Assembly (NCBI GenBank): GCA_016197005.1
Contig: JACPWO010000002.1
Coordinates: 146,178-210,177, forward strand
Direction of reading: 5' to 3'
DNA: 64,000 nt
Source of the DNA: Candidatus Anderseniibacteriota bacterium
GTDB taxonomy: Bacteria > Patescibacteriota > Andersenbacteria > UBA10190
Made by a program: the position numbers and the translations under genes. Every line of letters starts with the position of its first letter. The first letter of the stretch is position 1. The notes under the pieces are model-generated. The model saw only the letters and a list, made by a program, of their open reading frames with translations. It had not been told where the DNA came from and ran no database searches. Shown here in pieces: positions 1 to 64,000 of this stretch.

Positions 1-231
1 ATTGATACGCAGCATGAAGTAAAAGAGATTATTCTCACTGGTGGCGGCTCTAACTTACCGACGCTGGAACAAGCATTCCTCCGGCATTTTGATAACGTTC
101 ATATGCAGCGCGGAAATCCATGGGTAAACGTAGTAAATGAACACGCCACTCATCGTTTACCAGTAGAACTTACAGATTCAGTACGATATAGTACAGCGCT
201 CGGACTGGCTCTTCGCCCTGTTATTCTATGA
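1..231 (+). CDS. pilM: type IV pilus assembly ATPase-like protein PilM, C-terminal fragment (5' partial at window edge)
   Basis: Frame-1 translation ...ILTGGGSNLPTLEQAF...STALGLALRPVIL parallels the C-terminus of the complete PilM at 1665..2702 (ILLAGGAANLPGI...ATALGLALRQ). Stop at 229-231 overlaps the next ATG (ATGA). Confidence 0.6.
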   Translation: MDTQHEVKEIILTGGGSNLPTLEQAFLRHFDNVHMQRGNPWVNVVNEHATHRLPVELTDSVRYSTALGLALRPVIL

Positions 232-770
232 AAGATTTAATTAATCTTATGCCGCCCGCCGCTAAGCAACGGCGCGTGCGATATCTTTATATAAAGCGAG
301 CCAAGGCACTCTACACCACGCTTCTTTTAGTGTTGATTATTATCGGTGCTGGCTATGGTGTTGTATGTGGAGTATTTTGGCAGGCCTCTCGTGACGCGAG
401 CGCTCAGCTTTCCTTGGATTCCAGTAAAACGAGTAATGCCACTCAACAAACCGAGCAGATTAATACTCTCCTAAAAGAGGCAAAGGAGCGACTGTACGAT
501 CAGCGTCCGTGGTTACCAGATGTCGCAGCGGCACTGAAGTTGGTACCAGCTGAAGTCACAATTACCGCTGTCGAAATTGCTCCCGTGGAAATTGCAGTGG
601 AGGACAAAGTTATTGCTATAAGCGGACAATCCAATTCTCGATCAGCTACCCTCCAATTTCAAAAAAATCTTGAGGGTTTGCCCTGGGTAAAAACCGTAGA
701 AGCACCTTTGCAGAATTTTGCTAGTGGACCTGATGTTTCATTCCGATTTACTTTAACGCGCAAGCCATGA
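228..770 (+). CDS. PilN-like fimbrial assembly membrane protein
   Basis: N-terminus MKDLINLMPP matches the PilN INLLP signature, followed by a single TM segment. Translationally coupled to flanking pil genes. Confidence 0.55.
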   Translation: MKDLINLMPPAAKQRRVRYLYIKRAKALYTTLLLVLIIIGAGYGVVCGVFWQASRDASAQLSLDSSKTSNATQQTEQINTLLKEAKERLYDQRPWLPDVAAALKLVPAEVTITAVEIAPVEIAVEDKVIAISGQSNSRSATLQFQKNLEGLPWVKTVEAPLQNFASGPDVSFRFTLTRKP

Positions 771-1357
771 AGTCACTTTGGATAGATTGGAGTATTCGTA
801 TTGGCATCCTCATACTGGTTTGTGCTGGACTTTATATATTACATAACCAAGCAATGGCAGCTCGCAATGCGTATACTGCGGCTATAAACGAGTTAGAACA
901 AACTCCACTGCGTCTGCTTGAATCAGCCAGTCGGGCGGCTGACTTATCTCGTCGAGAATTTGATATCAGTCGGATACAGCATCTACTCGTGCCTCGGAAT
1001 CAAATTGTTGATGTCGTGAGCGCAATTGAAGCGCAAGCCAAACGCCACCAGGTAGAAGTAAGTATTCCAGAAATTGTCGAGTCGGAAGAAGCTGGAGGTG
1101 TCATTCAAGATATTACAGTTCGAGTCTCGGTTGATGGTAATCCGGAGAATATAGTGGATTTTTCTCACAGTGTTGAACATTTGCCTTATTTGTTAAATGT
1201 AGAGAGATGGTCACTCTCGACTCGTAGCTTTGCTGTTCCACAGTCCGCTGCCCAGGCACCAACTTCTCGGACTACTGAAGTTACTGCCATCACCGGGCAC
1301 GCCGAAATTGAAATTATTGTAGTCGTAAGTAATACAAGTGATGAAAACCCCAAGTAA
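767..1357 (+). CDS. PilO-like pilus assembly membrane protein
   Basis: N-terminal TM followed by a coiled-coil segment. 4-nt overlap with upstream PilN-like gene. Fold assignment is by position and architecture only. Confidence 0.45.
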   Translation: MKSLWIDWSIRIGILILVCAGLYILHNQAMAARNAYTAAINELEQTPLRLLESASRAADLSRREFDISRIQHLLVPRNQIVDVVSAIEAQAKRHQVEVSIPEIVESEEAGGVIQDITVRVSVDGNPENIVDFSHSVEHLPYLLNVERWSLSTRSFAVPQSAAQAPTSRTTEVTAITGHAEIEIIVVVSNTSDENPK

Positions 1358-1655
1358 AAAATTAAAAACCAAATTACGTCACCGCCATTTTGGCGTGGCC
1401 GTTAAAGAAAGGGTGCAGACGCTTTTTCTGCACCGCTATCGCTTATTGCAATACACTGTTTTAGTAGTAGGGGCTTTAGCGAGTGCAGCTGTCGCTGCGT
1501 CGTTGCTTCTGCGAGAAGGGGAGTTGTCAGAGAGTAACAGAGAAGCGCCGGTACGACTTAATGTTGATGTTGCTGATGAGCTGGAGCTTGCAATTGAAAA
1601 TCGACAGACGGCATATGAGAATCCGCCAGGAGTATCTCCTAACATATTCGAGTAA
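1338..1655 (+). CDS. small membrane protein, pilus-cluster associated (hypothetical)
   Basis: 105-aa ORF with one hydrophobic segment (VLVVGALASAAVAASLLL) between two pil modules. Confidence 0.4.
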   Translation: MMKTPSKKLKTKLRHRHFGVAVKERVQTLFLHRYRLLQYTVLVVGALASAAVAASLLLREGELSESNREAPVRLNVDVADELELAIENRQTAYENPPGVSPNIFE

Positions 1656-1664
1656 TATACATAT

Positions 1665-2702
1665 ATGGTTGGCATAGATATCTCAGATCGTTCTATTAAA
1701 GTAGCGGAGGTCTCGGAGGGACAGTCGCAACATATTGTTTCTGTTTGTTGGAGTTCACTGCCACCAGGGGCACTTCAGCGTGGAATTGTACAAAATGCTC
1801 CCCTGATTATTGAGGCAATTACCCAAGCCTTTCAAAAATGTTCACCGGTGCCAGTTAAGAAACGATCAGTTATTGCCTCTATACCTGAGGTACGATCTTT
1901 TGTGCGCGTCCTTGAATTACCCGCTATGGCGGAAGAAGAGCTTGATGAAGCCATAAAGTGGGCAGTACGACAACACATTCCCTTTGATTTGGAGCGTATG
2001 TACATCGATTGGGAACCAGTTGGTGAGCCAGATTTAAGTGGGCGTCGACAGGTGCTAGTGGGAGCGGCTCAACGTGATGTAGTAAATCCACTACTGGAAG
2101 TGCTGGAAGCGGCCGGACTACGGGTCACGGCTTTAGAGTTAGAAGCACAAGCAATTGTTCGCAGCCTTTTGCCGCTTGATCGCAGAGGCGTACAAGGTGT
2201 TTTAATTGTTGATTTAGGAGCCACGACAACGAATATTATTTATGTAAATGCTGGATCACTGCGCTTTTCTACAAGTATTGAGGTGGGGGGAGACACGCTT
2301 ACGTGGCAATTAGCCGGTTCGCTTCACTTGCAGCCAGCGGTAGCGGACGAAAAGAAAGCAGAAATTGGATTGCGCCAACAACAAGATCAGGACGTAGCCA
2401 CGGCGCTTCGTATTGCGACGCTGGAACTTGCGCGAAAGGTAGAAAAGGTTGTCCGGGAAGTAGGAACGCAAGAAGGCTCACAACAAGCAGTGCGAGAAAT
2501 TTTGTTAGCAGGCGGAGCCGCTAATTTGCCTGGCATCATTGAAATCTTTGCCGAAATATTTCCAGGCATTCCAATTCAGATGGGTAACCCCTGGACAAAT
2601 CTGGTGCGAGAAGAAGAAAAGTCATTTCAAATGTCACCACAAGATGCTAGTCACTTTGCCACTGCCTTGGGACTAGCCTTACGACAAGATGTCTCGACAT
2701 GA
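1665..2702 (+). CDS. pilM: type IV pilus assembly protein PilM (actin-like ATPase)
   Basis: Begins MVGIDISDRSIKVAEV (typical PilM start). Actin-fold length 345 aa. C-terminal LLAGGAANLPGI motif. Confidence 0.8.
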   Translation: MVGIDISDRSIKVAEVSEGQSQHIVSVCWSSLPPGALQRGIVQNAPLIIEAITQAFQKCSPVPVKKRSVIASIPEVRSFVRVLELPAMAEEELDEAIKWAVRQHIPFDLERMYIDWEPVGEPDLSGRRQVLVGAAQRDVVNPLLEVLEAAGLRVTALELEAQAIVRSLLPLDRRGVQGVLIVDLGATTTNIIYVNAGSLRFSTSIEVGGDTLTWQLAGSLHLQPAVADEKKAEIGLRQQQDQDVATALRIATLELARKVEKVVREVGTQEGSQQAVREILLAGGAANLPGIIEIFAEIFPGIPIQMGNPWTNLVREEEKSFQMSPQDASHFATALGLALRQDVST

Positions 2703-3430
2703 AAGCAGTAAGTACACTTCGTAAATCTAACGTGAAGGTTCTTATTCTCGGTTGTTTATTCTTGGTGGCCTTAGCCGCGCTGCAACCGTATGTATGGCGG
2801 CTCGTGAGTGCGACTTCTCGCTTAGTAGAAGAGCGTCGGGCGGCGGTTTTACAGCTCAACAATATTCAGACAATTGTTGCTGACTTAGAGCAAGTTGAGC
2901 AATCGGCTGAGGCGACATCAGCGCAGCTTTCTCAAGTACTCATTAGTGAAGATGAAGTAACGCAAGCAGTAGAACGACTAGAACGAGAAGCAGACAAGCG
3001 TGGGTTACAACTGAAGGTAGAAAATATTCAGCGAGTCACGAACCAGGCGAGCGATATTAATTTAACTCAGTTGGTAGTAACCATTACGGCTTTTGGAGCG
3101 GCAGATAAGTTATTTGAATATATTGATGCCGTTGAGCATTTCCCGGAAATTATGTTTACGCGGGATTTTGTCTTGCGCCAAGCACCTGCTCGTTCGAAGG
3201 ATGGCGCAGTAGTCCATGCACTTAACATGAATGCCGTCTTTTATATGAATACTCCAGCAACGGTTGCGACTGAAGGTGATTCTACTCAAAATCGTGGTGC
3301 TCCCACTGATCTTGGTGGCGTTTCTCCGCGTGATGCGCTTTATTGGAGTAGTGTCGGAATTGTCGGCATCGGCGGTGTCTTGCTGCTAGGTGGAATAATC
3401 ATGATGATTAAGCGTAGAACACTTATTTAA
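2699..3430 (+). CDS. PilN/PilO-like pilus assembly membrane protein
   Basis: ATGA overlap with pilM. N-terminal TM, long coiled-coil. C-terminal second TM. Confidence 0.5.
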   Translation: MKAVSTLRKSNVKVLILGCLFLVALAALQPYVWRLVSATSRLVEERRAAVLQLNNIQTIVADLEQVEQSAEATSAQLSQVLISEDEVTQAVERLEREADKRGLQLKVENIQRVTNQASDINLTQLVVTITAFGAADKLFEYIDAVEHFPEIMFTRDFVLRQAPARSKDGAVVHALNMNAVFYMNTPATVATEGDSTQNRGAPTDLGGVSPRDALYWSSVGIVGIGGVLLLGGIIMMIKRRTLI

Positions 3431-3433
3431 TCT

Positions 3434-3808
3434 ATGGCTTCTTTCAAAAAACAAGGATTGCAGCAAGTAGGAGGTCGTGTTGGCCGGCGGGTGGCTAAAT
3501 TTATAGCTGGTCGAACAATGTTTTTGTTATTACTTTTAGCCAGCGTGACGTTAAGTGGAATTTTTGTGTGGCAGCGAGCGGTTAGCTCGCTCCTTGAAGA
3601 ACCTATCATACCAGCTGATCAGGTAGCAGCTACTGTCCAGCTTAGTACGCAAGAACTACAGTCCATCATTGAACGCCGGGCGCAGCGTATTAACTTTACT
3701 CCTCGCTCGTTTGCTCGATTTAACCGCCTGTTTCCAGGTACCGCTGCTTCACCTTCAACTTCACCGATACCCTCTCCTTCCCCAACAGTCAGTCCTGCGG
3801 CAGGATAA
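3434..3808 (+). CDS. pilus-cluster membrane protein with Pro/Thr/Ser-rich C-terminus (hypothetical)
   Basis: Single TM (MFLLLLLASVTLSGIFVW) followed by a PT-rich tail TAASPSTSPIPSPSPTVSPAAG. Confidence 0.4.
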   Translation: MASFKKQGLQQVGGRVGRRVAKFIAGRTMFLLLLLASVTLSGIFVWQRAVSSLLEEPIIPADQVAATVQLSTQELQSIIERRAQRINFTPRSFARFNRLFPGTAASPSTSPIPSPSPTVSPAAG

Positions 3809-3812
3809 AGAT

Positions 3813-4226
3813 ATGTCGCAAACTCGTGTATTGGCTTTTGGCTCCTTTGATATTCTCCATGAGGGGCACAAATATTTTTTGACGGAGGCTCGTAAAACAG
3901 GAGACTACCTCACGGTTGTTGTGTCCCGGGATGGATATATTCGGGACAGTAAGAGGCGAGAGCCTTCAGTGCGTGAGGAGGAACGGGTAGAAGCAGTTAC
4001 AAAGCTGGCTATTGCTGATGAGGTAATGCTTGGAGACGAGGCATCGGGGTATGGGCTGCTCAAAGAGCTTTCGTTTGATGTTCTGGTGGTGGGCTATGAT
4101 CAAAAGCCAAGTGATACTGCTATTCGTCGTCTTTTGGATGATGCCGGCAAAAAGGAAGTGCGGCTGGTACGGCTGCCACCATATAAGCCAGAGACATATA
4201 AATCCTCACTCCTGCGGAAAGCATAG
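3813..4226 (+). CDS. cytidylyltransferase-family nucleotidyltransferase (HxGH motif; FAD synthetase/RibL- or TagD-like)
   Basis: MSQTRVLAFGSFDILHEGHKYFL carries the HxGH nucleotidyltransferase motif. Start trimmed from ORF-track 3669 to ATG 3813 to remove overlap with the upstream gene. Confidence 0.6.
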   Translation: MSQTRVLAFGSFDILHEGHKYFLTEARKTGDYLTVVVSRDGYIRDSKRREPSVREEERVEAVTKLAIADEVMLGDEASGYGLLKELSFDVLVVGYDQKPSDTAIRRLLDDAGKKEVRLVRLPPYKPETYKSSLLRKA

Positions 4227-4244
4227 GCGTGCTAGGATAGGTAC

Positions 4245-4796
4245 ATGCGGGAAATAAATCTCCTTCCCACCCCTCGCCGCACTTTTCTGCGTCGACAGTG
4301 GATATATGACTCACTGCGGCGTTTTGTGTTTAACATAAATGTCGCTCTGATTATTATGACGGCGGTAGCGCTTGCTACGTTGGCCGGGTTACGTAGCGTT
4401 TCTTTCTTTACCTCAGCTGATGCGGAATCTACTATTCCTGAATATCTAGGAAAGTATCAAGCCACTAAACAAGCAATTGAAGAAAAGAATCGGCTCATTG
4501 CTCAGGCTAGCGCGGCCGACCAAGGTCGAATCATTTGGGGGGATTATATAACCGAGCTTTTAAATGTACTACCGCCCGGCACTCTTGTTGAACGTATTAC
4601 GGCTGATGCGGACCAGGAAGAAATAATGGTCACTGGAGATACGGTAAACCGCAGCTCCTTAACGCTACTGGATGCCCGTATTAAAAGTTTATCGTGGGCG
4701 AAAGAAGTACGTGCGCCACTTACAAACTTACTTGATCGCGAAAACCCAGAGTTTTCCTTCACCATTATTCTGAATAGGAACGCAGCAGAGCCGTAA
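4245..4796 (+). CDS. PilN-like fimbrial assembly membrane protein (third copy)
   Basis: MREINLLPTPRR is a PilN-type N-terminus. Single TM follows. Confidence 0.5.
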   Translation: MREINLLPTPRRTFLRRQWIYDSLRRFVFNINVALIIMTAVALATLAGLRSVSFFTSADAESTIPEYLGKYQATKQAIEEKNRLIAQASAADQGRIIWGDYITELLNVLPPGTLVERITADADQEEIMVTGDTVNRSSLTLLDARIKSLSWAKEVRAPLTNLLDRENPEFSFTIILNRNAAEP

Positions 4797-4821
4797 TCTC
4801 CCTTTACACGAGAATCCTTTT

Positions 4822-4859
4822 CTACTACCCTTAAGTCTCTTAGGTAGTAGCTCTTTTTT
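4822..4859 (+). terminator. rho-independent terminator
   Basis: CTACTACC-loop-GGTAGTAG hairpin followed by CTCTTTTTT. Confidence 0.6.
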
Positions 4860-4956
4860 GGGGACGTAGCTCAGTGGGAGAGCGTCAGAGTATTGCTCGT
4901 CTCGCGAGGGGCAATTACAACTCTGAAGGTCGAAGGTTCAAGTCCTTCCGTCTCCA
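4860..4956 (+). tRNA. tRNA-Val-like gene with a roughly 25-nt hairpin insertion in the anticodon arm (anticodon most plausibly UAC; ACA is also possible depending on boundaries)
   Basis: Acceptor GGGGACG/CGTCTCC with discriminator A. D-arm GCTC-AGTGGGA-GAGC. Anticodon stem TCAGA/TCTGA. Variable loop AGGTC. T-arm GAAGG-TTCAAGT-CCTTC. The anticodon loop region is 32 nt instead of 7 and contains the hairpin ATTGC-TCG-tctcg-CGA-GGG-GCAAT immediately 5' of TTACAAC. No CCA encoded. Confidence 0.6.
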
Positions 4957-4960
4957 TTTC

Positions 4961-4983
4961 GCACCCGCTTTGGGTGCTTTTTG
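4961..4983 (+). terminator. rho-independent terminator after the tRNA
   Basis: GCACCC-gcttt-GGGTGC hairpin followed by TTTTTG. Confidence 0.6.
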
Positions 4984-4996
4984 TTATACTCATTCT

Positions 4997-5938
4997 ATGG
5001 CTGAACCGATTATCCTTCCTGCAGGCGCAGCAATTGCCATTATTGCCTTCTTGCTGGCTCTACTACCCGCTGGATTCTTTCTGTGGCTATGGTATTTACG
5101 TCGTCGTGACCGCAGTGTCCCGGCGAGCGTTATGGCAGCTGCTTTCGTGAGCGGTCTTTTGCTTATTCCAGCGGCCTTTTGGCTGGAAGAGGGGGGTCAA
5201 AAGATTTGGGCTTTTCTTAGTCCGGCCACCGTTCATTATTTCAGTACCGATACTCTCGCCTTATTTGAATTGCAGGATGCAATTTTACCTGCCATAGCTG
5301 CATTCCTGATTGTAGCCACCGTTGAAGAAGGGCTACGATATATTGTTTTACGGGTGTGGTTCCGCTTTAGCAAAGGCATTGATCAAATATTTGATGGTCT
5401 TATTGTTGGTGTCGGTGTAGGAGTGGGGTTTGCGACACTGGAAAACACACTTTATTTCCTGGATCTTTTCCGAGGTGGTAGTTTTGATACTCTCGTATTC
5501 GTTTTCTTTCTCCGCTTTGCCATTTCAACCTTAGCTCATGTTAGCTTCTCGGGACTGATGGGAGTTTGGTTGGCTAAGAACTCGCTTGAGTTTCTTTCAG
5601 GCAGACGCTACGCCCTGATGGCCTTTTTTATTCCGTGGTTCTTACACGGTCTCTTCGATTGGCTTCTGACAATTGGTATGAGTATGTATGCCGTACTTGT
5701 TTTACTAGCCCCGCTGCTTGTCTTAATCGGTTGGGCAGGGCAGTCCCACATGTTCGTCGTACATAGGCGTAACGGCAAAACATTAGCGGCCGGAGAGGCA
5801 GTAAGTTCTAGAGAAGTACGGGCCGTGAATAAACTTATGCAAACGCAGGATTCACCATGGAATAAATACGCTCCCTGGCTTTCTCGCACCAAAACATATC
5901 AAAAGATGCTAACATTAATACGTGAAGAAGAACTCTAA
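4997..5938 (+). CDS. PrsW-family intramembrane metalloprotease-like protein
   Basis: Multi-pass membrane protein with EEGLRY, FATLENTLY and HGLFD motifs (PrsW-like EExxK/R, FxxxE, HxxxD pattern). ORF-track start 4874 lies inside the tRNA and was trimmed to ATG 4997. Confidence 0.6.
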   Translation: MAEPIILPAGAAIAIIAFLLALLPAGFFLWLWYLRRRDRSVPASVMAAAFVSGLLLIPAAFWLEEGGQKIWAFLSPATVHYFSTDTLALFELQDAILPAIAAFLIVATVEEGLRYIVLRVWFRFSKGIDQIFDGLIVGVGVGVGFATLENTLYFLDLFRGGSFDTLVFVFFLRFAISTLAHVSFSGLMGVWLAKNSLEFLSGRRYALMAFFIPWFLHGLFDWLLTIGMSMYAVLVLLAPLLVLIGWAGQSHMFVVHRRNGKTLAAGEAVSSREVRAVNKLMQTQDSPWNKYAPWLSRTKTYQKMLTLIREEEL

Positions 5939-6329
5939 AGTCATTCTCATTGGCGGGTTAATACTGGTTATTGTGCTGCTCGGTGCACTCGTTAGTATGT
6001 TTGGGAATGTAACTATTCGGGCCCTTTCTGAGACTTCTCCCCAACTTACGTTAACGCAGCCAATCCTCCCGGGAGTGCCGTTTACGGTACAGTGGTCAGG
6101 CCTAGAAGTAGCTGATACAGGCACCCCCGCTGCTTTCTATATTCGCTCGGCTAGTAAGGAAATATGGTTATCACAAGCCCTCCTTAGTGATGGGGTGGTT
6201 ACAAGTGAAGTTCCTTGTGAAATTGAAGCTGGTGCGCACCAATTACTCATGAAGGATACGGGGAGTGGAGAAGTACTTGCGACTGCAACGGTAGAAGTAC
6301 TCGAAAGCGGACAAGATTGCGCTTTTTAG
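5922..6329 (+). CDS. small membrane-anchored secreted protein (hypothetical)
   Basis: N-terminal TM/signal anchor [20 protein letters not shown], then roughly 100-aa extracytoplasmic domain. Confidence 0.35.
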
Positions 6330-7255
6330 AGCTGCGAGAAATATTCAATTGTTTTGCGGAGTCCTTCTTCTAGAGGGATGTGCGGTTCCCAATTAAGCAC
6401 TTTCTTAGCCAGTGAAATGTCGGGACGACGTTGTCGTGGATCCGCTTCTGGTAAGGGGTGGTACTCTACTTGAGATTTAGATTCTGTCATTTCCACAATT
6501 TTAATTGCGAGCTCTTTCATTGTGAGTTCAGTTGGGTTTCCAATGTTAATAGGTCCAATATGTTTTTCGTTGTTCATAAGAGCTATGAGCCCGGCAACTA
6601 AATCGTCGACGTAGCAAAAAGAGCGAGTTTGTTTTCCTTCGCCGTACATCGTGAGTGGTTTGTCAGCAAGGGCTTGAGTTATGAAATTACTGACGACCCG
6701 TCCATCATCGGGGTGCATGCGTGGGCCGTACGTATTAAATATACGAGCAATGCGAATCTCAATACCGTGTTCACGGTGATAATCCATACATAGTGTTTCC
6801 GCAACACGCTTGCCTTCGTCGTAACACGCTCGTGGTGAAAGCGGACTAACATTCCCATTGTATGTCTCTGGCTGCGGATGAACGTCAGGATCGCCGTATA
6901 CTTCTGAGGTTGACGCTTGGAGGAGACGAGCGCCGGTGCTTTTTGCTAAACCAAGAACATTAATCATGCCAATGGTGTTGGCTTTAACGGTACGGATTGG
7001 ATTTTTCTGGTAATGAATCGGGGAAGCAGGACACGCCAGGTTATATATCTGATCTATTTTTCCCTCAACACGAAGTGGTTCGATAATGTCATGTTCGATG
7101 AGCTCAAATGTGTCTTTTTCTAGAAGATGCTGAATGTTTTTCTTTTGTCCGGTAAAGAAGTTATCGACGCAAATAACTGAGTGACCAGCTTCAACTAAGC
7201 GGTCACATAAGTGACTACCGATGAAACCAGCGCCGCCGGTTAATAAAATCCTCAT
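6326..7255 (-). CDS. uxs: UDP-glucuronate decarboxylase (UDP-xylose synthase, SDR family)
   Basis: [15 protein letters not shown] Rossmann start. [10 protein letters not shown] and [12 protein letters not shown]...[21 protein letters not shown] match UXS hallmark blocks nearly residue for residue. Confidence 0.9.
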
Positions 7256-7270
7256 ACTAAGAGGATTTTA

Positions 7271-7618
7271 TTACTTCTTGACGTGATCGACAATTTTTCC
7301 AAAAAGATCTGGTTGTTCTTTAGCCATCTGAGCCAGCATCTTGCGGTTGATTCCGACCTTCTTTTCTCGCAGGGCATTAATGAACCGAGAGTAGGAAAGA
7401 CCATAGGGACGAACAGCGGCGTTAATGGCAATATGCCAGCCGGCGCGGAAAACTGCTTTTTTCTTGCGACGATCCCGATAGGCATGCTGACCAGCTTTCA
7501 GAATAGCCTCTTTGGCAATCTTAAAGACAGTACGACGACGACCACGGAATCCTTTCGCACGCTTTAACCACTTCTTATGACGGGCTCGTTTAACAACACT
7601 GCGAGGAGCTTTAGGCAT
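7271..7618 (-). CDS. rplT: 50S ribosomal protein L20
   Basis: MPKAPRSVVKRARHKKWLKRAKGFRGRR... is the canonical L20 sequence. Confidence 0.95.
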   Translation of the reverse strand: MPKAPRSVVKRARHKKWLKRAKGFRGRRRTVFKIAKEAILKAGQHAYRDRRKKKAVFRAGWHIAINAAVRPYGLSYSRFINALREKKVGINRKMLAQMAKEQPDLFGKIVDHVKK

Positions 7619-7623
7619 AGATA

Positions 7624-7821
7624 TTAGGCGTAAGGGAGAAGATCTTGAATTCGACGGCTGTCAGTACTTGAAACATTCTGATCAGGGTGTTTGCGACGAG
7701 TTTCATTACCAGTAGCTTTAGCATTGAAATGTGCCTGGTGGACAGCTCGGTGTTGCACTTTCCCATTAGAGGAAACGCTGAAACGCTTCATAGCTGCTCG
7801 CTTTGTTTTCTGTTTAGGCAT
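7624..7821 (-). CDS. rpmI: 50S ribosomal protein L35
   Basis: MPKQKTKRAAMKRFSVSSNGKVQHR... is an L35 signature. Sits in the infC-rpmI-rplT operon order. Confidence 0.9.
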   Translation of the reverse strand: MPKQKTKRAAMKRFSVSSNGKVQHRAVHQAHFNAKATGNETRRKHPDQNVSSTDSRRIQDLLPYA

Positions 7822-7836
7822 ACGGCTATTGATACA

Positions 7837-8391
7837 TTATCTCTTGACCGCCGTCAACAGCACCGATAAGGCATTTCCGGCTCGAGAGATTTTATCTTCG
7901 GGGCGAGCGCCGCCTGGGACTTCCGTAATAAACTGCTCCATCTTTTTGTATGCTAAATCTGCTCGTTGACGCTCCCGTCCGCGTAGGCGCACTTCTATCT
8001 TGACCTTATGTCCTTCTTCTAAGAAGCGAGCCGTTTGTTGCAGTCGGAGTTGCCAGTCATTGCCGCTAGTTTTAAAACCAAGACGGATACCTTTAATGTC
8101 CTTTCCCTTCGTTTTTGCCTTCTGTTTGGCCTCTTTTTTCCGTTGCTCGTACATATGTTTTCCGAGGTCTAAAATGCGGACAACTGGCGGATCAGTCTTT
8201 TGGGCAACAATTACTAAATCTGATTCAGCCTCGGCTGCTTTAAGACGAGCTTCTTCAATCGTAACAACGCCTAACTGAGTGCCGTCAGCGCCAATGAGCC
8301 GCACGGTTTCCGAGCGGATCTCATCATTAGCCGGCGGGCGTTTTACCTGCGGCTTTGGTCGATATCTGAATCGTCTACGTCGAGCTGGCAT
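7837..8391 (-). CDS. infC: translation initiation factor IF-3
   Basis: ...NDEIRSETVRLIGADGTQLGVV...DLVIVAQKTDPPVVRILD... Start set at ATG 8391 (MPARRRR). A non-AUG start further upstream cannot be excluded, as is usual for infC. Confidence 0.85.
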   Translation of the reverse strand: MPARRRRFRYRPKPQVKRPPANDEIRSETVRLIGADGTQLGVVTIEEARLKAAEAESDLVIVAQKTDPPVVRILDLGKHMYEQRKKEAKQKAKTKGKDIKGIRLGFKTSGNDWQLRLQQTARFLEEGHKVKIEVRLRGRERQRADLAYKKMEQFITEVPGGARPEDKISRAGNALSVLLTAVKR

Positions 8392-8466
8392 GCGGCTTAT
8401 CTTAGGGGAAATATGCTCGCAGATCAACTGCCGTTGCCATATAATGAACATAAAAGAAACACCTCT

Positions 8467-9546
8467 ATGCAAAAGCGAATTGTAGCTCACTTTGATATGG
8501 ATGCCTTCTTTGCCGCTATTGAAGAGCGGGATAATCCTCGTTTTCGCGGAATGCCCATTGTCGTGGGAGCAGATCCGCAACGTGGCAGTGGTCGTGGCGT
8601 AGTGTCTACTGCTAATTATGCTGCTCGGGCATTTGGTATTGGCTCGGCTATGCCCATAACGAGAGCTTGGAAGCTCGCTCAGCTGGCCCAGCAGCGAGGA
8701 GAGCCAGCCACTATTTTTCTGCCTGGTAGTTGGCGTCGGTACAACGAATCTTCAGATCGGATTATGGCTATCGTTAAAAAGTTAACTCCGATGATGCAAC
8801 AGCGAAGTGTGGATGAAGCCTATGCGGATATATCTCACGTAGGATCAACTGAAGCGGCAACTGCACTGGCGAGGAAGATTAAGGAAGAAATTGCTGCGAC
8901 GGAAAAATTAACGTGCTCAGTTGGTATTGGTCCGAATAAGTTAGTGGCAAAAATTGCATCAGATTTTGATAAACCGGATGGGTTTACGATCGTCGATGAA
9001 AGTGCGGTCGAGCAGTTTTTAGCACCGCTACCAGTTCGGGCAATTCCAGGAATTGGTCCTAAGACCGAAGAGCGGCTTAAAGAAATAGGCGTTGCAACAA
9101 TTAAAGATTTATACCGGCAATCGGAAAATGATCTTATCGAGAAGTTCGGGTCATGGGGAGAGGAGCTATATCGAAAAGCACGTGGACTTGATGATCGACC
9201 AGTGATGGAAGAGTACGTTCGAAAATCTATTGGGGAGCAGCAGACATTTCCTAAAGACGTATCTGATGCCGGGGTTGTTATTCAAACGATGAGTGAAGTT
9301 GTGCGCAGTGTTTTTTCTTTGCTTCAGGACAAAGGATATACAGGTGCTCGTACCGTTGTGATTACAGTTCGCTTTCATGATTTTGAAACCATTTCCTCAA
9401 TGCACACGGTAAAAGAAACAATGGTTGATTCCCTGACAGTAGAACGAGAAGCAATTCGTTTGCTGCTTCCGTTCTTAGACATGAGGCGGAATCCAAAGAA
9501 AAAGCCGCTTCGCTTGGTGGGCGTGCGGCTGGAAAAGCTGGAGTGA
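8467..9546 (+). CDS. dinB: DNA polymerase IV (Y-family)
   Basis: MQKRIVAHFDMDAFFAAIEERDNP...VVSTANYAARAFGI is the Y-family polymerase N-terminus. Start trimmed to ATG 8467. Confidence 0.85.
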   Translation: MQKRIVAHFDMDAFFAAIEERDNPRFRGMPIVVGADPQRGSGRGVVSTANYAARAFGIGSAMPITRAWKLAQLAQQRGEPATIFLPGSWRRYNESSDRIMAIVKKLTPMMQQRSVDEAYADISHVGSTEAATALARKIKEEIAATEKLTCSVGIGPNKLVAKIASDFDKPDGFTIVDESAVEQFLAPLPVRAIPGIGPKTEERLKEIGVATIKDLYRQSENDLIEKFGSWGEELYRKARGLDDRPVMEEYVRKSIGEQQTFPKDVSDAGVVIQTMSEVVRSVFSLLQDKGYTGARTVVITVRFHDFETISSMHTVKETMVDSLTVEREAIRLLLPFLDMRRNPKKKPLRLVGVRLEKLE

Positions 9547-9777
9547 TTACTGTTGTGGAAAATGAGCATCCGTTCTGGCTCGGGGAACAGTCCAAGGAAT
9601 AGACTTCCAGCCACAGCGTCGTTTTCGTTCGTATTCACTCCATCCTTTTTGAATCTGTAGGCAAGCAGCTTGAATTTCTTTAGGGCTGGGAATATATGAT
9701 CCCCTTGAGGCCTTTAGAGCTTCTTCGTGTGTTTCGCCGTCGCTATAGATTTGACAAGGCATAAGAACTCCTGCCAA
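9547..9777 (-). CDS. hypothetical small protein
   Basis: 76-aa ORF convergent with dinB. No motif recognised. May be spurious. Confidence 0.25.
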   Translation of the reverse strand: MAGVLMPCQIYSDGETHEEALKASRGSYIPSPKEIQAACLQIQKGWSEYERKRRCGWKSIPWTVPRARTDAHFPQQ

Positions 9778-9851
9778 AAGAGAACAATGAGACCCTTTTA
9801 GCCAGGATCACCAGGCATTCGCACCGTATGATTTTTTCTTGTACATGACAA

Positions 9852-11000
9852 GTGAATTCTTTCTTGAGGTATATTAATGAAATGAGTAACAGAGCAAAGG
9901 AGTACATAACTGAACTTCTAAAGGGAGTAGATATTGAGGTGGGAGGCAGTAGGCCCTGGGATATACAAGTACATGATGAGCGCCTTTACACAACCATCTT
10001 GCGACGTGGATCTCTGGGTGTAGGCGAATCGTACATGGATACATGGTGGGATGTAATTGCTCTCGATGAATTTTTCTTTCGTGTTCTGCGAGCTGGTCTG
10101 GAGGAGCGAGTTACATTTAATCCTTTCCTGGCAGCTTTGTTTATTACCAGCTTCTTAGTGAACAGGCAGCGTCAATCCAAAGCATATGAAGTAGGAGAAA
10201 AACATTATGACATTGGTAATGACGTATATACCGGCATGTTGGATAAACGACTTACATATACCTGTGGATACTGGAAACAAGCACATACTTTAGAAGAAGC
10301 ACAGGAAGCAAAACTGGATCTGGTATGTCGGAAAATAGGGCTAGAGAAGGGGATGACGGTGTTAGATATTGGTTGTGGGTGGGGAAGTTTTGCTGCCTTT
10401 GCGGCAGAGAAGTACGGCGCAAAAGTAGTAGGCGTCACTGTATCTAAAGAACAGGCTGCACTTGGTCAAAAAAGAGTTGCTGGATTACCAGTGGATATTC
10501 GTCTTGAAGATTATCGGGAAACGGAAGGATCATTTGATCGCATTGTTTCCTTAGGCATGTTTGAGCACGTGGGATATAAAAACTATCGGACGTATGTGCA
10601 AAAGGCACACTCACTTTTGAAACCAGAGGGTCTCTTCTTGCTTCATTCAATTGGTAACAATAAATCAGTTACAGCGACTGATCCGTGGATAGATAAATAT
10701 ATTTTTCCGAATGGGATGCTTCCTTCTGTTAAACAAATTGGAAAAGCAATTGAGGGGCTGTTTGTTATGGAAGACTGGCACAATTTTGGAGCGGACTATG
10801 ATAAAACACTGATGGCGTGGTTTCATAATTTTAATGTTGCCTGGCCGAATCTTAAGAACGGTTATAGTGATACGTTTTACCGAATGTGGAAATATTATCT
10901 TTTGTCGACTGCGGGAGCATTTCGCGCACGGAAGGTTCAACTGTGGCAGATTGTATTGTCCCCGGAGGGAGTACGCGGAGGATATACTTCAGTGAGATAA
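9852..11000 (+). CDS. cfa: cyclopropane-fatty-acyl-phospholipid synthase
   Basis: LDIGCGWGSFA SAM-binding motif. IVSLGMFEHVG. C-terminal MEDWHNFGADYDKTLMAW...GAFRARKVQLWQIV closely tracks proteobacterial Cfa from memory. Start is either GTG 9852 or ATG 9882. Confidence 0.9.
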   Translation: MNSFLRYINEMSNRAKEYITELLKGVDIEVGGSRPWDIQVHDERLYTTILRRGSLGVGESYMDTWWDVIALDEFFFRVLRAGLEERVTFNPFLAALFITSFLVNRQRQSKAYEVGEKHYDIGNDVYTGMLDKRLTYTCGYWKQAHTLEEAQEAKLDLVCRKIGLEKGMTVLDIGCGWGSFAAFAAEKYGAKVVGVTVSKEQAALGQKRVAGLPVDIRLEDYRETEGSFDRIVSLGMFEHVGYKNYRTYVQKAHSLLKPEGLFLLHSIGNNKSVTATDPWIDKYIFPNGMLPSVKQIGKAIEGLFVMEDWHNFGADYDKTLMAWFHNFNVAWPNLKNGYSDTFYRMWKYYLLSTAGAFRARKVQLWQIVLSPEGVRGGYTSVR

Positions 11001-11041
11001 AAAAACCACTTGAGCGAAGTCGCGCAAGTGGTACGAACGTA

Positions 11042-11718
11042 TCACGTGGTGTCCGGCTTTGATGAATGATCTTCGCGGAACTCGATCGTTATTGGGAACT
11101 TCGGTTGGGCACAAAGACGGATCAAAAGTTCGCCGAGCGCTTCTGGAGCCGAATTGCCAAACCCGGTTCCTTCAAATTCAGCTATCTCGGCCGAGAAGCG
11201 ACCGTTTTCGCCGGACTTGGGGCCTGTTAGGATGATGTTCCATTTGTTCGATCGACGATCCGGTGTGGTTGCCTGAATCATTATGCCTCCACTGGCTGAG
11301 GGGAGGGGATAATGCGTACGCGGTAGCGATTGATACCGAATGTTGGTACGCACAATCCCGCGCCCCATTGACTGCAAAGCAAATCGTCTCCTTTGACAAC
11401 TTGTCCGATGACAACAGGATCTTTTGGTTGCTCTGAAGCAAAAACAAACTGCGTTCCAACAAAGGATTCCTGCAGAAAATCTTCAGGCAAGTCCTCTCGC
11501 CTAGGGAAAGCGGAGAATTCAGCGGATGTTACGAGGGTGAGCGGATATCTTTTAATGATTTCCAGTCGTTTTTCTTCTTTCCTTTGTTTTTCTCTTGCCC
11601 GGTGGCTTTCAGCTCGTTCTCGATTGCGGCGCTGAATTTTGCGCACCACCTTTCTGATGTTAACAGCCATTGCCCCAACGAATATCATTGCCAACAGTGT
11701 GACTAACCATGGGTTCAT
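11042..11718 (-). pseudogene. membrane-anchored protein split into two overlapping frames (possible frameshift or authentic overlap)
   Basis: ORF 11281..11718 (N-terminal TM plus KR/E-rich helix) and ORF 11042..11377 overlap by 97 nt in different frames on the same strand. Together they span one intergenic-free block. Confidence 0.3.
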
Positions 11719-11801
11719 GGCATCTCCTGCTAGAAGTGTTAATTGGAACGAACAGACGTGAGATAGTAATAGGACAAAATCAATTGAATGTCAATGCGTG
11801 T

Positions 11802-11842
11802 CAAAAAAACCACCACGCTGAGAATATCTCAACAAGGTGGTT
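11802..11842 (-). terminator. rho-independent terminator (minus strand)
   Basis: On the minus strand, AACCACC...GGTGGTT hairpin followed by TTTTTTTG. Lies downstream of obg and the small ORF 11855..12073. Confidence 0.5.
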
Positions 11843-11854
11843 ATGAACGAGCGT

Positions 11855-12073
11855 TCATGATGCATCAGTATTGACACGTGACCGAACGAGAAAAATATCA
11901 TGCTCGGTAAAGCTTGTACCGTGAGACAGTAAAAGGGTAGTACGCTTTTTCTCCTTGTTATCCTTCACATAGAGCTTGTTGCGAAGAAAAGGAACTAGTA
12001 GACGTTGACCCACTTCTTGTCTCATGTCTTCCCAAATGGAACCCAATACAATGAGGTCAAAGTCCCTAAGCAA
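11855..12073 (-). CDS. hypothetical small protein downstream of obg
   Basis: 72-aa ORF between obg stop and the terminator. No motif recognised. Confidence 0.2.
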   Translation of the reverse strand: MLRDFDLIVLGSIWEDMRQEVGQRLLVPFLRNKLYVKDNKEKKRTTLLLSHGTSFTEHDIFLVRSRVNTDAS

Positions 12074-12109
12074 CTGTTTACGTTCGCTTAGTTGATATGA
12101 GGTTGTCTT

Positions 12110-13087
12110 TTACGTATCCTGAATTCCTTCCTCGTCTTTTAATGTGTTTAGCAGCTTTTTCAATGTTGTTAAGGCAGTGTCGTCGATGATGGAAACAGGT
12201 ATAACATTCGGATTTATTTTTCGTAATTCTTCCAATTTTTGTTTTACATCATCTGGTTTCGTCATATCAGCATGAGAAAGTAATATATATTCCTTCTTTT
12301 GTAGTAACGCTGGGTTAAATTTCTCCAGTTCAGCACGAATTGTATTGTAATCACGCACAACATCTTCGGACTCAACCGAGACCAAATGAAACAATGTTTT
12401 CGTTCGTTCAATATGTTTTAAAAATCGAACGCCCAATCCTTTTCCGGTAGCAGCTCCTTCAATAATTCCCGGTATATCAGCAATGATGAGTCCGTAATAC
12501 GATCCGAGGTTCGGTTCTAAGGTGGTAAACGGATAATTGCCCACTTTAGAGCGAGCGGCAGTTAATTCGTTCAATAAGCTTGATTTGCCAGCATTGGGTA
12601 ATCCCACCAGCCCGACACTCGCAATAAGACGCAACTCCAAACGAAGTGTCACTTCCTCTCCCGCCTTTCCTTCCTCAAACTGTTTCGGTGACGTATTTAC
12701 CGCCGACCGAAATTTATAGTTACCGCGGCCGCCGCGGCCTCCGGCTGCTATCAGCAGTCGCTCACCAACTTTTGTAATCTCACGAATCTCACCGGTTTCC
12801 ACCGTTATTACCCGGGTACTATTTGGCACGGGCACTATTAAGTCTTCCCCACCATGTCCGTCGGTCAGCTGTCCTAGACCATGATCACCATCAAGGGCTC
12901 GGATTGCTTTACGACTGGCAAGCGGGGTAAGAGCATTAATATCAGCTACTCCCTCGAGATAAATAGATGCACCCCGACCTCCAGAGCCTCCTCGCGGGCC
13001 GAGCGTCATCTTTGTCTTACTAAACTCGACAGCACCCCGACCCCCAGAGCCGGCTTTAAAATGCACTGTTACCTCATCTATTAACAT
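12110..13087 (-). CDS. obg: GTPase Obg
   Basis: Gly-rich Obg fold (GGRGGRGN) then G-domain GLVGLPNAGKSSLLN...NYPFTTL...DIPGIIEGA. Confidence 0.9.
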   Translation of the reverse strand: MLIDEVTVHFKAGSGGRGAVEFSKTKMTLGPRGGSGGRGASIYLEGVADINALTPLASRKAIRALDGDHGLGQLTDGHGGEDLIVPVPNSTRVITVETGEIREITKVGERLLIAAGGRGGRGNYKFRSAVNTSPKQFEEGKAGEEVTLRLELRLIASVGLVGLPNAGKSSLLNELTAARSKVGNYPFTTLEPNLGSYYGLIIADIPGIIEGAATGKGLGVRFLKHIERTKTLFHLVSVESEDVVRDYNTIRAELEKFNPALLQKKEYILLSHADMTKPDDVKQKLEELRKINPNVIPVSIIDDTALTTLKKLLNTLKDEEGIQDT

Positions 13088-13149
13088 GTGCCCATCCTAG
13101 CACAACTCGGGTATGAGAATGGTTGAATACGAAAACCTGTCCTAGCCAG

Positions 13150-13404
13150 TTATACTATCTCGCCCTGTATGAGTTTTTCCTTTTTTGCCCGTTTCCAACT
13201 CTTTACTTCAATTTCTGTTTTTCGCGCTACTGACTGATTTGGAAGTTCCGGAGATGTATACACCAATGTAAATGGTCCTTGATTAACGGCCATTCGAGAC
13301 CCTTTTCCAGTATTGTGATCTCGTATCCGTCTTTCTGGTTCCGTAGTTATTCCAACGTAATATCTACCAGTACGAGCTTGCGCGATGTAGAGATACCAGG
13401 GCAT
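13150..13404 (-). CDS. GIY-YIG nuclease-superfamily small protein (UPF0213-like)
   Basis: MPWYLYIAQARTGRYYVGITTEPERRIRDHNTGKG matches the GIY-YIG core. Confidence 0.7.
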   Translation of the reverse strand: MPWYLYIAQARTGRYYVGITTEPERRIRDHNTGKGSRMAVNQGPFTLVYTSPELPNQSVARKTEIEVKSWKRAKKEKLIQGEIV

Positions 13405-13482
13405 GGAGATAATTGTAGTCCTTCGACGAAGAAGAGTTTACCCTGCGTGGCGATGCGTTTTTTAAGAGATCGCTCTTGGCGA

Positions 13483-13809
13483 CTACTCTAATCCAAACTT
13501 CTGTCTTAATTTCAGGTCTTCTTCTTCAAGTTCTTCCTTGGTTTTTTGTATGCCATGTTCTGTTCTAAACCTCGCCATCTCATCTTTAATTTTTTGATAC
13601 TCTTGTTCACGTATTATCTGCGTGTGGTTTTCAGAGTTGTTCACACGAGAAATACGCTGGTCGGCGCTCGTATCTTTTGCTGCTTGCTTGGCTATTCTCT
13701 TTTCTATCCGCGACCAGTCAGTACTACCTGTTGATTTTTCTGGTTTTTGGCTATCAGAAGGTGTGTCGTTTTCTTCGGGAGTAATCTTTGGTTCCGATTC
13801 AATACCCAT
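13483..13809 (-). CDS. hypothetical charged protein
   Basis: Low-G+C ORF rich in K/E/Q. Start trimmed to MGIESEPK. Confidence 0.35.
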   Translation of the reverse strand: MGIESEPKITPEENDTPSDSQKPEKSTGSTDWSRIEKRIAKQAAKDTSADQRISRVNNSENHTQIIREQEYQKIKDEMARFRTEHGIQKTKEELEEEDLKLRQKFGLE

Positions 13810-13876
13810 GTAAAAAGTGTAATCCATCAAAAGGGGTGAAACTAGTCGCTTAGTTAGCACCAAGCAACTTTATAGT

Positions 13877-13891
13877 GTGGACACGGCGGGA
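13877..13891. repeat. direct repeat GTGGACACGGCGGGA, copy of the ssrA 3' terminus (distal attachment-site-like)
   Basis: 15/15 identity with 15230..15244, which is the 3' end of the tmRNA gene. Confidence 0.7.
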
Positions 13892-14050
13892 TCAAATGCA
13901 AACACCGCAAGTAGTACTTATGAGATAATAGGTGACTTGTTAGTAAGGGTAAGAGAAGCGCTGGAAATATTGCAGATGACATGGATTAGTAAAGAAAAAG
14001 AACCCTTGATGTAATCGCGGGTTCTGCTTGCACCGGCTGAGAAGAGGGAA

Positions 14051-14452
14051 TTACTCCTCCTGCTGTAGAATCCAGTGATAGTCGTTATCGAGCAACGTGT
14101 CGTGGTCACTTGTGAACTCGCCGCCGACTTCCGCGCGAATCTCTTGCAGTCGCTTCATTGCCGCCTTCGCGTCCTTCTTCGAGAATGTTGAGGTTTTCAG
14201 AATGTCACCCACACCCAATCCTGACCTTTTCCGCTTCAGCATCCCGAGGATTATCAAGCGACACCCTCGGTATTCCAACCGCAGCTCCATCAGTCGTTGC
14301 CCTTCCGAGGTTTCTTTGGCCCACTGCAGAAGAGCTTTTTGAAACGTCAGCCGGTTCCGCTCGAAGATTTTATCCAGCCAATCGTGTTCGTAGTCGGAAG
14401 AGAGTACTGCCTCAGCGTTAACCTCAACAGTGATAGTCATATCGAACTTCAT
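14051..14452 (-). CDS. hypothetical protein in G+C-rich insert B
   Basis: High G+C with G/C-rich third positions, unlike the flanks. Start trimmed to MKFDMTI. Confidence 0.4.
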   Translation of the reverse strand: MKFDMTITVEVNAEAVLSSDYEHDWLDKIFERNRLTFQKALLQWAKETSEGQRLMELRLEYRGCRLIILGMLKRKRSGLGVGDILKTSTFSKKDAKAAMKRLQEIRAEVGGEFTSDHDTLLDNDYHWILQQEE

Positions 14453-14574
14453 TGGAGAACCCTTTTGTAGAGTGGTTTGCCTCTTGCCTAACACACGTTA
14501 AGCCGTAGGTTTGTTGCTGGAAAGAACCATCCTTAACGAATAATAAAACTCTTAAATTTAAATTGTGTCAAGTG

Positions 14575-14588
14575 GTGGACATGACGGG
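14575..14588. repeat. degenerate copy of the ssrA 3'-end repeat (GTGGACATGACGGG)
   Basis: 12/14 match to GTGGACACGGCGGG. Sits between the two G+C-rich ORFs and is preceded by TGTCAA, as is the copy at 15230. Confidence 0.5.
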
Positions 14589-14718
14589 CGTATCTTCAGA
14601 ACCATTCTTGATAAAATATTGCAATGGCATGAATTTTTGGTAAAGAAAACCCAGCTAGCCGAAGCTAAACTGGGGTAATGATGGTGGTCAGTTTCCACCG
14701 GGTTATTTAAGCAGTGAC

Positions 14719-15141
14719 CTACTCGCTTTTAGCGAGTTGCGTTTCCAAGCGGGCGATCTCGATTTCGAGTTGTTCGGGGCTCATGTCCTGAAGTCGGTCG
14801 AACATCGCGATTTCGAATGGATCATCGGGATTCACGCAGTTCTCACGGTAGTGTTCACGGCGTTTATCCTCGGCGACTTCCGCGGCGGTGAGACCAGAAG
14901 CGATCAACGTCTCGTTCTCGTCGCAGCCGACACTTTGCTCGCCAGTGAGATTCCAGTAAAGGTCCCACTGACCGAGTTTCCCTGGACGAAGTTGTCCGAA
15001 CTCGTAGCCGACGTTTTCCTTCGTCGTGTAGACGTTGAACCAATACAGCGTCTCTGCAGACAAATGACCTTCGATTGCTCGGCGTTGAGTCATCCAGAAT
15101 CTAAAGAACTGCTCCCTCTCCTCTACGGTTATTTCTTTCAT
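14719..15141 (-). CDS. hypothetical protein in G+C-rich insert A
   Basis: High-G+C ORF. The ORF-track N-terminal extension to 15276 overlaps the tmRNA 3' end, so start trimmed to ATG 15141 (MKEITVEE). Confidence 0.4.
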   Translation of the reverse strand: MKEITVEEREQFFRFWMTQRRAIEGHLSAETLYWFNVYTTKENVGYEFGQLRPGKLGQWDLYWNLTGEQSVGCDENETLIASGLTAAEVAEDKRREHYRENCVNPDDPFEIAMFDRLQDMSPEQLEIEIARLETQLAKSE

Positions 15142-15227
15142 GGCGGAGATCCTAGAACTGAAATGGGTGGAGTGTGAGAGTAAAGAACGTGCCGTTATAT
15201 TAGCACGTAAATTATTATTTGTCAAAT

Positions 15228-15626
15228 TGGTGGACACGGCGGGAATTGAACCCGCGTCTGAAACGCGATTACTCAATCTTCTACGCGCGTAGCTGTTCTA
15301 GTGATACTCACCGCAAAGCAGCAGAACAGCAAAGCCTTTGTTGTGAGTGAGATAGTGCAAGTCAACTAATACGTATCTCAGCCGTATCAGTTCAATCCGT
15401 CTAGGTTGACACCGTGATAGTGCGCGACGGATCGCACCAGACGATGGCTATAGGTTTTAAGCTACAGCGAACGCGAACGAAGGGGTGAGTGCAGATGCAA
15501 TCGCCGTCTTCGCGCGGTTAAACAAGTTTGCACGTGACTTGATGAGCTACTGGTATTTACGAGTGTATAACTCTTCACTCGGCGCGCTGATTGTGTAAAA
15601 AACATTCCATCGAAGCCTGTCATGCC
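15228..15626 (-). ncRNA. ssrA: tmRNA (transfer-messenger RNA)
   Basis: The 3' end reads GCGGGTTCAATTCCCGCCGTGTCCACCA, a tRNA-like T-arm plus acceptor and CCA. The 5' end GGGCATGACAGGCTTCGATGG resembles the conserved tmRNA 5' end and can pair with the 3' acceptor strand. An internal in-frame tag reading ends ...PSFAFAVA followed by TAA. Lies adjacent to smpB. Confidence 0.8.
15230..15244. repeat. direct repeat GTGGACACGGCGGGA at the tmRNA 3' terminus (proximal attachment-site-like)
   Basis: Identical to 13877..13891. Confidence 0.7.
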
Positions 15627-15677
15627 CAGTACCTATTTGAATTGCTTCCAATAGTTGTGGGGCAGCCCACACTTCTT

Positions 15678-16136
15678 TTAAAGATCTCGTCCGGCGAGAA
15701 GTCGCTGCGTTTCTCGGTCAAGATCTTTCTCTTTCTTTTGCTGCTTCTTTTCATACTTACGTTTCCCGCGAGCGAGTCCTACCGCAAGCTTTATTCGACC
15801 ACGCTTAGTATAGACACGAAGTGGTATAATTGTCAATCCTTGGGAGGATTTAGATCCAATCAAACTTTTAAGTTCTGATTTTTTAATGAGGAGGCGACGG
15901 GGACGAGAAGGGTCATACGTAGCCGGGGCATTGGCAATTTGCCATGGAGGAATAACCGCATTGGTGAGCCATGCTTGTTCATCATGAATAGTGACAAAAG
16001 CCCCTTTTAGACTGATATTCCCGCTTTTTACTGACTTTACTTCAGTGCCGAGCAATTCTAACCCAGCCTCGAGGCTTTCGAGGACTTCGTAGTCAAATCG
16101 GGCTCGTTTATTAATTGCTAAGCTCTTTTGGGGCAT
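15678..16136 (-). CDS. smpB: SsrA-binding protein SmpB
   Basis: MPQKSLAINKRARFDYEVLESLEAGLELLGTEVKSVKSGNISL...PSRPRRLLIKKSEL is an SmpB signature. Start trimmed to ATG 16136. Confidence 0.85.
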   Translation of the reverse strand: MPQKSLAINKRARFDYEVLESLEAGLELLGTEVKSVKSGNISLKGAFVTIHDEQAWLTNAVIPPWQIANAPATYDPSRPRRLLIKKSELKSLIGSKSSQGLTIIPLRVYTKRGRIKLAVGLARGKRKYEKKQQKKEKDLDRETQRLLAGRDL

Positions 16137-16215
16137 ATATAGGGCTAGTATGCCTGTTTTTAGGCCTTTCTGGAATCTATGTTGACAAATAATCATATTA
16201 GTGATATCTTAGGGT

Positions 16216-17034
16216 TTGCCAATGGTTGGCATTACCGCTGTTTCTGAATGTTCTTTTGGAAAAGCGGTCTCCATTACTGAACGTGCAAACAAGGCACAGG
16301 AGATTTCGATGCGTAACATGTCTCAAGTGCGTATGGCCTGTCGGGCACTTACGGAGTTTGATGCCCGCTGCCGCAACTATGTGAATGGCTGCGGGAAATG
16401 CTCGGGGCACGAGGGAAAGCCCGATGTGGGTATCGCCCCGCTTCTGCTGCTGACGTTCTCGCTCAGTGGCAAAAAGCTCCGAGCATTCAAGGACCAGCCC
16501 GATCTCCGTGTCTGGAATCGGGACCTTGAAAAGAAACTCAGCGTCCGCCAGCGCCACATCGACGAAGCGGAACGCCTCGGAAGAAAAGCTGAGGGCGTCT
16601 ACGGCCAAGGTCGAGTCGACAGTGGGGTACTTGTCTTCAAGGACATGCAAACGGATCCCACGGTCCAAGTCGTCACCGTTGATCATCTGTGGCGCTCAGA
16701 ACTCGAGGAGGCGGGTTACCGACTCATCGATGTTCATGTCGAAGAAGACGAGAAACAACCGAAAGGCCGGTTGGTCATCCGCTATCTCGACCCGGAGCAG
16801 GTGGAGTTCTCTCCTGAGATCGGTCAGGAAATCTCCCACACAACCCGTGGGATGATTGATGACCTCCTCCAGGCTTCGTTCAAATACGCCTGGATCTACT
16901 CGAACCACCCCAACCGGTCCGGCTTGAGAAACGATACGCTGAACATGCGGGAGCGTCTGACCGACGGCGTCCCGAGTGGTCTCCCGTCTCCGGCCCGTCT
17001 CGTCGTTGATGGAGGTTGCTGGAACTTGGAATAG
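16216..17034 (+). CDS. hypothetical protein on a G+C-rich foreign-looking segment (N-terminal Cys cluster CRNYVNGCGKCSGH)
   Basis: Roughly 0.85-kb segment with visibly higher G+C and G/C-rich codon third positions in this frame. Has its own terminator at 17068..17109. The antisense ORF 16198..16686 has junk-like composition. Start uncertain (16216, 16312 or 16321). Confidence 0.45.
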   Translation: MPMVGITAVSECSFGKAVSITERANKAQEISMRNMSQVRMACRALTEFDARCRNYVNGCGKCSGHEGKPDVGIAPLLLLTFSLSGKKLRAFKDQPDLRVWNRDLEKKLSVRQRHIDEAERLGRKAEGVYGQGRVDSGVLVFKDMQTDPTVQVVTVDHLWRSELEEAGYRLIDVHVEEDEKQPKGRLVIRYLDPEQVEFSPEIGQEISHTTRGMIDDLLQASFKYAWIYSNHPNRSGLRNDTLNMRERLTDGVPSGLPSPARLVVDGGCWNLE

Positions 17035-17067
17035 GAAGTCATCGTGACCCCCCTGCCGAGTTCAACA

Positions 17068-17109
17068 CCCCGCGCTTACCTTCTTGGTGAGTGCGGGTTT
17101 TCTTTTTTT
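17068..17109 (+). terminator. rho-independent terminator
   Basis: CCCGCGC...GTGCGGG hairpin followed by TTTTCTTTTTTT. Confidence 0.55.
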
Positions 17110-18547
17110 ATATCTCTCCTTCCACAACTCTTCTCTGGGTCGGAGGTTCTAGTTTTTCTAACGTAGCTGTCACTGAACCAGCACCAACTTCTTTTTTGGC
17201 ATCAATGTCAGTGGCCTCTACCCACGTTGGGATTGGGTTGCCGCCATGTAATCGGAAGAGAAACATGAGAAAAGTAGTAGCGTAAACTGCTTTCGGAAGA
17301 GAAAAGTTAACTACCACAATTTTTTTGTTACTAATCGCATGTCCGTGTATTTGGGGCGTAATCCACGGTGGAATAGTACGAGAGCGTCTCCGTAAAAATG
17401 GGTATGGGCGTAGGTGTTCCTGGTAATCCTTGGTATTGTCTCGCTCGAGATAATAGTCAAACAAACGATCTGCCTCATCACTTGTCTGCGGAAGAGGAAG
17501 GGGATCGGGAGAAGTAACTTGCCCAGCCATGGCTTGAGATAGAAATTGGTTAACGAGAAAACTACCGTAGCTATAAAACCAGAATCGTACTTGATCCTGA
17601 ATAGCTAGAAGAGCCTGAGTGGGACGATCGCCAGCTATGAGTGCATCAAGCAGTAGACGTTCGTGCCGAAACTTATATGGCAAGATATCAAATGTTTTTT
17701 TCATCTTCTGCCAATCACCATATGATTCTTTCGCTTTAACTCGCATAGATTTGTAAATCGGAACATCAAATGGACTAGTGCCAACCAAAAACGCCCGAAT
17801 GGCTTCTTCTGGTTTTCCTTGCGACAACAGCAAACCAAGATGCGGGTTAATGAGTCTATGTCCAAATCGCTGAGTGCCAAAGAAATTTGGAAATCCATCT
17901 TTTCCCAGCTTTTGTAGCGACTCCGAGAATGCTTGCTCATCAATATCTTGTTCTGTTCTGACGGTGATGGTAAATCGGTTACCAACCAGTTGCCCGGGAG
18001 ATATGGCTCCTTTGCCAATTTGTTTGGGTTTAATAAAGAAGTGGCTTTTGGGAAGTGCATTGAGTTTTTCAACAGTAGTACCGCGAATACTTACTCGCTG
18101 GCTGGTGAGGGCTCTCCCATCCTTCATCCCGGCATAGCCGACTTTCTGTGGTGAGATACCTACTTGAGAAGAAAGCTGGTTAATGGCTTCAAATGTACCA
18201 ATGCCAATTTTTACTAAGTCAGCATAAATAGTTTCTCCTTCAGATATCTCTTGAGTAAAAGGTTCTGTCGATGGGTCTATCGTAGTTTGGTCACCTTCTC
18301 CTTTTAATTCCTCAACAATAAAGTCTTGGGGATAGTAGCGAAGGTAGCCGGTTAACGAAGGATTAACCCCAGTAATACCAACATATTGCAAAGCGGTAGC
18401 TGGATCATACTGCGAGGAACGCACCATTTGATCTGGGTATTTTTTTGCCAGTTTTTCGTAGTTCTCCTGCTCCAATTTGAATAGCTCGGACTCACTTACT
18501 TGTTCCTTTTTGTCCATAGGTAATTCCAGTGTATCCTTTATAATCAC
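17108..18547 (-). CDS. truD: tRNA pseudouridine synthase TruD/Pus7-like
   Basis: FPNFFGTQRFG is the TruD hallmark motif. 479 aa, longer than typical bacterial TruD. Confidence 0.7.
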   Translation of the reverse strand: MIIKDTLELPMDKKEQVSESELFKLEQENYEKLAKKYPDQMVRSSQYDPATALQYVGITGVNPSLTGYLRYYPQDFIVEELKGEGDQTTIDPSTEPFTQEISEGETIYADLVKIGIGTFEAINQLSSQVGISPQKVGYAGMKDGRALTSQRVSIRGTTVEKLNALPKSHFFIKPKQIGKGAISPGQLVGNRFTITVRTEQDIDEQAFSESLQKLGKDGFPNFFGTQRFGHRLINPHLGLLLSQGKPEEAIRAFLVGTSPFDVPIYKSMRVKAKESYGDWQKMKKTFDILPYKFRHERLLLDALIAGDRPTQALLAIQDQVRFWFYSYGSFLVNQFLSQAMAGQVTSPDPLPLPQTSDEADRLFDYYLERDNTKDYQEHLRPYPFLRRRSRTIPPWITPQIHGHAISNKKIVVVNFSLPKAVYATTFLMFLFRLHGGNPIPTWVEATDIDAKKEVGAGSVTATLEKLEPPTQRRVVEGEI

Positions 18548-18550
18548 ATT

Positions 18551-20239
18551 ATGCTTAATCTCAAAAAAGCTTTAGCGGCAGACATCCGGGAAGGAGCGAT
18601 TGCGGCCGGCTATAACCTAAAACCGGACCAACCTGTGTCCGTAGCACACACCGATAAACCAGAACACGGGGATTACGCCAGCGCCATTGCTTTGTCTTTG
18701 GTCAAAGGATCAAAGCAAAAACCGCTGGACATTGTAGGCGCCATTGCTCAGCACATGCCAAAGAAGGAATATATTGGAAAGATTGAAGCGGCTCCACCCG
18801 GGTTTTTGAATATCACGATCAGTCATGACTGGCTCGCCAGTAAAGTTGACGACATTATTGAGCAAGAAAAAGTAATTGAAGAAAATATTGGTGAAGGAAA
18901 GCTCGTGAATCTTGAGTTTATCTCCGCTAACCCTACGGGCCCGCTTACGCTTGGTAACGCTCGAACTGCTTTCTCCGCAGATACACTGGCGAACGTCTTA
19001 ACCGCTGCCGGATTTAATGTCACACGCGAATACTACATCAATGACGCTGGTACCCAGATAGCGCGCCTGGGAGAGTCGGTACTGCGGCGAGCCCTTGAAC
19101 AAAAAGGTATCAAAGTTGAATTTGCTGAAGACCTCTATCAAGGAGAGTACATTATTGGACTCGCCAAAAAAATAACTGAGTTATGGAAAGAAAATGAAGG
19201 TAAGGAATTTATTGAGAGTGACTTAACGGATAAAGACCTCATAGAGAAAATTAGCACCGAGGCAATGGAACAAATGCTAGCGGCGATCAAAAAGACTATT
19301 CATGATGATCTTCGTATTCACTTTGATATCTGGACCAGTGAACGCGCTTTGAAAAAAACGCAGGCAGCCGAGCACACCCTGGCCAAGCTAAAGAAGAATA
19401 ACTTGGTATACGAAAAAGATGGCGCGGTATGGTTTAAGGCAACTGAATTTGGAGAAGCAGAAGACAAGGTATTGGTAAAAAGTAGCGGTCAGTACGCCTA
19501 CATCATGCCGGACATTGCGTATCATCAGAACAAATATGATCGGGAGTTTGATTTAATCTTTACGTTCTTAGGAGCTGATCACTTGGGACAAGTATCCAAG
19601 CTTACCGCAGCGATGAAGGCGCTCGGAAACGATATAGAAAAATTACATTTTGTCGTAGCTCAGTGGCTCAGTCTACAAAAAGACGGCAAGGAATTTACAC
19701 CGTCAAAAAGAAAGGGAAACGTGTATTCGCCTTCAGATCTCATTGCTGAAATAGGATATGACGCCGCGCGGTTCTTTATGGTGCAACGCAGTTTGCGCAC
19801 TCATTTGGTTATTGATTTAGATATCGCGAAAGAACGCAACGAACGAAATCCCGTGTATTACGTTCAGTACGCATACGTGCGGCTACAATCAATTTTACGA
19901 AAAGCTAAGCAACATGGCTTCATTGAAGAGGTGGGTGAGCAAGTTCCGAAACCAGGAAAATTGATGTTAGCCGAAGGCCCAGAGATGACGCTCCTTAAAG
20001 CATTGTATGGCTTGCCAGAAACCGTAGCAGAAATTTCTCAGACATTTGAAGTGCAAACATTGGCTTACTTTGCCCATGAATTGGCTCGTTCAGTACACTC
20101 GTTTTATCGAGATGTACGAGTACTGGCCAGTGAAGATAAGGATGTAGTGCTTAGTCGATTACAGCTGGTCGCCGCTGCTAAAAAGGTGCTTGGGCAAACA
20201 CTCGACTTGCTAGGGATATCAAAACCTGATGTGATGTAG
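18551..20239 (+). CDS. argS: arginyl-tRNA synthetase (class I) with degenerate HIGH motif
   Basis: FISANPTGPLTLGNAR aligns with the ArgRS SANPTGPLHxGHxR block, but both His are replaced (TLGN). C-terminal DALR-type anticodon-binding region present. Confidence 0.85.
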   Translation: MLNLKKALAADIREGAIAAGYNLKPDQPVSVAHTDKPEHGDYASAIALSLVKGSKQKPLDIVGAIAQHMPKKEYIGKIEAAPPGFLNITISHDWLASKVDDIIEQEKVIEENIGEGKLVNLEFISANPTGPLTLGNARTAFSADTLANVLTAAGFNVTREYYINDAGTQIARLGESVLRRALEQKGIKVEFAEDLYQGEYIIGLAKKITELWKENEGKEFIESDLTDKDLIEKISTEAMEQMLAAIKKTIHDDLRIHFDIWTSERALKKTQAAEHTLAKLKKNNLVYEKDGAVWFKATEFGEAEDKVLVKSSGQYAYIMPDIAYHQNKYDREFDLIFTFLGADHLGQVSKLTAAMKALGNDIEKLHFVVAQWLSLQKDGKEFTPSKRKGNVYSPSDLIAEIGYDAARFFMVQRSLRTHLVIDLDIAKERNERNPVYYVQYAYVRLQSILRKAKQHGFIEEVGEQVPKPGKLMLAEGPEMTLLKALYGLPETVAEISQTFEVQTLAYFAHELARSVHSFYRDVRVLASEDKDVVLSRLQLVAAAKKVLGQTLDLLGISKPDVM

Positions 20240-20241
20240 GT

Positions 20242-20883
20242 ATGCGTATAGGTATAGATGCCCATATCGTTCTCCCGAAGCATAAGCGGTACGATCCCAA
20301 GATCGCCCGCTATACGGAGCAACTCATAAAAAACTTGCTGGAGGCAGATAAGAAGAAAGAGCACACCTGGGTACTTTTCTTTGATAGTCGTATGACCGAC
20401 ACGAAGAAATTTGAAGGAAAGAATGTTGAAATTAAGCATTTCCCCTTTGTGCAGTATCGCCAGTACTTGCCGGTGCTCTACTCCCACATGCTTATCTCTT
20501 CTTTCTTAACAGCTGCTCGTCTGGATGTTTTCCACTCACCTGAAGGTCTCATTCCTTTTATGTATCCCGGTAAAATTGTAACGACCTTTCATTACATTCC
20601 GCGAGGAGAGACAGAAAGTAATATGTTTGTCCGAACATTTATGTTGGGAGCACGAACGGCATTTGCGCAGCTGTGTAAACGAGCTCGTCGCATTATTGTG
20701 AACAAGCCTCAAGACAAAAAACTCCTGGCTGAACGTCACGGATATCCAGAAAACAGAATAGTAGTGATGGAAGTAGGGGACATGGAACGAGTAGATTGGC
20801 CAAAGCGTGTTCAAGAACTAATCCACGTCTACGAAGACGTAGCCAAAAGAAAACCTACCCAGAAAAAAGAGGCGAAGAAGTAA
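20242..20883 (+). CDS. glycosyltransferase family 4 N-terminal-domain-like protein (short; possibly truncated)
   Basis: MRIGIDAHIVLPKHKRY resembles GT4 N-terminal domains. Only 213 aa, so it lacks a C-terminal catalytic domain. Confidence 0.35.
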   Translation: MRIGIDAHIVLPKHKRYDPKIARYTEQLIKNLLEADKKKEHTWVLFFDSRMTDTKKFEGKNVEIKHFPFVQYRQYLPVLYSHMLISSFLTAARLDVFHSPEGLIPFMYPGKIVTTFHYIPRGETESNMFVRTFMLGARTAFAQLCKRARRIIVNKPQDKKLLAERHGYPENRIVVMEVGDMERVDWPKRVQELIHVYEDVAKRKPTQKKEAKK

Positions 20884-20904
20884 ATTCTTAAATAATGGAA
20901 ATGA

Positions 20905-20930
20905 AAAACTCCCCCTGGGGAGTTATTTTG
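20905..20930. terminator. bidirectional intrinsic terminator between convergent genes
   Basis: ACTCCC-cctg-GGGAGT hairpin flanked by A-run and T-run. Confidence 0.5.
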
Positions 20931-20935
20931 CCTTT

Positions 20936-21238
20936 TCATTTTTCACCAAGCTGGCGCCCGCGTTTTTCCAGTTGCTTTGCTCGTTCTCGCAGAGACTCAA
21001 CGGTCTCGCCAACGGCATCAGCGTAGTGCTCCTTTTGCTCGGGGCTGAGTGAGCCGATATCCTTTTCAAAGTATTCCAGCTCATCAGGCGTCACCTCGCT
21101 TCCTTTTTCTGCCATGTGTTGCCTAACCTGAGCAATCGTTAGACTATGATCAATCCGAAACTGTCTTCCTGACCGACCGAACCAGGAGCGAATCATTATT
21201 TTCCTCCGAAGGTGCAAGTTTGCTTGGGAATGCTGCAT
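20936..21238 (-). CDS. hypothetical small protein
   Basis: 100-aa ORF, charged C-terminal half. Start possibly at internal MIRSWFG. Confidence 0.3.
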   Translation of the reverse strand: MQHSQANLHLRRKIMIRSWFGRSGRQFRIDHSLTIAQVRQHMAEKGSEVTPDELEYFEKDIGSLSPEQKEHYADAVGETVESLRERAKQLEKRGRQLGEK

Positions 21239-21255
21239 TCCCTATGCTTCCTTAT

Positions 21256-24120
21256 ATGTCACCTGCGGCAAAAGGTAAATTTCGTCCAGTCGATCCGCGT
21301 CCAAACATTGATGAATTGGAGCACGGTATTTTAGATATCTGGGAGAAGGAAAAAACGTTTGAAGTATCCCTGGAGCAGAATAAAGATAAGCCACTTTTTA
21401 CATTTTATGATGGGCCGCCATATGCTACTGGCAAGCCCCACTACGGACACGTCTTACAGTCCGCTATTAAAGATACGATCTTAAGATACAAAACGATGCG
21501 CGGATATTATGTCCCGCGTCGAGTCGGCTGGGATACCCATGGTCTGCCAGTCGAGGTACTCGTTGAAAAAGAGTTAGGCCTAAGAACAAAACGAGAGGTA
21601 GAGGAATATGGCATTGAAAAGTTTAACCAGAAATGTCGCGAAGCAGTATTCCGTTACATTGATGAATTTACCGCTACCTTAAAACGTTTGGGCCGCTGGG
21701 CAGATTATGAAAATGGGTATGCCACGCTTGATCGAGATTACATGGAATCCGAGTGGTGGGTATTTCAGCGGCTTTGGGAGAAGGATTTGGTATACAAAGA
21801 TTTTCGGTCAACTCCGTACTGTATTCGCTGCGCTACACCGCTTTCCAATTTTGAAACTGGAATGGGATACAAAGATACAACAGACACTGCTGTATATGTG
21901 CTCATGCCAATTCGGGATCAGTCGCTTTTCCTGCTTGTCTGGACAACTACGCCTTGGACATTGCCTGGAAATGCAGCCGTCGCCTTTAACCCTGCAGTTT
22001 CGTATGTGTCCGTAAAAGTTGATGGTAAAGAAATTATCATTGCCAAGGACAGAGTTGTGGCCGTATTTGGTGAAGATACAGAAATTGTACGAGCGTGGTC
22101 ACAAAAAGAATTAGCCGCGATGACCTACGAAGCGCCGTATCCAGCCTCCGAAATACCAGCTGATGCTAAGAATATGTATACCGTGGTACCGGCAGATTTC
22201 GTTACCGCAGAAGACGGTACCGGCTTTGTACACATTGCGCCAGCCTTTGGCACTGATGACTTTGAGTTGTCCAAAAAAGTTGGACTGCCAGTCATTCGCA
22301 CCATAAATCCGAGTGGAATATTTGAAGAACATATTCCGCAGTGGGGCAGCCAGCACATCTGGAAAGTAAATAAGGCAATTCCCAAAGACTTACAAGCACG
22401 CGGACTACTTGTAAAAGAAGAGCAGTACAAGCATAGCTATCCCCATTGCTGGCGTTGTGATGAGCCCCTCATTTACTACGCACTCGACAGCTGGTTTGTA
22501 CGGGTCACTCAACTAAAAGAAGATATGCTAGCTCAGAATGAGAAAATTTCCTGGATTCCTGAGCATTTGAAGGAAGGTCGTTTTGCTAAGGGTATTAAGT
22601 CAGCTCCTGACTGGGCGGTATCTCGTAATCGCTACTGGAGTGTGCCAATACCGGTGTGGGAGTGTGACAGTTGTGATCACCGCGTATGTATTGGCAGTAT
22701 TGCTGAACTGCAAGAAAAATCTGGTGCTACGAATATAGAAGACATTCATCGACCGTATGTCGATAGCTTTACGTGGAAGTGTGAGCGGTGTGAGGGAACA
22801 ATGAAGCGTATTTCGGAGGTACTGGATGTGTGGTTTGATTCTGGATCAATGCCATACAGCCAGTGGCATTACCCGTTTGAAAATAAGGAGTTTGTCGAAA
22901 AGGGTTTTCCAGCAGATTTTATTGCAGAGAGTATTGAGATGACTCGTGCGTGGTTTTATGTCCTGCACGTGTTATCAACTGCCCTCAAAGAAAGCCCTGC
23001 CTACAAGAACGTCATCGGCTCTGGCATCATTTTTGGTGAAGATGGTAACAAGTTGTCTAAGAAACTGAAGAATTATCCTGACGTTGAGCCTACCCTTGAA
23101 AAGTACGGCGCCGATACCATTCGTCTCTTTTTCTTATCCAGCACGTTGGGAGAGCCGTACGTATTCTCAGAGAAAGATCTACAACAGTTGTTTAGAAACT
23201 TCACAATGCGTCTGTGGAATGTGTATAGCTTCTTTGTGCAGTATGCCAATACTGCTGACTGGGAACCGGCGAAAGAGACGGTACCTAGTTCTGAGCAGAT
23301 CCTGGACAAATGGATTTTAACTAGAATTAAACAGTTGGAGTACGTCGTCATACAAAAAACTGACTCATATCGGGTAGATGTTTCAGCTCGAGAATTTGTT
23401 ACCTTCGTTGACGACTTAAGTAATTGGTACGTCCGCCGGTCTCGGGAACGTTTTCAGCCGCGGGGTGAACAAGATAGTGCTGCCTTCGTTACTTTACATG
23501 CGGTGCTCGTACGTTTGGCAAAACTCCTAGCTCCCTTCATGCCGTTCTTATCGGAAGAGCTGTATCGAAATGTAACGGGAGCAGGTTCGGTCCATTTAGC
23601 TGACCTTTCCGATCCAAGTGAACTTTCTCAAGACGAGCAGGCGCTTCTTTCAACAATGACAGCAGCTCGCGAGATTGTCTCGCAAGGCCTTTCGGCTCGA
23701 GCCCAAGCAAACATTAAAGTGAGGCAGCCATTGGGAAAATTAACCGCGCCAGGCGTGGATGCGCTGCCGCCCGGAGTTATTGAAATGATAAAAGAGGAAG
23801 TCAACGTTGATGAGGTTGTGGTTGGTGACAAACTCGAACTTGCGACGGAAATATCAGAAGAATTACGAGATCGTGGTACTGCTCGCGAAATCATTCGGCA
23901 TGGACAGGTTCTGCGTCGTACCGCTGGGTATGCTTTGGATGATCGAATTACGCTTGTGCTATCTACTTCCGACGAAGGACTAAAACAGGTATTAGCAAAA
24001 TATCAGGAGGAGATTGTAACTGCCTTACAGGTCAACGAGATTACCGAAAACGGGGAGACTGATACCAAAAAAGAAGTTATGGTCGACGGGAAGTTGATTG
24101 TAGTAGGAGTCAGGAAATAA
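21256..24120 (+). CDS. ileS: isoleucyl-tRNA synthetase, eukaryote-like type 2
   Basis: FYDGPPYATGKPHYGHVL (HIGH). KLSKKLKNY (KMSKS variant). Editing domain present. Start trimmed to ATG 21256 (MSPAAKGKF). Confidence 0.9.
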   Translation: MSPAAKGKFRPVDPRPNIDELEHGILDIWEKEKTFEVSLEQNKDKPLFTFYDGPPYATGKPHYGHVLQSAIKDTILRYKTMRGYYVPRRVGWDTHGLPVEVLVEKELGLRTKREVEEYGIEKFNQKCREAVFRYIDEFTATLKRLGRWADYENGYATLDRDYMESEWWVFQRLWEKDLVYKDFRSTPYCIRCATPLSNFETGMGYKDTTDTAVYVLMPIRDQSLFLLVWTTTPWTLPGNAAVAFNPAVSYVSVKVDGKEIIIAKDRVVAVFGEDTEIVRAWSQKELAAMTYEAPYPASEIPADAKNMYTVVPADFVTAEDGTGFVHIAPAFGTDDFELSKKVGLPVIRTINPSGIFEEHIPQWGSQHIWKVNKAIPKDLQARGLLVKEEQYKHSYPHCWRCDEPLIYYALDSWFVRVTQLKEDMLAQNEKISWIPEHLKEGRFAKGIKSAPDWAVSRNRYWSVPIPVWECDSCDHRVCIGSIAELQEKSGATNIEDIHRPYVDSFTWKCERCEGTMKRISEVLDVWFDSGSMPYSQWHYPFENKEFVEKGFPADFIAESIEMTRAWFYVLHVLSTALKESPAYKNVIGSGIIFGEDGNKLSKKLKNYPDVEPTLEKYGADTIRLFFLSSTLGEPYVFSEKDLQQLFRNFTMRLWNVYSFFVQYANTADWEPAKETVPSSEQILDKWILTRIKQLEYVVIQKTDSYRVDVSAREFVTFVDDLSNWYVRRSRERFQPRGEQDSAAFVTLHAVLVRLAKLLAPFMPFLSEELYRNVTGAGSVHLADLSDPSELSQDEQALLSTMTAAREIVSQGLSARAQANIKVRQPLGKLTAPGVDALPPGVIEMIKEEVNVDEVVVGDKLELATEISEELRDRGTAREIIRHGQVLRRTAGYALDDRITLVLSTSDEGLKQVLAKYQEEIVTALQVNEITENGETDTKKEVMVDGKLIVVGVRK

Positions 24121-24143
24121 CCGCCTATTTTTGCTCCAGCTTG

Positions 24144-24175
24144 AAAACACGTCGTTCCAGACGGTGTGTTTTTGT
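24144..24175 (+). terminator. rho-independent terminator after ileS
   Basis: AACACGTC...GACGGTGTGTT imperfect hairpin followed by TTTTTG. Confidence 0.5.
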
Positions 24176-25420
24176 ATATAGAAATCAGTAGTCGTTCGTT
24201 AGAAAAGTCGGAACAGTAGAAGTGCGGCTCGGGCGAGAGAGGAGGTGGCATCAGGGTTTTTTACGAGCACTGCCTAAGGGCAATGGCTTGCTAAAATAGA
24301 ATATGCACCTCTTCTCGACAGCAATGAGTTAGTTCGAGATCCCGTCTGGGATGCTCGCCATCACGCACAAGTATCTGTGGAGGAGGTTACCATCCCCTCT
24401 CGATCGAGCCGCACTTTCATCATTAATGCAGTGAACACTATGTCCACTTCAATTGTGGGTATTGATGTCGCATCTCGCAAGCTTGATATGTGCATTGAGC
24501 AAGACGGGAAGCAGCAATATGCCACCATCGAAAATACGGCGCAGGCAATTGCGCAGTACGCAAAGGAGCACAAGCTCTCGCGCAAGAACTGTCTCGTTGG
24601 CCTGGAGGCAACGAACGATTACCACTTCGTGGTAACCCGGTTCTTTCTCAAGAAAGGGATTCCGGTTAGGATCATGAATCCCATTGTGACTAAGCGATAC
24701 ACCCGCACGACAGTGCGGGGGAAAAAGACAGACAAGACAGATGCACAGAACATTGCTCGTCTGGCCGCGGAAGGAGAGGGAGAATTGGCTAGCTTAAGCA
24801 ATGTAGACAACCGAGAGAAGGAACTTTTGAGACTCTCCCGATCACTTGTGAAGCTGAAAGTTCAGCTGACGTTGCGCCTGCAGAGCCTGCGCCGCAAGCA
24901 ACTCAAGAACACTGGCCGCATCGAACGAAAGCTGGAAAAGATTGAGGGCATGCTTTTTGATGTAGCAGAAGAGTTAGTAGGTGAAGTTACTGAAGATCGC
25001 TCCCACGACGAAGAGCTCATCGACTCCATTCCCGGATTCTCCACTAAGCTCTCCGCAATTGTTCATCATGAATTAGGCGATGTTACGAGATTCAAGAACG
25101 CGAGAAGCCTCGCTTCTTTTGCCGGACTTGATCCGAGGGTGGTACAGAGTGGCGGCAGGCTGCATACCAGCGGACGCCTCATGAAGCGAGGTTCCCCGTA
25201 CTTACGGTCAGCATTGTTCTTGGCTGCAAACGTGGCCTACCATTACGACGAAGAGCTTGGTGAATACTATGCAAAAAAGAAAGCCGAGGGAAGATCGCAC
25301 AAGGAAGTCCTATGCATCATTTCAAGGAAACTCCTGTACCGTATCTGGGCAGTGCTTAAAGAACAGCGAGAGTATGTAGTGAAACAAAATACAAACTAAA
25401 TGCTCTTGCGGAAGACATAG
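24176..25420 (+). mobile_element. IS110-family insertion sequence (boundaries approximate)
   Basis: Single DEDD-type transposase gene preceded by a roughly 265-nt non-coding left end and followed by a very short right end. This matches IS110-group architecture, which has no terminal inverted repeats. Confidence 0.6.
24440..25399 (+). CDS. IS110-family transposase (DEDD RuvC-like N-domain plus Ser-containing C-domain)
   Basis: IVGIDVASRKLD, LVGLEATNDYH and KTDKTDAQNIARLAA blocks (DEDD). C-terminal IPGFSTKLSAIVHHELGDVTRFKNARSLASFAGLDPRVVQSGG block. Confidence 0.85.
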   Translation: MSTSIVGIDVASRKLDMCIEQDGKQQYATIENTAQAIAQYAKEHKLSRKNCLVGLEATNDYHFVVTRFFLKKGIPVRIMNPIVTKRYTRTTVRGKKTDKTDAQNIARLAAEGEGELASLSNVDNREKELLRLSRSLVKLKVQLTLRLQSLRRKQLKNTGRIERKLEKIEGMLFDVAEELVGEVTEDRSHDEELIDSIPGFSTKLSAIVHHELGDVTRFKNARSLASFAGLDPRVVQSGGRLHTSGRLMKRGSPYLRSALFLAANVAYHYDEELGEYYAKKKAEGRSHKEVLCIISRKLLYRIWAVLKEQREYVVKQNTN

Positions 25421-25783
25421 TTAGCTATTTTCTACATGTTCTAAGCGTTCAGGCATATCATCTTGATAGCGAACTCGTTTATCTAGGGCTGTAATAGCTG
25501 ATGTGTTGATTTTAACCTCAGTTTCTAGGTCATCAACCTTTGTCTTTAAAATATCAACTGTACCGGAAAGACGAGAAACACCAGTTTCGAGAGAGCTTAA
25601 TCGTTCATCGAGATTGAAGACACTCTTTTCAACAGAACCAAGCCGTTTATCGAGACCAACCATACCTTTTTCAACAGAACCAAGCCGTTTATCAACCTTT
25701 CCGCTGAACAAACCAATAGCATCTACCAGTTCTTCCCACTCCGCGTGGGTAATAGGCTGATTCTTTGAATCTTTTCGAGGCAT
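25421..25783 (-). CDS. coiled-coil protein with 14-residue tandem repeats (hypothetical)
   Basis: Repeats DKRLGSVEKGMVGL / DKRLGSVEKSVFNL / DERLSSLETGVSRL. Underlying roughly 42-bp nucleotide tandem repeat at about 25610..25700. Confidence 0.4.
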   Translation of the reverse strand: MPRKDSKNQPITHAEWEELVDAIGLFSGKVDKRLGSVEKGMVGLDKRLGSVEKSVFNLDERLSSLETGVSRLSGTVDILKTKVDDLETEVKINTSAITALDKRVRYQDDMPERLEHVENS

Positions 25784-25824
25784 AAAAACAGTGTACCACC
25801 TTCTTATGATACAATCAGTACAAT

Positions 25825-26553
25825 ATGCCTCGGTCACAGAAGCTGAAGGCTTTGGTGCTTTCTCGTCGTAATATTGGCGAAGCTGATCGCCTCGTTACTT
25901 TTTTGACGCGTGAATATGGGATTATGAAAGGCGTGGCCAAGGGTGTTCGGAAAATTCCTTCGAGTCGTGGTGGTCACCTTGAGCCCTTTACCCAAGTGTT
26001 AGTGCTTGTGCGAATGAGTCGAGGAGCAACGTATATAGGAGCGACTGAAACCGAAACGTACTTTCCACAGTTGCGTGCCAATGGTAAAACTCTGACTCAT
26101 GCTCGAGCCATGGCCTATGCTGCTATTTCGTTATTGGGTGAGCAGGATCCGGTTCCTGAGCTGTATGACATGATGCAAGAAGCCTGGCACCTGTTACCTA
26201 AGCTGCCCTCAGCGAAGCAAGACGTAGTCGAGGGAGCAGCTCTTCTTTTAGTGCTGAGGCTGGCGGGCGTGTTACCAAATTGGCAGAACTGCCAAGCGTG
26301 TGGGCTCACGACTCCGACCGAATCAGTTGTGTTGGACGCTACTCAAGGTGGTTGGCATTGTCTTACGTGTCACCAATCACTCCGCGATACGAAATTTTCT
26401 ATGTCACCGAAACTTATTGCCCTGCTTAGATACCTTTCTGCTCACCCCGAGGCAACTACTCGTCTGGCAGTTGCCGAACATGATAGTTCTCAATTTTTAT
26501 CTTCGCTCCGGTACTTTATGCGAGGAATGTTAAATCAGGTAACGGCTAGTTAG
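25825..26553 (+). CDS. recO: DNA repair protein RecO
   Basis: LKALVLSRRNIGEADRLVTFLTREYGIMKGVAKGVRK...LEPF is the RecO N-terminal OB-fold signature. C-terminal Cys pairs (CxxC...CxxC) present. Confidence 0.8.
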   Translation: MPRSQKLKALVLSRRNIGEADRLVTFLTREYGIMKGVAKGVRKIPSSRGGHLEPFTQVLVLVRMSRGATYIGATETETYFPQLRANGKTLTHARAMAYAAISLLGEQDPVPELYDMMQEAWHLLPKLPSAKQDVVEGAALLLVLRLAGVLPNWQNCQACGLTTPTESVVLDATQGGWHCLTCHQSLRDTKFSMSPKLIALLRYLSAHPEATTRLAVAEHDSSQFLSSLRYFMRGMLNQVTAS

Positions 26554-26556
26554 AGT

Positions 26557-28527
26557 ATGGAAGACAAGAAAGATATAGATAAACAAGTGCCTGAGCAGGA
26601 TGATTCTATCTCCATGTTGCGTAAGCAGCTGTATGCAAAGGATGAGTCGAGAGAATTACAGACACGAGCGAAGGAACTAGCAACCCCTCGACAACTTGCC
26701 GAAGTTCCTCTTGAGCAAAATGAGGGTTCAGGTTTAGTGGATATTATTGCTAAACAAAAGCGTCGTCGGCAGAAACTTTTGTACATTGTTTCTATTGCCG
26801 GAGTTGTGATCGCTGTCACCGCCGCCTCGGCGGCTGCTACGTTGTGGTATCGCCGAGCGCATCGAGTGTTGCCGGAAAATATTGTACTGACCATTCAAGC
26901 ACCAGCTGACGTAATGGCCAGCGATACCATTGAAGTAATACTGAAGTATAAGAACGATAGTCGAGTTCGCTGGGATAATGTTGAGCTGCGACTAGATACG
27001 CCAGCTGGATTTCGAGTGGGCGCTCAGGACGAAAGGTTGAAGCAAACTGCTCGCAACCAATACACCGCTTCTCTCGGAACAGTAGAACCCGCTGCGGAAG
27101 GGCAACTTACCTTTTCTGGCCAGCTCATTGGCGAGCAAGGTTCTACAGCCTTAGTACGCACTCAGATTTTCTTTACGCCAGAGAATTTCCCCAGCGGACG
27201 CTTTGACGCATCTCAATCTCACTCGATAACGATCGCTTCAGTACCGTTGGAAATTTCTGTGGCGGCCCCGGGCAGTGCGGCCAGTGGGGAGCGAATCCCG
27301 GTAACGATTCGTGTTCGCAATATTGGGGACGAACCCATTATTGGCGGAAAATTAAAAATGGAGCCAGCCCCAGGAGTACAGCTGGCGCCAGAGGATACGG
27401 AGTTTTCTCCAGACTTTTCAATTTCAGATAGCTCGTGGCAACTACCCACATTACAGTCACTGGAAGAAGTAACGCGTATAGCGGTGTGGTATGTGGATGG
27501 ACAAGCCGGCGAACGTAGAATTGTGACAATTAAAGGCTTGGCAAATGCCGGCGAAGAAGAGTTCCTTCTTCGCACTGTTGATCAATCAATTGCCATCTCT
27601 GCTTCTGAAGTTGCAATCTCGCAGACATTTACCGGACGAGAAAGTGATCAGCCGCTTATAGCTGGTGAAACAATTGAAGGGAAAATAGAGTATCAAAACA
27701 CGGGCACAACTGCACTTTCCAACGCTGTGGTCAGTCTGCAATTCGAAGGTAATGTTATTGATCCATCGAAAATTCAAATTGATACCGGTGCGTATGACCC
27801 GATAGCTCGCACTATTAATTGGAAGGCTGCCTCTGTACCGGAACTGGCAACACTTGCTCCCCAAGAAAAAGGAGAGCTTAAATACAAGTTTGCGCTCCTG
27901 CCGCTGGCTTCTCTCCCGGCTGATGAAAGTGTAAAAAACCAAAACCTCATTATTACCGCTTCCATTACTAGTCCAGATCTCCCGGTTCGCTCAGGACAAG
28001 AAGAACGCTCGGTTACTGATCGTCTGGTGTTACCAGTAGCGACAAGTTTGCTGTTGTCGGTAGATTCTTTCTATGACGATGGACGGTTAGGTCTAAAGTC
28101 GAGTGGGCCTCTGCCGCCAAAGGTTGGTAGCACAACCAGCTATACGGTTCGCTTTAGGCTCGGAACTTCGCTCAATGACGTGGGTGATGTAAAGCTACGG
28201 GGGGTACTGCCAGAATCTGTCCATTACACCGGAAATGTATATAAAACTGAAGGCGAAGTAACCTTTAATGATCATACAAACGAAGTACTATGGGATATTC
28301 CATTTATTGCTGGCCTGGCAGGTCGATCTGGCCCGGCCCCCGAGCTCCACGTGCAAGTGTCGGTAACTCCGGGTGAGAATGTTCGTGGTCAAGAAGTTGT
28401 TTTACTTTCGGCTGCGGCTGCACAAGCTACTGACTTATTTGCAGATATTGCGGTGAGTGCAGAAGTAAAAGTGAACGATCTTCCAGATACAGAAAAAGCT
28501 GTTCCGACTAAGGGAGAAGTTGAGTAA
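26557..28527 (+). CDS. large membrane-anchored surface protein with repeated beta-sandwich (DUF11/CARDB-like) domains
   Basis: Cytoplasmic charged N-terminus, one TM (LLYIVSIAGVVIAVTAASAAATLWY), then roughly 560 aa of repeated roughly 110-aa modules. Confidence 0.45.
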   Translation: MEDKKDIDKQVPEQDDSISMLRKQLYAKDESRELQTRAKELATPRQLAEVPLEQNEGSGLVDIIAKQKRRRQKLLYIVSIAGVVIAVTAASAAATLWYRRAHRVLPENIVLTIQAPADVMASDTIEVILKYKNDSRVRWDNVELRLDTPAGFRVGAQDERLKQTARNQYTASLGTVEPAAEGQLTFSGQLIGEQGSTALVRTQIFFTPENFPSGRFDASQSHSITIASVPLEISVAAPGSAASGERIPVTIRVRNIGDEPIIGGKLKMEPAPGVQLAPEDTEFSPDFSISDSSWQLPTLQSLEEVTRIAVWYVDGQAGERRIVTIKGLANAGEEEFLLRTVDQSIAISASEVAISQTFTGRESDQPLIAGETIEGKIEYQNTGTTALSNAVVSLQFEGNVIDPSKIQIDTGAYDPIARTINWKAASVPELATLAPQEKGELKYKFALLPLASLPADESVKNQNLIITASITSPDLPVRSGQEERSVTDRLVLPVATSLLLSVDSFYDDGRLGLKSSGPLPPKVGSTTSYTVRFRLGTSLNDVGDVKLRGVLPESVHYTGNVYKTEGEVTFNDHTNEVLWDIPFIAGLAGRSGPAPELHVQVSVTPGENVRGQEVVLLSAAAAQATDLFADIAVSAEVKVNDLPDTEKAVPTKGEVE

Positions 28528-28577
28528 AAAAGAACGCCTGCTGGTTTAGGGCAGGCGCAATGGGCACAAGTTGTTCC

Positions 28578-28895
28578 TCACGCCGTCGTGAAGGGCTCTT
28601 CGCATTGGAGCTGGGCTTGCAGTTCCCTTGCGATGGCATTGCAGACGGTGCGCACGGTTACTTGTTGAACCGTTTGTGGCGGTGCTCCTTCAAAGTGAGG
28701 GAGCAACTTCCGAAGCGTGCCAGGGAGCAAGTGAAACTCGCTCTCGAGGTAGAAACGCAGGTCGTCGATATCCATCCCTGCGTCGGCTCCGAGATCTCGC
28801 GTGAGTGTTACGTGCGGCGTAATCTGCTCGCGATTCACTTGCAGCCGATCCATCAAGACTTTGCACACTCGATCCCGGATTTCACGCCTTGTCAT
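28578..28895 (-). CDS. acyl-carrier-protein-like small protein lacking the conserved phosphopantetheine-attachment Ser
   Basis: ITPHVTLTRDLGADAGMDIDDL parallels ACP xxDLGADSLDxVEL, but Ser is replaced by Ala. Sits on a roughly 0.4-kb G+C-rich micro-insert. The antisense ORF 28560..28901 looks like junk. Confidence 0.45.
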   Translation of the reverse strand: MTRREIRDRVCKVLMDRLQVNREQITPHVTLTRDLGADAGMDIDDLRFYLESEFHLLPGTLRKLLPHFEGAPPQTVQQVTVRTVCNAIARELQAQLQCEEPFTTA

Positions 28896-28950
28896 GACTG
28901 ATCTCCATCGAGACATGTGAACAATTGCGCTTCAATGTTGGCGCAATCGC

Positions 28951-28979
28951 AATGTACCACTCCCTGTGTATATTGTCAA
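28951..28979 (-). promoter_or_regulatory. sigma70-like promoter for the ACP-like gene
   Basis: On the minus strand, TTGACA-17 nt-TACATT. Confidence 0.35.
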
Positions 28980-29822
28980 CTAGCGAATTGGTGATTTGAG
29001 TACTTGGTCGTAAATCTCGGGTGTAGACACATCAAACCATTGTCCTTCAAAGGGATAGCCGTGAAGGGATTGTTGCTTTACGAGCTTTGGGAAAATATCT
29101 TCTTCAAGAGAAAGGCCTTTCGAAAATCGTTTGGGATATAGCTCAAAAATCCGTTGATCCAGCACGGCGCAACCAGCAAATACGAGCGGAGAAGTTTCCC
29201 CGGCCGTATCTGGTTTTTCTACGAAATCCACGATGCGAGTACCACGTAGTCGGACGGATCCATAAGGGCCAGGATCAGTAACGGAAGTTAGCGCAAGCGT
29301 AGCGGCTGCTGAACGGGCTGCCTCGTGTGTTTGCAAAAGTTCGGTTAGATCAATATTTATAAGAACGTCACCATACAACATAAGGAATGGAGAGGTGTTT
29401 AACTTCTCCTTTGCTCGCCATAGCGACACACCCGTTCCGGCGAGAGAATCTTCGCGGACATATTGAATACGTACTCCGAACTGTGAGCCATCGCCAAAAT
29501 GTTTCTCTATTTTTTCACTAAGATGGTGAGTTGTAATAATAATATCCTTGAATCCGTGTTCGCGTAGCAGTGCGATTGTATATTCCAGTAATGGTTTGCC
29601 ATGTACAGGGATGAGGGGCTTCGGAATCTCATACGTAAACGGACGCATTTTTACGCCTTCACCACTGGCTAAAATTACCGCCTGTGTATTACCGGATCCA
29701 ACTGCGCGGGCGAGCACATATTCCAAGGCATGCGACCGATTTCGGATACGGTTGCCGTCTACCATGTTATCTATGGAGCGCAGGAGGTCTTCTCGGATTG
29801 TCACGGTGATACGGCTTCTCAT
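28980..29822 (-). CDS. sugar-phosphate nucleotidyltransferase fused to an N-terminal ribbon-helix-helix (CopG/NikR-like) domain
   Basis: N-terminus ITVTIREDLLRSIDNMV...NRSHALEYVLARAV (RHH-like). Then AVILASGEGVKMRPFTYEIPKPLIPV (G1P nucleotidyltransferase signature). Confidence 0.7.
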   Translation of the reverse strand: MRSRITVTIREDLLRSIDNMVDGNRIRNRSHALEYVLARAVGSGNTQAVILASGEGVKMRPFTYEIPKPLIPVHGKPLLEYTIALLREHGFKDIIITTHHLSEKIEKHFGDGSQFGVRIQYVREDSLAGTGVSLWRAKEKLNTSPFLMLYGDVLINIDLTELLQTHEAARSAAATLALTSVTDPGPYGSVRLRGTRIVDFVEKPDTAGETSPLVFAGCAVLDQRIFELYPKRFSKGLSLEEDIFPKLVKQQSLHGYPFEGQWFDVSTPEIYDQVLKSPIR

Positions 29823-29857
29823 TTGACAATTGTTACATTAGTGTCGACAGTTGATCC

Positions 29858-30985
29858 ATGTTTTCCTTTGCGGTTACAAAACAGCTTCATGCTGCCCGGC
29901 TAAGCCGGCTATCAACTCCTCATGGTGTCATAGAAGGACCCTTTTTTCAATTTGTTGCCACTCGTGCCGCCATTCGCGGCATGGTCTTCCAAGAAGATTT
30001 AGAAAAAATGAAGGTACAAATTGTTTTGGCCAATACCTATCATCTTCATCTGCAGCCCGGCGAAGATATTGTGGCTAAGGCCGGAGGTTTGCACGGATTT
30101 ATGCAGTGGTCTGGACCGATTACCACCGACTCTGGTGGATACCAAGTATTTTCTCTAGGAAATAACGTCAAGCTGGATAGTGAAGGCGTTACCTTTCGGT
30201 CACATATTGATGGCACACTGCTGCGACTGACGCCCGAGTCGGCTATGGACATTCAACATAAGCTGGGAGCGGACATTGTGATGCCACTTGATGTGTGTAC
30301 GCCCTTCGGAGCAACTCGAGAGGAAGTCGCGGCAGCGGTGGAGCAAACATATGTCTGGGCGCAGCGATGCGCAGAAGCGATGCAACGTTTTCCCGCTAAC
30401 ACACAAGCACTTTACGGCATTGTACAGGGTGGGGTGTATCCGGATTTACGCCAACAAGCAGCCGAACGGATGCGAGAACTCAATTTCTTTGGATACTCGA
30501 TTGGCGGCGAACTTCAAGAAGCCGGAGAGAAAGAATTAGAAAAAGTAGTAAAGGCAACTATACAGCATCTGCCAGCTGATAAACCTCGGTACCTCATGGG
30601 GTACGGCACGCCAGAAGATATTGTTGAAGCAGTGCGAGCGGGCGTTGATCAGTTTGATTGTGTACTGCCAATTCGTAACGCCCGGCATGGCCAGATAATG
30701 ACAGATTTAAACAAGGAGTATGTAGCGGAATGCTTACAGGATCCTGACAAACCAATTGATCCTAAAAAGTTATATACCAAATTTGATATTACGAAGGCGC
30801 CATATCGAAGTGACTATTCACTTTTCTCACCAAACCATCCGATTATTCAAAAGTCTTACACCAAAGCCTACGTGCATCACTTACTTCGAGCGGAAGGACC
30901 GTCTGGATTGCGGTTAGCAGTACTTCATAATATCCATTTCTATGAACAACTCATGCGTGAGATTCGAGATGTTATTCGAGGATAG
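29858..30985 (+). CDS. tgt: queuine tRNA-ribosyltransferase
   Basis: VLANTYHLHLQPGED and PITTDSGGYQVFSLG (TGT catalytic Asp region). LMGYGTPEDI. The canonical CxCxxC zinc motif is not obvious. Confidence 0.85.
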   Translation: MFSFAVTKQLHAARLSRLSTPHGVIEGPFFQFVATRAAIRGMVFQEDLEKMKVQIVLANTYHLHLQPGEDIVAKAGGLHGFMQWSGPITTDSGGYQVFSLGNNVKLDSEGVTFRSHIDGTLLRLTPESAMDIQHKLGADIVMPLDVCTPFGATREEVAAAVEQTYVWAQRCAEAMQRFPANTQALYGIVQGGVYPDLRQQAAERMRELNFFGYSIGGELQEAGEKELEKVVKATIQHLPADKPRYLMGYGTPEDIVEAVRAGVDQFDCVLPIRNARHGQIMTDLNKEYVAECLQDPDKPIDPKKLYTKFDITKAPYRSDYSLFSPNHPIIQKSYTKAYVHHLLRAEGPSGLRLAVLHNIHFYEQLMREIRDVIRG

Positions 30986-31003
30986 GGGCGCTATACTATA
31001 TGA

Positions 31004-31540
31004 ATGGACCCACGAGATTCAGGAAGATTTGGTATTCGCCCACCGTCAGCACCGGGCAGATCAGGTGATTCTTCCCAATCAGATCGTTTTGCTGGTGCAT
31101 CAATGGGGCGCGCTCCTAATCCGGAGTCATCTATCTTACGCAAGGAAAATCCTCTTAAATCCGCACTATTAGGAGACGAAAAGCGGAAAGATTTTCGTGA
31201 AGAAGTATGGAAGCCAGAAAGAAAAAAATTACTAAGAGACGCTCGCAAAACTCGTTTGGCATACAAAGAACAAGAGCGATCAATCGAGCGTTACTTCAAT
31301 CGTGGCAAAAAAACGAAGGAGTTTGAACGAACTCTGCGTAAGTTGGGTATGACTGAAGAGAGTCCTCAGTTTGCTCAAAAAAAGATCATCAAAGATCTCA
31401 AAAAGCAAGAGCGAGAGGCGATAAGAAAAATGCGTGATCAGCGAGATGAGCGAAAAGATCAGCTTTGGGAAAACTACTCACAATCAGCAGAGCAAGATGA
31501 TGCACGTAAAAGTGGACTGAGTCGCCTTCTTTCTCTATAG
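31004..31540 (+). CDS. highly charged K/R/E-rich protein (hypothetical)
   Basis: 178 aa with a disordered N-terminus then lysine/glutamate-rich helices. A TATACT -10-like box ends about 7 nt before the ATG, so the mRNA may be leaderless. Confidence 0.35.
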   Translation: MDPRDSGRFGIRPPSAPGRSGDSSQSDRFAGASMGRAPNPESSILRKENPLKSALLGDEKRKDFREEVWKPERKKLLRDARKTRLAYKEQERSIERYFNRGKKTKEFERTLRKLGMTEESPQFAQKKIIKDLKKQEREAIRKMRDQRDERKDQLWENYSQSAEQDDARKSGLSRLLSL

Positions 31541-31552
31541 TACTTAGTTACT

Positions 31553-32875
31553 ATGTCAGAAATGCCAACCATGGATACAATCGTAAATCTGGCCAAACGC
31601 CGTGGTTTTATCTTCCCTGGCTCCGAGATTTATGGTGGGCTAGCGAACAGTTGGGATTACGGACCCCTGGGAGTTGAACTGAAGAACAATATTAAGCGTT
31701 TGTGGTGGAAACATTTTGTCCATGCGCGTTTAGATATGGTTGGAATTGATGCCGCCTTGATGATGAACCCCAGAGTATGGGAGGCAAGCGGACACGTAGA
31801 AACTTTTCACGATCCTCTCGTTGAATGTAAAAGTTGTCACGCTCGTTTTCGTGCTGACCATGTGGATACAGCAAAGCCCTGCCAGAACTGTGGCAAAAAA
31901 GGCACCTTCACTGATCCCGCCAATTTTAATTTAATGTTTAAGACTCACCTCGGCCCAAAACAAGAAGACGCCACTACGGTATACCTACGTCCAGAAACGG
32001 CTCAAGCTATGTTTGTAGATTTTCTAAATGTAGCTCAAACCAGCCGTCGTCGTATTCCATTTGGTATTGCCCAAGTAGGGAAGGCGTTTCGCAATGAAAT
32101 TGCTCCAGGTAACTTTATTTTCCGCACCCGTGAGTTCGAGCAGATGGAAATTGAATATTTCATTCCGCCAAAAGGTTGGGAAGAGCACTTTGAAACTTGG
32201 CTGAAAGCGATGCATAACTGGATTAAACTATGCGGTATTAAAACTGAATTAATCCATGAGTTTGAGGTACCGAAAGATGAATTGGCCCATTATTCCAAAC
32301 GAACGGTAGATATTCAGTTTGATTTTCCTTTTGGTCAGGAGGAGTTATATGGTTTGGCGTATCGCACTGACTTTGATTTAAAACGTCATGCTGAGTTCTC
32401 AGGAAAAGATATGACCTATACCGATCCGATATCTAATGAAAAGTATATTCCTCATGTGGTTGAACCTACTTTTGGAGTGGATCGTACACTGCTGGCACTG
32501 CTGGTATCAGCTTATACCGAAGAAGACGCGCCCACGGCCAGTGGGGATAGCGAAAAGCGCATTGTGATGAAGTTTCCGCCATATCTAGCACCGTATCAGG
32601 TGGCAGTACTACCTTTATCCAAGAAACCAGAGTTAGAAGAAGTTGCTCGAAAGTTGGCGTTAGACTTAGCCCAAAAGTGGAGCGTGGACTATGACGTTAC
32701 GCAATCAATTGGCCGTCGCTATCGTCGGCAAGATGAAATTGGAACCCCATGGTGCGTCACGGTGGACTTTGATTCCTTAAACGACAATCAAGCTACTATT
32801 CGTGATCGTGACACGATGAAGCAAGAACGTATCGCTATTCAAGATATCCCTCAATACATCCAAGAAAAATTATGA
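31553..32875 (+). CDS. glyQS: glycyl-tRNA synthetase (alpha2 dimeric type)
   Basis: MDTIVNLAKRRGFIFPGSEIYGGLANSWDYGPLG is the class II GlyRS N-terminus. Confidence 0.9.
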   Translation: MSEMPTMDTIVNLAKRRGFIFPGSEIYGGLANSWDYGPLGVELKNNIKRLWWKHFVHARLDMVGIDAALMMNPRVWEASGHVETFHDPLVECKSCHARFRADHVDTAKPCQNCGKKGTFTDPANFNLMFKTHLGPKQEDATTVYLRPETAQAMFVDFLNVAQTSRRRIPFGIAQVGKAFRNEIAPGNFIFRTREFEQMEIEYFIPPKGWEEHFETWLKAMHNWIKLCGIKTELIHEFEVPKDELAHYSKRTVDIQFDFPFGQEELYGLAYRTDFDLKRHAEFSGKDMTYTDPISNEKYIPHVVEPTFGVDRTLLALLVSAYTEEDAPTASGDSEKRIVMKFPPYLAPYQVAVLPLSKKPELEEVARKLALDLAQKWSVDYDVTQSIGRRYRRQDEIGTPWCVTVDFDSLNDNQATIRDRDTMKQERIAIQDIPQYIQEKL

Positions 32876-34143
32876 GTTTTCCTCTCATTCGTAAAACGCT
32901 TCCGTCAGGATTGCGACTACTTCTGCTTCCACGAGAAGAAATGCAATCAGTTACTGTTCTCACACTTGTTGGCGTGGGAAGTCGGTATGAAAGTCCACGG
33001 CAGAACGGCCTCTCACATTTCTTGGAACATATGTTTTTTAAGGGGACTGAGAACCGTCCAACAACGAAGGAGATTGCGGAAGCAATCGATAACGTCGGTG
33101 GAGAGTTTAATGCGTTTACTGGCGAAGAATACACGGGCTACTACGTGAAAGTAGCCGCCCGACACTTATCTGTCGCTGCTGATGTCGTGTCAGATATTTT
33201 GCTACGTCCTCTTTTCCCAGCGGAAGAAATCGAGCGCGAGCGCGGGGTCATCATCGAAGAAATTCGTATGTACACGGATAACCCAATGCGACATGTCCAG
33301 CATGTGTGGATGGAAGCACTCTATGGAAGTCATCCCCTCGGCCGTCGTATTGATGGTACAGAAGAAACCGTAAGTGCTCTGAAGCGAGCAGACTTTCTCG
33401 CGTATACCAAAAAACACTACCATACGAAAAATGCTGTTGTTGTTGTCGCCGGGAATTTTGATGCCAATAAAACAACGAAAATGCTGGAAACACTTTTTAA
33501 GTCCTTACCGCTTGGTGCGCAAGCGAAGCCAAAACCATGGACAAAACGCACCGCTGTTCATCGGTTCAAACATAGCTACCGTAAAACCTTAGATCAGGCA
33601 CATATTATTCTCGGTGTTCCGGGTGTACCACGAGGAGATGAGCGAGAGTACGCCGCAGCGCTGCTGGCAACCGTATTGGGTGGCGGTATGAGTTCTCGTC
33701 TGTTCCTCCAGATCCGTGAACGGCATGGTTTGGCATACATGGTGCGAACGTCTTCCGACGGATACTTGGGTACCGGTAGTTTTGCCACTCAAGCGGGAGT
33801 GCGCTTGGAGAAAACCCACGATGCGATGAGAATGATTCAAGAAGAATATGATCGGATTATGGTGGAAGAAGTACCGCTGGCAGAACTGAACAAGGCAAAA
33901 GAGATTGTGCGGGGTCAAATGGTGCTTCAACTGGAAGAAACGAATGCACTCGCGATGTTTTCTAGCGAACAGGAATTACTGGAAGGTAAGATCCTGACCC
34001 CAGGCGAGATTAACAAAAAGATTGATGCGGTTACTCCGCAGGAAGTTCAGGCACTCGCTCAGCAAATTTTGGGCAGGAAACAGCGCGCAGTGGCACTTTT
34101 AAGTCCTCATCGCTCAACAACGAAATTTGAGAAGCTTCTGTAG
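32872..34143 (+). CDS. M16-family zinc peptidase (pitrilysin-like)
   Basis: HFLEHMFFKGT inverted zincin motif HxxEH. Confidence 0.8.
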   Translation: MSFPLIRKTLPSGLRLLLLPREEMQSVTVLTLVGVGSRYESPRQNGLSHFLEHMFFKGTENRPTTKEIAEAIDNVGGEFNAFTGEEYTGYYVKVAARHLSVAADVVSDILLRPLFPAEEIERERGVIIEEIRMYTDNPMRHVQHVWMEALYGSHPLGRRIDGTEETVSALKRADFLAYTKKHYHTKNAVVVVAGNFDANKTTKMLETLFKSLPLGAQAKPKPWTKRTAVHRFKHSYRKTLDQAHIILGVPGVPRGDEREYAAALLATVLGGGMSSRLFLQIRERHGLAYMVRTSSDGYLGTGSFATQAGVRLEKTHDAMRMIQEEYDRIMVEEVPLAELNKAKEIVRGQMVLQLEETNALAMFSSEQELLEGKILTPGEINKKIDAVTPQEVQALAQQILGRKQRAVALLSPHRSTTKFEKLL

Positions 34144-34175
34144 CGAGATTCTAAAAACAGGATTACGATTCATGT

Positions 34176-35216
34176 ATGATTGAGAAGCAAAAAATAGAGA
34201 TCGGATCAAATACGGTATTTCGTGTTATTTTGATTCTCCTCGGCCTTTGGTTCCTCTTTATCATCCAGGACATTCTTATGATGCTCATTGGAGCATTTGT
34301 GATAGCTGCAGCGATAGAACCAGTTGCCAGATATCTTCAGCGTTACAAGGTGCCGCGAGCATTATCGGTCGTTATTGTCTACTTCCTTGTCCTTTTAGTG
34401 CTGGGAGCCTCCTTAGTTCTTATCGCTCCAGCCCTTGCGCAGCAAACCGCACAGCTGGCTCAATCACTTCCGGATTTACTAGTCGATCTACAATCTCGCC
34501 TTGGTTTGCAAGCGTTCTTCGATGTCGATCAGGTACTGCCGAGTATCCAGAATGGTTTGCGTCAGGTTTCGGATAACCTAGCTAATATTGGCGTCAATAT
34601 ATTTCAACAGACGCGCAATGTTTTCTCTGGTATCTTCTCCTTCTTGTTTGTTCTTATTATTGCTTTCTACTTAGTTATAGAAGAAGACGGATTAAAAAAG
34701 TCTTTCCGTATTATTATTCCGGCTAACCACATGGCATATGTGGAAACAATCCTCGATCGCATTACATACAAGCTTGGCAGGTGGGTGTTGGCTCAGTTAG
34801 CTCTTGGGGTCATTATTGGTGTCGTAGTTGGTGTTGGTTTGTGGTTAATGGGGGTACCACATGCACTCCCTCTTGGTTTAATTGCCGGTGTACTGGAAAT
34901 TATTCCAGTTATCGGCCCTATTATCGCCGGTGTCTTCGGAATTTTTGTTGCACTATCTCAATCTCTCCTTTTGGGAGTTGGCGCGGTCGTTTTCTATGTG
35001 GTAGTACAGCAACTTGAGAATCACGTCTTAATCCCAAGTATTATGCGTAAAGCAACTGGCCTTAATCCCTTAGTTACATTGATTGCCGTCTTAGTTGGAG
35101 CTCGGTTGGCGGGAGTTGTTGGCGTGATACTCTCGGTACCAGTGGCTACCATGCTGAGTATTTTCCTATCAGACTTCTTGAGAAATTCGAGCGTTGAGGA
35201 CGAATTAGCGGGATAA
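34176..35216 (+). CDS. AI-2E family transporter (UPF0118/PerM-like)
   Basis: 8 TM helices with a central VVVQQLENHVLIPSIM block typical of the family. Confidence 0.6.
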   Translation: MIEKQKIEIGSNTVFRVILILLGLWFLFIIQDILMMLIGAFVIAAAIEPVARYLQRYKVPRALSVVIVYFLVLLVLGASLVLIAPALAQQTAQLAQSLPDLLVDLQSRLGLQAFFDVDQVLPSIQNGLRQVSDNLANIGVNIFQQTRNVFSGIFSFLFVLIIAFYLVIEEDGLKKSFRIIIPANHMAYVETILDRITYKLGRWVLAQLALGVIIGVVVGVGLWLMGVPHALPLGLIAGVLEIIPVIGPIIAGVFGIFVALSQSLLLGVGAVVFYVVVQQLENHVLIPSIMRKATGLNPLVTLIAVLVGARLAGVVGVILSVPVATMLSIFLSDFLRNSSVEDELAG

Positions 35217-35260
35217 AAAAATCGCCGGACAGATTTTGTCTGTACGGCGGTAGTGAGCAG

Positions 35261-35695
35261 TTACGCAATGGCAACCTTGTTTTTTGTGATCCGAATCCCA
35301 TTGAAAATCTTTAGCCCGAGAGCCGCTACTTCCTGTTCTTTGTCAGGTGGTGCGAGGGCATGGGCAGCTGGATGAGTTCCGACAACTTCGCGCGATTCGT
35401 CGCATTGGTAGTTAAGCAAAAGAACACGAATTTTGCTTAACTGCTCTTCTGTAAGTTGGCGAAAGGCTTGTGGTGACATGATAGTGGCAGATCTGCCGCT
35501 ATCCTCAATGAAATGTTTGAGATCAAGCGCATGCTGGATGAATTCTTCATCAGCGCGGGCCTTTTTCTCGTCTTGTACGTGCCTTTCGTCGAGGTCACTT
35601 CCTTCTTCATCGTGCACTTGCTGGGCCGGCTCTTTACCAACCTGTGCGCAATTCACCAACTTCTCGAGGTCTGCAACCAAAAGAACGAGTTCCAT
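35261..35695 (-). CDS. hypothetical acidic protein
   Basis: No motif recognised. Start trimmed to MELVLLVADL. Confidence 0.3.
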   Translation of the reverse strand: MELVLLVADLEKLVNCAQVGKEPAQQVHDEEGSDLDERHVQDEKKARADEEFIQHALDLKHFIEDSGRSATIMSPQAFRQLTEEQLSKIRVLLLNYQCDESREVVGTHPAAHALAPPDKEQEVAALGLKIFNGIRITKNKVAIA

Positions 35696-35760
35696 AGTCT
35701 CTCTTATCCTCAAGAGGCCAAGATACAACCTGCTCCTTTGCAGGCATGGCAGCTAGATTA

Positions 35761-36216
35761 CTAAAGAATACGAAGAAAAACAAGAGCGGAAAAAACGAAT
35801 ATTCCTTGCCAGATGAGGCCTTTTGCAACTTTAACAGTTTCGAGTTGTAGAGAGTCGTGAAAGCGAAAAATGGGCTTACTCCAGGCCAGCAGGGAAGAAT
35901 TTTGCCATTTTGGTCCCAAAAGCTCCCATGACATGTGGAAAACATCAGGTAAGTTGCCGCCGATAATGGCAATTAGAATTGGGGTCGTGAGAAATGCTTT
36001 TCCCATGATTAAGTAAGCCAATCCTAATCCGGTGAGTACGTCTAGCGCGGCAAATGGGATAAAAAGTTTTCCCCAGCTCTTTGGGTAAAAATTCCAGTGA
36101 AGAAGGGTGTCGAGAAAGAGGTGGAAAACGAATGTTGATAGGAATATAAGCAGGGGATTTTCTACATAGACCCCGAAAGGAAGACTAATTAATGTATGAG
36201 CTAGAGATAGCATGAT
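35761..36216 (-). CDS. membrane-bound metal-dependent hydrolase-like protein (DUF457/YdjM-like, tentative)
   Basis: Multi-TM protein with His residues in TM segments (LAHTLISLPFG...HLFLDTLLHWNF). Start trimmed to avoid overlap with divergent tatD. Confidence 0.35.
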   Translation of the reverse strand: MMLSLAHTLISLPFGVYVENPLLIFLSTFVFHLFLDTLLHWNFYPKSWGKLFIPFAALDVLTGLGLAYLIMGKAFLTTPILIAIIGGNLPDVFHMSWELLGPKWQNSSLLAWSKPIFRFHDSLQLETVKVAKGLIWQGIFVFSALVFLRIL

Positions 36217-36258
36217 CTGGAAGATAGGGAAGAATAAAGATACTCTACATTCTAACGT

Positions 36259-37038
36259 ATGTTTGACTCTCATGCTCATATAGCGGTTTCCCAATTCGAT
36301 AAGGATCGAGAAGTGGTTATTGAGCGGGCACGTAACGCTGGCCTTTTTGGTTGGCTCGAAGTAGGAACTGACATTGAGCAAAGTCACAAAGCAATTGCTC
36401 TTGCGGAAACGCAAGACGGTGCATACGCAACTGTCGGTGTCCATCCTAGTGATATTGGATCCCTTACGGAAAGCGGCTGGAAGAAAATAGACGAGCTGCT
36501 GTCAAATTCAAAAGTAAAAGCAGTCGGTGAAATTGGGTTGGATTTTTATCGTGGTGGAAATCTTAGTGAGCAGACGGAAGTTCTTCTGCGCTTCCTTGAA
36601 CTAGCACAAAAACATTCTTTGCCCATTGTATTTCACGTACGCAATGGCGAAATGACAGATGCGCACGAAGAATTATTAAAAATACTTAATAATCTTTCGA
36701 CTGACAGAAAACCTAGTGGAGTGATTCATACGTTTAGTGGCAACTTACTTCAGGCGCAGAAATATTTAGAATTGGGATTATATCTTTCATTTTCTGGTGT
36801 AGTGACCTTTAAAAATGCCGGCGCAATTGTTGAGGCTGCAATTAATACTCCGCTTGATCGTATTCTCATTGAAACTGACTGCCCGTTTCTGGCACCGGTG
36901 CCATATCGTGGTAAACGTAATGAGCCAGCGTATGTACAGTACGTAGCAGCGAAAATTGCCGAATTACACCATATTCCTGTGGAAAAAGTGATTGAACACA
37001 CAGATGTCAATGCTCACAAGCTTTTTAATATTCCCTAA
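36259..37038 (+). CDS. tatD: TatD-family metal-dependent DNase/hydrolase
   Basis: MFDSHAHI start. Hx-H...E...H...D TIM-barrel pattern. Confidence 0.85.
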   Translation: MFDSHAHIAVSQFDKDREVVIERARNAGLFGWLEVGTDIEQSHKAIALAETQDGAYATVGVHPSDIGSLTESGWKKIDELLSNSKVKAVGEIGLDFYRGGNLSEQTEVLLRFLELAQKHSLPIVFHVRNGEMTDAHEELLKILNNLSTDRKPSGVIHTFSGNLLQAQKYLELGLYLSFSGVVTFKNAGAIVEAAINTPLDRILIETDCPFLAPVPYRGKRNEPAYVQYVAAKIAELHHIPVEKVIEHTDVNAHKLFNIP

Positions 37039-37211
37039 ATATTCTCTATATAGGGGCGAAGAGGTTTTAATGACCATTATGTTTGTGCAGATTATTTGAC
37101 GACCTGCCAAGAAAGGAGTATCCCGAAAGAAAGGATGTTCCTTGCAATATAAGTAGAAAGCACCTCGTCCAGTTGGACGGATCTATACACTGACTCTGAA
37201 AGGAGTAAGTC

Positions 37212-37682
37212 ATGTTAATAGTAATGCTTGAGGACTATTCCCCGCTGATAATACAGCGACGGGCTGAACTTGAGGCAGCGGGACACCGGGTTGTCGTCGC
37301 GACTACAATCACCAAAGGGTATGAAGTTTATGGTTGTTATTGCGGAGAGCCGGGAATCATTACGTTTGACTTTTCTATGCCAAGACAAGCGGGCGAAATA
37401 AAGCTTGGCAACACTCTGTCTTTGATTCAACGGGCTTTCCTTGAGTTTAGTACCGGGCAAAGCCGTCTGTACCCAGTGGCAGCAAGTTCACTGGCTGAAG
37501 CTCGTCTTCAGCAAAAGAAAGCAGGCTGCCTCCTGGTAATTTCAGATGTCAGATCTTATGGAAGTGAGGTCATTGCCTGCGCTGAGCGCTTGCCACTCAT
37601 TTCCACACGGATGCACCAGCTACAAATGCTTGCAGAAGGAGTGCCTAATCTGATCTGCTCTCAGCCAACAATTCATTGTTGA
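37212..37682 (+). CDS. stand-alone response-regulator receiver (CheY-like) domain protein
   Basis: MLIVMLEDYSPL (acidic pocket) and ITFDFSMPRQAG (phospho-acceptor Asp region). AAGGAG Shine-Dalgarno 7 nt upstream. Confidence 0.4.
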   Translation: MLIVMLEDYSPLIIQRRAELEAAGHRVVVATTITKGYEVYGCYCGEPGIITFDFSMPRQAGEIKLGNTLSLIQRAFLEFSTGQSRLYPVAASSLAEARLQQKKAGCLLVISDVRSYGSEVIACAERLPLISTRMHQLQMLAEGVPNLICSQPTIHC

Positions 37683-37762
37683 TTATATACCGCGTTTTCT
37701 TACTTGAGATCTCGCGGTTTTTTATACTTGCCACCTTCTCCTCAATGCTCGATTCTACATAT

Positions 37763-40153
37763 ATGCCATACAATCCCACAGAGATAGAAAAGAAGTGGCA
37801 GAAGTACTGGAAAGACCAGAGTATTTTTACGACTGAAGATAATACGGAAAAGCCAAAGAAATACATCTTGGATATGTTCCCATATCCTTCTGGTAGTGGT
37901 TTACACGTCGGTCACCCAAAAGGATATATTGCCACGGATATTTTTTCTCGATATTACCGCATGTGTGGCTATCGCGTACTTCATCCTATGGGGTGGGATG
38001 CATTTGGCTTGCCAGCTGAAAACTATGCTATTGCTAACAAGGTTCATCCGAGAGTGGCGGTAGAGAAGAACGTTCAACGTTTTAAGGAGCAGCTTGAGAT
38101 CATTGGTTTTGACTATGATTGGGACAGAGAAATAAATACGACTGACCCACAGTATTACAAATGGACACAGTGGATTTTCCTACAGCTATTGAAAGCTGGG
38201 CTGGCCTATGAGTCCCATGAGCCCATTAATTGGTGTCCGGTAGATAAAACGGGACTTGCTAATGAAGATGTTGAAAATGGTCGGTGCGAACGCTGTGGAG
38301 CGTTAGTGGAGCTGCGTCCCATGCGACAGTGGGTGCTTAAGATTCGTGATTACGCTGAAAAATTGATCGACGGATTAGAAGAGCTAGATTGGCCACACTC
38401 CATTAAAGAGTCTCAACGTAACTGGATTGGGCGATCAGAAGGTGCGCTGATTACATTTAAAGCGTCGAATATTGATCTATCAGTGTTTACTACCCGCCCA
38501 GATACAATATTTGGAGTTACGTATATGGTAATTGCTCCGGAACATGAATTAGTGGAGAGATTACTTGTATCGAAAGCAGTGAAAAATGCGGAAGAAGTAA
38601 GGGAATATGTCGAGCAGACAAAAAACAAATCCGAATTGCAGCGTAAAGAAGACGAGAAGGAAAAAACGGGAGTTGAAATTAAGGGAATACAAATAACCAA
38701 TCCAGCCACGGGTGAAAAGGTTCCAGTTTTCGTTGCCGACTACGTTCTTATGGGGTATGGCACCGGCGCGATTATGGCCGTACCGGCTCATGATGAGCGA
38801 GATTTTGCATTCGCGAAAAAATATAACCTGCCTATCAGAGAAGTGATATCTGCTGGTGAATTACCTTCTATTGCTGATGGAAAACTTGTTAACTCGGGAG
38901 AATTTAATGGACTGCCTAGCGAAGAAGCAAAAAAGAAAATTACGCAGTGGTTACAAGAAAAAGGAATCGGTGAAGCGAAAGTAGATTACAAGCTTCGTGA
39001 TTGGGTATTTTCTCGTCAGCGGTATTGGGGTGAGCCAATTCCTATAATTCATTGCGAAACATGCGGTGTCGTACCTGTGCCCGAAAAAGATTTACCGGTC
39101 GAATTACCAGCAGTTGAACACTATGAGCCAACCGGTACGGGAGAATCTCCGCTCGCTAACATTGAAGAGTGGGTAAATGTATCTTGTCCGAACTGCAAGG
39201 GGAGTGCGAAGCGAGAAACAAATACTATGCCGCAATGGGCTGGTTCTTCTTGGTACTATCTTAGATATATGGATCCGAAGAATACAGACGTATTAGTAGA
39301 TAAAGAGAAAGAAAAACAATGGATGCCGGTAGATATGTATGTGGGCGGGGCTGAACATGCTACTCGTCATCTCATTTACGCCCGCTTTTGGCACCGCTTT
39401 TTGTATGACCAGGGGTATGTAAGTACGTCGGAGCCATTTATGCGGTTGCAACATGTTGGCCTTATTTCTGGAGAAGACGGACGTAAAATGAGTAAACGTT
39501 GGGGTAATGTCATTAACCCCGATGATGTGGTACACGAGTACGGTGCCGATACACTGCGGGTATATGAAATGTTTATGGGGCCATTTAGCAGCGGCGCAAT
39601 GTGGAGTACGGCTAGTATTAGGGGGGCAAGACGGTTCTTAGAACGAATCTGGGAAATTGCCGAAAAGCCTATTAACAAAGAAGAGGTTTCTGATGAAGTA
39701 AATCTAGCGTTGCATCGAACTATAAAGCGCGTAACCGAGGGGATTGAGCAATTCAGATTTAATACTGGCATTGCCGCCATGATGGAATTAGTAAACGTGC
39801 TTGAGAAAAAAGATTTTTCACGAGAAGTTATACAAAACTTTATTCTCATTCTCTCTCCCTTCGCCCCACATATTGCTGAGGAGTTATGGCAAAAGATGGG
39901 AAATACAGAATCAATTGCATACCATCCTTGGCCGAAATATGACGGAAAATTACTGTCTGAAGCGGATGTCACTATTCCTATTCAAATAAATGGAAAGGTA
40001 CGTGGGGAACTGACGGTTGCCGCTGGTGCCGATCAAGGAACTGTGGAGAGCAAAGCCAGAGAATTACCTAATGTTCAAAAACATCTAGAGGGTAAAGAAG
40101 TTCGCAAAGTTATTTACGTTCAGGATCGATTGCTCAATATAGTAGTGAGCTAG
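37763..40153 (+). CDS. leuS: leucyl-tRNA synthetase
   Basis: MPYNPTEIEKKWQKYW start. HVGHPKGY (HIGH). KMSKRWGN (KMSKS). Start trimmed to ATG 37763. Confidence 0.9.
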   Translation: MPYNPTEIEKKWQKYWKDQSIFTTEDNTEKPKKYILDMFPYPSGSGLHVGHPKGYIATDIFSRYYRMCGYRVLHPMGWDAFGLPAENYAIANKVHPRVAVEKNVQRFKEQLEIIGFDYDWDREINTTDPQYYKWTQWIFLQLLKAGLAYESHEPINWCPVDKTGLANEDVENGRCERCGALVELRPMRQWVLKIRDYAEKLIDGLEELDWPHSIKESQRNWIGRSEGALITFKASNIDLSVFTTRPDTIFGVTYMVIAPEHELVERLLVSKAVKNAEEVREYVEQTKNKSELQRKEDEKEKTGVEIKGIQITNPATGEKVPVFVADYVLMGYGTGAIMAVPAHDERDFAFAKKYNLPIREVISAGELPSIADGKLVNSGEFNGLPSEEAKKKITQWLQEKGIGEAKVDYKLRDWVFSRQRYWGEPIPIIHCETCGVVPVPEKDLPVELPAVEHYEPTGTGESPLANIEEWVNVSCPNCKGSAKRETNTMPQWAGSSWYYLRYMDPKNTDVLVDKEKEKQWMPVDMYVGGAEHATRHLIYARFWHRFLYDQGYVSTSEPFMRLQHVGLISGEDGRKMSKRWGNVINPDDVVHEYGADTLRVYEMFMGPFSSGAMWSTASIRGARRFLERIWEIAEKPINKEEVSDEVNLALHRTIKRVTEGIEQFRFNTGIAAMMELVNVLEKKDFSREVIQNFILILSPFAPHIAEELWQKMGNTESIAYHPWPKYDGKLLSEADVTIPIQINGKVRGELTVAAGADQGTVESKARELPNVQKHLEGKEVRKVIYVQDRLLNIVVS

Positions 40154-40191
40154 CGGAGCATCATCTAGTGCGAGGTGCTATTATTTCTTCT

Positions 40192-43100
40192 ATGCCTTCC
40201 GTAGGCTCTCGTTTTCGTATACGCAGGCGCAGATCTCCATTTGCCGCTGTGCTTCCAGCCGCTCGATCATTCCTTACGTTTGGTCTGGTTATGGCAATGC
40301 TGGTAAGTATTTATCAGCACTTTACTTCTCCTTGGGAAGTAGGTGCTTTGGAGTTTACGCCGCATGTGGTGGGTTCGGAGGGTGAAGCTAGTGGTATTCT
40401 CGGTATCGACTCAGCGGACATGGATGGTGATGGGGATATAGATATCGTTACGGCAGGGAATGATGGAATTAAAGTGTATGAACAAGACGGTAAAGGCCGA
40501 GAAACATATACTTCAAAAATTATTGATGACCAAGATGGCATTCACATTCAGATCATTGATTTTAACGACGATGATAACCCTGACATTTTAGTCACGCTTG
40601 CTGGTTCATCGAGTGTGAAGTGGTACAAGAACGAAGGCGGTCTCGAATTCAGCGGCGCCTTTATTGGTACTGGCAGTAACGGCCAGGCCTTTGGAATTGA
40701 TTTAGATAGCGATGGTGACAACGACATTGTTGTTGCTGCTTCGGAAAGTGAAACATATGTCATGCGGGCGTGGTTTAACGATGGCACTGGATCTTTTGCG
40801 TCTACAACTATTACCTCAAGTGGCGATCCAACAGTAACGGCGATAGGAGCAGGAGATTTTGATGGGGAAGGCTATCCTGACATTGCTGTTTCCGGAAGTG
40901 GTGGTATTAAAGTATTCGATACCGCTGATGGGTCTACCTGGACTCGCTATGACGTAGATACAGATAATACTGATCACACCTATCTTGTGGTAGCAGATGT
41001 AAATAGTGATGAGAAGCCAGATATTACACTGACCCGACAGAATGGTGATGCTATTGAATATTATCGCTACAGTGGTGTAAATGAGTTTGAGAAAAATACA
41101 GTCGATACAGATATCGATGCCACCATTGTTCGCGTATCAGATCTGGATGAAGACGGCGACGAAGATTTAATTGTTACTGCCCAAGATGATAACACTATCT
41201 TTTGGTACGAAAATAACGGCGAAGAAGAATTTACTCAAAGAACACTAGCCAGCGACGTTACAACCGTGTTCGGTGTAACCACTGACGATTTTGATGGTGA
41301 TGGCGATTTAGATTTTGCGGCTGGTAACCATGCCGAAGGCACTATTCTGTGGTATGAACAGACACTCTCAAAGCCGGTTGCTACTGTTCCTTCTAATATT
41401 CGTCAGACAACTGATGGCGCAGGGCGCGTTACGTTTGATACTATCGTCTCTGATGACGATTTTGAGCAAACGCGCCTGCGCATTCAATATTCAACCGATG
41501 GTACTACCTGGCACAAGCCATGGCTGCTGCGTGTAACACCAGCTAAGGGTTCGGTTGATCTTAAAAATAGCAATGGATACCAAGTTGGTACGAGCAACGG
41601 TATAGATACTGACGATAACGCATCCGTAAAACTAACGCTGTTATGGGATACAAAGAGTTCAGAAAATACCGGCGGACCAATAAAGGGGGACGTCAATACG
41701 GTGCAACTACGAATAATTCCCAATGATGGAAATGGCAACGGAGATACGGTAGTAAGCTCAAAGTTTAGAGTAGATAACAGCGGTCCCAGCGGTCTTTCTG
41801 GTCTTACGGTTACGGGTACTTCGGAGACTTCAGTTGCCTTGTCCTGGAACAAACCAACAGATAGCTCGACCTATGTGTATCAGATTTTTTATGGTACCGA
41901 TCACGCCGCTGTGCTCGAACAACGAGCTACGGCGTGGGATGAGGACGATGATGCTGACATGAATGACATCGAAGCTACGTCTACTACCATAACGGGCCTT
42001 ACTCAAAATACGACCTATACATTTAAGATTTTTGCTACGGACGCATTCGGTAATATTGCAGCTGCGCCTAGTGTTCGTGGTACTGCACATTCTACTATCC
42101 CAACTCCAACACCCACTGCGGCGACAATAACTCCTACCCCGACGTTAGCTCCGGGTGCTACGCCACCGCCAGCTACCCCCACTCCAACTCCGACGCCAAT
42201 TTCCAGCGAACCGTTGTTTGGCACTCCTACCCCAACCCCTACAGCTACTCCTGGTGTAGAAATCTCTTCAACCCCAACTCCGACAGCGACGCCACCATCG
42301 ACGACGTTTGAAAATGAACCACCAATTGCTGACGCGGGTCTTAATCAGGCAGTGAATCCTTCTGCTCTCGTTATTCTTGATGGTTCAGCTTCAACTGATC
42401 TTGATAACGAACCATTGTCATTTGTCTGGCGACAGTTATCGGGACCCGCGGTTGAGCTTGTCTCGGAGCGTACCGCTACTCCTTCTTTCTCGGCTGGTGA
42501 AGAAAATGAAACATATATTTTTGCACTGACCGTTCGCGACCGATCCGGGGCATCGGCAGGCGACACTGTTACAGTTGCAGTAAGGCCTTTACCACCCGTT
42601 GCCGGCGTGCCAGTTGAGACCGGCGAAGAACCGGGCGTCGTAACTCCTACTGAATCAACTTCACCTTTTATCCAGCGAATACTATCTCCGCTAGATATTG
42701 GTCTTCTTCTCTTGGCGCTCTTGCTGACGGCTGTATCCCTCCTGGAGCGCGTATTCCGCAGCGTAACGGGCCGAACACTCGGTGAGGAAAGTACTCAAGT
42801 AGAATCTTCGAAAGGAAAAGTTGTGCACTTCAGAACAGGTGAAGCAATCAGTGGAGCACTCGTATTGGTGTATAGCGAAGATGGAAAATTACGATCTCGT
42901 GAGCGAACGAATGCGAAAGGAGAATTTGCGACCCTATTTCCACCAGGGCAATACACGATTGGCGTTCAGTCGGAAAATTTTACGTTCTCACCGGCTGCTT
43001 CACCAACTATTAAACCGGAATCCGGTATTCTCTATTCTGGTGGGAAAATTACAGTACCGACTGCGGGCAAACCGCTCTCAATTGTTATCCCTATGAAGCC

Positions 43101-43623
43101 AACTGGCCGAGAAATTACTGCCCTGCGTACCCGCTTCTTGCATATTTGGCAGGGGACACAACAATGGAGCCGTCTAGCTTCATGGCCGGTATTTATCTTT
43201 GGTTCGCTTCTTAATACCGTTCTCATCTTTCTATCTCCAAGTCCCCTGTATCTTGGTATTGAGGTAGCCTATGTCATCTTGATCATTATCAAGGTTGCGC
43301 TTGAGGTGAGAATGCGACCGGCGTATGGCTTAGTGCGTGATGCCATTACTCATGTTCCCGCTGACTTATCGGTTGTCCGGTTATTTGAACAGGGAACAAA
43401 CAGGTTGGTTATGACTCGAGTGACAGACTCGCAAGGAAAATTCTTTGCACTACCACCAACTGGAACGTATACCGTTACGGTTACTAAATCTGGTTACGCT
43501 ATCTTCTCAAAAGAGAATGTAAAAATTACCTCGGAGCATGACTCTGTTTTGCAGATGACAGCTGATCTTATGCCGGTTGCTCCGCAAAGTGCGCTGGCTC
43601 AAGCACGCACGGCAATTTTGTAA
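40192..43623 (+). CDS. giant multidomain surface protein: seven FG-GAP/VCBS-like beta-propeller blades, FN3, Pro/Thr linker, PKD-like domain, TM segments, two carboxypeptidase-regulatory-like domains
   Basis: Repeated DxDxDGxxD blocks (DMDGDGDIDIVTA, DFNDDDNPDILVT, DLDSDGDNDIVVAA, ...). FN3-like WNKPTDSSTYVYQIFYGTD...TYTFKIFATD. TPTPTPT linker. PKD-like FVWRQLSGPA. Two GxxxxxVxDSQGxFxxLPPGTYT modules. Confidence 0.6.
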   Translation: MPSVGSRFRIRRRRSPFAAVLPAARSFLTFGLVMAMLVSIYQHFTSPWEVGALEFTPHVVGSEGEASGILGIDSADMDGDGDIDIVTAGNDGIKVYEQDGKGRETYTSKIIDDQDGIHIQIIDFNDDDNPDILVTLAGSSSVKWYKNEGGLEFSGAFIGTGSNGQAFGIDLDSDGDNDIVVAASESETYVMRAWFNDGTGSFASTTITSSGDPTVTAIGAGDFDGEGYPDIAVSGSGGIKVFDTADGSTWTRYDVDTDNTDHTYLVVADVNSDEKPDITLTRQNGDAIEYYRYSGVNEFEKNTVDTDIDATIVRVSDLDEDGDEDLIVTAQDDNTIFWYENNGEEEFTQRTLASDVTTVFGVTTDDFDGDGDLDFAAGNHAEGTILWYEQTLSKPVATVPSNIRQTTDGAGRVTFDTIVSDDDFEQTRLRIQYSTDGTTWHKPWLLRVTPAKGSVDLKNSNGYQVGTSNGIDTDDNASVKLTLLWDTKSSENTGGPIKGDVNTVQLRIIPNDGNGNGDTVVSSKFRVDNSGPSGLSGLTVTGTSETSVALSWNKPTDSSTYVYQIFYGTDHAAVLEQRATAWDEDDDADMNDIEATSTTITGLTQNTTYTFKIFATDAFGNIAAAPSVRGTAHSTIPTPTPTAATITPTPTLAPGATPPPATPTPTPTPISSEPLFGTPTPTPTATPGVEISSTPTPTATPPSTTFENEPPIADAGLNQAVNPSALVILDGSASTDLDNEPLSFVWRQLSGPAVELVSERTATPSFSAGEENETYIFALTVRDRSGASAGDTVTVAVRPLPPVAGVPVETGEEPGVVTPTESTSPFIQRILSPLDIGLLLLALLLTAVSLLERVFRSVTGRTLGEESTQVESSKGKVVHFRTGEAISGALVLVYSEDGKLRSRERTNAKGEFATLFPPGQYTIGVQSENFTFSPAASPTIKPESGILYSGGKITVPTAGKPLSIVIPMKPTGREITALRTRFLHIWQGTQQWSRLASWPVFIFGSLLNTVLIFLSPSPLYLGIEVAYVILIIIKVALEVRMRPAYGLVRDAITHVPADLSVVRLFEQGTNRLVMTRVTDSQGKFFALPPTGTYTVTVTKSGYAIFSKENVKITSEHDSVLQMTADLMPVAPQSALAQARTAIL

Positions 43624-43677
43624 TATAAAAATGAAGTTCAGCCTTTTTCTTTTCATACCGTTTGTTACTATCTTTTT

Positions 43678-44370
43678 ATGCAGGCAGTAATCTTAATGGC
43701 CGGTAAGGGTACTCGTTGGGCTAAGTACTACCAAGGTCCAAAACAGCTCACCCCACTTGCTGGAAAACCAGTGCTCGACCATTTGCTCGATGCGCTGCCT
43801 TCAGAGGTAACTGAGTTAGTCTTTATTGTTGGTGGACCTCACGAACCAACCCTTCGGGAATATTTCAAATCAAGGGAACATAATGGCCGGCCTATTACCT
43901 TTATTGTGCAAAAGGAACAGCTGGGATTAGCACATGCCTTTCGAGTTGCGAAGGATATTGTAAAAGGTCGCTGGTTGGGAGCGGTTGCTGATGACATCAT
44001 TGACCCAGCGGGCCTTAAAAAATTATTTGATCACGATCTTTCCATACTTGCCTTCCGAGTTCCAAACCCATCAAGCTTCGGAGTGCTAGTTACTGATGAG
44101 AACCACAACCTCGTCCGTGCAGTAGAAAAGCCAAAGGAGTATATCTCTGATCTCGTGTGGACGGGGCAAATGATTATGGATGAGCGATTTTTCAATATTG
44201 AAATTGAGCCGTCAGCGCGCGGTGAATACGAAACCCCTGATGTTTGGATGAAGTTGATGGCAGAGGGGGCAACAATAAAAGTAGTGGAAGCAGATATGTG
44301 GCTTCCTATAAACGACAAGGATCAACTAATGGCTGCTGAGAAAGTATTGGGATCAGCCACGTCCGATTGA
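43678..44370 (+). CDS. sugar-1-phosphate nucleotidyltransferase
   Basis: MQAVILMAGKGTRW signature of the NTP-transferase fold. Confidence 0.65.
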   Translation: MQAVILMAGKGTRWAKYYQGPKQLTPLAGKPVLDHLLDALPSEVTELVFIVGGPHEPTLREYFKSREHNGRPITFIVQKEQLGLAHAFRVAKDIVKGRWLGAVADDIIDPAGLKKLFDHDLSILAFRVPNPSSFGVLVTDENHNLVRAVEKPKEYISDLVWTGQMIMDERFFNIEIEPSARGEYETPDVWMKLMAEGATIKVVEADMWLPINDKDQLMAAEKVLGSATSD

Positions 44371-45672
44371 GTGATATACGAATCCGAGTTTTTCCATCTC
44401 TGCTGGCTTGAACATGTTGCGACCATCAATGATTACCGGATCTTTCAGAAGTTTAGTGACTTTATCCCAATCTGGTGTTTCAAACTCTTTCCACTCAGTC
44501 ATTATTACCAAGGCATCCGCACCTTTTAGTGCATCATACATATCTTTTTCGTAAGAAACTTTATCTCCCAGTACAAATTTTGCAGTCTCCGTCGCTTCCG
44601 GATCATACGCTTGTATTTTAAATCCTTTCTTTTTAAGTGATTCAACCACTGTGATTGAAGGCGCCTCACGCATGTCGTCAGTATTTGGTTTAAAGGCAAG
44701 TCCCCACATAGCGAGTGTTTTTCCTTTTTTACCGCCCACCGCGTTAGTAATTTTCTTAATAAAAAAGTTGCGAGCTTCTTTGTTGACCGATTCTGTGTCT
44801 TTTAAGAGGTTAAAGTCATATCCATGTTTTTCCGCAATCTTTACGAAAGCCGAAACATCTTTGGGAAAACAGGAACCACCATACCCAACTCCCGCCTTTA
44901 AGAAGCTGCTACCAATGCGTTTATCCATACCAATACCCTTGGCGACGTCATCAATATTTCCACCAGTGAGTTCACAAATTTGAGCGACGGCATTAATGAA
45001 GGAGATCTTGGTGGCGAGGAACGAGTTGCTGGCATATTTAATAAGCTCAGCACTCTTTACGTCAGTAACAAATAACTGCATGGGAAGTGGAGCGTAAATT
45101 TCTCGCATTACTTTCTCGGCTCGTTTGTTTGATACGCCAATAACATGACGATCGCCAGTCATGAAGTCTTCAATGGCTGAGCCCTCACGCAAGAATTCTG
45201 GATTGCTGACAACATCAAAATCTATTTTCTTCTTGTTATGCTTTGCTAGAATCTTCGCCACAAAGTCTCCGGTTGTTGGTGGCACTGTACTTTTGTTTAC
45301 TACAATCTTGTATGCATCTGCTGCCTGAGCAATTTGCGTAGCAGCACCTTCAACATACGAAAGATCGGCGTGACCATCTTTATCTGGGGGAGTTTGGACA
45401 GCAATAAAAATAATGTCAGATTCTTGTACTGCCTTAGCTAAGTCAGTCGTAAAAGAAAGGCGTCCCGCTTTTACGTTTTTCTTAATAAGAGTATCGAGAC
45501 CGGGTTCGTAAATAGGGACGAGGCCACGACGGAGTTTATCGACTGTTTCTTGCTTGCGGTCAACCAAAATAACCTTATGGCCGATATCGGAAAGGCAGGT
45601 TCCAGATACGAGGCCGACGTAGCCAGCGCCAATGAAGGCGAGCTTGTGTCGGAAGTGCTTATGAGTTGGCAT
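44353..45672 (-). CDS. ugd: UDP-glucose 6-dehydrogenase
   Basis: KLAFIGAGYVGLVSGTCLSDIGH Rossmann. GGSCFPKD catalytic Cys block. Confidence 0.85.
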   Translation of the reverse strand: MPTHKHFRHKLAFIGAGYVGLVSGTCLSDIGHKVILVDRKQETVDKLRRGLVPIYEPGLDTLIKKNVKAGRLSFTTDLAKAVQESDIIFIAVQTPPDKDGHADLSYVEGAATQIAQAADAYKIVVNKSTVPPTTGDFVAKILAKHNKKKIDFDVVSNPEFLREGSAIEDFMTGDRHVIGVSNKRAEKVMREIYAPLPMQLFVTDVKSAELIKYASNSFLATKISFINAVAQICELTGGNIDDVAKGIGMDKRIGSSFLKAGVGYGGSCFPKDVSAFVKIAEKHGYDFNLLKDTESVNKEARNFFIKKITNAVGGKKGKTLAMWGLAFKPNTDDMREAPSITVVESLKKKGFKIQAYDPEATETAKFVLGDKVSYEKDMYDALKGADALVIMTEWKEFETPDWDKVTKLLKDPVIIDGRNMFKPAEMEKLGFVYHSIGRG

Positions 45673-45726
45673 TGGTTTCGATTGTTAACTTAAGAATAGA
45701 GGCTGTCAACTGCTATACTATAATGC

Positions 45727-46905
45727 ATGTCGGTATTCGGGTATTCAACTTTGGCTCGCTGGGGTGAGACGTTGTTTCACCTTAAAATGACGCCAGAATT
45801 AAAAGAGCTCTATCTCTTCTCGCTATTGTCTTCCTCTGCCTTTGCCTTAGTTGCTATTTTTGAGCCAGTCTTTTTTTACCAGGAAGGTTTTTCACTTTCT
45901 TTCATTGCTCTCTATTACGCTTTCCATTACACCGTGTATGTTTTTCTGCTGCCACTAGGTGGCATGTTCGCCTCACGCTTTGGAGTGGAGCGTGGTATTT
46001 CACTTTCACTACCATTTTTCGTTTTATATTTTTTGACACTGGCAGCCATCCCATCTAATCACAGTTTTATTTATCTAGCCGGTATTTTACTGACCGTGCA
46101 CAAAATATTTTACTGGCCTTCTTTCCACGCCGATCTCGCAAAGTTTGGTGACAAGGTCAACCGTGGTACCGAACTTTCTTGGATGTCACTCCTTAAAAAC
46201 GGTGTTGGTGTGGTGGGTCCGCTCCTGGGTGGTTTTATAGCGGCAATTTTTGGTTTTCCTGTTTTGTTTATAGCAGTAGCCGTCTTATTACTTCTGTCTG
46301 CATTTCCTTTACTGCGAACGAAAGAAAATTATCATGCCCGCCAAATTACTTACGCTGCGCCTTGGCAGCTAATGGGTCAGCGAAAAAATCGGCGGATGGT
46401 TTTGAGTATGATTGGATGGGGAGAGAACTTTGTTGATCTGGTCTACTGGCCAATTTTTATGTTTATTGTGTTAGGCAGCACAGAACTTTTGGGAGTTGTT
46501 GCTTCTATTACTGTGGCGATGATGACAGCGTTCGGATTTTTTATTGGCGAGATGGCTGACCGATATCCTCGTCGATCGCTTATCCGTCTCCATATCCCTT
46601 TTATGATGGTAGGGCACCTACTGCGCCCTCTATCTGGCGGAATATTTAGATTGTTCTTAACAGAAACGTTTTCTCGCTTAGCGTTTGTGGGTGTACAACT
46701 CCCAACTTTTTACCGACTGTATGAACTATCCCGTCGTAATAGCACGATTACGTACATGGTCGCGATGGAAATGGTGCTGGCCATAACGAAAGCAGTCGTT
46801 GCTTTTACTTTGGCATGGGTGTTTGCCACGCTATTACCTTACGAAGCTTTTTGGGCAGCGTTTGGACTAGCCGCTTTTCTTTCTTTGTTTTACGGGTTTT
46901 TATAG
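45727..46905 (+). CDS. MFS-type transporter
   Basis: 12 predicted TM helices. Start may be at internal MTPELKELYL. Confidence 0.5.
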   Translation: MSVFGYSTLARWGETLFHLKMTPELKELYLFSLLSSSAFALVAIFEPVFFYQEGFSLSFIALYYAFHYTVYVFLLPLGGMFASRFGVERGISLSLPFFVLYFLTLAAIPSNHSFIYLAGILLTVHKIFYWPSFHADLAKFGDKVNRGTELSWMSLLKNGVGVVGPLLGGFIAAIFGFPVLFIAVAVLLLLSAFPLLRTKENYHARQITYAAPWQLMGQRKNRRMVLSMIGWGENFVDLVYWPIFMFIVLGSTELLGVVASITVAMMTAFGFFIGEMADRYPRRSLIRLHIPFMMVGHLLRPLSGGIFRLFLTETFSRLAFVGVQLPTFYRLYELSRRNSTITYMVAMEMVLAITKAVVAFTLAWVFATLLPYEAFWAAFGLAAFLSLFYGFL

Positions 46906-47721
46906 TCGGTACTGTTGGCCGATCTTTTGGATCAACTTATCGTTAGTTAACGCCTGTAAAATTTCTTGAGCTGACCAATCTTTTTCGGATTGCCGCAATT
47001 CATCTTCCAAAAAATCCAGTAATTCTGTTTGCGGCAACATGTGTTTTGGGGAATTGAGTAATTTTTTTATTGCTTTGGCTCGGAATGAGCGAAACGAGCC
47101 GGTGAAGGTACTCTGTTTCACATAATGACGACTGCGTTTGTTGATAGCGGTATTTTTTAGAACAGTTGCACCGTAATCAAAGAGCGCCCAGTGCCATGCT
47201 CTTGGATCTTTCTTCCAAACGGCTTTCTCGGCAATAACGAGAATGTCTTTGTCGGATACATCCTGCTTATTCGGAAAAAAGAAGTGTAAATAAACCCGGC
47301 GAATGTTCGTATCTATAAATGTTTCAATGCTGCCAAACGCAAAACAGGCGACTGCGCCAGCGGTATATGGACCAATACCAGGTAGTTCGATAAGTTCGGC
47401 AGAAGTGCGCGGAAACTTCCCACTATATTTTCTTTCGATAGCTTGAGCGGTTTCTTTTAAGAATCTGGCTCGCCTCCAGTATCCTAGGCCCGACCACACC
47501 GAAAGTAATTTTCCTTCTGGCGCTTTTGCTAAATCCCTTACGGTCGGAAACGTCTGTAAAAATTCTTTGTATTTTGGCAAGACACGACTTACCTGTGTTT
47601 GCTGCAACATGATTTCGGAGACGAGGATTTTGTAAGGATCCTTCGTTTTTCGCCATGGTAGATCTCGTTTATTTTTCTGGTACCAAGAGAGAATTTTTCT
47701 TTGAAAGGCCGCGGTTGTCAT
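46900..47721 (-). CDS. HhH-GPD DNA glycosylase (MutY/Nth family) without recognisable 4Fe-4S cysteine cluster
   Basis: LPWRKTKDPYKILVSEIMLQQTQV...LPGIGPYTAGAVACFAF (HhH-GPD). No CX6CX2CX5C motif. Start trimmed to ATG 47721, 4 nt from the tRNA-Leu 3' end. Confidence 0.65.
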   Translation of the reverse strand: MTTAAFQRKILSWYQKNKRDLPWRKTKDPYKILVSEIMLQQTQVSRVLPKYKEFLQTFPTVRDLAKAPEGKLLSVWSGLGYWRRARFLKETAQAIERKYSGKFPRTSAELIELPGIGPYTAGAVACFAFGSIETFIDTNIRRVYLHFFFPNKQDVSDKDILVIAEKAVWKKDPRAWHWALFDYGATVLKNTAINKRSRHYVKQSTFTGSFRSFRAKAIKKLLNSPKHMLPQTELLDFLEDELRQSEKDWSAQEILQALTNDKLIQKIGQQYRL

Positions 47722-47724
47722 TTG

Positions 47725-47807
47725 TGCCGAAGGTGGGAATCGAACCCACATGATCTTGCGATCACACGATTTTGAGTCGTGCGCGTCTCCCGTTCCGCCA
47801 CTCCGGC
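47725..47807 (-). tRNA. tRNA-Leu(CAA), type II with long variable arm
   Basis: On the minus strand: acceptor GCCGGAG/CTTCGGC plus A. Anticodon arm CACGA-CTCAAAA-TCGTG (anticodon CAA). Variable arm TGATC-GCAA-GATCA. T-arm GTGGG-TTCGATT-CCCAC. Confidence 0.85.
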
Positions 47808-47875
47808 CTGCTGTGAAACTGTGTATATGTACTTATTGTCTATCCTTGCCTTTACACAGTACAGTATAACTACAT

Positions 47876-48640
47876 ATGGCTGAAGTGCTGGCGGTCGTCA
47901 ACCAAAAAGGCGGGGTGGGGAAAACTACCACCAGCGTCAATTTGGGATCCTTTTTAGCAAATCAGGGTAAAAAAACATTGGTTGTTGATTTAGATCCGCA
48001 AGCTAATGCTACTGCTGGAGTTGGTCTTAAAGTTCCTGAAAAACAGCCAACGGTGTACGAAGTTATTATTGGCACTGCTTCTCCGGAGCAGGCCATTTTA
48101 ACTACCCGGGTTCCGAACTTGCATATTATGCCCGCAACACCGGATTTAGCTGGAGGAGCTATTGAGCTTATGGACCAACCAAATAGAGAATATCGTTTAC
48201 GGAAGGCTCTTAAAGCTTTGGGCGAACATTACCAGTTCATTCTCATTGATTGTCCACCCAGTCTTGGCCTTCTTACTATTAATGGTTTAGTTGCAGCTGA
48301 TCGTCTCCTCATTCCAGTCCAGTGTGAGTTCTATGCTCTTGAAGGACTTCATCAACTTCTCAATACGATCAAACTTGTTCGCGCTCATCTTAATCCTAAG
48401 CTACAAGTGCTCGGGGCCGTTCTTACAATGTACGATCGACGCACCGCTTTAAATCGTAAGATTGTCAGGGAAGTGCGTAAAACATTCCCCGGTCACGTAT
48501 TTGAAAGCATTATCCCACGCAATACTGAACTGGCGGAGGCGCCGAGCGTCGGAAAGACTATTTTAGAATATGACGCTGACTCGCGGGGAGCGAAGGCCTA
48601 CGAATACTTGTCGGAAGAAGTCATCAGCCTGTATAGTTAA
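47876..48640 (+). CDS. parA: chromosome partitioning ATPase ParA/Soj
   Basis: AVVNQKGGVGKTTTSVNLG deviant Walker A. Confidence 0.9.
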   Translation: MAEVLAVVNQKGGVGKTTTSVNLGSFLANQGKKTLVVDLDPQANATAGVGLKVPEKQPTVYEVIIGTASPEQAILTTRVPNLHIMPATPDLAGGAIELMDQPNREYRLRKALKALGEHYQFILIDCPPSLGLLTINGLVAADRLLIPVQCEFYALEGLHQLLNTIKLVRAHLNPKLQVLGAVLTMYDRRTALNRKIVREVRKTFPGHVFESIIPRNTELAEAPSVGKTILEYDADSRGAKAYEYLSEEVISLYS

Positions 48641-48646
48641 GAGGTT

Positions 48647-49969
48647 ATGGCACTAGGACGAGGACTCGCTTCACTTATACCCCACCGCAAAGTACAAGAT
48701 GCGGACGAGGTGCTCGATGAATTGGATAATCAGATTGAAAGTGCTGATGAGGTCATTGAAACAACAGTCGAAGAGACACAAGCAGTAAGCATCCCGGTTG
48801 CGCAAGAAAGTGATGACAATGATCTGTTTGAGACTGAAGAAGGAGAGGCTGAATCAGTAGAAGTAGTAACGCCGGAAAAAACAGTAGAGCACAAACCGGA
48901 AGAAGCCATTATGGAAGACTTCCGTCAACTTGAAGGTGGACCAGAAATTGAAATGCCACCAAAACCGAATGTCACTCCACTTGAATTTGATCCAGAAACA
49001 GACAGCGATCTTTTTGAGATTGCTGGTCGAGCAGCTGCCAAGATTGAAGCTAAGGAAAAGGTAAAAATTGTCAGCAAAAAAGCAGTTAGCCTAAAGGGCG
49101 ACAAGTGGGACCAACATGAAGATAGTGTCCAGCATGTCGCTATTGGAGATATCACTATTAACCCCCTGCAGCCTCGCCGACACTTTGATCCACAAGAACT
49201 AGAGGAGCTTCAAGCCTCCATCAATCAGCATGGTATTTTGCAGCCATTGGTTGTTAGGCGAATGGAAGATGGGAAATACGAACTCATTGCCGGCGAGCGA
49301 CGTCTGCGTGCAGCTAAAGCTTTGAAGTGGACAAAAGTTCCCGCGGTTGTTCGTAAAGATGTGCAGGGAGACGAATCCCGCATGGTATATGCCTTAATTG
49401 AAAACATTCAGCGCCAGGATTTGGATCCAATTGAATTAGCGTATGCATACCAGAAACTATCCGAAGAATTTGGAATGAGCCATGAAGATATTGGTGACCG
49501 AGTCGGTAAGTCACGCGTGAGCATTACCAATGCAATGCGAGTTATGCAGTTGCCAGCCGAAATCCAGCAAGGATTGAGCGAAGGTATCATTTCTCCAGGG
49601 CATGCCCGAGCCATTCTTATGATTCCTGATGAGGGCAAGCAAGTCCGATTCTACAAACACTTAGTAGAAGAAGGCCTCACCGTTCGCAAGGCGGAAACTC
49701 GTGCTCGCCGCATTCAACGACAGCTCAAAGTCCATGATCCAATGCGTAGTAAGGATCGTAAGCGTCATCCATTAGCTAATAAGTATGGCCCGGCACTGGA
49801 AGAGCGATGGGGCACTGACGTAAATGTGAAGTTTAACGAAGACAAGAATCGTTTTGAGGTTATTCTCAAGGCCTACAGTATGGATGAGTTTGAGCAGCTG
49901 GTCGGTCGTCTCCTGGGAAGTCAACAAATGCCGGATATTTCGAAAGACGACGACGTTCTCGAGGCGTAA
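48647..49969 (+). CDS. parB: chromosome partitioning protein ParB/Spo0J with long acidic N-terminal extension
   Basis: N-terminal LGRGLASLIP box. Roughly 150-aa acidic linker. ParB/Srx domain GILQPLVVRR...ELIAGERRLRAAK. HTH domain. Confidence 0.85.
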   Translation: MALGRGLASLIPHRKVQDADEVLDELDNQIESADEVIETTVEETQAVSIPVAQESDDNDLFETEEGEAESVEVVTPEKTVEHKPEEAIMEDFRQLEGGPEIEMPPKPNVTPLEFDPETDSDLFEIAGRAAAKIEAKEKVKIVSKKAVSLKGDKWDQHEDSVQHVAIGDITINPLQPRRHFDPQELEELQASINQHGILQPLVVRRMEDGKYELIAGERRLRAAKALKWTKVPAVVRKDVQGDESRMVYALIENIQRQDLDPIELAYAYQKLSEEFGMSHEDIGDRVGKSRVSITNAMRVMQLPAEIQQGLSEGIISPGHARAILMIPDEGKQVRFYKHLVEEGLTVRKAETRARRIQRQLKVHDPMRSKDRKRHPLANKYGPALEERWGTDVNVKFNEDKNRFEVILKAYSMDEFEQLVGRLLGSQQMPDISKDDDVLEA

Positions 49970-50010
49970 GAAATTAGCTTTACGAAAATTTGAAACGAAC
50001 GTTTATGACG

Positions 50011-52197
50011 TTAGTCCTGTTCGTTCTCTTTCGTAAATTTACATTCCTTATTTGAGCAGCGAATGGTATTTTTTGCGCCATATACAAGCAAACTATCGCA
50101 GGTCGGACACTTTTCTCCATTCGGTTTACTCCAATAGGCGTTTTCACACTTCGGATAACGGTTGCAGGCAAAGAAAATCTTTCCGCGACGAGAGCGCTTT
50201 TCAATAATTTTCCCTTCGCCGCACTTTGGACAATTTACTCCAATTTCCTTTTCAATTTTCTTAATGTGTTTGCAATCAGGATAGCCGGAACACCCAAGAA
50301 ACGGTCCGAATCTACCTCGTTTTACAACAAGCGGCTTACCACAATCTGGGCACATCTCGCCGGTGTGCTCTTGTTGTAATTCTTTTTCTTCACCAATTGG
50401 TTCGGTGTGCTTACAGTCAGGATAATTAGAGCAAGCTTTAAACTTACCGAAGCGACCAAGCTTTATGACCAGTTCATTACCGCAATCAGGACACTTTTCT
50501 CCTGTTTTTTCTTCGGTAATATCTGATTTCTTTAATTCCTTATCCTTCGTTTTTATTTGTTTATGAAAAGGATCATAGAATTCCTTCATGAGGGGCTGCC
50601 ACTGTTTATTCCCAGATGCGACTTCATCTAAGTCTTCTTCCATCGCTGCTGTAAAGGCAATATCCACAATATTAGGGAAATGCTCAGTTAAAACACCGTT
50701 TACCAGAGTGCCAATTTCTGTAGGGGCGAGACGTTTTTCGTCATTCTTCACTACATATTCACGCCGCTGAATAGTGTCAATAATTGGAGCGTAGGTGCTG
50801 GGGCGACCAATACCATGTTCTTCCAGCGCCTTTACCAACGTTGCTTCTGAATACCGAGCCGGGGGTTGAGTAAAGTGTTGTTCATGCTGAAGTTTACGGA
50901 AAGCAAGCGAATCGTCTTTTTCGAGAGGCGGTAGGACTGTTTCCTTAAAGGCAGCTTTTTCTCCCAAGGCTCTAACGAATCCATCGAATACAACGGTCGT
51001 ACCAATAGCGCGGAACGTGTACGTGCCAGCCGAAATATCTGCGGATGTTTGTTCCAGCCGTGCCTCCGTCATTTGTGAAGCTACCATGCGCTGCCAAATG
51101 AGTCGGTATAGCTTTATGTGTGATGGCTCAACTTCACTGGCTAACGTTTCGGGAAGACGAGCGGGGTCAGTCGGACGGATAGCTTCATGTGCTTCTTGAG
51201 CTCCTTTGGATTTTGTTTTGTAGAAACGAGGAGAGGGCAGTGCATATTCTTTGCCAAATGTTTGCTCAATAGTTTCCTTTGCTTTGGCCGTGGCCTCAGC
51301 CGCCAAATTAACTGAGTCAGTACGCATATATGTAATGTGTCCATTTTCATACAATTGCTGCGCGAGCATCATAGTGCGTTTGCTCGAAAAACCAAGCTGG
51401 TTGTATGCCGCTTGTTGCAACGTACTGGTAGTAAATGGAGGCGGCGGAGTTCGTTTCCGTTCTTTCTTAGCAACATCAGTTACGACGTAGGAAGCATCTT
51501 GTAGTTCCGTTAAAACCTTCTCTGTTTGTTCTTTGGTTTCAATCTCCAGTTTTTTGAAAGCTTTTCCATCTTTCGCGTAGAGATATGCAGTAAATTCAGT
51601 GTTCTCTTTGGCGAGATGAGCATCGACCGTCCAGTATTCCTGGGGCTTAAATGCTTTTATTTCTTCTTCACGTTCGACAATGAGACGAACGGCCACCGAT
51701 TGAACCCGTCCTGCCGAAAGTCCGCGGCGAACCTTTTTCCAGAGGAGCGGAGATAGTTCGTACCCCACTAAACGATCCAGGATGCGGCGAGACTGCTGGG
51801 CATCTACGAGTGGCTGGTTTATCTCACGGGGGTTATCTATGGCTTTTTGAATGGCAGATTTCGTAATTTCCGCAAAGGTAATTCGTTTTGCTTTGGATGG
51901 CTTTACTTTCAATATCTCAGCTAAGTGCCAGGCAATGGCTTCTCCTTCTCTATCTTCATCAGTAGCGAAGTAGATAATATCTGCTTTTTTAGCGGCGGCC
52001 TGGAGCTCCTTAATATGTGGGCGTGCCTTTACTGGAATGACGTACTTTGGTTCAAAATCATTTTCAACATCGACACCCAATTTGCTTTTAGGTAAATCGC
52101 GCACGTGGCCATAACTGCTTTTTACGATAAAGCCTTTGCCCAAATATTTTTGAATTGTTTTCGCTTTAGCTGGCGACTCAACAATTACCAGATTCAT
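50011..52197 (-). CDS. topA: DNA topoisomerase I (type IA) with C-terminal zinc-ribbon repeats
   Basis: MNLVIVESPAKAKTIQKYLG...SSYGHVRDLP Toprim start. Several C-terminal CPxCG...C zinc fingers. Confidence 0.9.
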   Translation of the reverse strand: MNLVIVESPAKAKTIQKYLGKGFIVKSSYGHVRDLPKSKLGVDVENDFEPKYVIPVKARPHIKELQAAAKKADIIYFATDEDREGEAIAWHLAEILKVKPSKAKRITFAEITKSAIQKAIDNPREINQPLVDAQQSRRILDRLVGYELSPLLWKKVRRGLSAGRVQSVAVRLIVEREEEIKAFKPQEYWTVDAHLAKENTEFTAYLYAKDGKAFKKLEIETKEQTEKVLTELQDASYVVTDVAKKERKRTPPPPFTTSTLQQAAYNQLGFSSKRTMMLAQQLYENGHITYMRTDSVNLAAEATAKAKETIEQTFGKEYALPSPRFYKTKSKGAQEAHEAIRPTDPARLPETLASEVEPSHIKLYRLIWQRMVASQMTEARLEQTSADISAGTYTFRAIGTTVVFDGFVRALGEKAAFKETVLPPLEKDDSLAFRKLQHEQHFTQPPARYSEATLVKALEEHGIGRPSTYAPIIDTIQRREYVVKNDEKRLAPTEIGTLVNGVLTEHFPNIVDIAFTAAMEEDLDEVASGNKQWQPLMKEFYDPFHKQIKTKDKELKKSDITEEKTGEKCPDCGNELVIKLGRFGKFKACSNYPDCKHTEPIGEEKELQQEHTGEMCPDCGKPLVVKRGRFGPFLGCSGYPDCKHIKKIEKEIGVNCPKCGEGKIIEKRSRRGKIFFACNRYPKCENAYWSKPNGEKCPTCDSLLVYGAKNTIRCSNKECKFTKENEQD

Positions 52198-52276
52198 GGC
52201 AGTACCATACGGGAGGGCGGAAAATTTCGCAAATGAACCAAAAAGAGAAGCTATTCCTGGTATTCTTTTTCTTCTC

Positions 52277-52945
52277 TTATCCCAGCTTTAAAATATCGAG
52301 TAAGTCTTGAGAAGAAATAACAGGAGTAGCGCCCTCATGAATTAAATAATTGGTGCCCGCACTATATGGGTCAGTAACGTGTCCAGGAATAGCCAAAACT
52401 TCTCGGTTGTACTCAAGTGCCAGTCGGGCGGTTATGAGAGAGCCAGATTTAAGAGCAGCCTGTACAACGAGTGTTGCTCGACACAGTCCAGCAACAATCC
52501 GGTTACGTCGAGGAAAACTATATTTTTGTACACCAGTGCCTGCCGGATATTCGGAAACAAGTGCTCCGCCAGCTTCTAAAATTTCGATAGCTAAAGTGCG
52601 GTGAGCAGCGGGGTATATAGTGGCGTCATCAATACCCCCACCTAAGACCGCAATAGTAGGAGAATGAGCTTCAACGCACGTCTGATGAGCTAGCGCATCT
52701 ACACCATACGCCAGACCAGAGACGATCACTGCTCCAGCTTTAATAACTGGTGGCAGAAGAATATCAAGTGCTTCTTTGGAATGTACGTGCGCTTTTCTGC
52801 TTCCGACAACTGCGAGAAGGTTGGGATGGGATAAAAGGTTTACGTTGCCACGGACATATAACTGCTTTGGACAGTCTTGTATTTCCTTCAAGAGCGGAGG
52901 GAATAAGTCGCTATAAAGAGGGAGCAATAGAATCTCTTCATAAGA
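52277..52945 (-). CDS. dprA: DNA processing protein DprA/Smf
   Basis: LAVVGSRKAHVHSKEAL...VSGLAYGVDALAH...SFPRRNRIVAGL Rossmann-like DprA core. Start trimmed to ATG 52945. Confidence 0.8.
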   Translation of the reverse strand, partial: SYEEILLLPLYSDLFPPLLKEIQDCPKQLYVRGNVNLLSHPNLLAVVGSRKAHVHSKEALDILLPPVIKAGAVIVSGLAYGVDALAHQTCVEAHSPTIAVLGGGIDDATIYPAAHRTLAIEILEAGGALVSEYPAGTGVQKYSFPRRNRIVAGLCRATLVVQAALKSGSLITARLALEYNREVLAIPGHVTDPYSAGTNYLIHEGATPVISSQDLLDILKLG

Positions 52946-52953
52946 CATAGTTG

Positions 52954-55857
52954 CTATTGTAGAACAGTAATGAGTTTCTGAACGAGAGTAGGGGTAATGG
53001 TTTCCGTATCCCAGGTAAGGGCTTGTCCTCGTACGCGCCAATTGCCCAACGAAGAAAGGCGCGCGAGAACACGAGGAGCATCAGTTGCTTCAATAATGAG
53101 GCGAACATACGGATCTTCATCCGATGGCGTAATTGCTTGCGTCGTAATTTTGGTAATACTGATTGCTCCCGCAATGCGAGACAGACGCAAAATAAGGATG
53201 AAGTTCTGTACCTCTGTAGGAAGGGGGCCGTATTGCTTACTAAGCTCAGAGCTTTTCGTAGTAACTTCTTCCGCAGTCTTTGCTCTAGATAATCGGATAT
53301 ACCATTTTGTTCGCTCTGATGAATCACTAACATATGTGACAGGAAGAAGAGCGGGCAAAGGCAGCGCAACGTCGGCCTGGACAGCTATGGCCACTTCTTC
53401 AGTAGTAGAAGCACTGCGTACCATATCTAAATAGAGTTGTACTCCGACAGCTTCCGCTGATCCAGATTGCTGTGCCCCCAATAAATTACCGGCTCCTCTA
53501 ATTTCTAAGTCGCGACGCGCTAACTCCCAGCCAGAGCCTAGTCTACTAGCTTCAGTCAGAGCGGCTAGGCGACGACGTTGAATTGAAGTGAGATTTTGTT
53601 GGGTATAAAAGAAATGGGCATAGCCTTGGCGCTCCCGTCGGCCAATTCTTCCTCGGAGCTGATATAAATCAGATAACCCAAAGTGCGGGGCGTGCATCAC
53701 GATCATGGTATTAGCTCCAGGCAGATCAAGACCATGTTCCACAATGCTAGAACTAATGAGAATATTCGTTTCTCCAGAATCAAACGAGTGAATAACACGA
53801 GCTAAGTCTTCATCGGGAAGCCGTCCATGGCCGACTGCGATTCGGGCGGTTGGAATGAGAGATTCAACTTCGTGAGCCAGCGCAGCTAGTTGTCGGATCT
53901 TTGGAGTAACAATATATACCTGACCATTTCGCTGTAGTTCTTTTTCAATTGCTTGCTGTAGTTTTTCATTAGTTAGTTTTCCGACTGACGTCTTTACTGC
54001 TTTGCGGGCGGAAGGAGCAGTGGTGATAATAGAAAGAGCGCGCAGTCCAGAAAGCGCCATTGAAAGCGTGCGGGGGATAGGGGTAGCAGAAAGTGAAAGT
54101 ACATCCACGGTCGATCGCATTTTTTTAAGATGCTCTTTCTGCTTTACACCGAAGCGTTGTTCCTCATCAATAATGAGAAGAGTAAGATTGTGCCAGGATA
54201 TTTTTGGACTAAGCGCAGCATGTGTCCCAATAACAATCGTCGCGCTGCCATCAGAAATTGCCTCTCGACTTTTGGTTTGTGCAGCTGGCGAAGTAAAACG
54301 AGACAGCAAATGAATGTTTTTTACGAGCTGTGGTAATCGCTGTCGAAATACGTCGTAATGTTGTTGTACGAGCAACGTAGTGGGAGCTAGAAGTAATACT
54401 TGTCGGCCATGTGCGGCAGCGTGTCTGGCGGCGCGGAGCGCAATTTCTGTTTTACCAAAACCAACATCCCCCACGACGAGCCGATCCATTGGAATATCTT
54501 TTTGCATATCCTCTCTTACTTCTTGCCAGGTACGTACTTGATCATCAGTAAGTCTATGAGGAAATGACTCATTTAATTCTTTTTCTATCTTTTCTTCTAG
54601 AATGTATGGCGCTCGTGTCATTGCCGAGCGTTTTCCAGCAATAGCTAGGAGTTCCTTCGCAAGCGCAATCGCATCATGCTGAGCTTTTTGTTTCGTACGT
54701 TTCCAAGCGGTGCCGTGTAGACGATGAATAGTTGGTTGAGATTGTCCAACATATGCCGTGACCTTGTGGGCATACTCTACTGGAACAGAAAGGGCATCTC
54801 CCTGTGCATATCTCAGTACCAAGTAATCTCGCGGGATACCTTCAATGTTTCGGCTTTGCAGACCTTCAAACACGCCAATGCCGTGATCGGTGTGAACAGC
54901 TGGTCGGCCAATTATGAGCTGAGCAATAAGTTCCATCGCTCGTTCGTAACTAATTGGCGATCCGGCCGCAGTTTTTACCGGCTGAAGTTGAGAAAAGAGT
55001 TGAGTTAAAGTTTCAGCGAGACCTGATGGAAAGGTAAAAGTAGCTTGCGAAGAGTTTCCAATAATCGTTTTTAATCCGCGAGCAGTTACTTCTGGAGGGC
55101 AAATGACAATACCAGTGCTTAATACTTCTTGCCAGTGAACAGTTTTCTGAGGAAATTTCATTGGTAGCAGTTCAGTGTGTCGCAATGCCTTTGAGCGCTG
55201 TCCTTGCTGGAGTGTGATGCTCTCAATTTTATCTCCACCAAACGTAATATGAATTTTCCCCGGTAGTATTGGATGCCATACTGTTACACTTTCTCCGCGC
55301 ACGACAATCGTTCCGGGCTCATTAGTTGCCGCATTTCGGTTGTAGCCAGCTGTAACTAAGCGATGAATAAGATCGGATAAAGGCAGACGCGTACCAATGT
55401 GAAGACGAATAATACTTTCGTGATACTGTCTTGGATCCGGTAAGGAAGAATCAAGTAGTGAAGCTGGAATAACAAATCCGGCGGGAACCTTTTTTGAGAA
55501 GAGAGTATGGTAAGCCGCACTTAAATCCGTTATGACATCCGCTTCTATTTCCTGCTCGGAAAGGTTACCGCTGAGCGTATGCCAAGAAAGTGGAACTGAG
55601 AGTGCTGTGGAAAGTGAGTGACTGGTGAGAGCTGTATCTCTGGCATCCGCGATGCCACCCAAAGTAATAGAAAAAAACCGTCGTGGCTCAGGCCAAAAGC
55701 TCACAGCAGCCATGATATGACTCATAGATTCACTCAACTTAAGTGTGTCTTTCTCGGAATAGACGGCTCCGGCAAGGTCAGGGCCTAATTCAGCTAAAAT
55801 AGGCCGTATTTCGGCATATATCTCTGATGGAATTTTCCGTCCAGTTAGAATTGACAT
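52954..55857 (-). CDS. mfd: transcription-repair coupling factor Mfd
   Basis: Superfamily-2 helicase motifs (GDVGFGKTEIALRAA, LLIIDEEQRFGV, SATPIPRTL, QLRGRIGRR) with N-terminal UvrB-like and C-terminal TRG-like regions. 967 aa. Confidence 0.85.
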   Translation of the reverse strand: MSILTGRKIPSEIYAEIRPILAELGPDLAGAVYSEKDTLKLSESMSHIMAAVSFWPEPRRFFSITLGGIADARDTALTSHSLSTALSVPLSWHTLSGNLSEQEIEADVITDLSAAYHTLFSKKVPAGFVIPASLLDSSLPDPRQYHESIIRLHIGTRLPLSDLIHRLVTAGYNRNAATNEPGTIVVRGESVTVWHPILPGKIHITFGGDKIESITLQQGQRSKALRHTELLPMKFPQKTVHWQEVLSTGIVICPPEVTARGLKTIIGNSSQATFTFPSGLAETLTQLFSQLQPVKTAAGSPISYERAMELIAQLIIGRPAVHTDHGIGVFEGLQSRNIEGIPRDYLVLRYAQGDALSVPVEYAHKVTAYVGQSQPTIHRLHGTAWKRTKQKAQHDAIALAKELLAIAGKRSAMTRAPYILEEKIEKELNESFPHRLTDDQVRTWQEVREDMQKDIPMDRLVVGDVGFGKTEIALRAARHAAAHGRQVLLLAPTTLLVQQHYDVFRQRLPQLVKNIHLLSRFTSPAAQTKSREAISDGSATIVIGTHAALSPKISWHNLTLLIIDEEQRFGVKQKEHLKKMRSTVDVLSLSATPIPRTLSMALSGLRALSIITTAPSARKAVKTSVGKLTNEKLQQAIEKELQRNGQVYIVTPKIRQLAALAHEVESLIPTARIAVGHGRLPDEDLARVIHSFDSGETNILISSSIVEHGLDLPGANTMIVMHAPHFGLSDLYQLRGRIGRRERQGYAHFFYTQQNLTSIQRRRLAALTEASRLGSGWELARRDLEIRGAGNLLGAQQSGSAEAVGVQLYLDMVRSASTTEEVAIAVQADVALPLPALLPVTYVSDSSERTKWYIRLSRAKTAEEVTTKSSELSKQYGPLPTEVQNFILILRLSRIAGAISITKITTQAITPSDEDPYVRLIIEATDAPRVLARLSSLGNWRVRGQALTWDTETITPTLVQKLITVLQ

Positions 55858-55913
55858 ATTTGCATTATCACTTATGGTGGAGGTACATAATACATCTTTC
55901 CACAGTATAAAGT

Positions 55914-56711
55914 ATGGAATTTACAAAGGAACTTAAGAAGTTAGGTTTGAAGGACAAAGAAGCGGCTGTGTATTTGGGTTGCTTAGAGCTAGGTTCAGCT
56001 ACCGCCCAGCAAATTAGCAGGAAAGCTCATGTAGTGCGAGCTACTACGTATGTAGAACTAGAATCTTTGATGCAAATGGGATTAGTGACAAAGTTCAAGC
56101 AAGGAAAGAAAACACTTTTTTCAGCAGAGCCACCACGACAGCTTACTCGACTTCTTGAGAAGCAAGAAGAAAGTATAAAAGAAAAGAAGGAAGGGCTAAA
56201 TCATCTGTTGCCAGAACTCCAGATACTTATGAAAACTGGAGGGGGTAAGCCATCAGTTCGTTATTTCGAAGGTAAGGAGGGATTGCATGCAATACGACAA
56301 GAAATTGTTATGCACACGCAACCGGGGCATACAGTTTATAATTTTACGCCCATTGATTACTTGAATGCAGTATTTCCAGAAAATGAAACCGTGTATTACA
56401 AACAACGATCGGCAAAAGGAATAAAGGCAAAAACCATTTTTACTACGAAGTCACCTACTGTTCGGGATAGAGTGTTTGCAGAGCTATATCAGCAACAAAC
56501 AGAAAAACGCTTCGTTAAGCCTGAAGATTTTCCGAGTACGAGCGGAATGACTATTTATGAAGATAGGATCGCGATAGGGTCGTTTACGGGTGACCTAATG
56601 GGGGTTGTCATAGAAAGTGAGCAGATGACAGATATGATGGTGCGACTCTTTGAGTTAGCGTGGATTACTGCGTTTACAGAAAAAGACTATAGAAAGAAGG
56701 TAAAAGGTTGA
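55914..56711 (+). CDS. TrmB-family transcriptional regulator
   Basis: N-terminal winged helix LGLKDKEAAVYLGCLELGSATAQQISRKAHVVRATTYVELESLMQMGLV. C-terminal effector domain. Confidence 0.6.
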   Translation: MEFTKELKKLGLKDKEAAVYLGCLELGSATAQQISRKAHVVRATTYVELESLMQMGLVTKFKQGKKTLFSAEPPRQLTRLLEKQEESIKEKKEGLNHLLPELQILMKTGGGKPSVRYFEGKEGLHAIRQEIVMHTQPGHTVYNFTPIDYLNAVFPENETVYYKQRSAKGIKAKTIFTTKSPTVRDRVFAELYQQQTEKRFVKPEDFPSTSGMTIYEDRIAIGSFTGDLMGVVIESEQMTDMMVRLFELAWITAFTEKDYRKKVKG

Positions 56712-56736
56712 CTTTTATCTTTCTCTTTTCATAATA
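56708..56736 (+). promoter_or_regulatory. sigma70-like promoter TTGACT-17 nt-ATAATA
   Basis: Near-consensus -35/-10 with 17-nt spacer overlapping the trmB-like stop codon. No protein gene follows for roughly 700 nt. Confidence 0.4.
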
Positions 56737-56743
56737 GAAGCAG

Positions 56744-57249
56744 CTGAGGTGCGTTGCCTTAGCAGTGTCATGGATGGTCACCGCATCCTCTTACCTCGAA
56801 GGAGGTGTTCTATGGGTGGTTACCCAATGGACTAACGAGGATGGAGCGACCAAGAGAGTAGCGCCAGAAAGGCTCTCGACATGCATAGGAAAAGGTTGAG
56901 TCTGGCGTTAGTACGGCCGGCACTTGGTTTCTGAGCTTCAATTCAGATACTAAGTTTCAAGCCCGGCTATGAAACGAAACGGTTCTTTGCAACCGAGAAT
57001 ATAAATGGAAGGTCGTGCAATGTTGACAGGCCTTGTCGATATTGCCTCCGTCCGGACCCATCCCCCGATCCCACCTGATACCAATCGCCATTAGTGCGAA
57101 TCATGGGTCGTGGTGGATGGGTCTTCGTACACTTGAGTTACTGTCAAGTTTGCAGAAGGGCGTCCACCTCTGAACATGGATTCCTTTTAGCGCAAACTTG
57201 TCAGGGCCCGGTTCTTCTTTCGAGAAGTCCCGGGCTTCTTTCTTTTATT
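56744..57249 (+). ncRNA. candidate roughly 500-nt structured non-coding RNA of unknown class
   Basis: Bracketed by the promoter at 56708 and a strong intrinsic terminator at 57204..57249. G+C-rich with many local hairpins (GGATG..CATCC, CCTC..GGAGG, GGACCCATCC...GGATGGGTC). No ORF longer than 61 aa. Confidence 0.35.
57204..57249 (+). terminator. rho-independent terminator
   Basis: GCCCGG-tCTTC-tttcga-GAAG-tc-CCGGGC extended hairpin followed by TTCTTTCTTTTATT. Confidence 0.55.
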
Positions 57250-57276
57250 GACACCCAAATATACCGGCGGTACAGT
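57248..57276 (+). promoter_or_regulatory. sigma70-like promoter TTGACA-17 nt-TACAGT
   Basis: Consensus -35 and good -10 with 17-nt spacer. Lies roughly 150 nt upstream of pth. Confidence 0.45.
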
Positions 57277-57388
57277 TAAATGTTCCTTCGCCTATATCAT
57301 CCCGCTTTCGACGCACCTAGATTGAGGTTAGCCCCTCCTATACCTCAGGTGGGTGTCGTTCGAAAGGGGGGTAATGTAGACGAAACTA

Positions 57389-57412
57389 AACTCCGCAGTG
57401 CGGAGTTTTTTG
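57389..57412 (+). terminator. rho-independent terminator immediately upstream of the pth RBS (leader or attenuator terminator)
   Basis: ACTCCGC-agt-GCGGAGT hairpin followed by TTTTTTG. Only 14 nt from the pth start codon. Confidence 0.55.
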
Positions 57413-57425
57413 GTAGGATGATTCT

Positions 57426-57923
57426 ATGATTAAGCTTGTTGTTGGACTGGGAAATCCAGGCGCGAAATTTGAACGAACCCGACACAATATCGGAGTTCGG
57501 GTAGTAGAAGCTTGGGCGAAGGGTCCGGGCGCATCTATGCGCACACTGTATCTCCTTCCGGCAGACTTTATGAATAATTCCGGAAAGGTAGTAGCGGCGG
57601 CAATGAAAAAACATCAAGTGAAAATGGAAGAGCTTTTACTTGTGCACGATGATTTAGAAACATCATTTGGAGAAGTACGAATAAAAGAAATAGGAAGTGC
57701 TAAGGGCCACAATGGCGTGCGATCAATTCACGAAATGCTTGGCACGCAAGAAATCCGTCGTCTCATGGTAGGAGTAAGTCGCCCGCCGGCAGAAATTCCT
57801 GCCGATAGATATGTTCTATCTAAATTTAATTCTGAAGAAGAAACACTCCTTGCGGAAAAAGTTATTCCAGAAGCTGTCCAAAAAATTCAAATTATTCTTA
57901 CTCCGCGTCCGCTCCCAGAATAA
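57426..57923 (+). CDS. pth: peptidyl-tRNA hydrolase
   Basis: MIKLVVGLGNPGAKFERTRHNIG canonical Pth start. Confidence 0.9.
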   Translation: MIKLVVGLGNPGAKFERTRHNIGVRVVEAWAKGPGASMRTLYLLPADFMNNSGKVVAAAMKKHQVKMEELLLVHDDLETSFGEVRIKEIGSAKGHNGVRSIHEMLGTQEIRRLMVGVSRPPAEIPADRYVLSKFNSEEETLLAEKVIPEAVQKIQIILTPRPLPE

Positions 57924-59427
57924 TAAGAACGTCGGCTTCAGATTCCGCTTCGTCTTCTGGCACATCTGTCGTTGATGAAGCCTCTAGCAGTTCCGCTATC
58001 GCTTGCACTCCATCAGCCGCGGTGTTCGCAATTTGATAAACTACCGTCTCTTTTTTATCACGTGTGGCGGCGTTTCCAATTCCCGTAACCTCATATCCTT
58101 CGGACGTGAGTTGATCGCGGGTGCGAGCGGCTAGACCGGCAACATTTGTACCGTTACGAATTTCAACTGATGGTTTGGCTTGTTCCTCTTCCTTTTCAGC
58201 CGGGGCGGGAGTAGGGGTGGTAGGAGCTTGGGTTGGTTCGATAGATTTGCTAACGTCTTCAGAGAAAATGTTTGCTGCGATTGATTGAATCTCTGAGTAG
58301 TCGCCAGTGCGAGTTCGTAAAACGGAGGCGGGCTGTCCGCCCAAAACTTCGGTTGTTCCAACCAACACTCCGTTATGTCCGGTAGTGAGAACAACAGAAT
58401 GTACCTTGGTTCTATCTATGAGGCGAGCGAGTTCAAAGAATCGCTTCATTTCCCACAGCTGCATATCAGTCCGAATATTATTTGCTAGTGATTCAAGTAT
58501 TTGGTTGACAGCGCCAAAATCAAAGGCGGTGTTTACCGAGAATACTTTCTCGCGAAGAGCTAGCAGGAGTTGTTGTTGCCGTGCTGCGCGCTTAAAGTCT
58601 CCACCTTCTGGTCCCTCAATGTAGCGAGCGCGAGCATATGCTAGTGCTCGCTCACCGTTCATGGTTTCTGTACCGGCCGGGAAAGAAATTTTGTGCCAGT
58701 AATCTGTAAAGCTATTTTCAATTGTAATATTTACGCCTCCGACTGCATCGACAATGGACTTAAAGGCAGTGAAATCAACTCGAGCGTAGTAGTGTATCGG
58801 CTGCCCGGTTATTTCTTCTACCTTTTCTCGCAGTAGTTGCGGTCCTTTGTGTTCGCCTTGGGCTTCTCCAATTGCATGGACAGAATTTATTTTAGAAAAA
58901 TAATCTTCCCCTGGGACTTGTACATACAAATCACGGGGAATGGAAAGAAGAGAAACATCTCCATTTTTTGGATGGATACTGACCACCATAATTGTGTCAG
59001 CTAAATTTTCTCCACTGTGACCTTCGCCACCGACAGCCAGTAGCATAACGTTAATGCGTCCTTCTTCCTCGCCTGCAAGAAATTCGCCGGAAGAAAACAG
59101 GAGATCTTTAATTTGTCCGAAGAGAGAGCGATCGGTCACTGTAATTTTGTTGCTGGCAGCTAAGATGCGATATCCAAATGCACCGCCACCAATAATACCG
59201 AGGACGAAAAGGAGGAGTACAATCCGCCGTAACCATGAGCCATAGCTACGACGACGGCGTGGTGACGTACTTCGTCGGCGAGGTGCGGGTGGAGCAATCG
59301 TACGAGTAGGAGCGGTCTTCTCAGTCTGGACTGTATCACTTAAGCGATAGCGCCGACGGACATCACGTAAAACCCCTCGTTGCGCCCGTGGGGGAAGTCC
59401 TGGCCCTGGGTAAGTTGATGCGGTCAT
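57898..59427 (-). CDS. LytR-CpsA-Psr (LCP) family cell-envelope glycopolymer transferase with C-terminal LytR_C domain
   Basis: Basic cytoplasmic tail, TM, LCP core (INVMLLAVGGEG...DTIMVVSIHP...SIPRDLYV). C-terminal VEIRNGTNVAGLAARTRDQL domain. Confidence 0.8.
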   Translation of the reverse strand: MTASTYPGPGLPPRAQRGVLRDVRRRYRLSDTVQTEKTAPTRTIAPPAPRRRSTSPRRRRSYGSWLRRIVLLLFVLGIIGGGAFGYRILAASNKITVTDRSLFGQIKDLLFSSGEFLAGEEEGRINVMLLAVGGEGHSGENLADTIMVVSIHPKNGDVSLLSIPRDLYVQVPGEDYFSKINSVHAIGEAQGEHKGPQLLREKVEEITGQPIHYYARVDFTAFKSIVDAVGGVNITIENSFTDYWHKISFPAGTETMNGERALAYARARYIEGPEGGDFKRAARQQQLLLALREKVFSVNTAFDFGAVNQILESLANNIRTDMQLWEMKRFFELARLIDRTKVHSVVLTTGHNGVLVGTTEVLGGQPASVLRTRTGDYSEIQSIAANIFSEDVSKSIEPTQAPTTPTPAPAEKEEEQAKPSVEIRNGTNVAGLAARTRDQLTSEGYEVTGIGNAATRDKKETVVYQIANTAADGVQAIAELLEASSTTDVPEDEAESEADVLIILGADAE

Positions 59428-59445
59428 ATTTTTAGTAAGCTGCTT

Positions 59446-60081
59446 TTGAGTATATCAAGGACATTGATGTTTGCGATAGGTGTATTACATCCCTATACTA
59501 CATCTATGATTTCCGGGATTGTGAAGTTTTTTTGGGAACTTATCAAGGCCTTCTTGGTGGCACTCGTTATTATCATCCCAATCCGCTATTTTCTAGTGCA
59601 GCCATTTTTCGTTCGAGGAGCTTCAATGGATCCCACGTTCCATGATGGAGAGTATCTCTTAATTGATCAGCTTTCTTACCGTTTCCGAGAGCCACGACGT
59701 GGCGAAGTCATTGTTTTTCGTTATCCACAGGAGCCTTCCCAGTTTTTCATTAAACGAATCGTGGGGCTGCCCGGCGAAACTGTGCGAATTGAAGATGGGC
59801 GAGTCGTTATTGTAAATAACCAGCTTCAGCAAGGAGCTGCTATTGATGAAAGTGGCTACTTACCTGAGGGACTACGAACAGGTGGACACGTGGAAATGAC
59901 CCTTCAGAAAGATGAATTTTTTGTATTAGGAGATAACCGTCCGGCCAGCTCAGATTCTCGTGCGTGGGGAGTATTACCTGAAGAAGATATTATTGGTCGA
60001 ACATGGATTCGGGCCTTTCCCTTTGACCGCCTTTCCCTTTTCCGAATTGATCCTCCTGGCTTCGTAAGTATTTCTGAGTAG
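59446..60081 (+). CDS. lepB: signal peptidase I
   Basis: VRGASMDPTF (catalytic Ser box). FIKRIVGLPGE (Lys box). GDNRPASSDSRAWG. Confidence 0.8.
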   Translation: MSISRTLMFAIGVLHPYTTSMISGIVKFFWELIKAFLVALVIIIPIRYFLVQPFFVRGASMDPTFHDGEYLLIDQLSYRFREPRRGEVIVFRYPQEPSQFFIKRIVGLPGETVRIEDGRVVIVNNQLQQGAAIDESGYLPEGLRTGGHVEMTLQKDEFFVLGDNRPASSDSRAWGVLPEEDIIGRTWIRAFPFDRLSLFRIDPPGFVSISE

Positions 60082-60128
60082 AGCAAAGTATTTGCGCATA
60101 GGCAGCAAACACTGTAATCTGCCTATCG

Positions 60129-61490
60129 ATGCCGAAAATAACGAAAAAACCGAAGCTTACAGAAGAACAAATCCAAGAGGAGTTGGATGCTGCTTTTGAT
60201 AAAGCGAATAAAAAAGATCAGATTTCCAGTCCTCGAGGCACACAAGACATTCTTCCTCACGATCATAAATACTGGGAATATATTACTGAAAGCGCTCGGT
60301 TAATTTTACGAGGTTGGTACTTCCAGGAAATCCAAACTCCTATTTTTGAAGAGAAAAAGTTGTATGAACGTGGGGTAGGACAAGAGACAGACATAGTCCA
60401 GAAAGAAATGTTTGAATTGAAATCTCGCAGTCGTGGTACTCATTACGTCTTGCGGCCAGAAGCCACTGCTGGTATTGCCCGCGCATATCTCGAACATGGT
60501 ATGCGTTCGTGGCCACGACCGGTCAAATTATTTACCGTTGGTCCTTTTTTTCGCTACGAGCGTCCCCAGGCTGGACGTTTTCGTCAGCATCACCAACTCA
60601 GTTTGGAAGTACTTGGTTCAGCCGCTCCGGTAACTGACGTTGAAGTTATGTATGTTCTCCACCTCCTCTTTAAACGCTTGGGTCTTGAAGATTATGTAGT
60701 ACAAGTCAATAGCTTAGGACTCCCAGCTGAGCGAAAGGAATATATTAAATTACTCAAAGATCATTACCGCCGAAATATTCGTAAACTTTCTCGTGAAGAT
60801 AAAGAGCGTCTGAAGCGCAATCCACTCCGAGTACTGGATTCAAAGGATGAAAAGGCTATCCGGGTGGCGAACACTGCTCCTCGGCTCATTGACCACTTAA
60901 GTGAAACTTCAAAGAAACACTTTGAGTATGTCACCAATATGTTAGGAGAGCTTGAAGTACCATTTGAAGTAAATCCACGATTGGTACGAGGACTGGATTA
61001 TTACACGCATACTGTTTTTGAATTTGTCTCTCGTACTGCTGGTGAGCAGGGTGTTTCTTTCACCTCAGGTGGAAGATATGACGGGTTAGTACGACAATTG
61101 GGAGGACGAGATACAGCTGCAGTTGGAGCTGGCATTGGTATTGAGCGAGTGGTGGATCGAATTAAGAAAGAGGGAATAGATCTGACCTTAACTGATCAGC
61201 CACTTTTGTATGTTGCCCAACTTGGAGATAGAGCTAAGGTTGTGGCACTTAAGCTTATGAGGAAGTTAAATGAAGCTGGTATTCCATTTGCTGAAGGGGT
61301 TGACCGTGACGGAATGCAGCCACAACTTAAAGCAGCTGATCGTCTTGGTGTTGGTTGGGCTGCTATTATTGGTCAAAAGGAAGTACTTGATGGCACGATC
61401 ATTCTCCGAAATATGGAAAGTGGCATGCAAGAAGTAGTCGATCAGGCCAACTTAGTCGAAGAATTACAAAAAAGACTCCACTTAGAATAG
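60129..61490 (+). CDS. hisS: histidyl-tRNA synthetase
   Basis: Class II motifs (YVLRPEATAGIARAY, FRYERPQAGRFRQHHQ, GGRYDGL) and C-terminal anticodon-binding domain. Confidence 0.9.
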   Translation: MPKITKKPKLTEEQIQEELDAAFDKANKKDQISSPRGTQDILPHDHKYWEYITESARLILRGWYFQEIQTPIFEEKKLYERGVGQETDIVQKEMFELKSRSRGTHYVLRPEATAGIARAYLEHGMRSWPRPVKLFTVGPFFRYERPQAGRFRQHHQLSLEVLGSAAPVTDVEVMYVLHLLFKRLGLEDYVVQVNSLGLPAERKEYIKLLKDHYRRNIRKLSREDKERLKRNPLRVLDSKDEKAIRVANTAPRLIDHLSETSKKHFEYVTNMLGELEVPFEVNPRLVRGLDYYTHTVFEFVSRTAGEQGVSFTSGGRYDGLVRQLGGRDTAAVGAGIGIERVVDRIKKEGIDLTLTDQPLLYVAQLGDRAKVVALKLMRKLNEAGIPFAEGVDRDGMQPQLKAADRLGVGWAAIIGQKEVLDGTIILRNMESGMQEVVDQANLVEELQKRLHLE

Positions 61491-61506
61491 GGTGTATACT
61501 TCTCTC

Positions 61507-61863
61507 ATGACTGAGAGTAATAACGACTGTATTTTTTGTTCAATTGTCGCTGGTACCACCCCAGCTGACGTAGTTTTTGATGGTGGTGACACTTTATTTT
61601 TCCGGGACATTAACCCCAAGGCCCCCGTTCACGCTGTTGGGATACCGAAAGTTCACATAACGTCGCTCGATGTACTAACCGGTGATGAACATGCGTTGGT
61701 GGGAAAGATTCTACATGAAGCAGCCGATGTGGCCCGAGATCTAGGAGTAAGTGAAAGTGGATACCGGGTTATTACGAATGTAGGAAAAGATGCCGGTCAA
61801 GAAATTGAACACCTCCACTTTCACGTGATTGGCGGAGAACCGCTGGGACCACTTCGCAGCTAA
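61507..61863 (+). CDS. HIT-family (histidine triad) nucleotide hydrolase
   Basis: CIFCSIV N-terminus. HLHFHVIGG histidine triad. Start trimmed to ATG 61507. Confidence 0.8.
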   Translation: MTESNNDCIFCSIVAGTTPADVVFDGGDTLFFRDINPKAPVHAVGIPKVHITSLDVLTGDEHALVGKILHEAADVARDLGVSESGYRVITNVGKDAGQEIEHLHFHVIGGEPLGPLRS

Positions 61864-61866
61864 GGA

Positions 61867-62289
61867 GTGATGAAAAAAATTCTTACATTTATCGTTACGA
61901 GCTCCTGGCTCCTGGTAACTCCTTTTTTTGCGTATGCAGCAATCATCCCACCCTGTGATCCGGTTCCTGGTAAAGGTAATAGTTGCGGTGTGAATGATCT
62001 TTTTCAACTACTGGTAAATATTTACGACTATCTCCTTGGGTTAGCAGCTATAGTAGCAGTACTCATGATCGTATGGGCGGGATTCCGCATTCTTATCTTT
62101 TACTGGAGTGAACAACCTGAGTCAGATCTCGAGGCAGCAAAAAATACCATTCGTCGTGCTATTTTTGGTCTTATTATTATTTTGACAGCTTATCTAGTAG
62201 TGGCCACAGTTGTGTTTAGCTTATTTGGTCTTGATCCAGGCGGTCCAGTAGGAAAAGAGCTTCAAAAAAGAGGATTGGTTGCCCCGTAA
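61867..62289 (+). CDS. small secreted double-TM protein with VirB2/TrbC-pilin-like topology (hypothetical)
   Basis: Signal peptide ending AYAA, then two hydrophobic helices separated by a short loop. 140 aa. Confidence 0.35.
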   Translation: MMKKILTFIVTSSWLLVTPFFAYAAIIPPCDPVPGKGNSCGVNDLFQLLVNIYDYLLGLAAIVAVLMIVWAGFRILIFYWSEQPESDLEAAKNTIRRAIFGLIIILTAYLVVATVVFSLFGLDPGGPVGKELQKRGLVAP

Positions 62290-62370
62290 GGTAATGTAAA
62301 AAGATCTTGACGACCACGTTAAGCCGTGGCAAGCTATTATGTGTAAGTTTTATCTGGGAGGTGTTTTTAT

Positions 62371-62622
62371 ATGGTAGAAGTTCGTAAGCGCGACAATGAA
62401 TCCACCGAAAGTCTTATCCGCCGCTTCAGCCGGAAGGTTCAGGCTAGCGGAGTTTTACTGCAGGCTAAGAAAGTCCGCTACTACCAACGTAAGAAAAGTA
62501 AGCTCAAGGCTAGAGAAGAAGCTAAAAGAAAATCAGAGCTACTTGCAGAACGAGAAAAACTCATTAAGCTCGGCTTATTAGAAGAATATACGACTCCAGG
62601 TTTTCGACGTTCGCGCCGATAA
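62371..62622 (+). CDS. rpsU: 30S ribosomal protein S21
   Basis: MVEVRKRDNESTESLIRRFSRKVQASGVLLQAKKVRYYQRK is the S21 signature. Confidence 0.85.
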   Translation: MVEVRKRDNESTESLIRRFSRKVQASGVLLQAKKVRYYQRKKSKLKAREEAKRKSELLAEREKLIKLGLLEEYTTPGFRRSRR

Positions 62623-62705
62623 ACATAACTGAGTAATAGGAAAACAAGTCGCTCGCACGAGCGGCTTGTTTTGGCTAGGGATATTTTCTGCTACACTGCT
62701 CGTGT

Positions 62706-63473
62706 ATGGCACCTCCGCCAAATCTTCCGATACCTGGTACTGACTCTGCTAGTCCAGCGAGCAGTACGCCAGGAGGAATACGTCCGGGCACTGGCTTTGA
62801 TGCACCGGATCCATTTTTGCCTCCAGGCGCTGGAGCAGGTACGCCGACTCCAAAGCCAGCTGTATATTCTGCTCCTCCTCAATCTGCTACTCCTGCGTCA
62901 CCACCTTCGCCGGTTATGAATGTGCCACCAATTGCTCCTCCGTCTTTTCAACAACCGGTGACTCCGGTACGTCGTCGTCGCTGGGGTATTCTCCTTTTTG
63001 GCAGTTTTGTCGTTTTGACGCTTCTGGCCGTAGCTGGTTTTGTGGGAGCTCGTCTTTTATTTGCTCCAGAACCTACGCCTGAGCCAACTATTCGACCGAC
63101 GGCTACTCCTCTTCCAACCACTGCTACTGCTACTGCAACGCCATTGCCAACTTCTGCTAGTGCTGAGGATCAAATAGCTGATCCTGATGGTGATGGGCTA
63201 ACAAATGCCGAAGAAGAGTTTTACAAAACCAACTCAGCTGAAGCAGATAGTGATGGTGATGGTTACGTTGATGGGGAAGAGGTACGAGCCGGCTATGATC
63301 CATTGACGAGTGGTAAACTCGACTCGGATAACGACGGGTTTGCTGATCCTGATGAGCGAGAATTTGGTTCGGATCCTTTCAATCCAGATACTGATGGTGA
63401 CGGGTATGCGGATGGAGAAGAAATTGAGAATGGATTCAATCCGCTGATCCCATCTCCTGGAGATCGGTTGTAA
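62706..63473 (+). CDS. membrane protein with Pro-rich N-terminus and thrombospondin-type-3-like Ca-binding repeats
   Basis: Pro/Ala/Thr-rich roughly 100 aa, one TM (WGILLFGSFVVLTLLAVAGFVGA). Repeated DPDGDGLTN / DSDGDGYVDGEE / DSDNDGFADPDE / DTDGDGYADGEE motifs. Confidence 0.4.
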   Translation: MAPPPNLPIPGTDSASPASSTPGGIRPGTGFDAPDPFLPPGAGAGTPTPKPAVYSAPPQSATPASPPSPVMNVPPIAPPSFQQPVTPVRRRRWGILLFGSFVVLTLLAVAGFVGARLLFAPEPTPEPTIRPTATPLPTTATATATPLPTSASAEDQIADPDGDGLTNAEEEFYKTNSAEADSDGDGYVDGEEVRAGYDPLTSGKLDSDNDGFADPDEREFGSDPFNPDTDGDGYADGEEIENGFNPLIPSPGDRL

Positions 63474-63541
63474 TAATCGTCTTGAGAGCCTAGTAGCAAA
63501 AGGTACTTTGCTCTTTTGGTATTTATCCTTACGCTGGCTCT

Positions 63542-63967
63542 ATGCCTACGGTGCTTCAATCTGAGGAAGAGTTTGTACTAACTCCAAGTGAGGTAGAACG
63601 CTTGTGGCAAGAAGTAAGGAAAGCGTGTGAATATCCAGATGATGAGGTAGCGGTACGTTGTGTGAGCGAGGAAGAGATTAAAAAGCTTAATACCAAATAT
63701 CGCAAGAAGAATCACGCAACCAATATTCTGACATTTACATATGATGAACAACACGACATTGCCCTTTGTCTTTCTGTAGCCGAAGAAGAATCACGAGAAC
63801 AGGAAGTAGCTTTGAGAGACTATGTGGCATTGCTCCTCGTGCATGCATTTCTTCACGCTACTGGCATGGATCATGAGCGGTCAGAAGAGGAAGCGGAGAA
63901 TACAGAAGACCTGGAAACTACTATTCTTTCTAAATCAGGGTTTTCCGCAATTTCTCTCTCGGCCTAA
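63542..63967 (+). CDS. ybeY: rRNA maturation endoribonuclease YbeY
   Basis: LLVHAFLHATGMDHE is the HxxxHxxGxxH zinc motif of YbeY. Confidence 0.8.
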   Translation: MPTVLQSEEEFVLTPSEVERLWQEVRKACEYPDDEVAVRCVSEEEIKKLNTKYRKKNHATNILTFTYDEQHDIALCLSVAEEESREQEVALRDYVALLLVHAFLHATGMDHERSEEEAENTEDLETTILSKSGFSAISLSA

Positions 63968-64000
63968 GAGAGCTACAATAGAGGAATGCAAAAAACATGG

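Follow-up and report, generated by a model that had tools for sequence, protein, structure and literature searches.

Two conserved, structured non-coding RNA units upstream of pth in Andersenbacteria, the first with a putative translation-initiation module

What is encoded in a 714-base gap on the + strand of a Candidatus Andersenbacteria genome (positions 56712-57425) in which no protein gene can be read? The gap lies in the window, by which we mean the whole 64,000-nucleotide stretch of DNA that was analysed, and it separates the gene for a transcription regulator from the downstream gene for peptidyl-tRNA hydrolase:

55914..56711, + strand: TrmB-family HTH transcription regulator gene, the upstream anchor of the locus (ORF call; Pfam PF01978 on an identical product).
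57426..57923, + strand: pth, peptidyl-tRNA hydrolase (PF01195; 100% identical to an NCBI Candidatus Andersenbacteria protein).

The upstream gene had been labelled 'trmB' in the initial annotation. We reject a tRNA methyltransferase here, as the gene product is a TrmB-family transcription regulator (PF01978), with homologues that are 55-81% identical and occupy the same position in all related loci. The G+C content of the gap is 0.48-0.51, compared with 0.38-0.43 in the regulator gene, in agreement with the first description of its larger unit as G+C-rich. The absence of a plausible protein ORF, also proposed at that time, was borne out by the ORF listing, where the longest ORF inside the gap is at most 61 aa, and by the homologous gaps, among which no translation is conserved in any of the six frames.

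The sequence of the gap contains two promoter-to-terminator units, as the initial annotation had suggested, and we refer to them as unit 1 and unit 2:

56708..56735, + strand: promoter P1 of unit 1, TTGACT-16-CATAAT, with 10/12 consensus matches, overlapping the regulator stop codon.
~56737..57249, + strand: unit 1, a stand-alone, highly structured RNA of ~510 nt, its ends inferred from promoter and terminator.
57204..57249, + strand: intrinsic terminator T1 of unit 1, GGGCCCGG...CCGGGCUU followed by a U-tract (sequence and folding).
57248..57276, + strand: promoter P2 of unit 2, TTGACA-17-TACAGT, with 10/12 consensus matches, kept in L003, L057, and L005.
~57283..57411, + strand: unit 2, promoter to terminator, an RNA of ~130 nt.
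57391..57411, + strand: terminator T2, CUCCGC-AGU-GCGGAG followed by UUUUUU (sequence and folding).

Taken singly, promoter or terminator matches are no more frequent in the scan than chance would give, with five found and 4.0 expected, and the calls are convincing because the same positions recur in relatives. The gap opens with an equivalent of P1 (TTGACA/TTGACT-N16-17-TAnnnT) in L003, L058, L059, L061, and L062. At 494-553 nt past the regulator stop codon, seven of eight lineages have a GC-rich stem and then UUCUUUU, while the eighth, L060, has UCUUUUUU at 510 nt in place of this T1-type sequence, and a T1 counterpart is also present in L067. The U-tract of T1 adjoins the -35 box of P2. The sigma70-type promoters at ~56708 and ~57248 and the strong terminator that closes the first unit at 57204..57249, all of which had been called from the sequence, are therefore upheld by their recurrence. 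The additional terminator called before pth exists in the window as T2, but only six of eleven lineages have it: T2-like hairpins occur at the same place in L003, L058, L059, L061, and L062, none is present in L004, L005, L006, or L067, and L060 is not clear-cut.

Unit 1 is found between the regulator gene and pth in nine Andersenbacteria lineages, with a length of 470-527 nt in eight of them and ~290 nt in one (L067). The homologous or syntenic RNAs are those of L003, L057-L062, and L067. In L003 and L058-L062 the regulator gene is followed by a gap of 715-872 nt and then pth, and in L067 the gap is 486 nt. The locus in L057 starts in the same way, with the contig ending at P2. The order of unit 1, unit 2, and pth is fixed in the eight lineages where the full gap was read, and L004, L005, and L006 keep unit 2 and pth with no unit 1 at the pth locus. 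The gap could in principle be a decaying gene or a neutral spacer in which these features arose by chance, and it is true that L005 has a 264-aa methyltransferase-like ORF at the site of unit 1 and that L004 has almost no gap. However, unit 1 has no similarity to the ORF in L005, the homologous gaps lack a conserved translation, and promoter, terminator, size, and fold stability recur among lineages whose Pth proteins are only ~40% identical. With covariation in both units, described below, we count this explanation as already contradicted and consider it extremely improbable.

Unit 1 is predicted to fold with a ΔG of -213 kcal/mol, which corresponds to z -7.5 on the + strand relative to shuffled sequences and z -4.3 on the - strand, and three homologues fold at z -4.6, -4.6, and -6.7. 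These values, along with covariation in relatives, agree with the first description of this unit as a ~500-nt hairpin-rich structured RNA. The parts that we refer to below are:

56793..56806, + strand: hairpin H2, in which the anti-Shine-Dalgarno (anti-SD) sequence CCUC pairs with the Shine-Dalgarno (SD) sequence GGAGG at 56801-56805 (MFE fold).
56812..56835, + strand: mini-ORF AUG GGU GGU UAC CCA AUG GAC UAA (MGGYPMD*), inside hairpin H3 (SD/AUG survey of eight lineages).
56859..56910, + strand: hairpin H4, with a 10-bp outer helix, an internal loop AAGGCU on the 5' side, a 6-bp inner helix, and a 14-nt loop (predicted fold).
56980..57018, + strand: hairpin H6 (CGGUU-CUUUGC-AACCG) and the conserved junction GAAUAUAAAUGGAAGGUCGUG, a block identical in the window and L003.
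57054..57123, + strand: hairpin H8, a long C-rich/G-rich hairpin with a small inner hairpin (predicted fold), whose equivalents in L003 and L057 carry compensatory changes.

The body of unit 1 would thus be a chain of ~10 hairpins in which the sequence diverges fast and the pairing is retained. The outer helix of H4 covaries, with GCGCCAGA/UCUGGCGU in the window, CCGUGAG/CUCGCGG in L057, GCACGUGA/UCACGUGU in L058, GCGCGAGA/UCUCGCGU in L061, and GCGUGA/UCACGC in L062. The counterpart of H6 in L057 is CGGCGC-UCUUUG-GUGCCG followed by AAUAUA, and UAAAG can be read after the inner hairpin of H8 in the sequences of five other lineages. For a quantitative comparison, the MFE structure of the window was projected onto a sequence-only alignment with L003 and L057. 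In this alignment 71.7% of cells pair, compared with 38-47% when the partners are slid, and 36 pairs are changed on both sides, compared with 9-21 in the slid controls, a result reached by 0/500 shuffles. A structure-aware alignment of the same three sequences contains 133 pairs, of which 29 are compensatory. The conservation and covariation that the initial annotation had proposed to look for by aligning relatives were therefore found, in this trio for unit 1 and in ten lineages for unit 2.

Only the window, L003, and L057 align throughout unit 1: beyond them the sequence alignment fails, and a structure-aware alignment of all eight long homologues contains too much noise to derive a consensus fold. 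When the window and L003 were used to build a covariance model of the 5' domain, only these two sequences scored significantly. With filters off, the model places L057, L061, and L062 at exactly the expected coordinates, but with noise-level scores of 5.8-7.3 bits. Therefore, homology across the nine lineages rests on synteny, size, polarity, and shared motifs. Apart from the T1 U-tract, GGAGG is the sole internal 5-mer that is conserved in position across the eight long homologues. So far, unit 1 has been seen only in Andersenbacteria, and the distribution of both units is narrow, at nine to eleven metagenomic lineages. Its most conserved block (TTCTTTG..GAATATA..GAAGG) has no match in the genome contig collection, which does not include the window's own genome. 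A relaxed pattern of this block matched 49 metagenome contigs, all of which we attribute to chance, as none has anything else of unit 1, and a related-locus search with the regulator protein returned one distant, uninformative locus. Literature searches on RNase P and structured RNAs of CPR/Patescibacteria, on leaders or minigenes connected with pth, and on the use of SD sites or leaderless mRNAs found nothing relevant.

Is unit 1 a known RNA in disguise? At gathering scores, Rfam 15 has no match to unit 1 or unit 2 in the whole window. Unit 1 has none among 4227 families at E<=10 when the 1.1 kb from 56500 to 57600 are searched, and the five related loci L003, L004, L005, L057, and L058 match no family at E<=1. 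This outcome agrees with the initial annotation, in which the large RNA could not be matched by eye to RNase P RNA, SRP RNA, 6S RNA, or rRNA, and for which a scan against Rfam had been recommended. Both units look like new RNA families. A very divergent housekeeping RNA (RNase P RNA, 6S, a large SRP RNA, or a second tmRNA) that the Rfam models miss would account for the strong promoter and terminator, the conserved position among housekeeping genes, and a size near that of RNase P RNA or tmRNA. In addition, L057, the window, and L003 share the motif CAUGGAAGGUCC, which bears a loose resemblance to the RNase P CR-I sequence, GGAAAGUCC. However, this motif closes a three-way junction locally, rather than pairing with a 3' CR-V partner, and is absent in L058-L061. 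RNase P RNA (RF00010/RF00011) was therefore rejected, also because it appears neither in the E<=10 search of the region nor in the E<=1 search of the relatives. For tmRNA (RF00023), unit 1 has no match, ends in an intrinsic terminator, and contains an ORF with an SD and AUG, and a normal tmRNA is already present elsewhere in the window at 15228-15627 (121.9 bits, Rfam). Likewise, 6S, SRP RNA, OLE, ROOL, GOLLD, raiA, and HEARO gave no covariance-model match in the window, the region, or the five relatives. With GGAGG as the only internal sequence common to all eight homologues, a pattern that does not resemble catalytic RNAs, a missed housekeeping RNA is very improbable.

Each of the eight long unit 1 RNAs contains exactly one AUG with a strong SD (-8 to -13.5 kcal/mol), a count made on the same eight sequences in which the pattern was noticed. 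This AUG lies at RNA position 65-89, 5-8 nt after GGAGG, and opens an ORF of 3-9 codons. In the window, the SD duplex with the 3' end of 16S rRNA has a predicted energy of -13.5 kcal/mol. This strength is unusual for the organism: among 45 ORF starts in the window, only two come with an SD at least as strong as -8 kcal/mol, none reaches -10, and the genome hardly uses Shine-Dalgarno sites. The stop codon of the mini-ORF abuts the closing stem of a three-way junction, with T1 ~370 nt away. The peptides are not conserved past Met-Gly. When the window is compared with L003, four of the eight codon positions, counting the stop, show a change confined to the third base; two of these changes are synonymous, one is Asp/Glu, and one is stop to stop. 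The out-of-sample RNA of L067 (~290 nt), with a weaker SD of -8.1 and a 3-codon ORF, gives ambiguous support. Within the RNA, 8/8 lineages, and ambiguously L067, therefore have a short ORF that comes with a ribosome-binding site, as in leader-peptide attenuators, and an SD followed by a few codons is also the sequence signature of lambda bar-type minigenes. The conserved strong-SD mini-ORF had been overlooked in the initial annotation. A loose search pattern for the signature (anti-SD, SD, ATG) proved too unspecific to be useful.

We infer from this pattern that unit 1 is a translation-linked regulatory RNA. Its core, at 65-89 nt from the 5' end, would be a module for translation initiation, in which GGAGG is locked by the anti-SD CCUC, with the AUG 5-8 nt further on and the 3-9 codon ORF in the next hairpin. 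Binding of the 30S subunit, or translation of the mini-ORF, would remodel or stabilise an abundant RNA, which would in this way report on, or regulate, the state of translation. Our main reading of the locus is that the gap holds two separate, conserved, non-coding + strand transcription units, behind which pth is probably transcribed from a leaderless promoter of its own, with the SD/mini-ORF module as the core of unit 1, acting through 30S binding or translation. We give it a probability of roughly 0.5. A more specific version takes unit 1 for a 'minigene sensor' that is built in to gauge translation quality: initiation and fast termination or drop-off would remodel it, and together with unit 2 it would tune pth or ribosome availability. 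This version is speculative and we think it unlikely to be right as stated.

Alternatively, unit 1 could be untranslated, with GGAGG/CCUC and AUGGG serving as structural or binding elements in a protein scaffold, in a sponge that takes up 30S subunits or a C-rich sRNA such as unit 2, or in a 5' stabiliser of the STAB-SD type. The SD is base-paired to CCUC in the predicted structures, and conservation of GGAGG/CCUC could reflect merely a stable G-C hairpin. The lack of peptide conservation beyond Met-Gly and the rarity of SD-led initiation in the genome fit this alternative as well, as does the complementarity of the CCCCUCC loop of unit 2 to GGAGG(G), where the best predicted duplex falls on the SD of unit 1 in 4/7 lineages. 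What it does not explain is that the AUG is at canonical spacing in all eight lineages and is followed by an in-frame stop within nine codons in all eight. The rough chance expectation for these stops is (1-(61/64)^9)^8, or ~2e-4. The third-base bias of the differences between the window and L003 also argues against it. To us, an untranslated unit 1 is somewhat unlikely.

For unit 2 and the start of pth, the relevant features are:

57291..57380, + strand: hairpin of unit 2 (~90-95 nt) with apical loop UUAGCCCCUCCUAUA and an invariant CCCCUCC at 57332-57338 (z -6.2; alignment of ten lineages).
57411..57419, + strand: candidate promoter P3 for a leaderless pth mRNA, TGgTAGGAT, with a putative -10 box that ends 6 nt before the ATG.

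Unit 2 folds with z -6.2 relative to shuffles, and its hairpin is found upstream of pth in 11 lineages, comprising ten that were aligned and L067. The ten-lineage alignment has 24 consensus pairs, 16 of them compensatory, with 91% of cells paired, a value that 0/500 shuffles reach, and CCCCUCC is invariant in it. Unit 2 would be a hairpin RNA of ~130 nt with a C-rich, anti-SD-like loop, which is made just upstream of pth from a promoter of its own and most likely acts by pairing or protein binding at the CCCCUCC loop. In unit 1, the best predicted site for pairing with this loop falls on the SD in only four of seven lineages, and pairing with the start region of pth was rejected, as pth lacks an SD and shows no consistent complementarity. 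A 13-codon mini-ORF previously placed in unit 2, MFLRLYHPAFDAP, does not hold up: there is no stop after codon 13, the frame runs for 49 codons at 57280-57429, and its ATG is missing in L003.

A sequence TAnnnT (cAcuaT in L060) lies 6-7 nt upstream of the pth ATG in ten lineages and has the form of a -10 box, and therefore the pth mRNA is probably leaderless. Boxes of this kind at leaderless spacing, the layout usual for leaderless genes in this genome, precede 13/45 ORFs in the window, compared with a background of 5%. P3 has no recognisable -35 box. The initial annotation had placed a ribosome-binding site before pth, but none is present, and the SD duplex there has an energy of -5.5 kcal/mol. 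Although P2 precedes unit 2, as would suit a position in the 5' UTR of pth, the TAnnnT box follows it, and with a leaderless-type -10 box at pth, unit 2 may well be a small RNA in its own right and not the leader of pth. It would end before pth in most of the lineages that also have unit 1. Unit 2 would be either an adjacent small RNA or a leader.

The earlier proposal for this region was a riboswitch, attenuator, or leader RNA, and one part of it stands: promoter, structure, and terminator do follow one another in the window. If unit 2 were a metabolite-sensing riboswitch or classical attenuator of pth, the order of promoter, conserved structure, terminator, and gene in the window, L003, L058, L059, L061, and L062 would be explained, as would the strong covariation, which marks out a structured domain. 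An Rfam match of unit 2 to Phe_leader (RF01859) is consistent with this idea too, but at 35.1 bits it is below the gathering score of 55, the overlapping 49-codon ORF is not Phe-rich, and this ORF is not conserved because L003 has no ATG there. We rejected the Phe leader. The structured domain is a rod-like single hairpin with a 13-nt loop, and not a junction-type aptamer with a pocket. No conserved expression platform is found, with T2 in 6/11 lineages and missing in L004, L005, L006, and L067, and with no SD at pth to sequester and a probable leaderless promoter. These features make a riboswitch or attenuator in unit 2 quite unlikely.

A related explanation joins both units into one long pth leader, in which attenuation occurs at T1 and T2, and stalling or drop-off on the mini-ORF signals low Pth or a drop-off-inducing antibiotic and triggers read-through. 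In its favour, an SD-bearing short ORF is followed on its own strand by two terminators and by pth, the order of unit 1, unit 2, and pth is fixed in eight lineages, and the peptidyl-tRNA recycled by Pth classically stems from very short ORFs, as seen with lambda bar minigenes and pth(ts) mutants. Against it, the mini-ORF is distant (~370 nt) from T1, a conserved consensus promoter, P2, directly follows T1, pth has its own -10 box before the ATG, and L004, L005, and L006 have pth and unit 2 with no unit 1. We regard a single long leader as doubtful, and our main reading keeps the two units apart, with a possible functional link of either RNA to pth.

New large structured bacterial RNAs are rare, and those found earlier, such as tmRNA, OLE, ROOL, and GOLLD, have each started a new field of study. 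Bacteria of the Candidate Phyla Radiation have tiny genomes, and therefore keeping ~650 nt for two non-coding RNAs beside pth implies a real function. The locus supplies two new covariance-supported families for RNA databases, offers a hypothesis that links non-coding RNA to the ribosome and to peptidyl-tRNA homeostasis, and points to leaderless, SD-poor gene expression in Andersenbacteria. If the minigene-sensor reading were true, unit 1 would represent a new class of regulatory RNA that is read by ribosomes and restricted to one lineage of a candidate phylum, acting in an organism that translates mostly SD-less or leaderless mRNAs.

Among known systems, unit 1 resembles ribosome-dependent attenuators (ermC/ermB, cat/cmlA, and the pheL, trpL, and hisL leaders) in having an SD-bearing short ORF in a structured RNA, upstream of terminators and on the same strand as the downstream gene; in those leaders it is the act of translation that matters, not the peptide. 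In contrast to them, the ORF of unit 1 is shorter, at 3-9 codons, and ~370 nt separate it from the terminator that comes next. Unit 1 also ends in a terminator of its own, behind which come a new promoter and an apparently leaderless pth. No Rfam leader model matches unit 1, and on unit 2 there is only the Phe_leader score of 35 bits (gathering score 55). Lambda bar minigenes, with an SD and an ORF of 2-6 codons, share the strong SD and very short ORF and suggest a conceptual link to Pth, with pth as the neighbouring gene: expression of such minigenes loads cells with peptidyl-tRNA, which is toxic when Pth is limiting. However, bar elements are short and of phage origin, while unit 1 is a 0.5-kb structured chromosomal RNA with its SD occluded by an anti-SD, and the likeness is one of sequence features.

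The large RNAs OLE, ROOL, GOLLD, raiA, and HEARO are, like unit 1, highly structured, apparently non-coding, found comparatively, and without an assigned biochemical function, but they have extensive invariant nucleotides and Rfam entries, whereas unit 1 has nearly no invariant nucleotides besides GGAGG. Staphylococcus aureus RNAIII (514 nt, ~14 hairpins, encoding delta-haemolysin) is similar as a stand-alone RNA of ~0.5 kb with many hairpins and a small ORF, and its SD-binding, C-rich seed loops resemble the apical loop of unit 2. Unit 1 differs from RNAIII in that there is no sequence or model similarity, its ORF is far too short and variable to yield a functional peptide, the C-rich loop belongs to a different RNA, unit 2, and the organism rarely uses SD sequences. 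Finally, GGAGG near the 5' end paired with CCUC is reminiscent of the SD-sequestering hairpins of ROSE and fourU thermometers and of the STAB-SD of Gram-positive mRNAs. These elements serve a real downstream protein gene, whereas the SD of unit 1 serves only a 3-9 codon ORF, after which the RNA terminates. By this likeness, ribosomes might bind unit 1 only under certain conditions, or their binding might shield the RNA from 5' decay.

The plus strand of the 714-nt gap at 56712-57425 carries two non-coding units that are conserved, structured, and served by separate promoters: unit 1, an RNA of ~510 nt (~56737-57249), and unit 2, a hairpin RNA (~57283-57411). The locus reads mfd (minus strand), regulator (plus), gap, pth (plus), a LytR-family gene (minus), signal peptidase and hisS, and Pth (57426-57923) has a 100%-identical counterpart at NCBI, from a Candidatus Andersenbacteria MAG (Candidate Phyla Radiation), on a 492-kb contig. 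The gene 5′ of the gap (55914-56711) had been called trmB, the name of a tRNA methyltransferase, but instead encodes a TrmB-family helix-turn-helix regulator (PF01978). G+C content is ~0.50 in the gap vs ~0.41 in this upstream gene. The initial annotation saw no plausible protein ORF here, which agrees with the absence of any ORF longer than 61 aa in the gap and of translation conserved between lineages in any frame. The two promoters that it proposed were both recovered by a consensus scan, and its two terminators are both present in the sequence and folds:

56708-56735, plus strand: promoter of unit 1 (P1), TTGACT-16-CATAAT
57204-57249, plus strand: terminator T1, GC-rich stem and U-tract
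57248-57276, plus strand: promoter of unit 2 (P2), TTGACA-17-TACAGT
57391-57411, plus strand: terminator T2, CUCCGC-AGU-GCGGAG-UUUUUU

The U-tract of T1 passes straight into the -35 box of P2 (57236-57253, UUCUUUUAUUGACA), a terminator-promoter junction also kept in the related loci L003, L057, L059, and L067.

Both units fall outside every catalogued RNA family. In the Rfam search suggested by the initial annotation (Rfam 15, gathering scores), nothing matched in the gap, and the only matches window-wide were a tmRNA (15228-15627) and two tRNAs. At E ≤ 10 the gap region gave no RNase P, SRP, 6S, OLE, ROOL, GOLLD, or riboswitch family, its best match being Phe_leader on unit 2 (35.1 bits, gathering score 55), and five related loci gave no match at E ≤ 1. 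The tmRNA gene (minus strand, 121.9 bits; not called by ARAGORN) is canonical, and this genome thus has its trans-translation RNA outside the gap. No paper on either RNA was found in the literature. We rate both RNAs, known here from sequence alone, as new families, a rating tempered by their narrow known distribution.

Related loci came from contigs coding for Pth and regulator homologues; scanning sequence collections with a unit 1 DNA pattern gave no true homologue, and a protein-anchored genome scan likewise gave no useful relative. The lineages are deeply diverged, with pairwise identities of ~37-58% for Pth and 63-81% for the regulator, the most divergent regulators being those of L004 and L005 (53-62%).

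Regulator-to-pth gap, strands of the outer helix of hairpin H4 in unit 1, and peptide of the unit 1 mini-ORF.
Window: H4 GCGCCAGA/UCUGGCGU; peptide MGGYPMD
L003: gap 720 nt; peptide MGGSPAE
L057: contig stops 542 nt past the regulator; H4 CCGUGAG/CUCGCGG; peptide MSS
L058: gap 726 nt; H4 GCACGUGA/UCACGUGU; peptide MGHST
L059: gap 765 nt; peptide MGLDPMRS
L060: gap 749 nt; H4 GCACGUGG/CCACGUGU; peptide MGLLLTTL
L061: gap 745 nt; H4 GCGCGAGA/UCUCGCGU; peptide MGNSPLHGG
L062-L066: gap 872 nt; H4 GCGUGA/UCACGC (L062); peptide MGTDYS (L062)
L067: gap 486 nt
L004: gap 131 nt (2870-3000)
L005: methyltransferase-like ORF, then 188 nt, between regulator and pth

Unit 1 (56737-57250) folds at -213 kcal/mol with a z-score of -7.5 (reverse strand, -4.3), and its homologues fold strongly as well (z -4.6 in L003, -4.6 in L057, and -6.7 in L058). 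All homologues start with a TTGACA-N16-17-TAnnnT promoter at the regulator stop codon and close with a GC-rich stem and U-tract (UUCUUUU in seven lineages, UCUUUUUU in L060) 494-553 nt past that codon. Aligning the intergenic region across relatives, as had been proposed, revealed both conservation and covariation. Unit 1 of L003 is ~65% identical to the window overall, with 100%-identical blocks inside (for example CGCCAGAA.AGGC.CUCGACAUG, GUUGAGUCUGGCGUU, and CGGUUCUUUG..GAAUAUA..GAAGGUCGUG); that of L057 aligns weakly, and those of the remaining lineages are not alignable by sequence. When the single-sequence MFE structure of the window was laid on a sequence-only alignment of the window, L003, and L057, 71.7% of cells were paired vs 38-47% with slid partners, and 36 pairs had changed on both sides vs 9-21 in slid controls, a count equalled by 0 of 500 shuffles and conservative because of MAFFT register errors, such as a one-column offset of the H4 3′ strand in L057. 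A structure-aware alignment of the same trio gave 133 consensus pairs, with 32 invariant, 29 compensatory, and 17 one-side changes. The outer helix of H4 covaries clearly across six lineages, and H6 changes from CGGUU/AACCG in the window to CGGCGC/GUGCCG in L057 with its CUUUG loop retained. These folds and covarying helices bear out the ~500-nt structured RNA of the initial annotation. Unit 1 contains three copies of the motif (C/A)AUGGA(U/A)(G/U): CAUGGAUGG (56769-56777), AAUGGAAGG (57005-57013), and CAUGGAUUC (57175-57183); the first, CAUGGAAGG, is kept in L003, L057, and L062, and CAUGGAAG is present in L067.

The eight long homologues share no position-conserved 5-mers other than the terminator U-tract and GGAGG (RNA position 52-113), which forms the 3′ strand of a hairpin with CCUC as the 5′ strand and is followed 5-8 nt downstream by an AUG. 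Exactly one AUG per RNA has a strong Shine-Dalgarno (SD) sequence in 8/8 homologues, the same sequences in which the pattern was discovered, with 16S 3′-end duplexes of -8.0 to -13.5 kcal/mol; the SD of every remaining AUG is weaker than -7. In all eight, this AUG starts an ORF of 3-9 codons, which lies within the next hairpin (H3) in the window, L003, L057, and L059; the stop codon of the window ORF is 1 nt ahead of the closing stem of a three-way junction. L067, fetched afterwards, has a unit 1 of only ~290 nt that retains the promoter, the T1/P2 junction, and two motifs (CAUGGAAG and UAAAG); its SD of only -8.1 and 3-codon ORF give the pattern ambiguous support. An annotated 100-aa ORF without a Pfam match (L067 3138-3440, minus strand), antisense to the regulator 3′ end and unit 1 start, is probably a false ORF call overlapping the RNA gene. 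Unit 1 is without close analogue: a 0.5-kb stand-alone structured RNA in which nothing internal is invariant except an occluded SD and its 3-9 codon ORF.

SD sequences are rare in this genome: over 45 ORF starts in the window the median duplex is -0.5 kcal/mol, with 2/45 at -8 or better and none reaching -10, and the -13.5 site of unit 1 is therefore the strongest among those measured. A TAnnnT box ends 5-8 nt upstream of the start codon (in most cases 6 nt) at 13 of the 45 ORFs vs 5% of random positions, suggesting that leaderless mRNAs are widespread. One variant, TAGGAT, recurs ahead of the ORFs at 4245, 12110, and 57426. For pth, no lineage has an SD; ten lineages have a TAnnnT box (cAcuaT in L060) whose 3′ end is 6-7 nt upstream of the ATG. 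Given this placement and the same layout at 13/45 starts, pth probably has its own promoter and a leaderless mRNA. The promoter-aptamer-terminator-RBS layout of the initial annotation is thus unsupported as stated.

The unit 2 hairpin (z -6.2) lies upstream of pth in every lineage examined (n = 11). RNAalifold on a ten-sequence MAFFT alignment (A5) gave 24 pairs, 16 with compensatory changes; 91.1% of cells were paired, whereas shuffles gave 77% and slid partners 40-64%, and the covariation score was 0.506 vs 0.266, equalled by 0 of 500 shuffles. CCCCUCC is invariant in the apical loop (consensus RCCCCUCCUA), and the loop nonamer occurs once in the 64-kb window. The 13-codon ORF previously assigned to unit 2 does not hold: its frame stays open for 49 codons, to 57429, and the closest relative lacks the ATG. 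A terminator-like hairpin follows unit 2 in the window, L003, L058, L059, L061, and L062 and is absent in L004, L005, L006, and L067. Unit 2 may be a separate ~130-nt RNA or may, in lineages lacking T2, form the leader of some pth transcripts.

We infer that the occluded SD and mini-ORF are the active elements of unit 1, whose RNA would be remodelled or stabilised by ribosomes that bind there or briefly translate the ORF, and that the active element of unit 2 is its C-rich, anti-SD-like loop. In only 4/7 lineages does the unit 1 SD rank first among the predicted pairing sites of this loop. The peptidyl-tRNA recycled by Pth classically stems from very short ORFs, as with the lambda bar minigenes, and unit 1, unit 2, and pth keep a fixed order; both points make a functional link to pth attractive. 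This link stays speculative because L004-L006 have unit 2 and pth without unit 1. In L005 a 264-aa methyltransferase-like ORF (1430-2224; PF05175, weak) without similarity to unit 1 takes its place, and in L004 nothing does; both lineages retain unit 2 and pth. Compared with them, unit 1 was therefore either gained or lost.

Elsewhere in the window, an Rfam tRNA match (4860-4956, plus strand, 59 bits; not called by ARAGORN) has 32 nt in place of the 7-nt anticodon loop (...GCGTCAGA[GTATTGCTCGTCTCGCGAGGGGCAATTACAAC]TCTGAAGG...) and is followed by a terminator-like hairpin at ~4963-4985. The insert forms its own hairpin and is short and intron-like, which is unusual for a bacterial tRNA.
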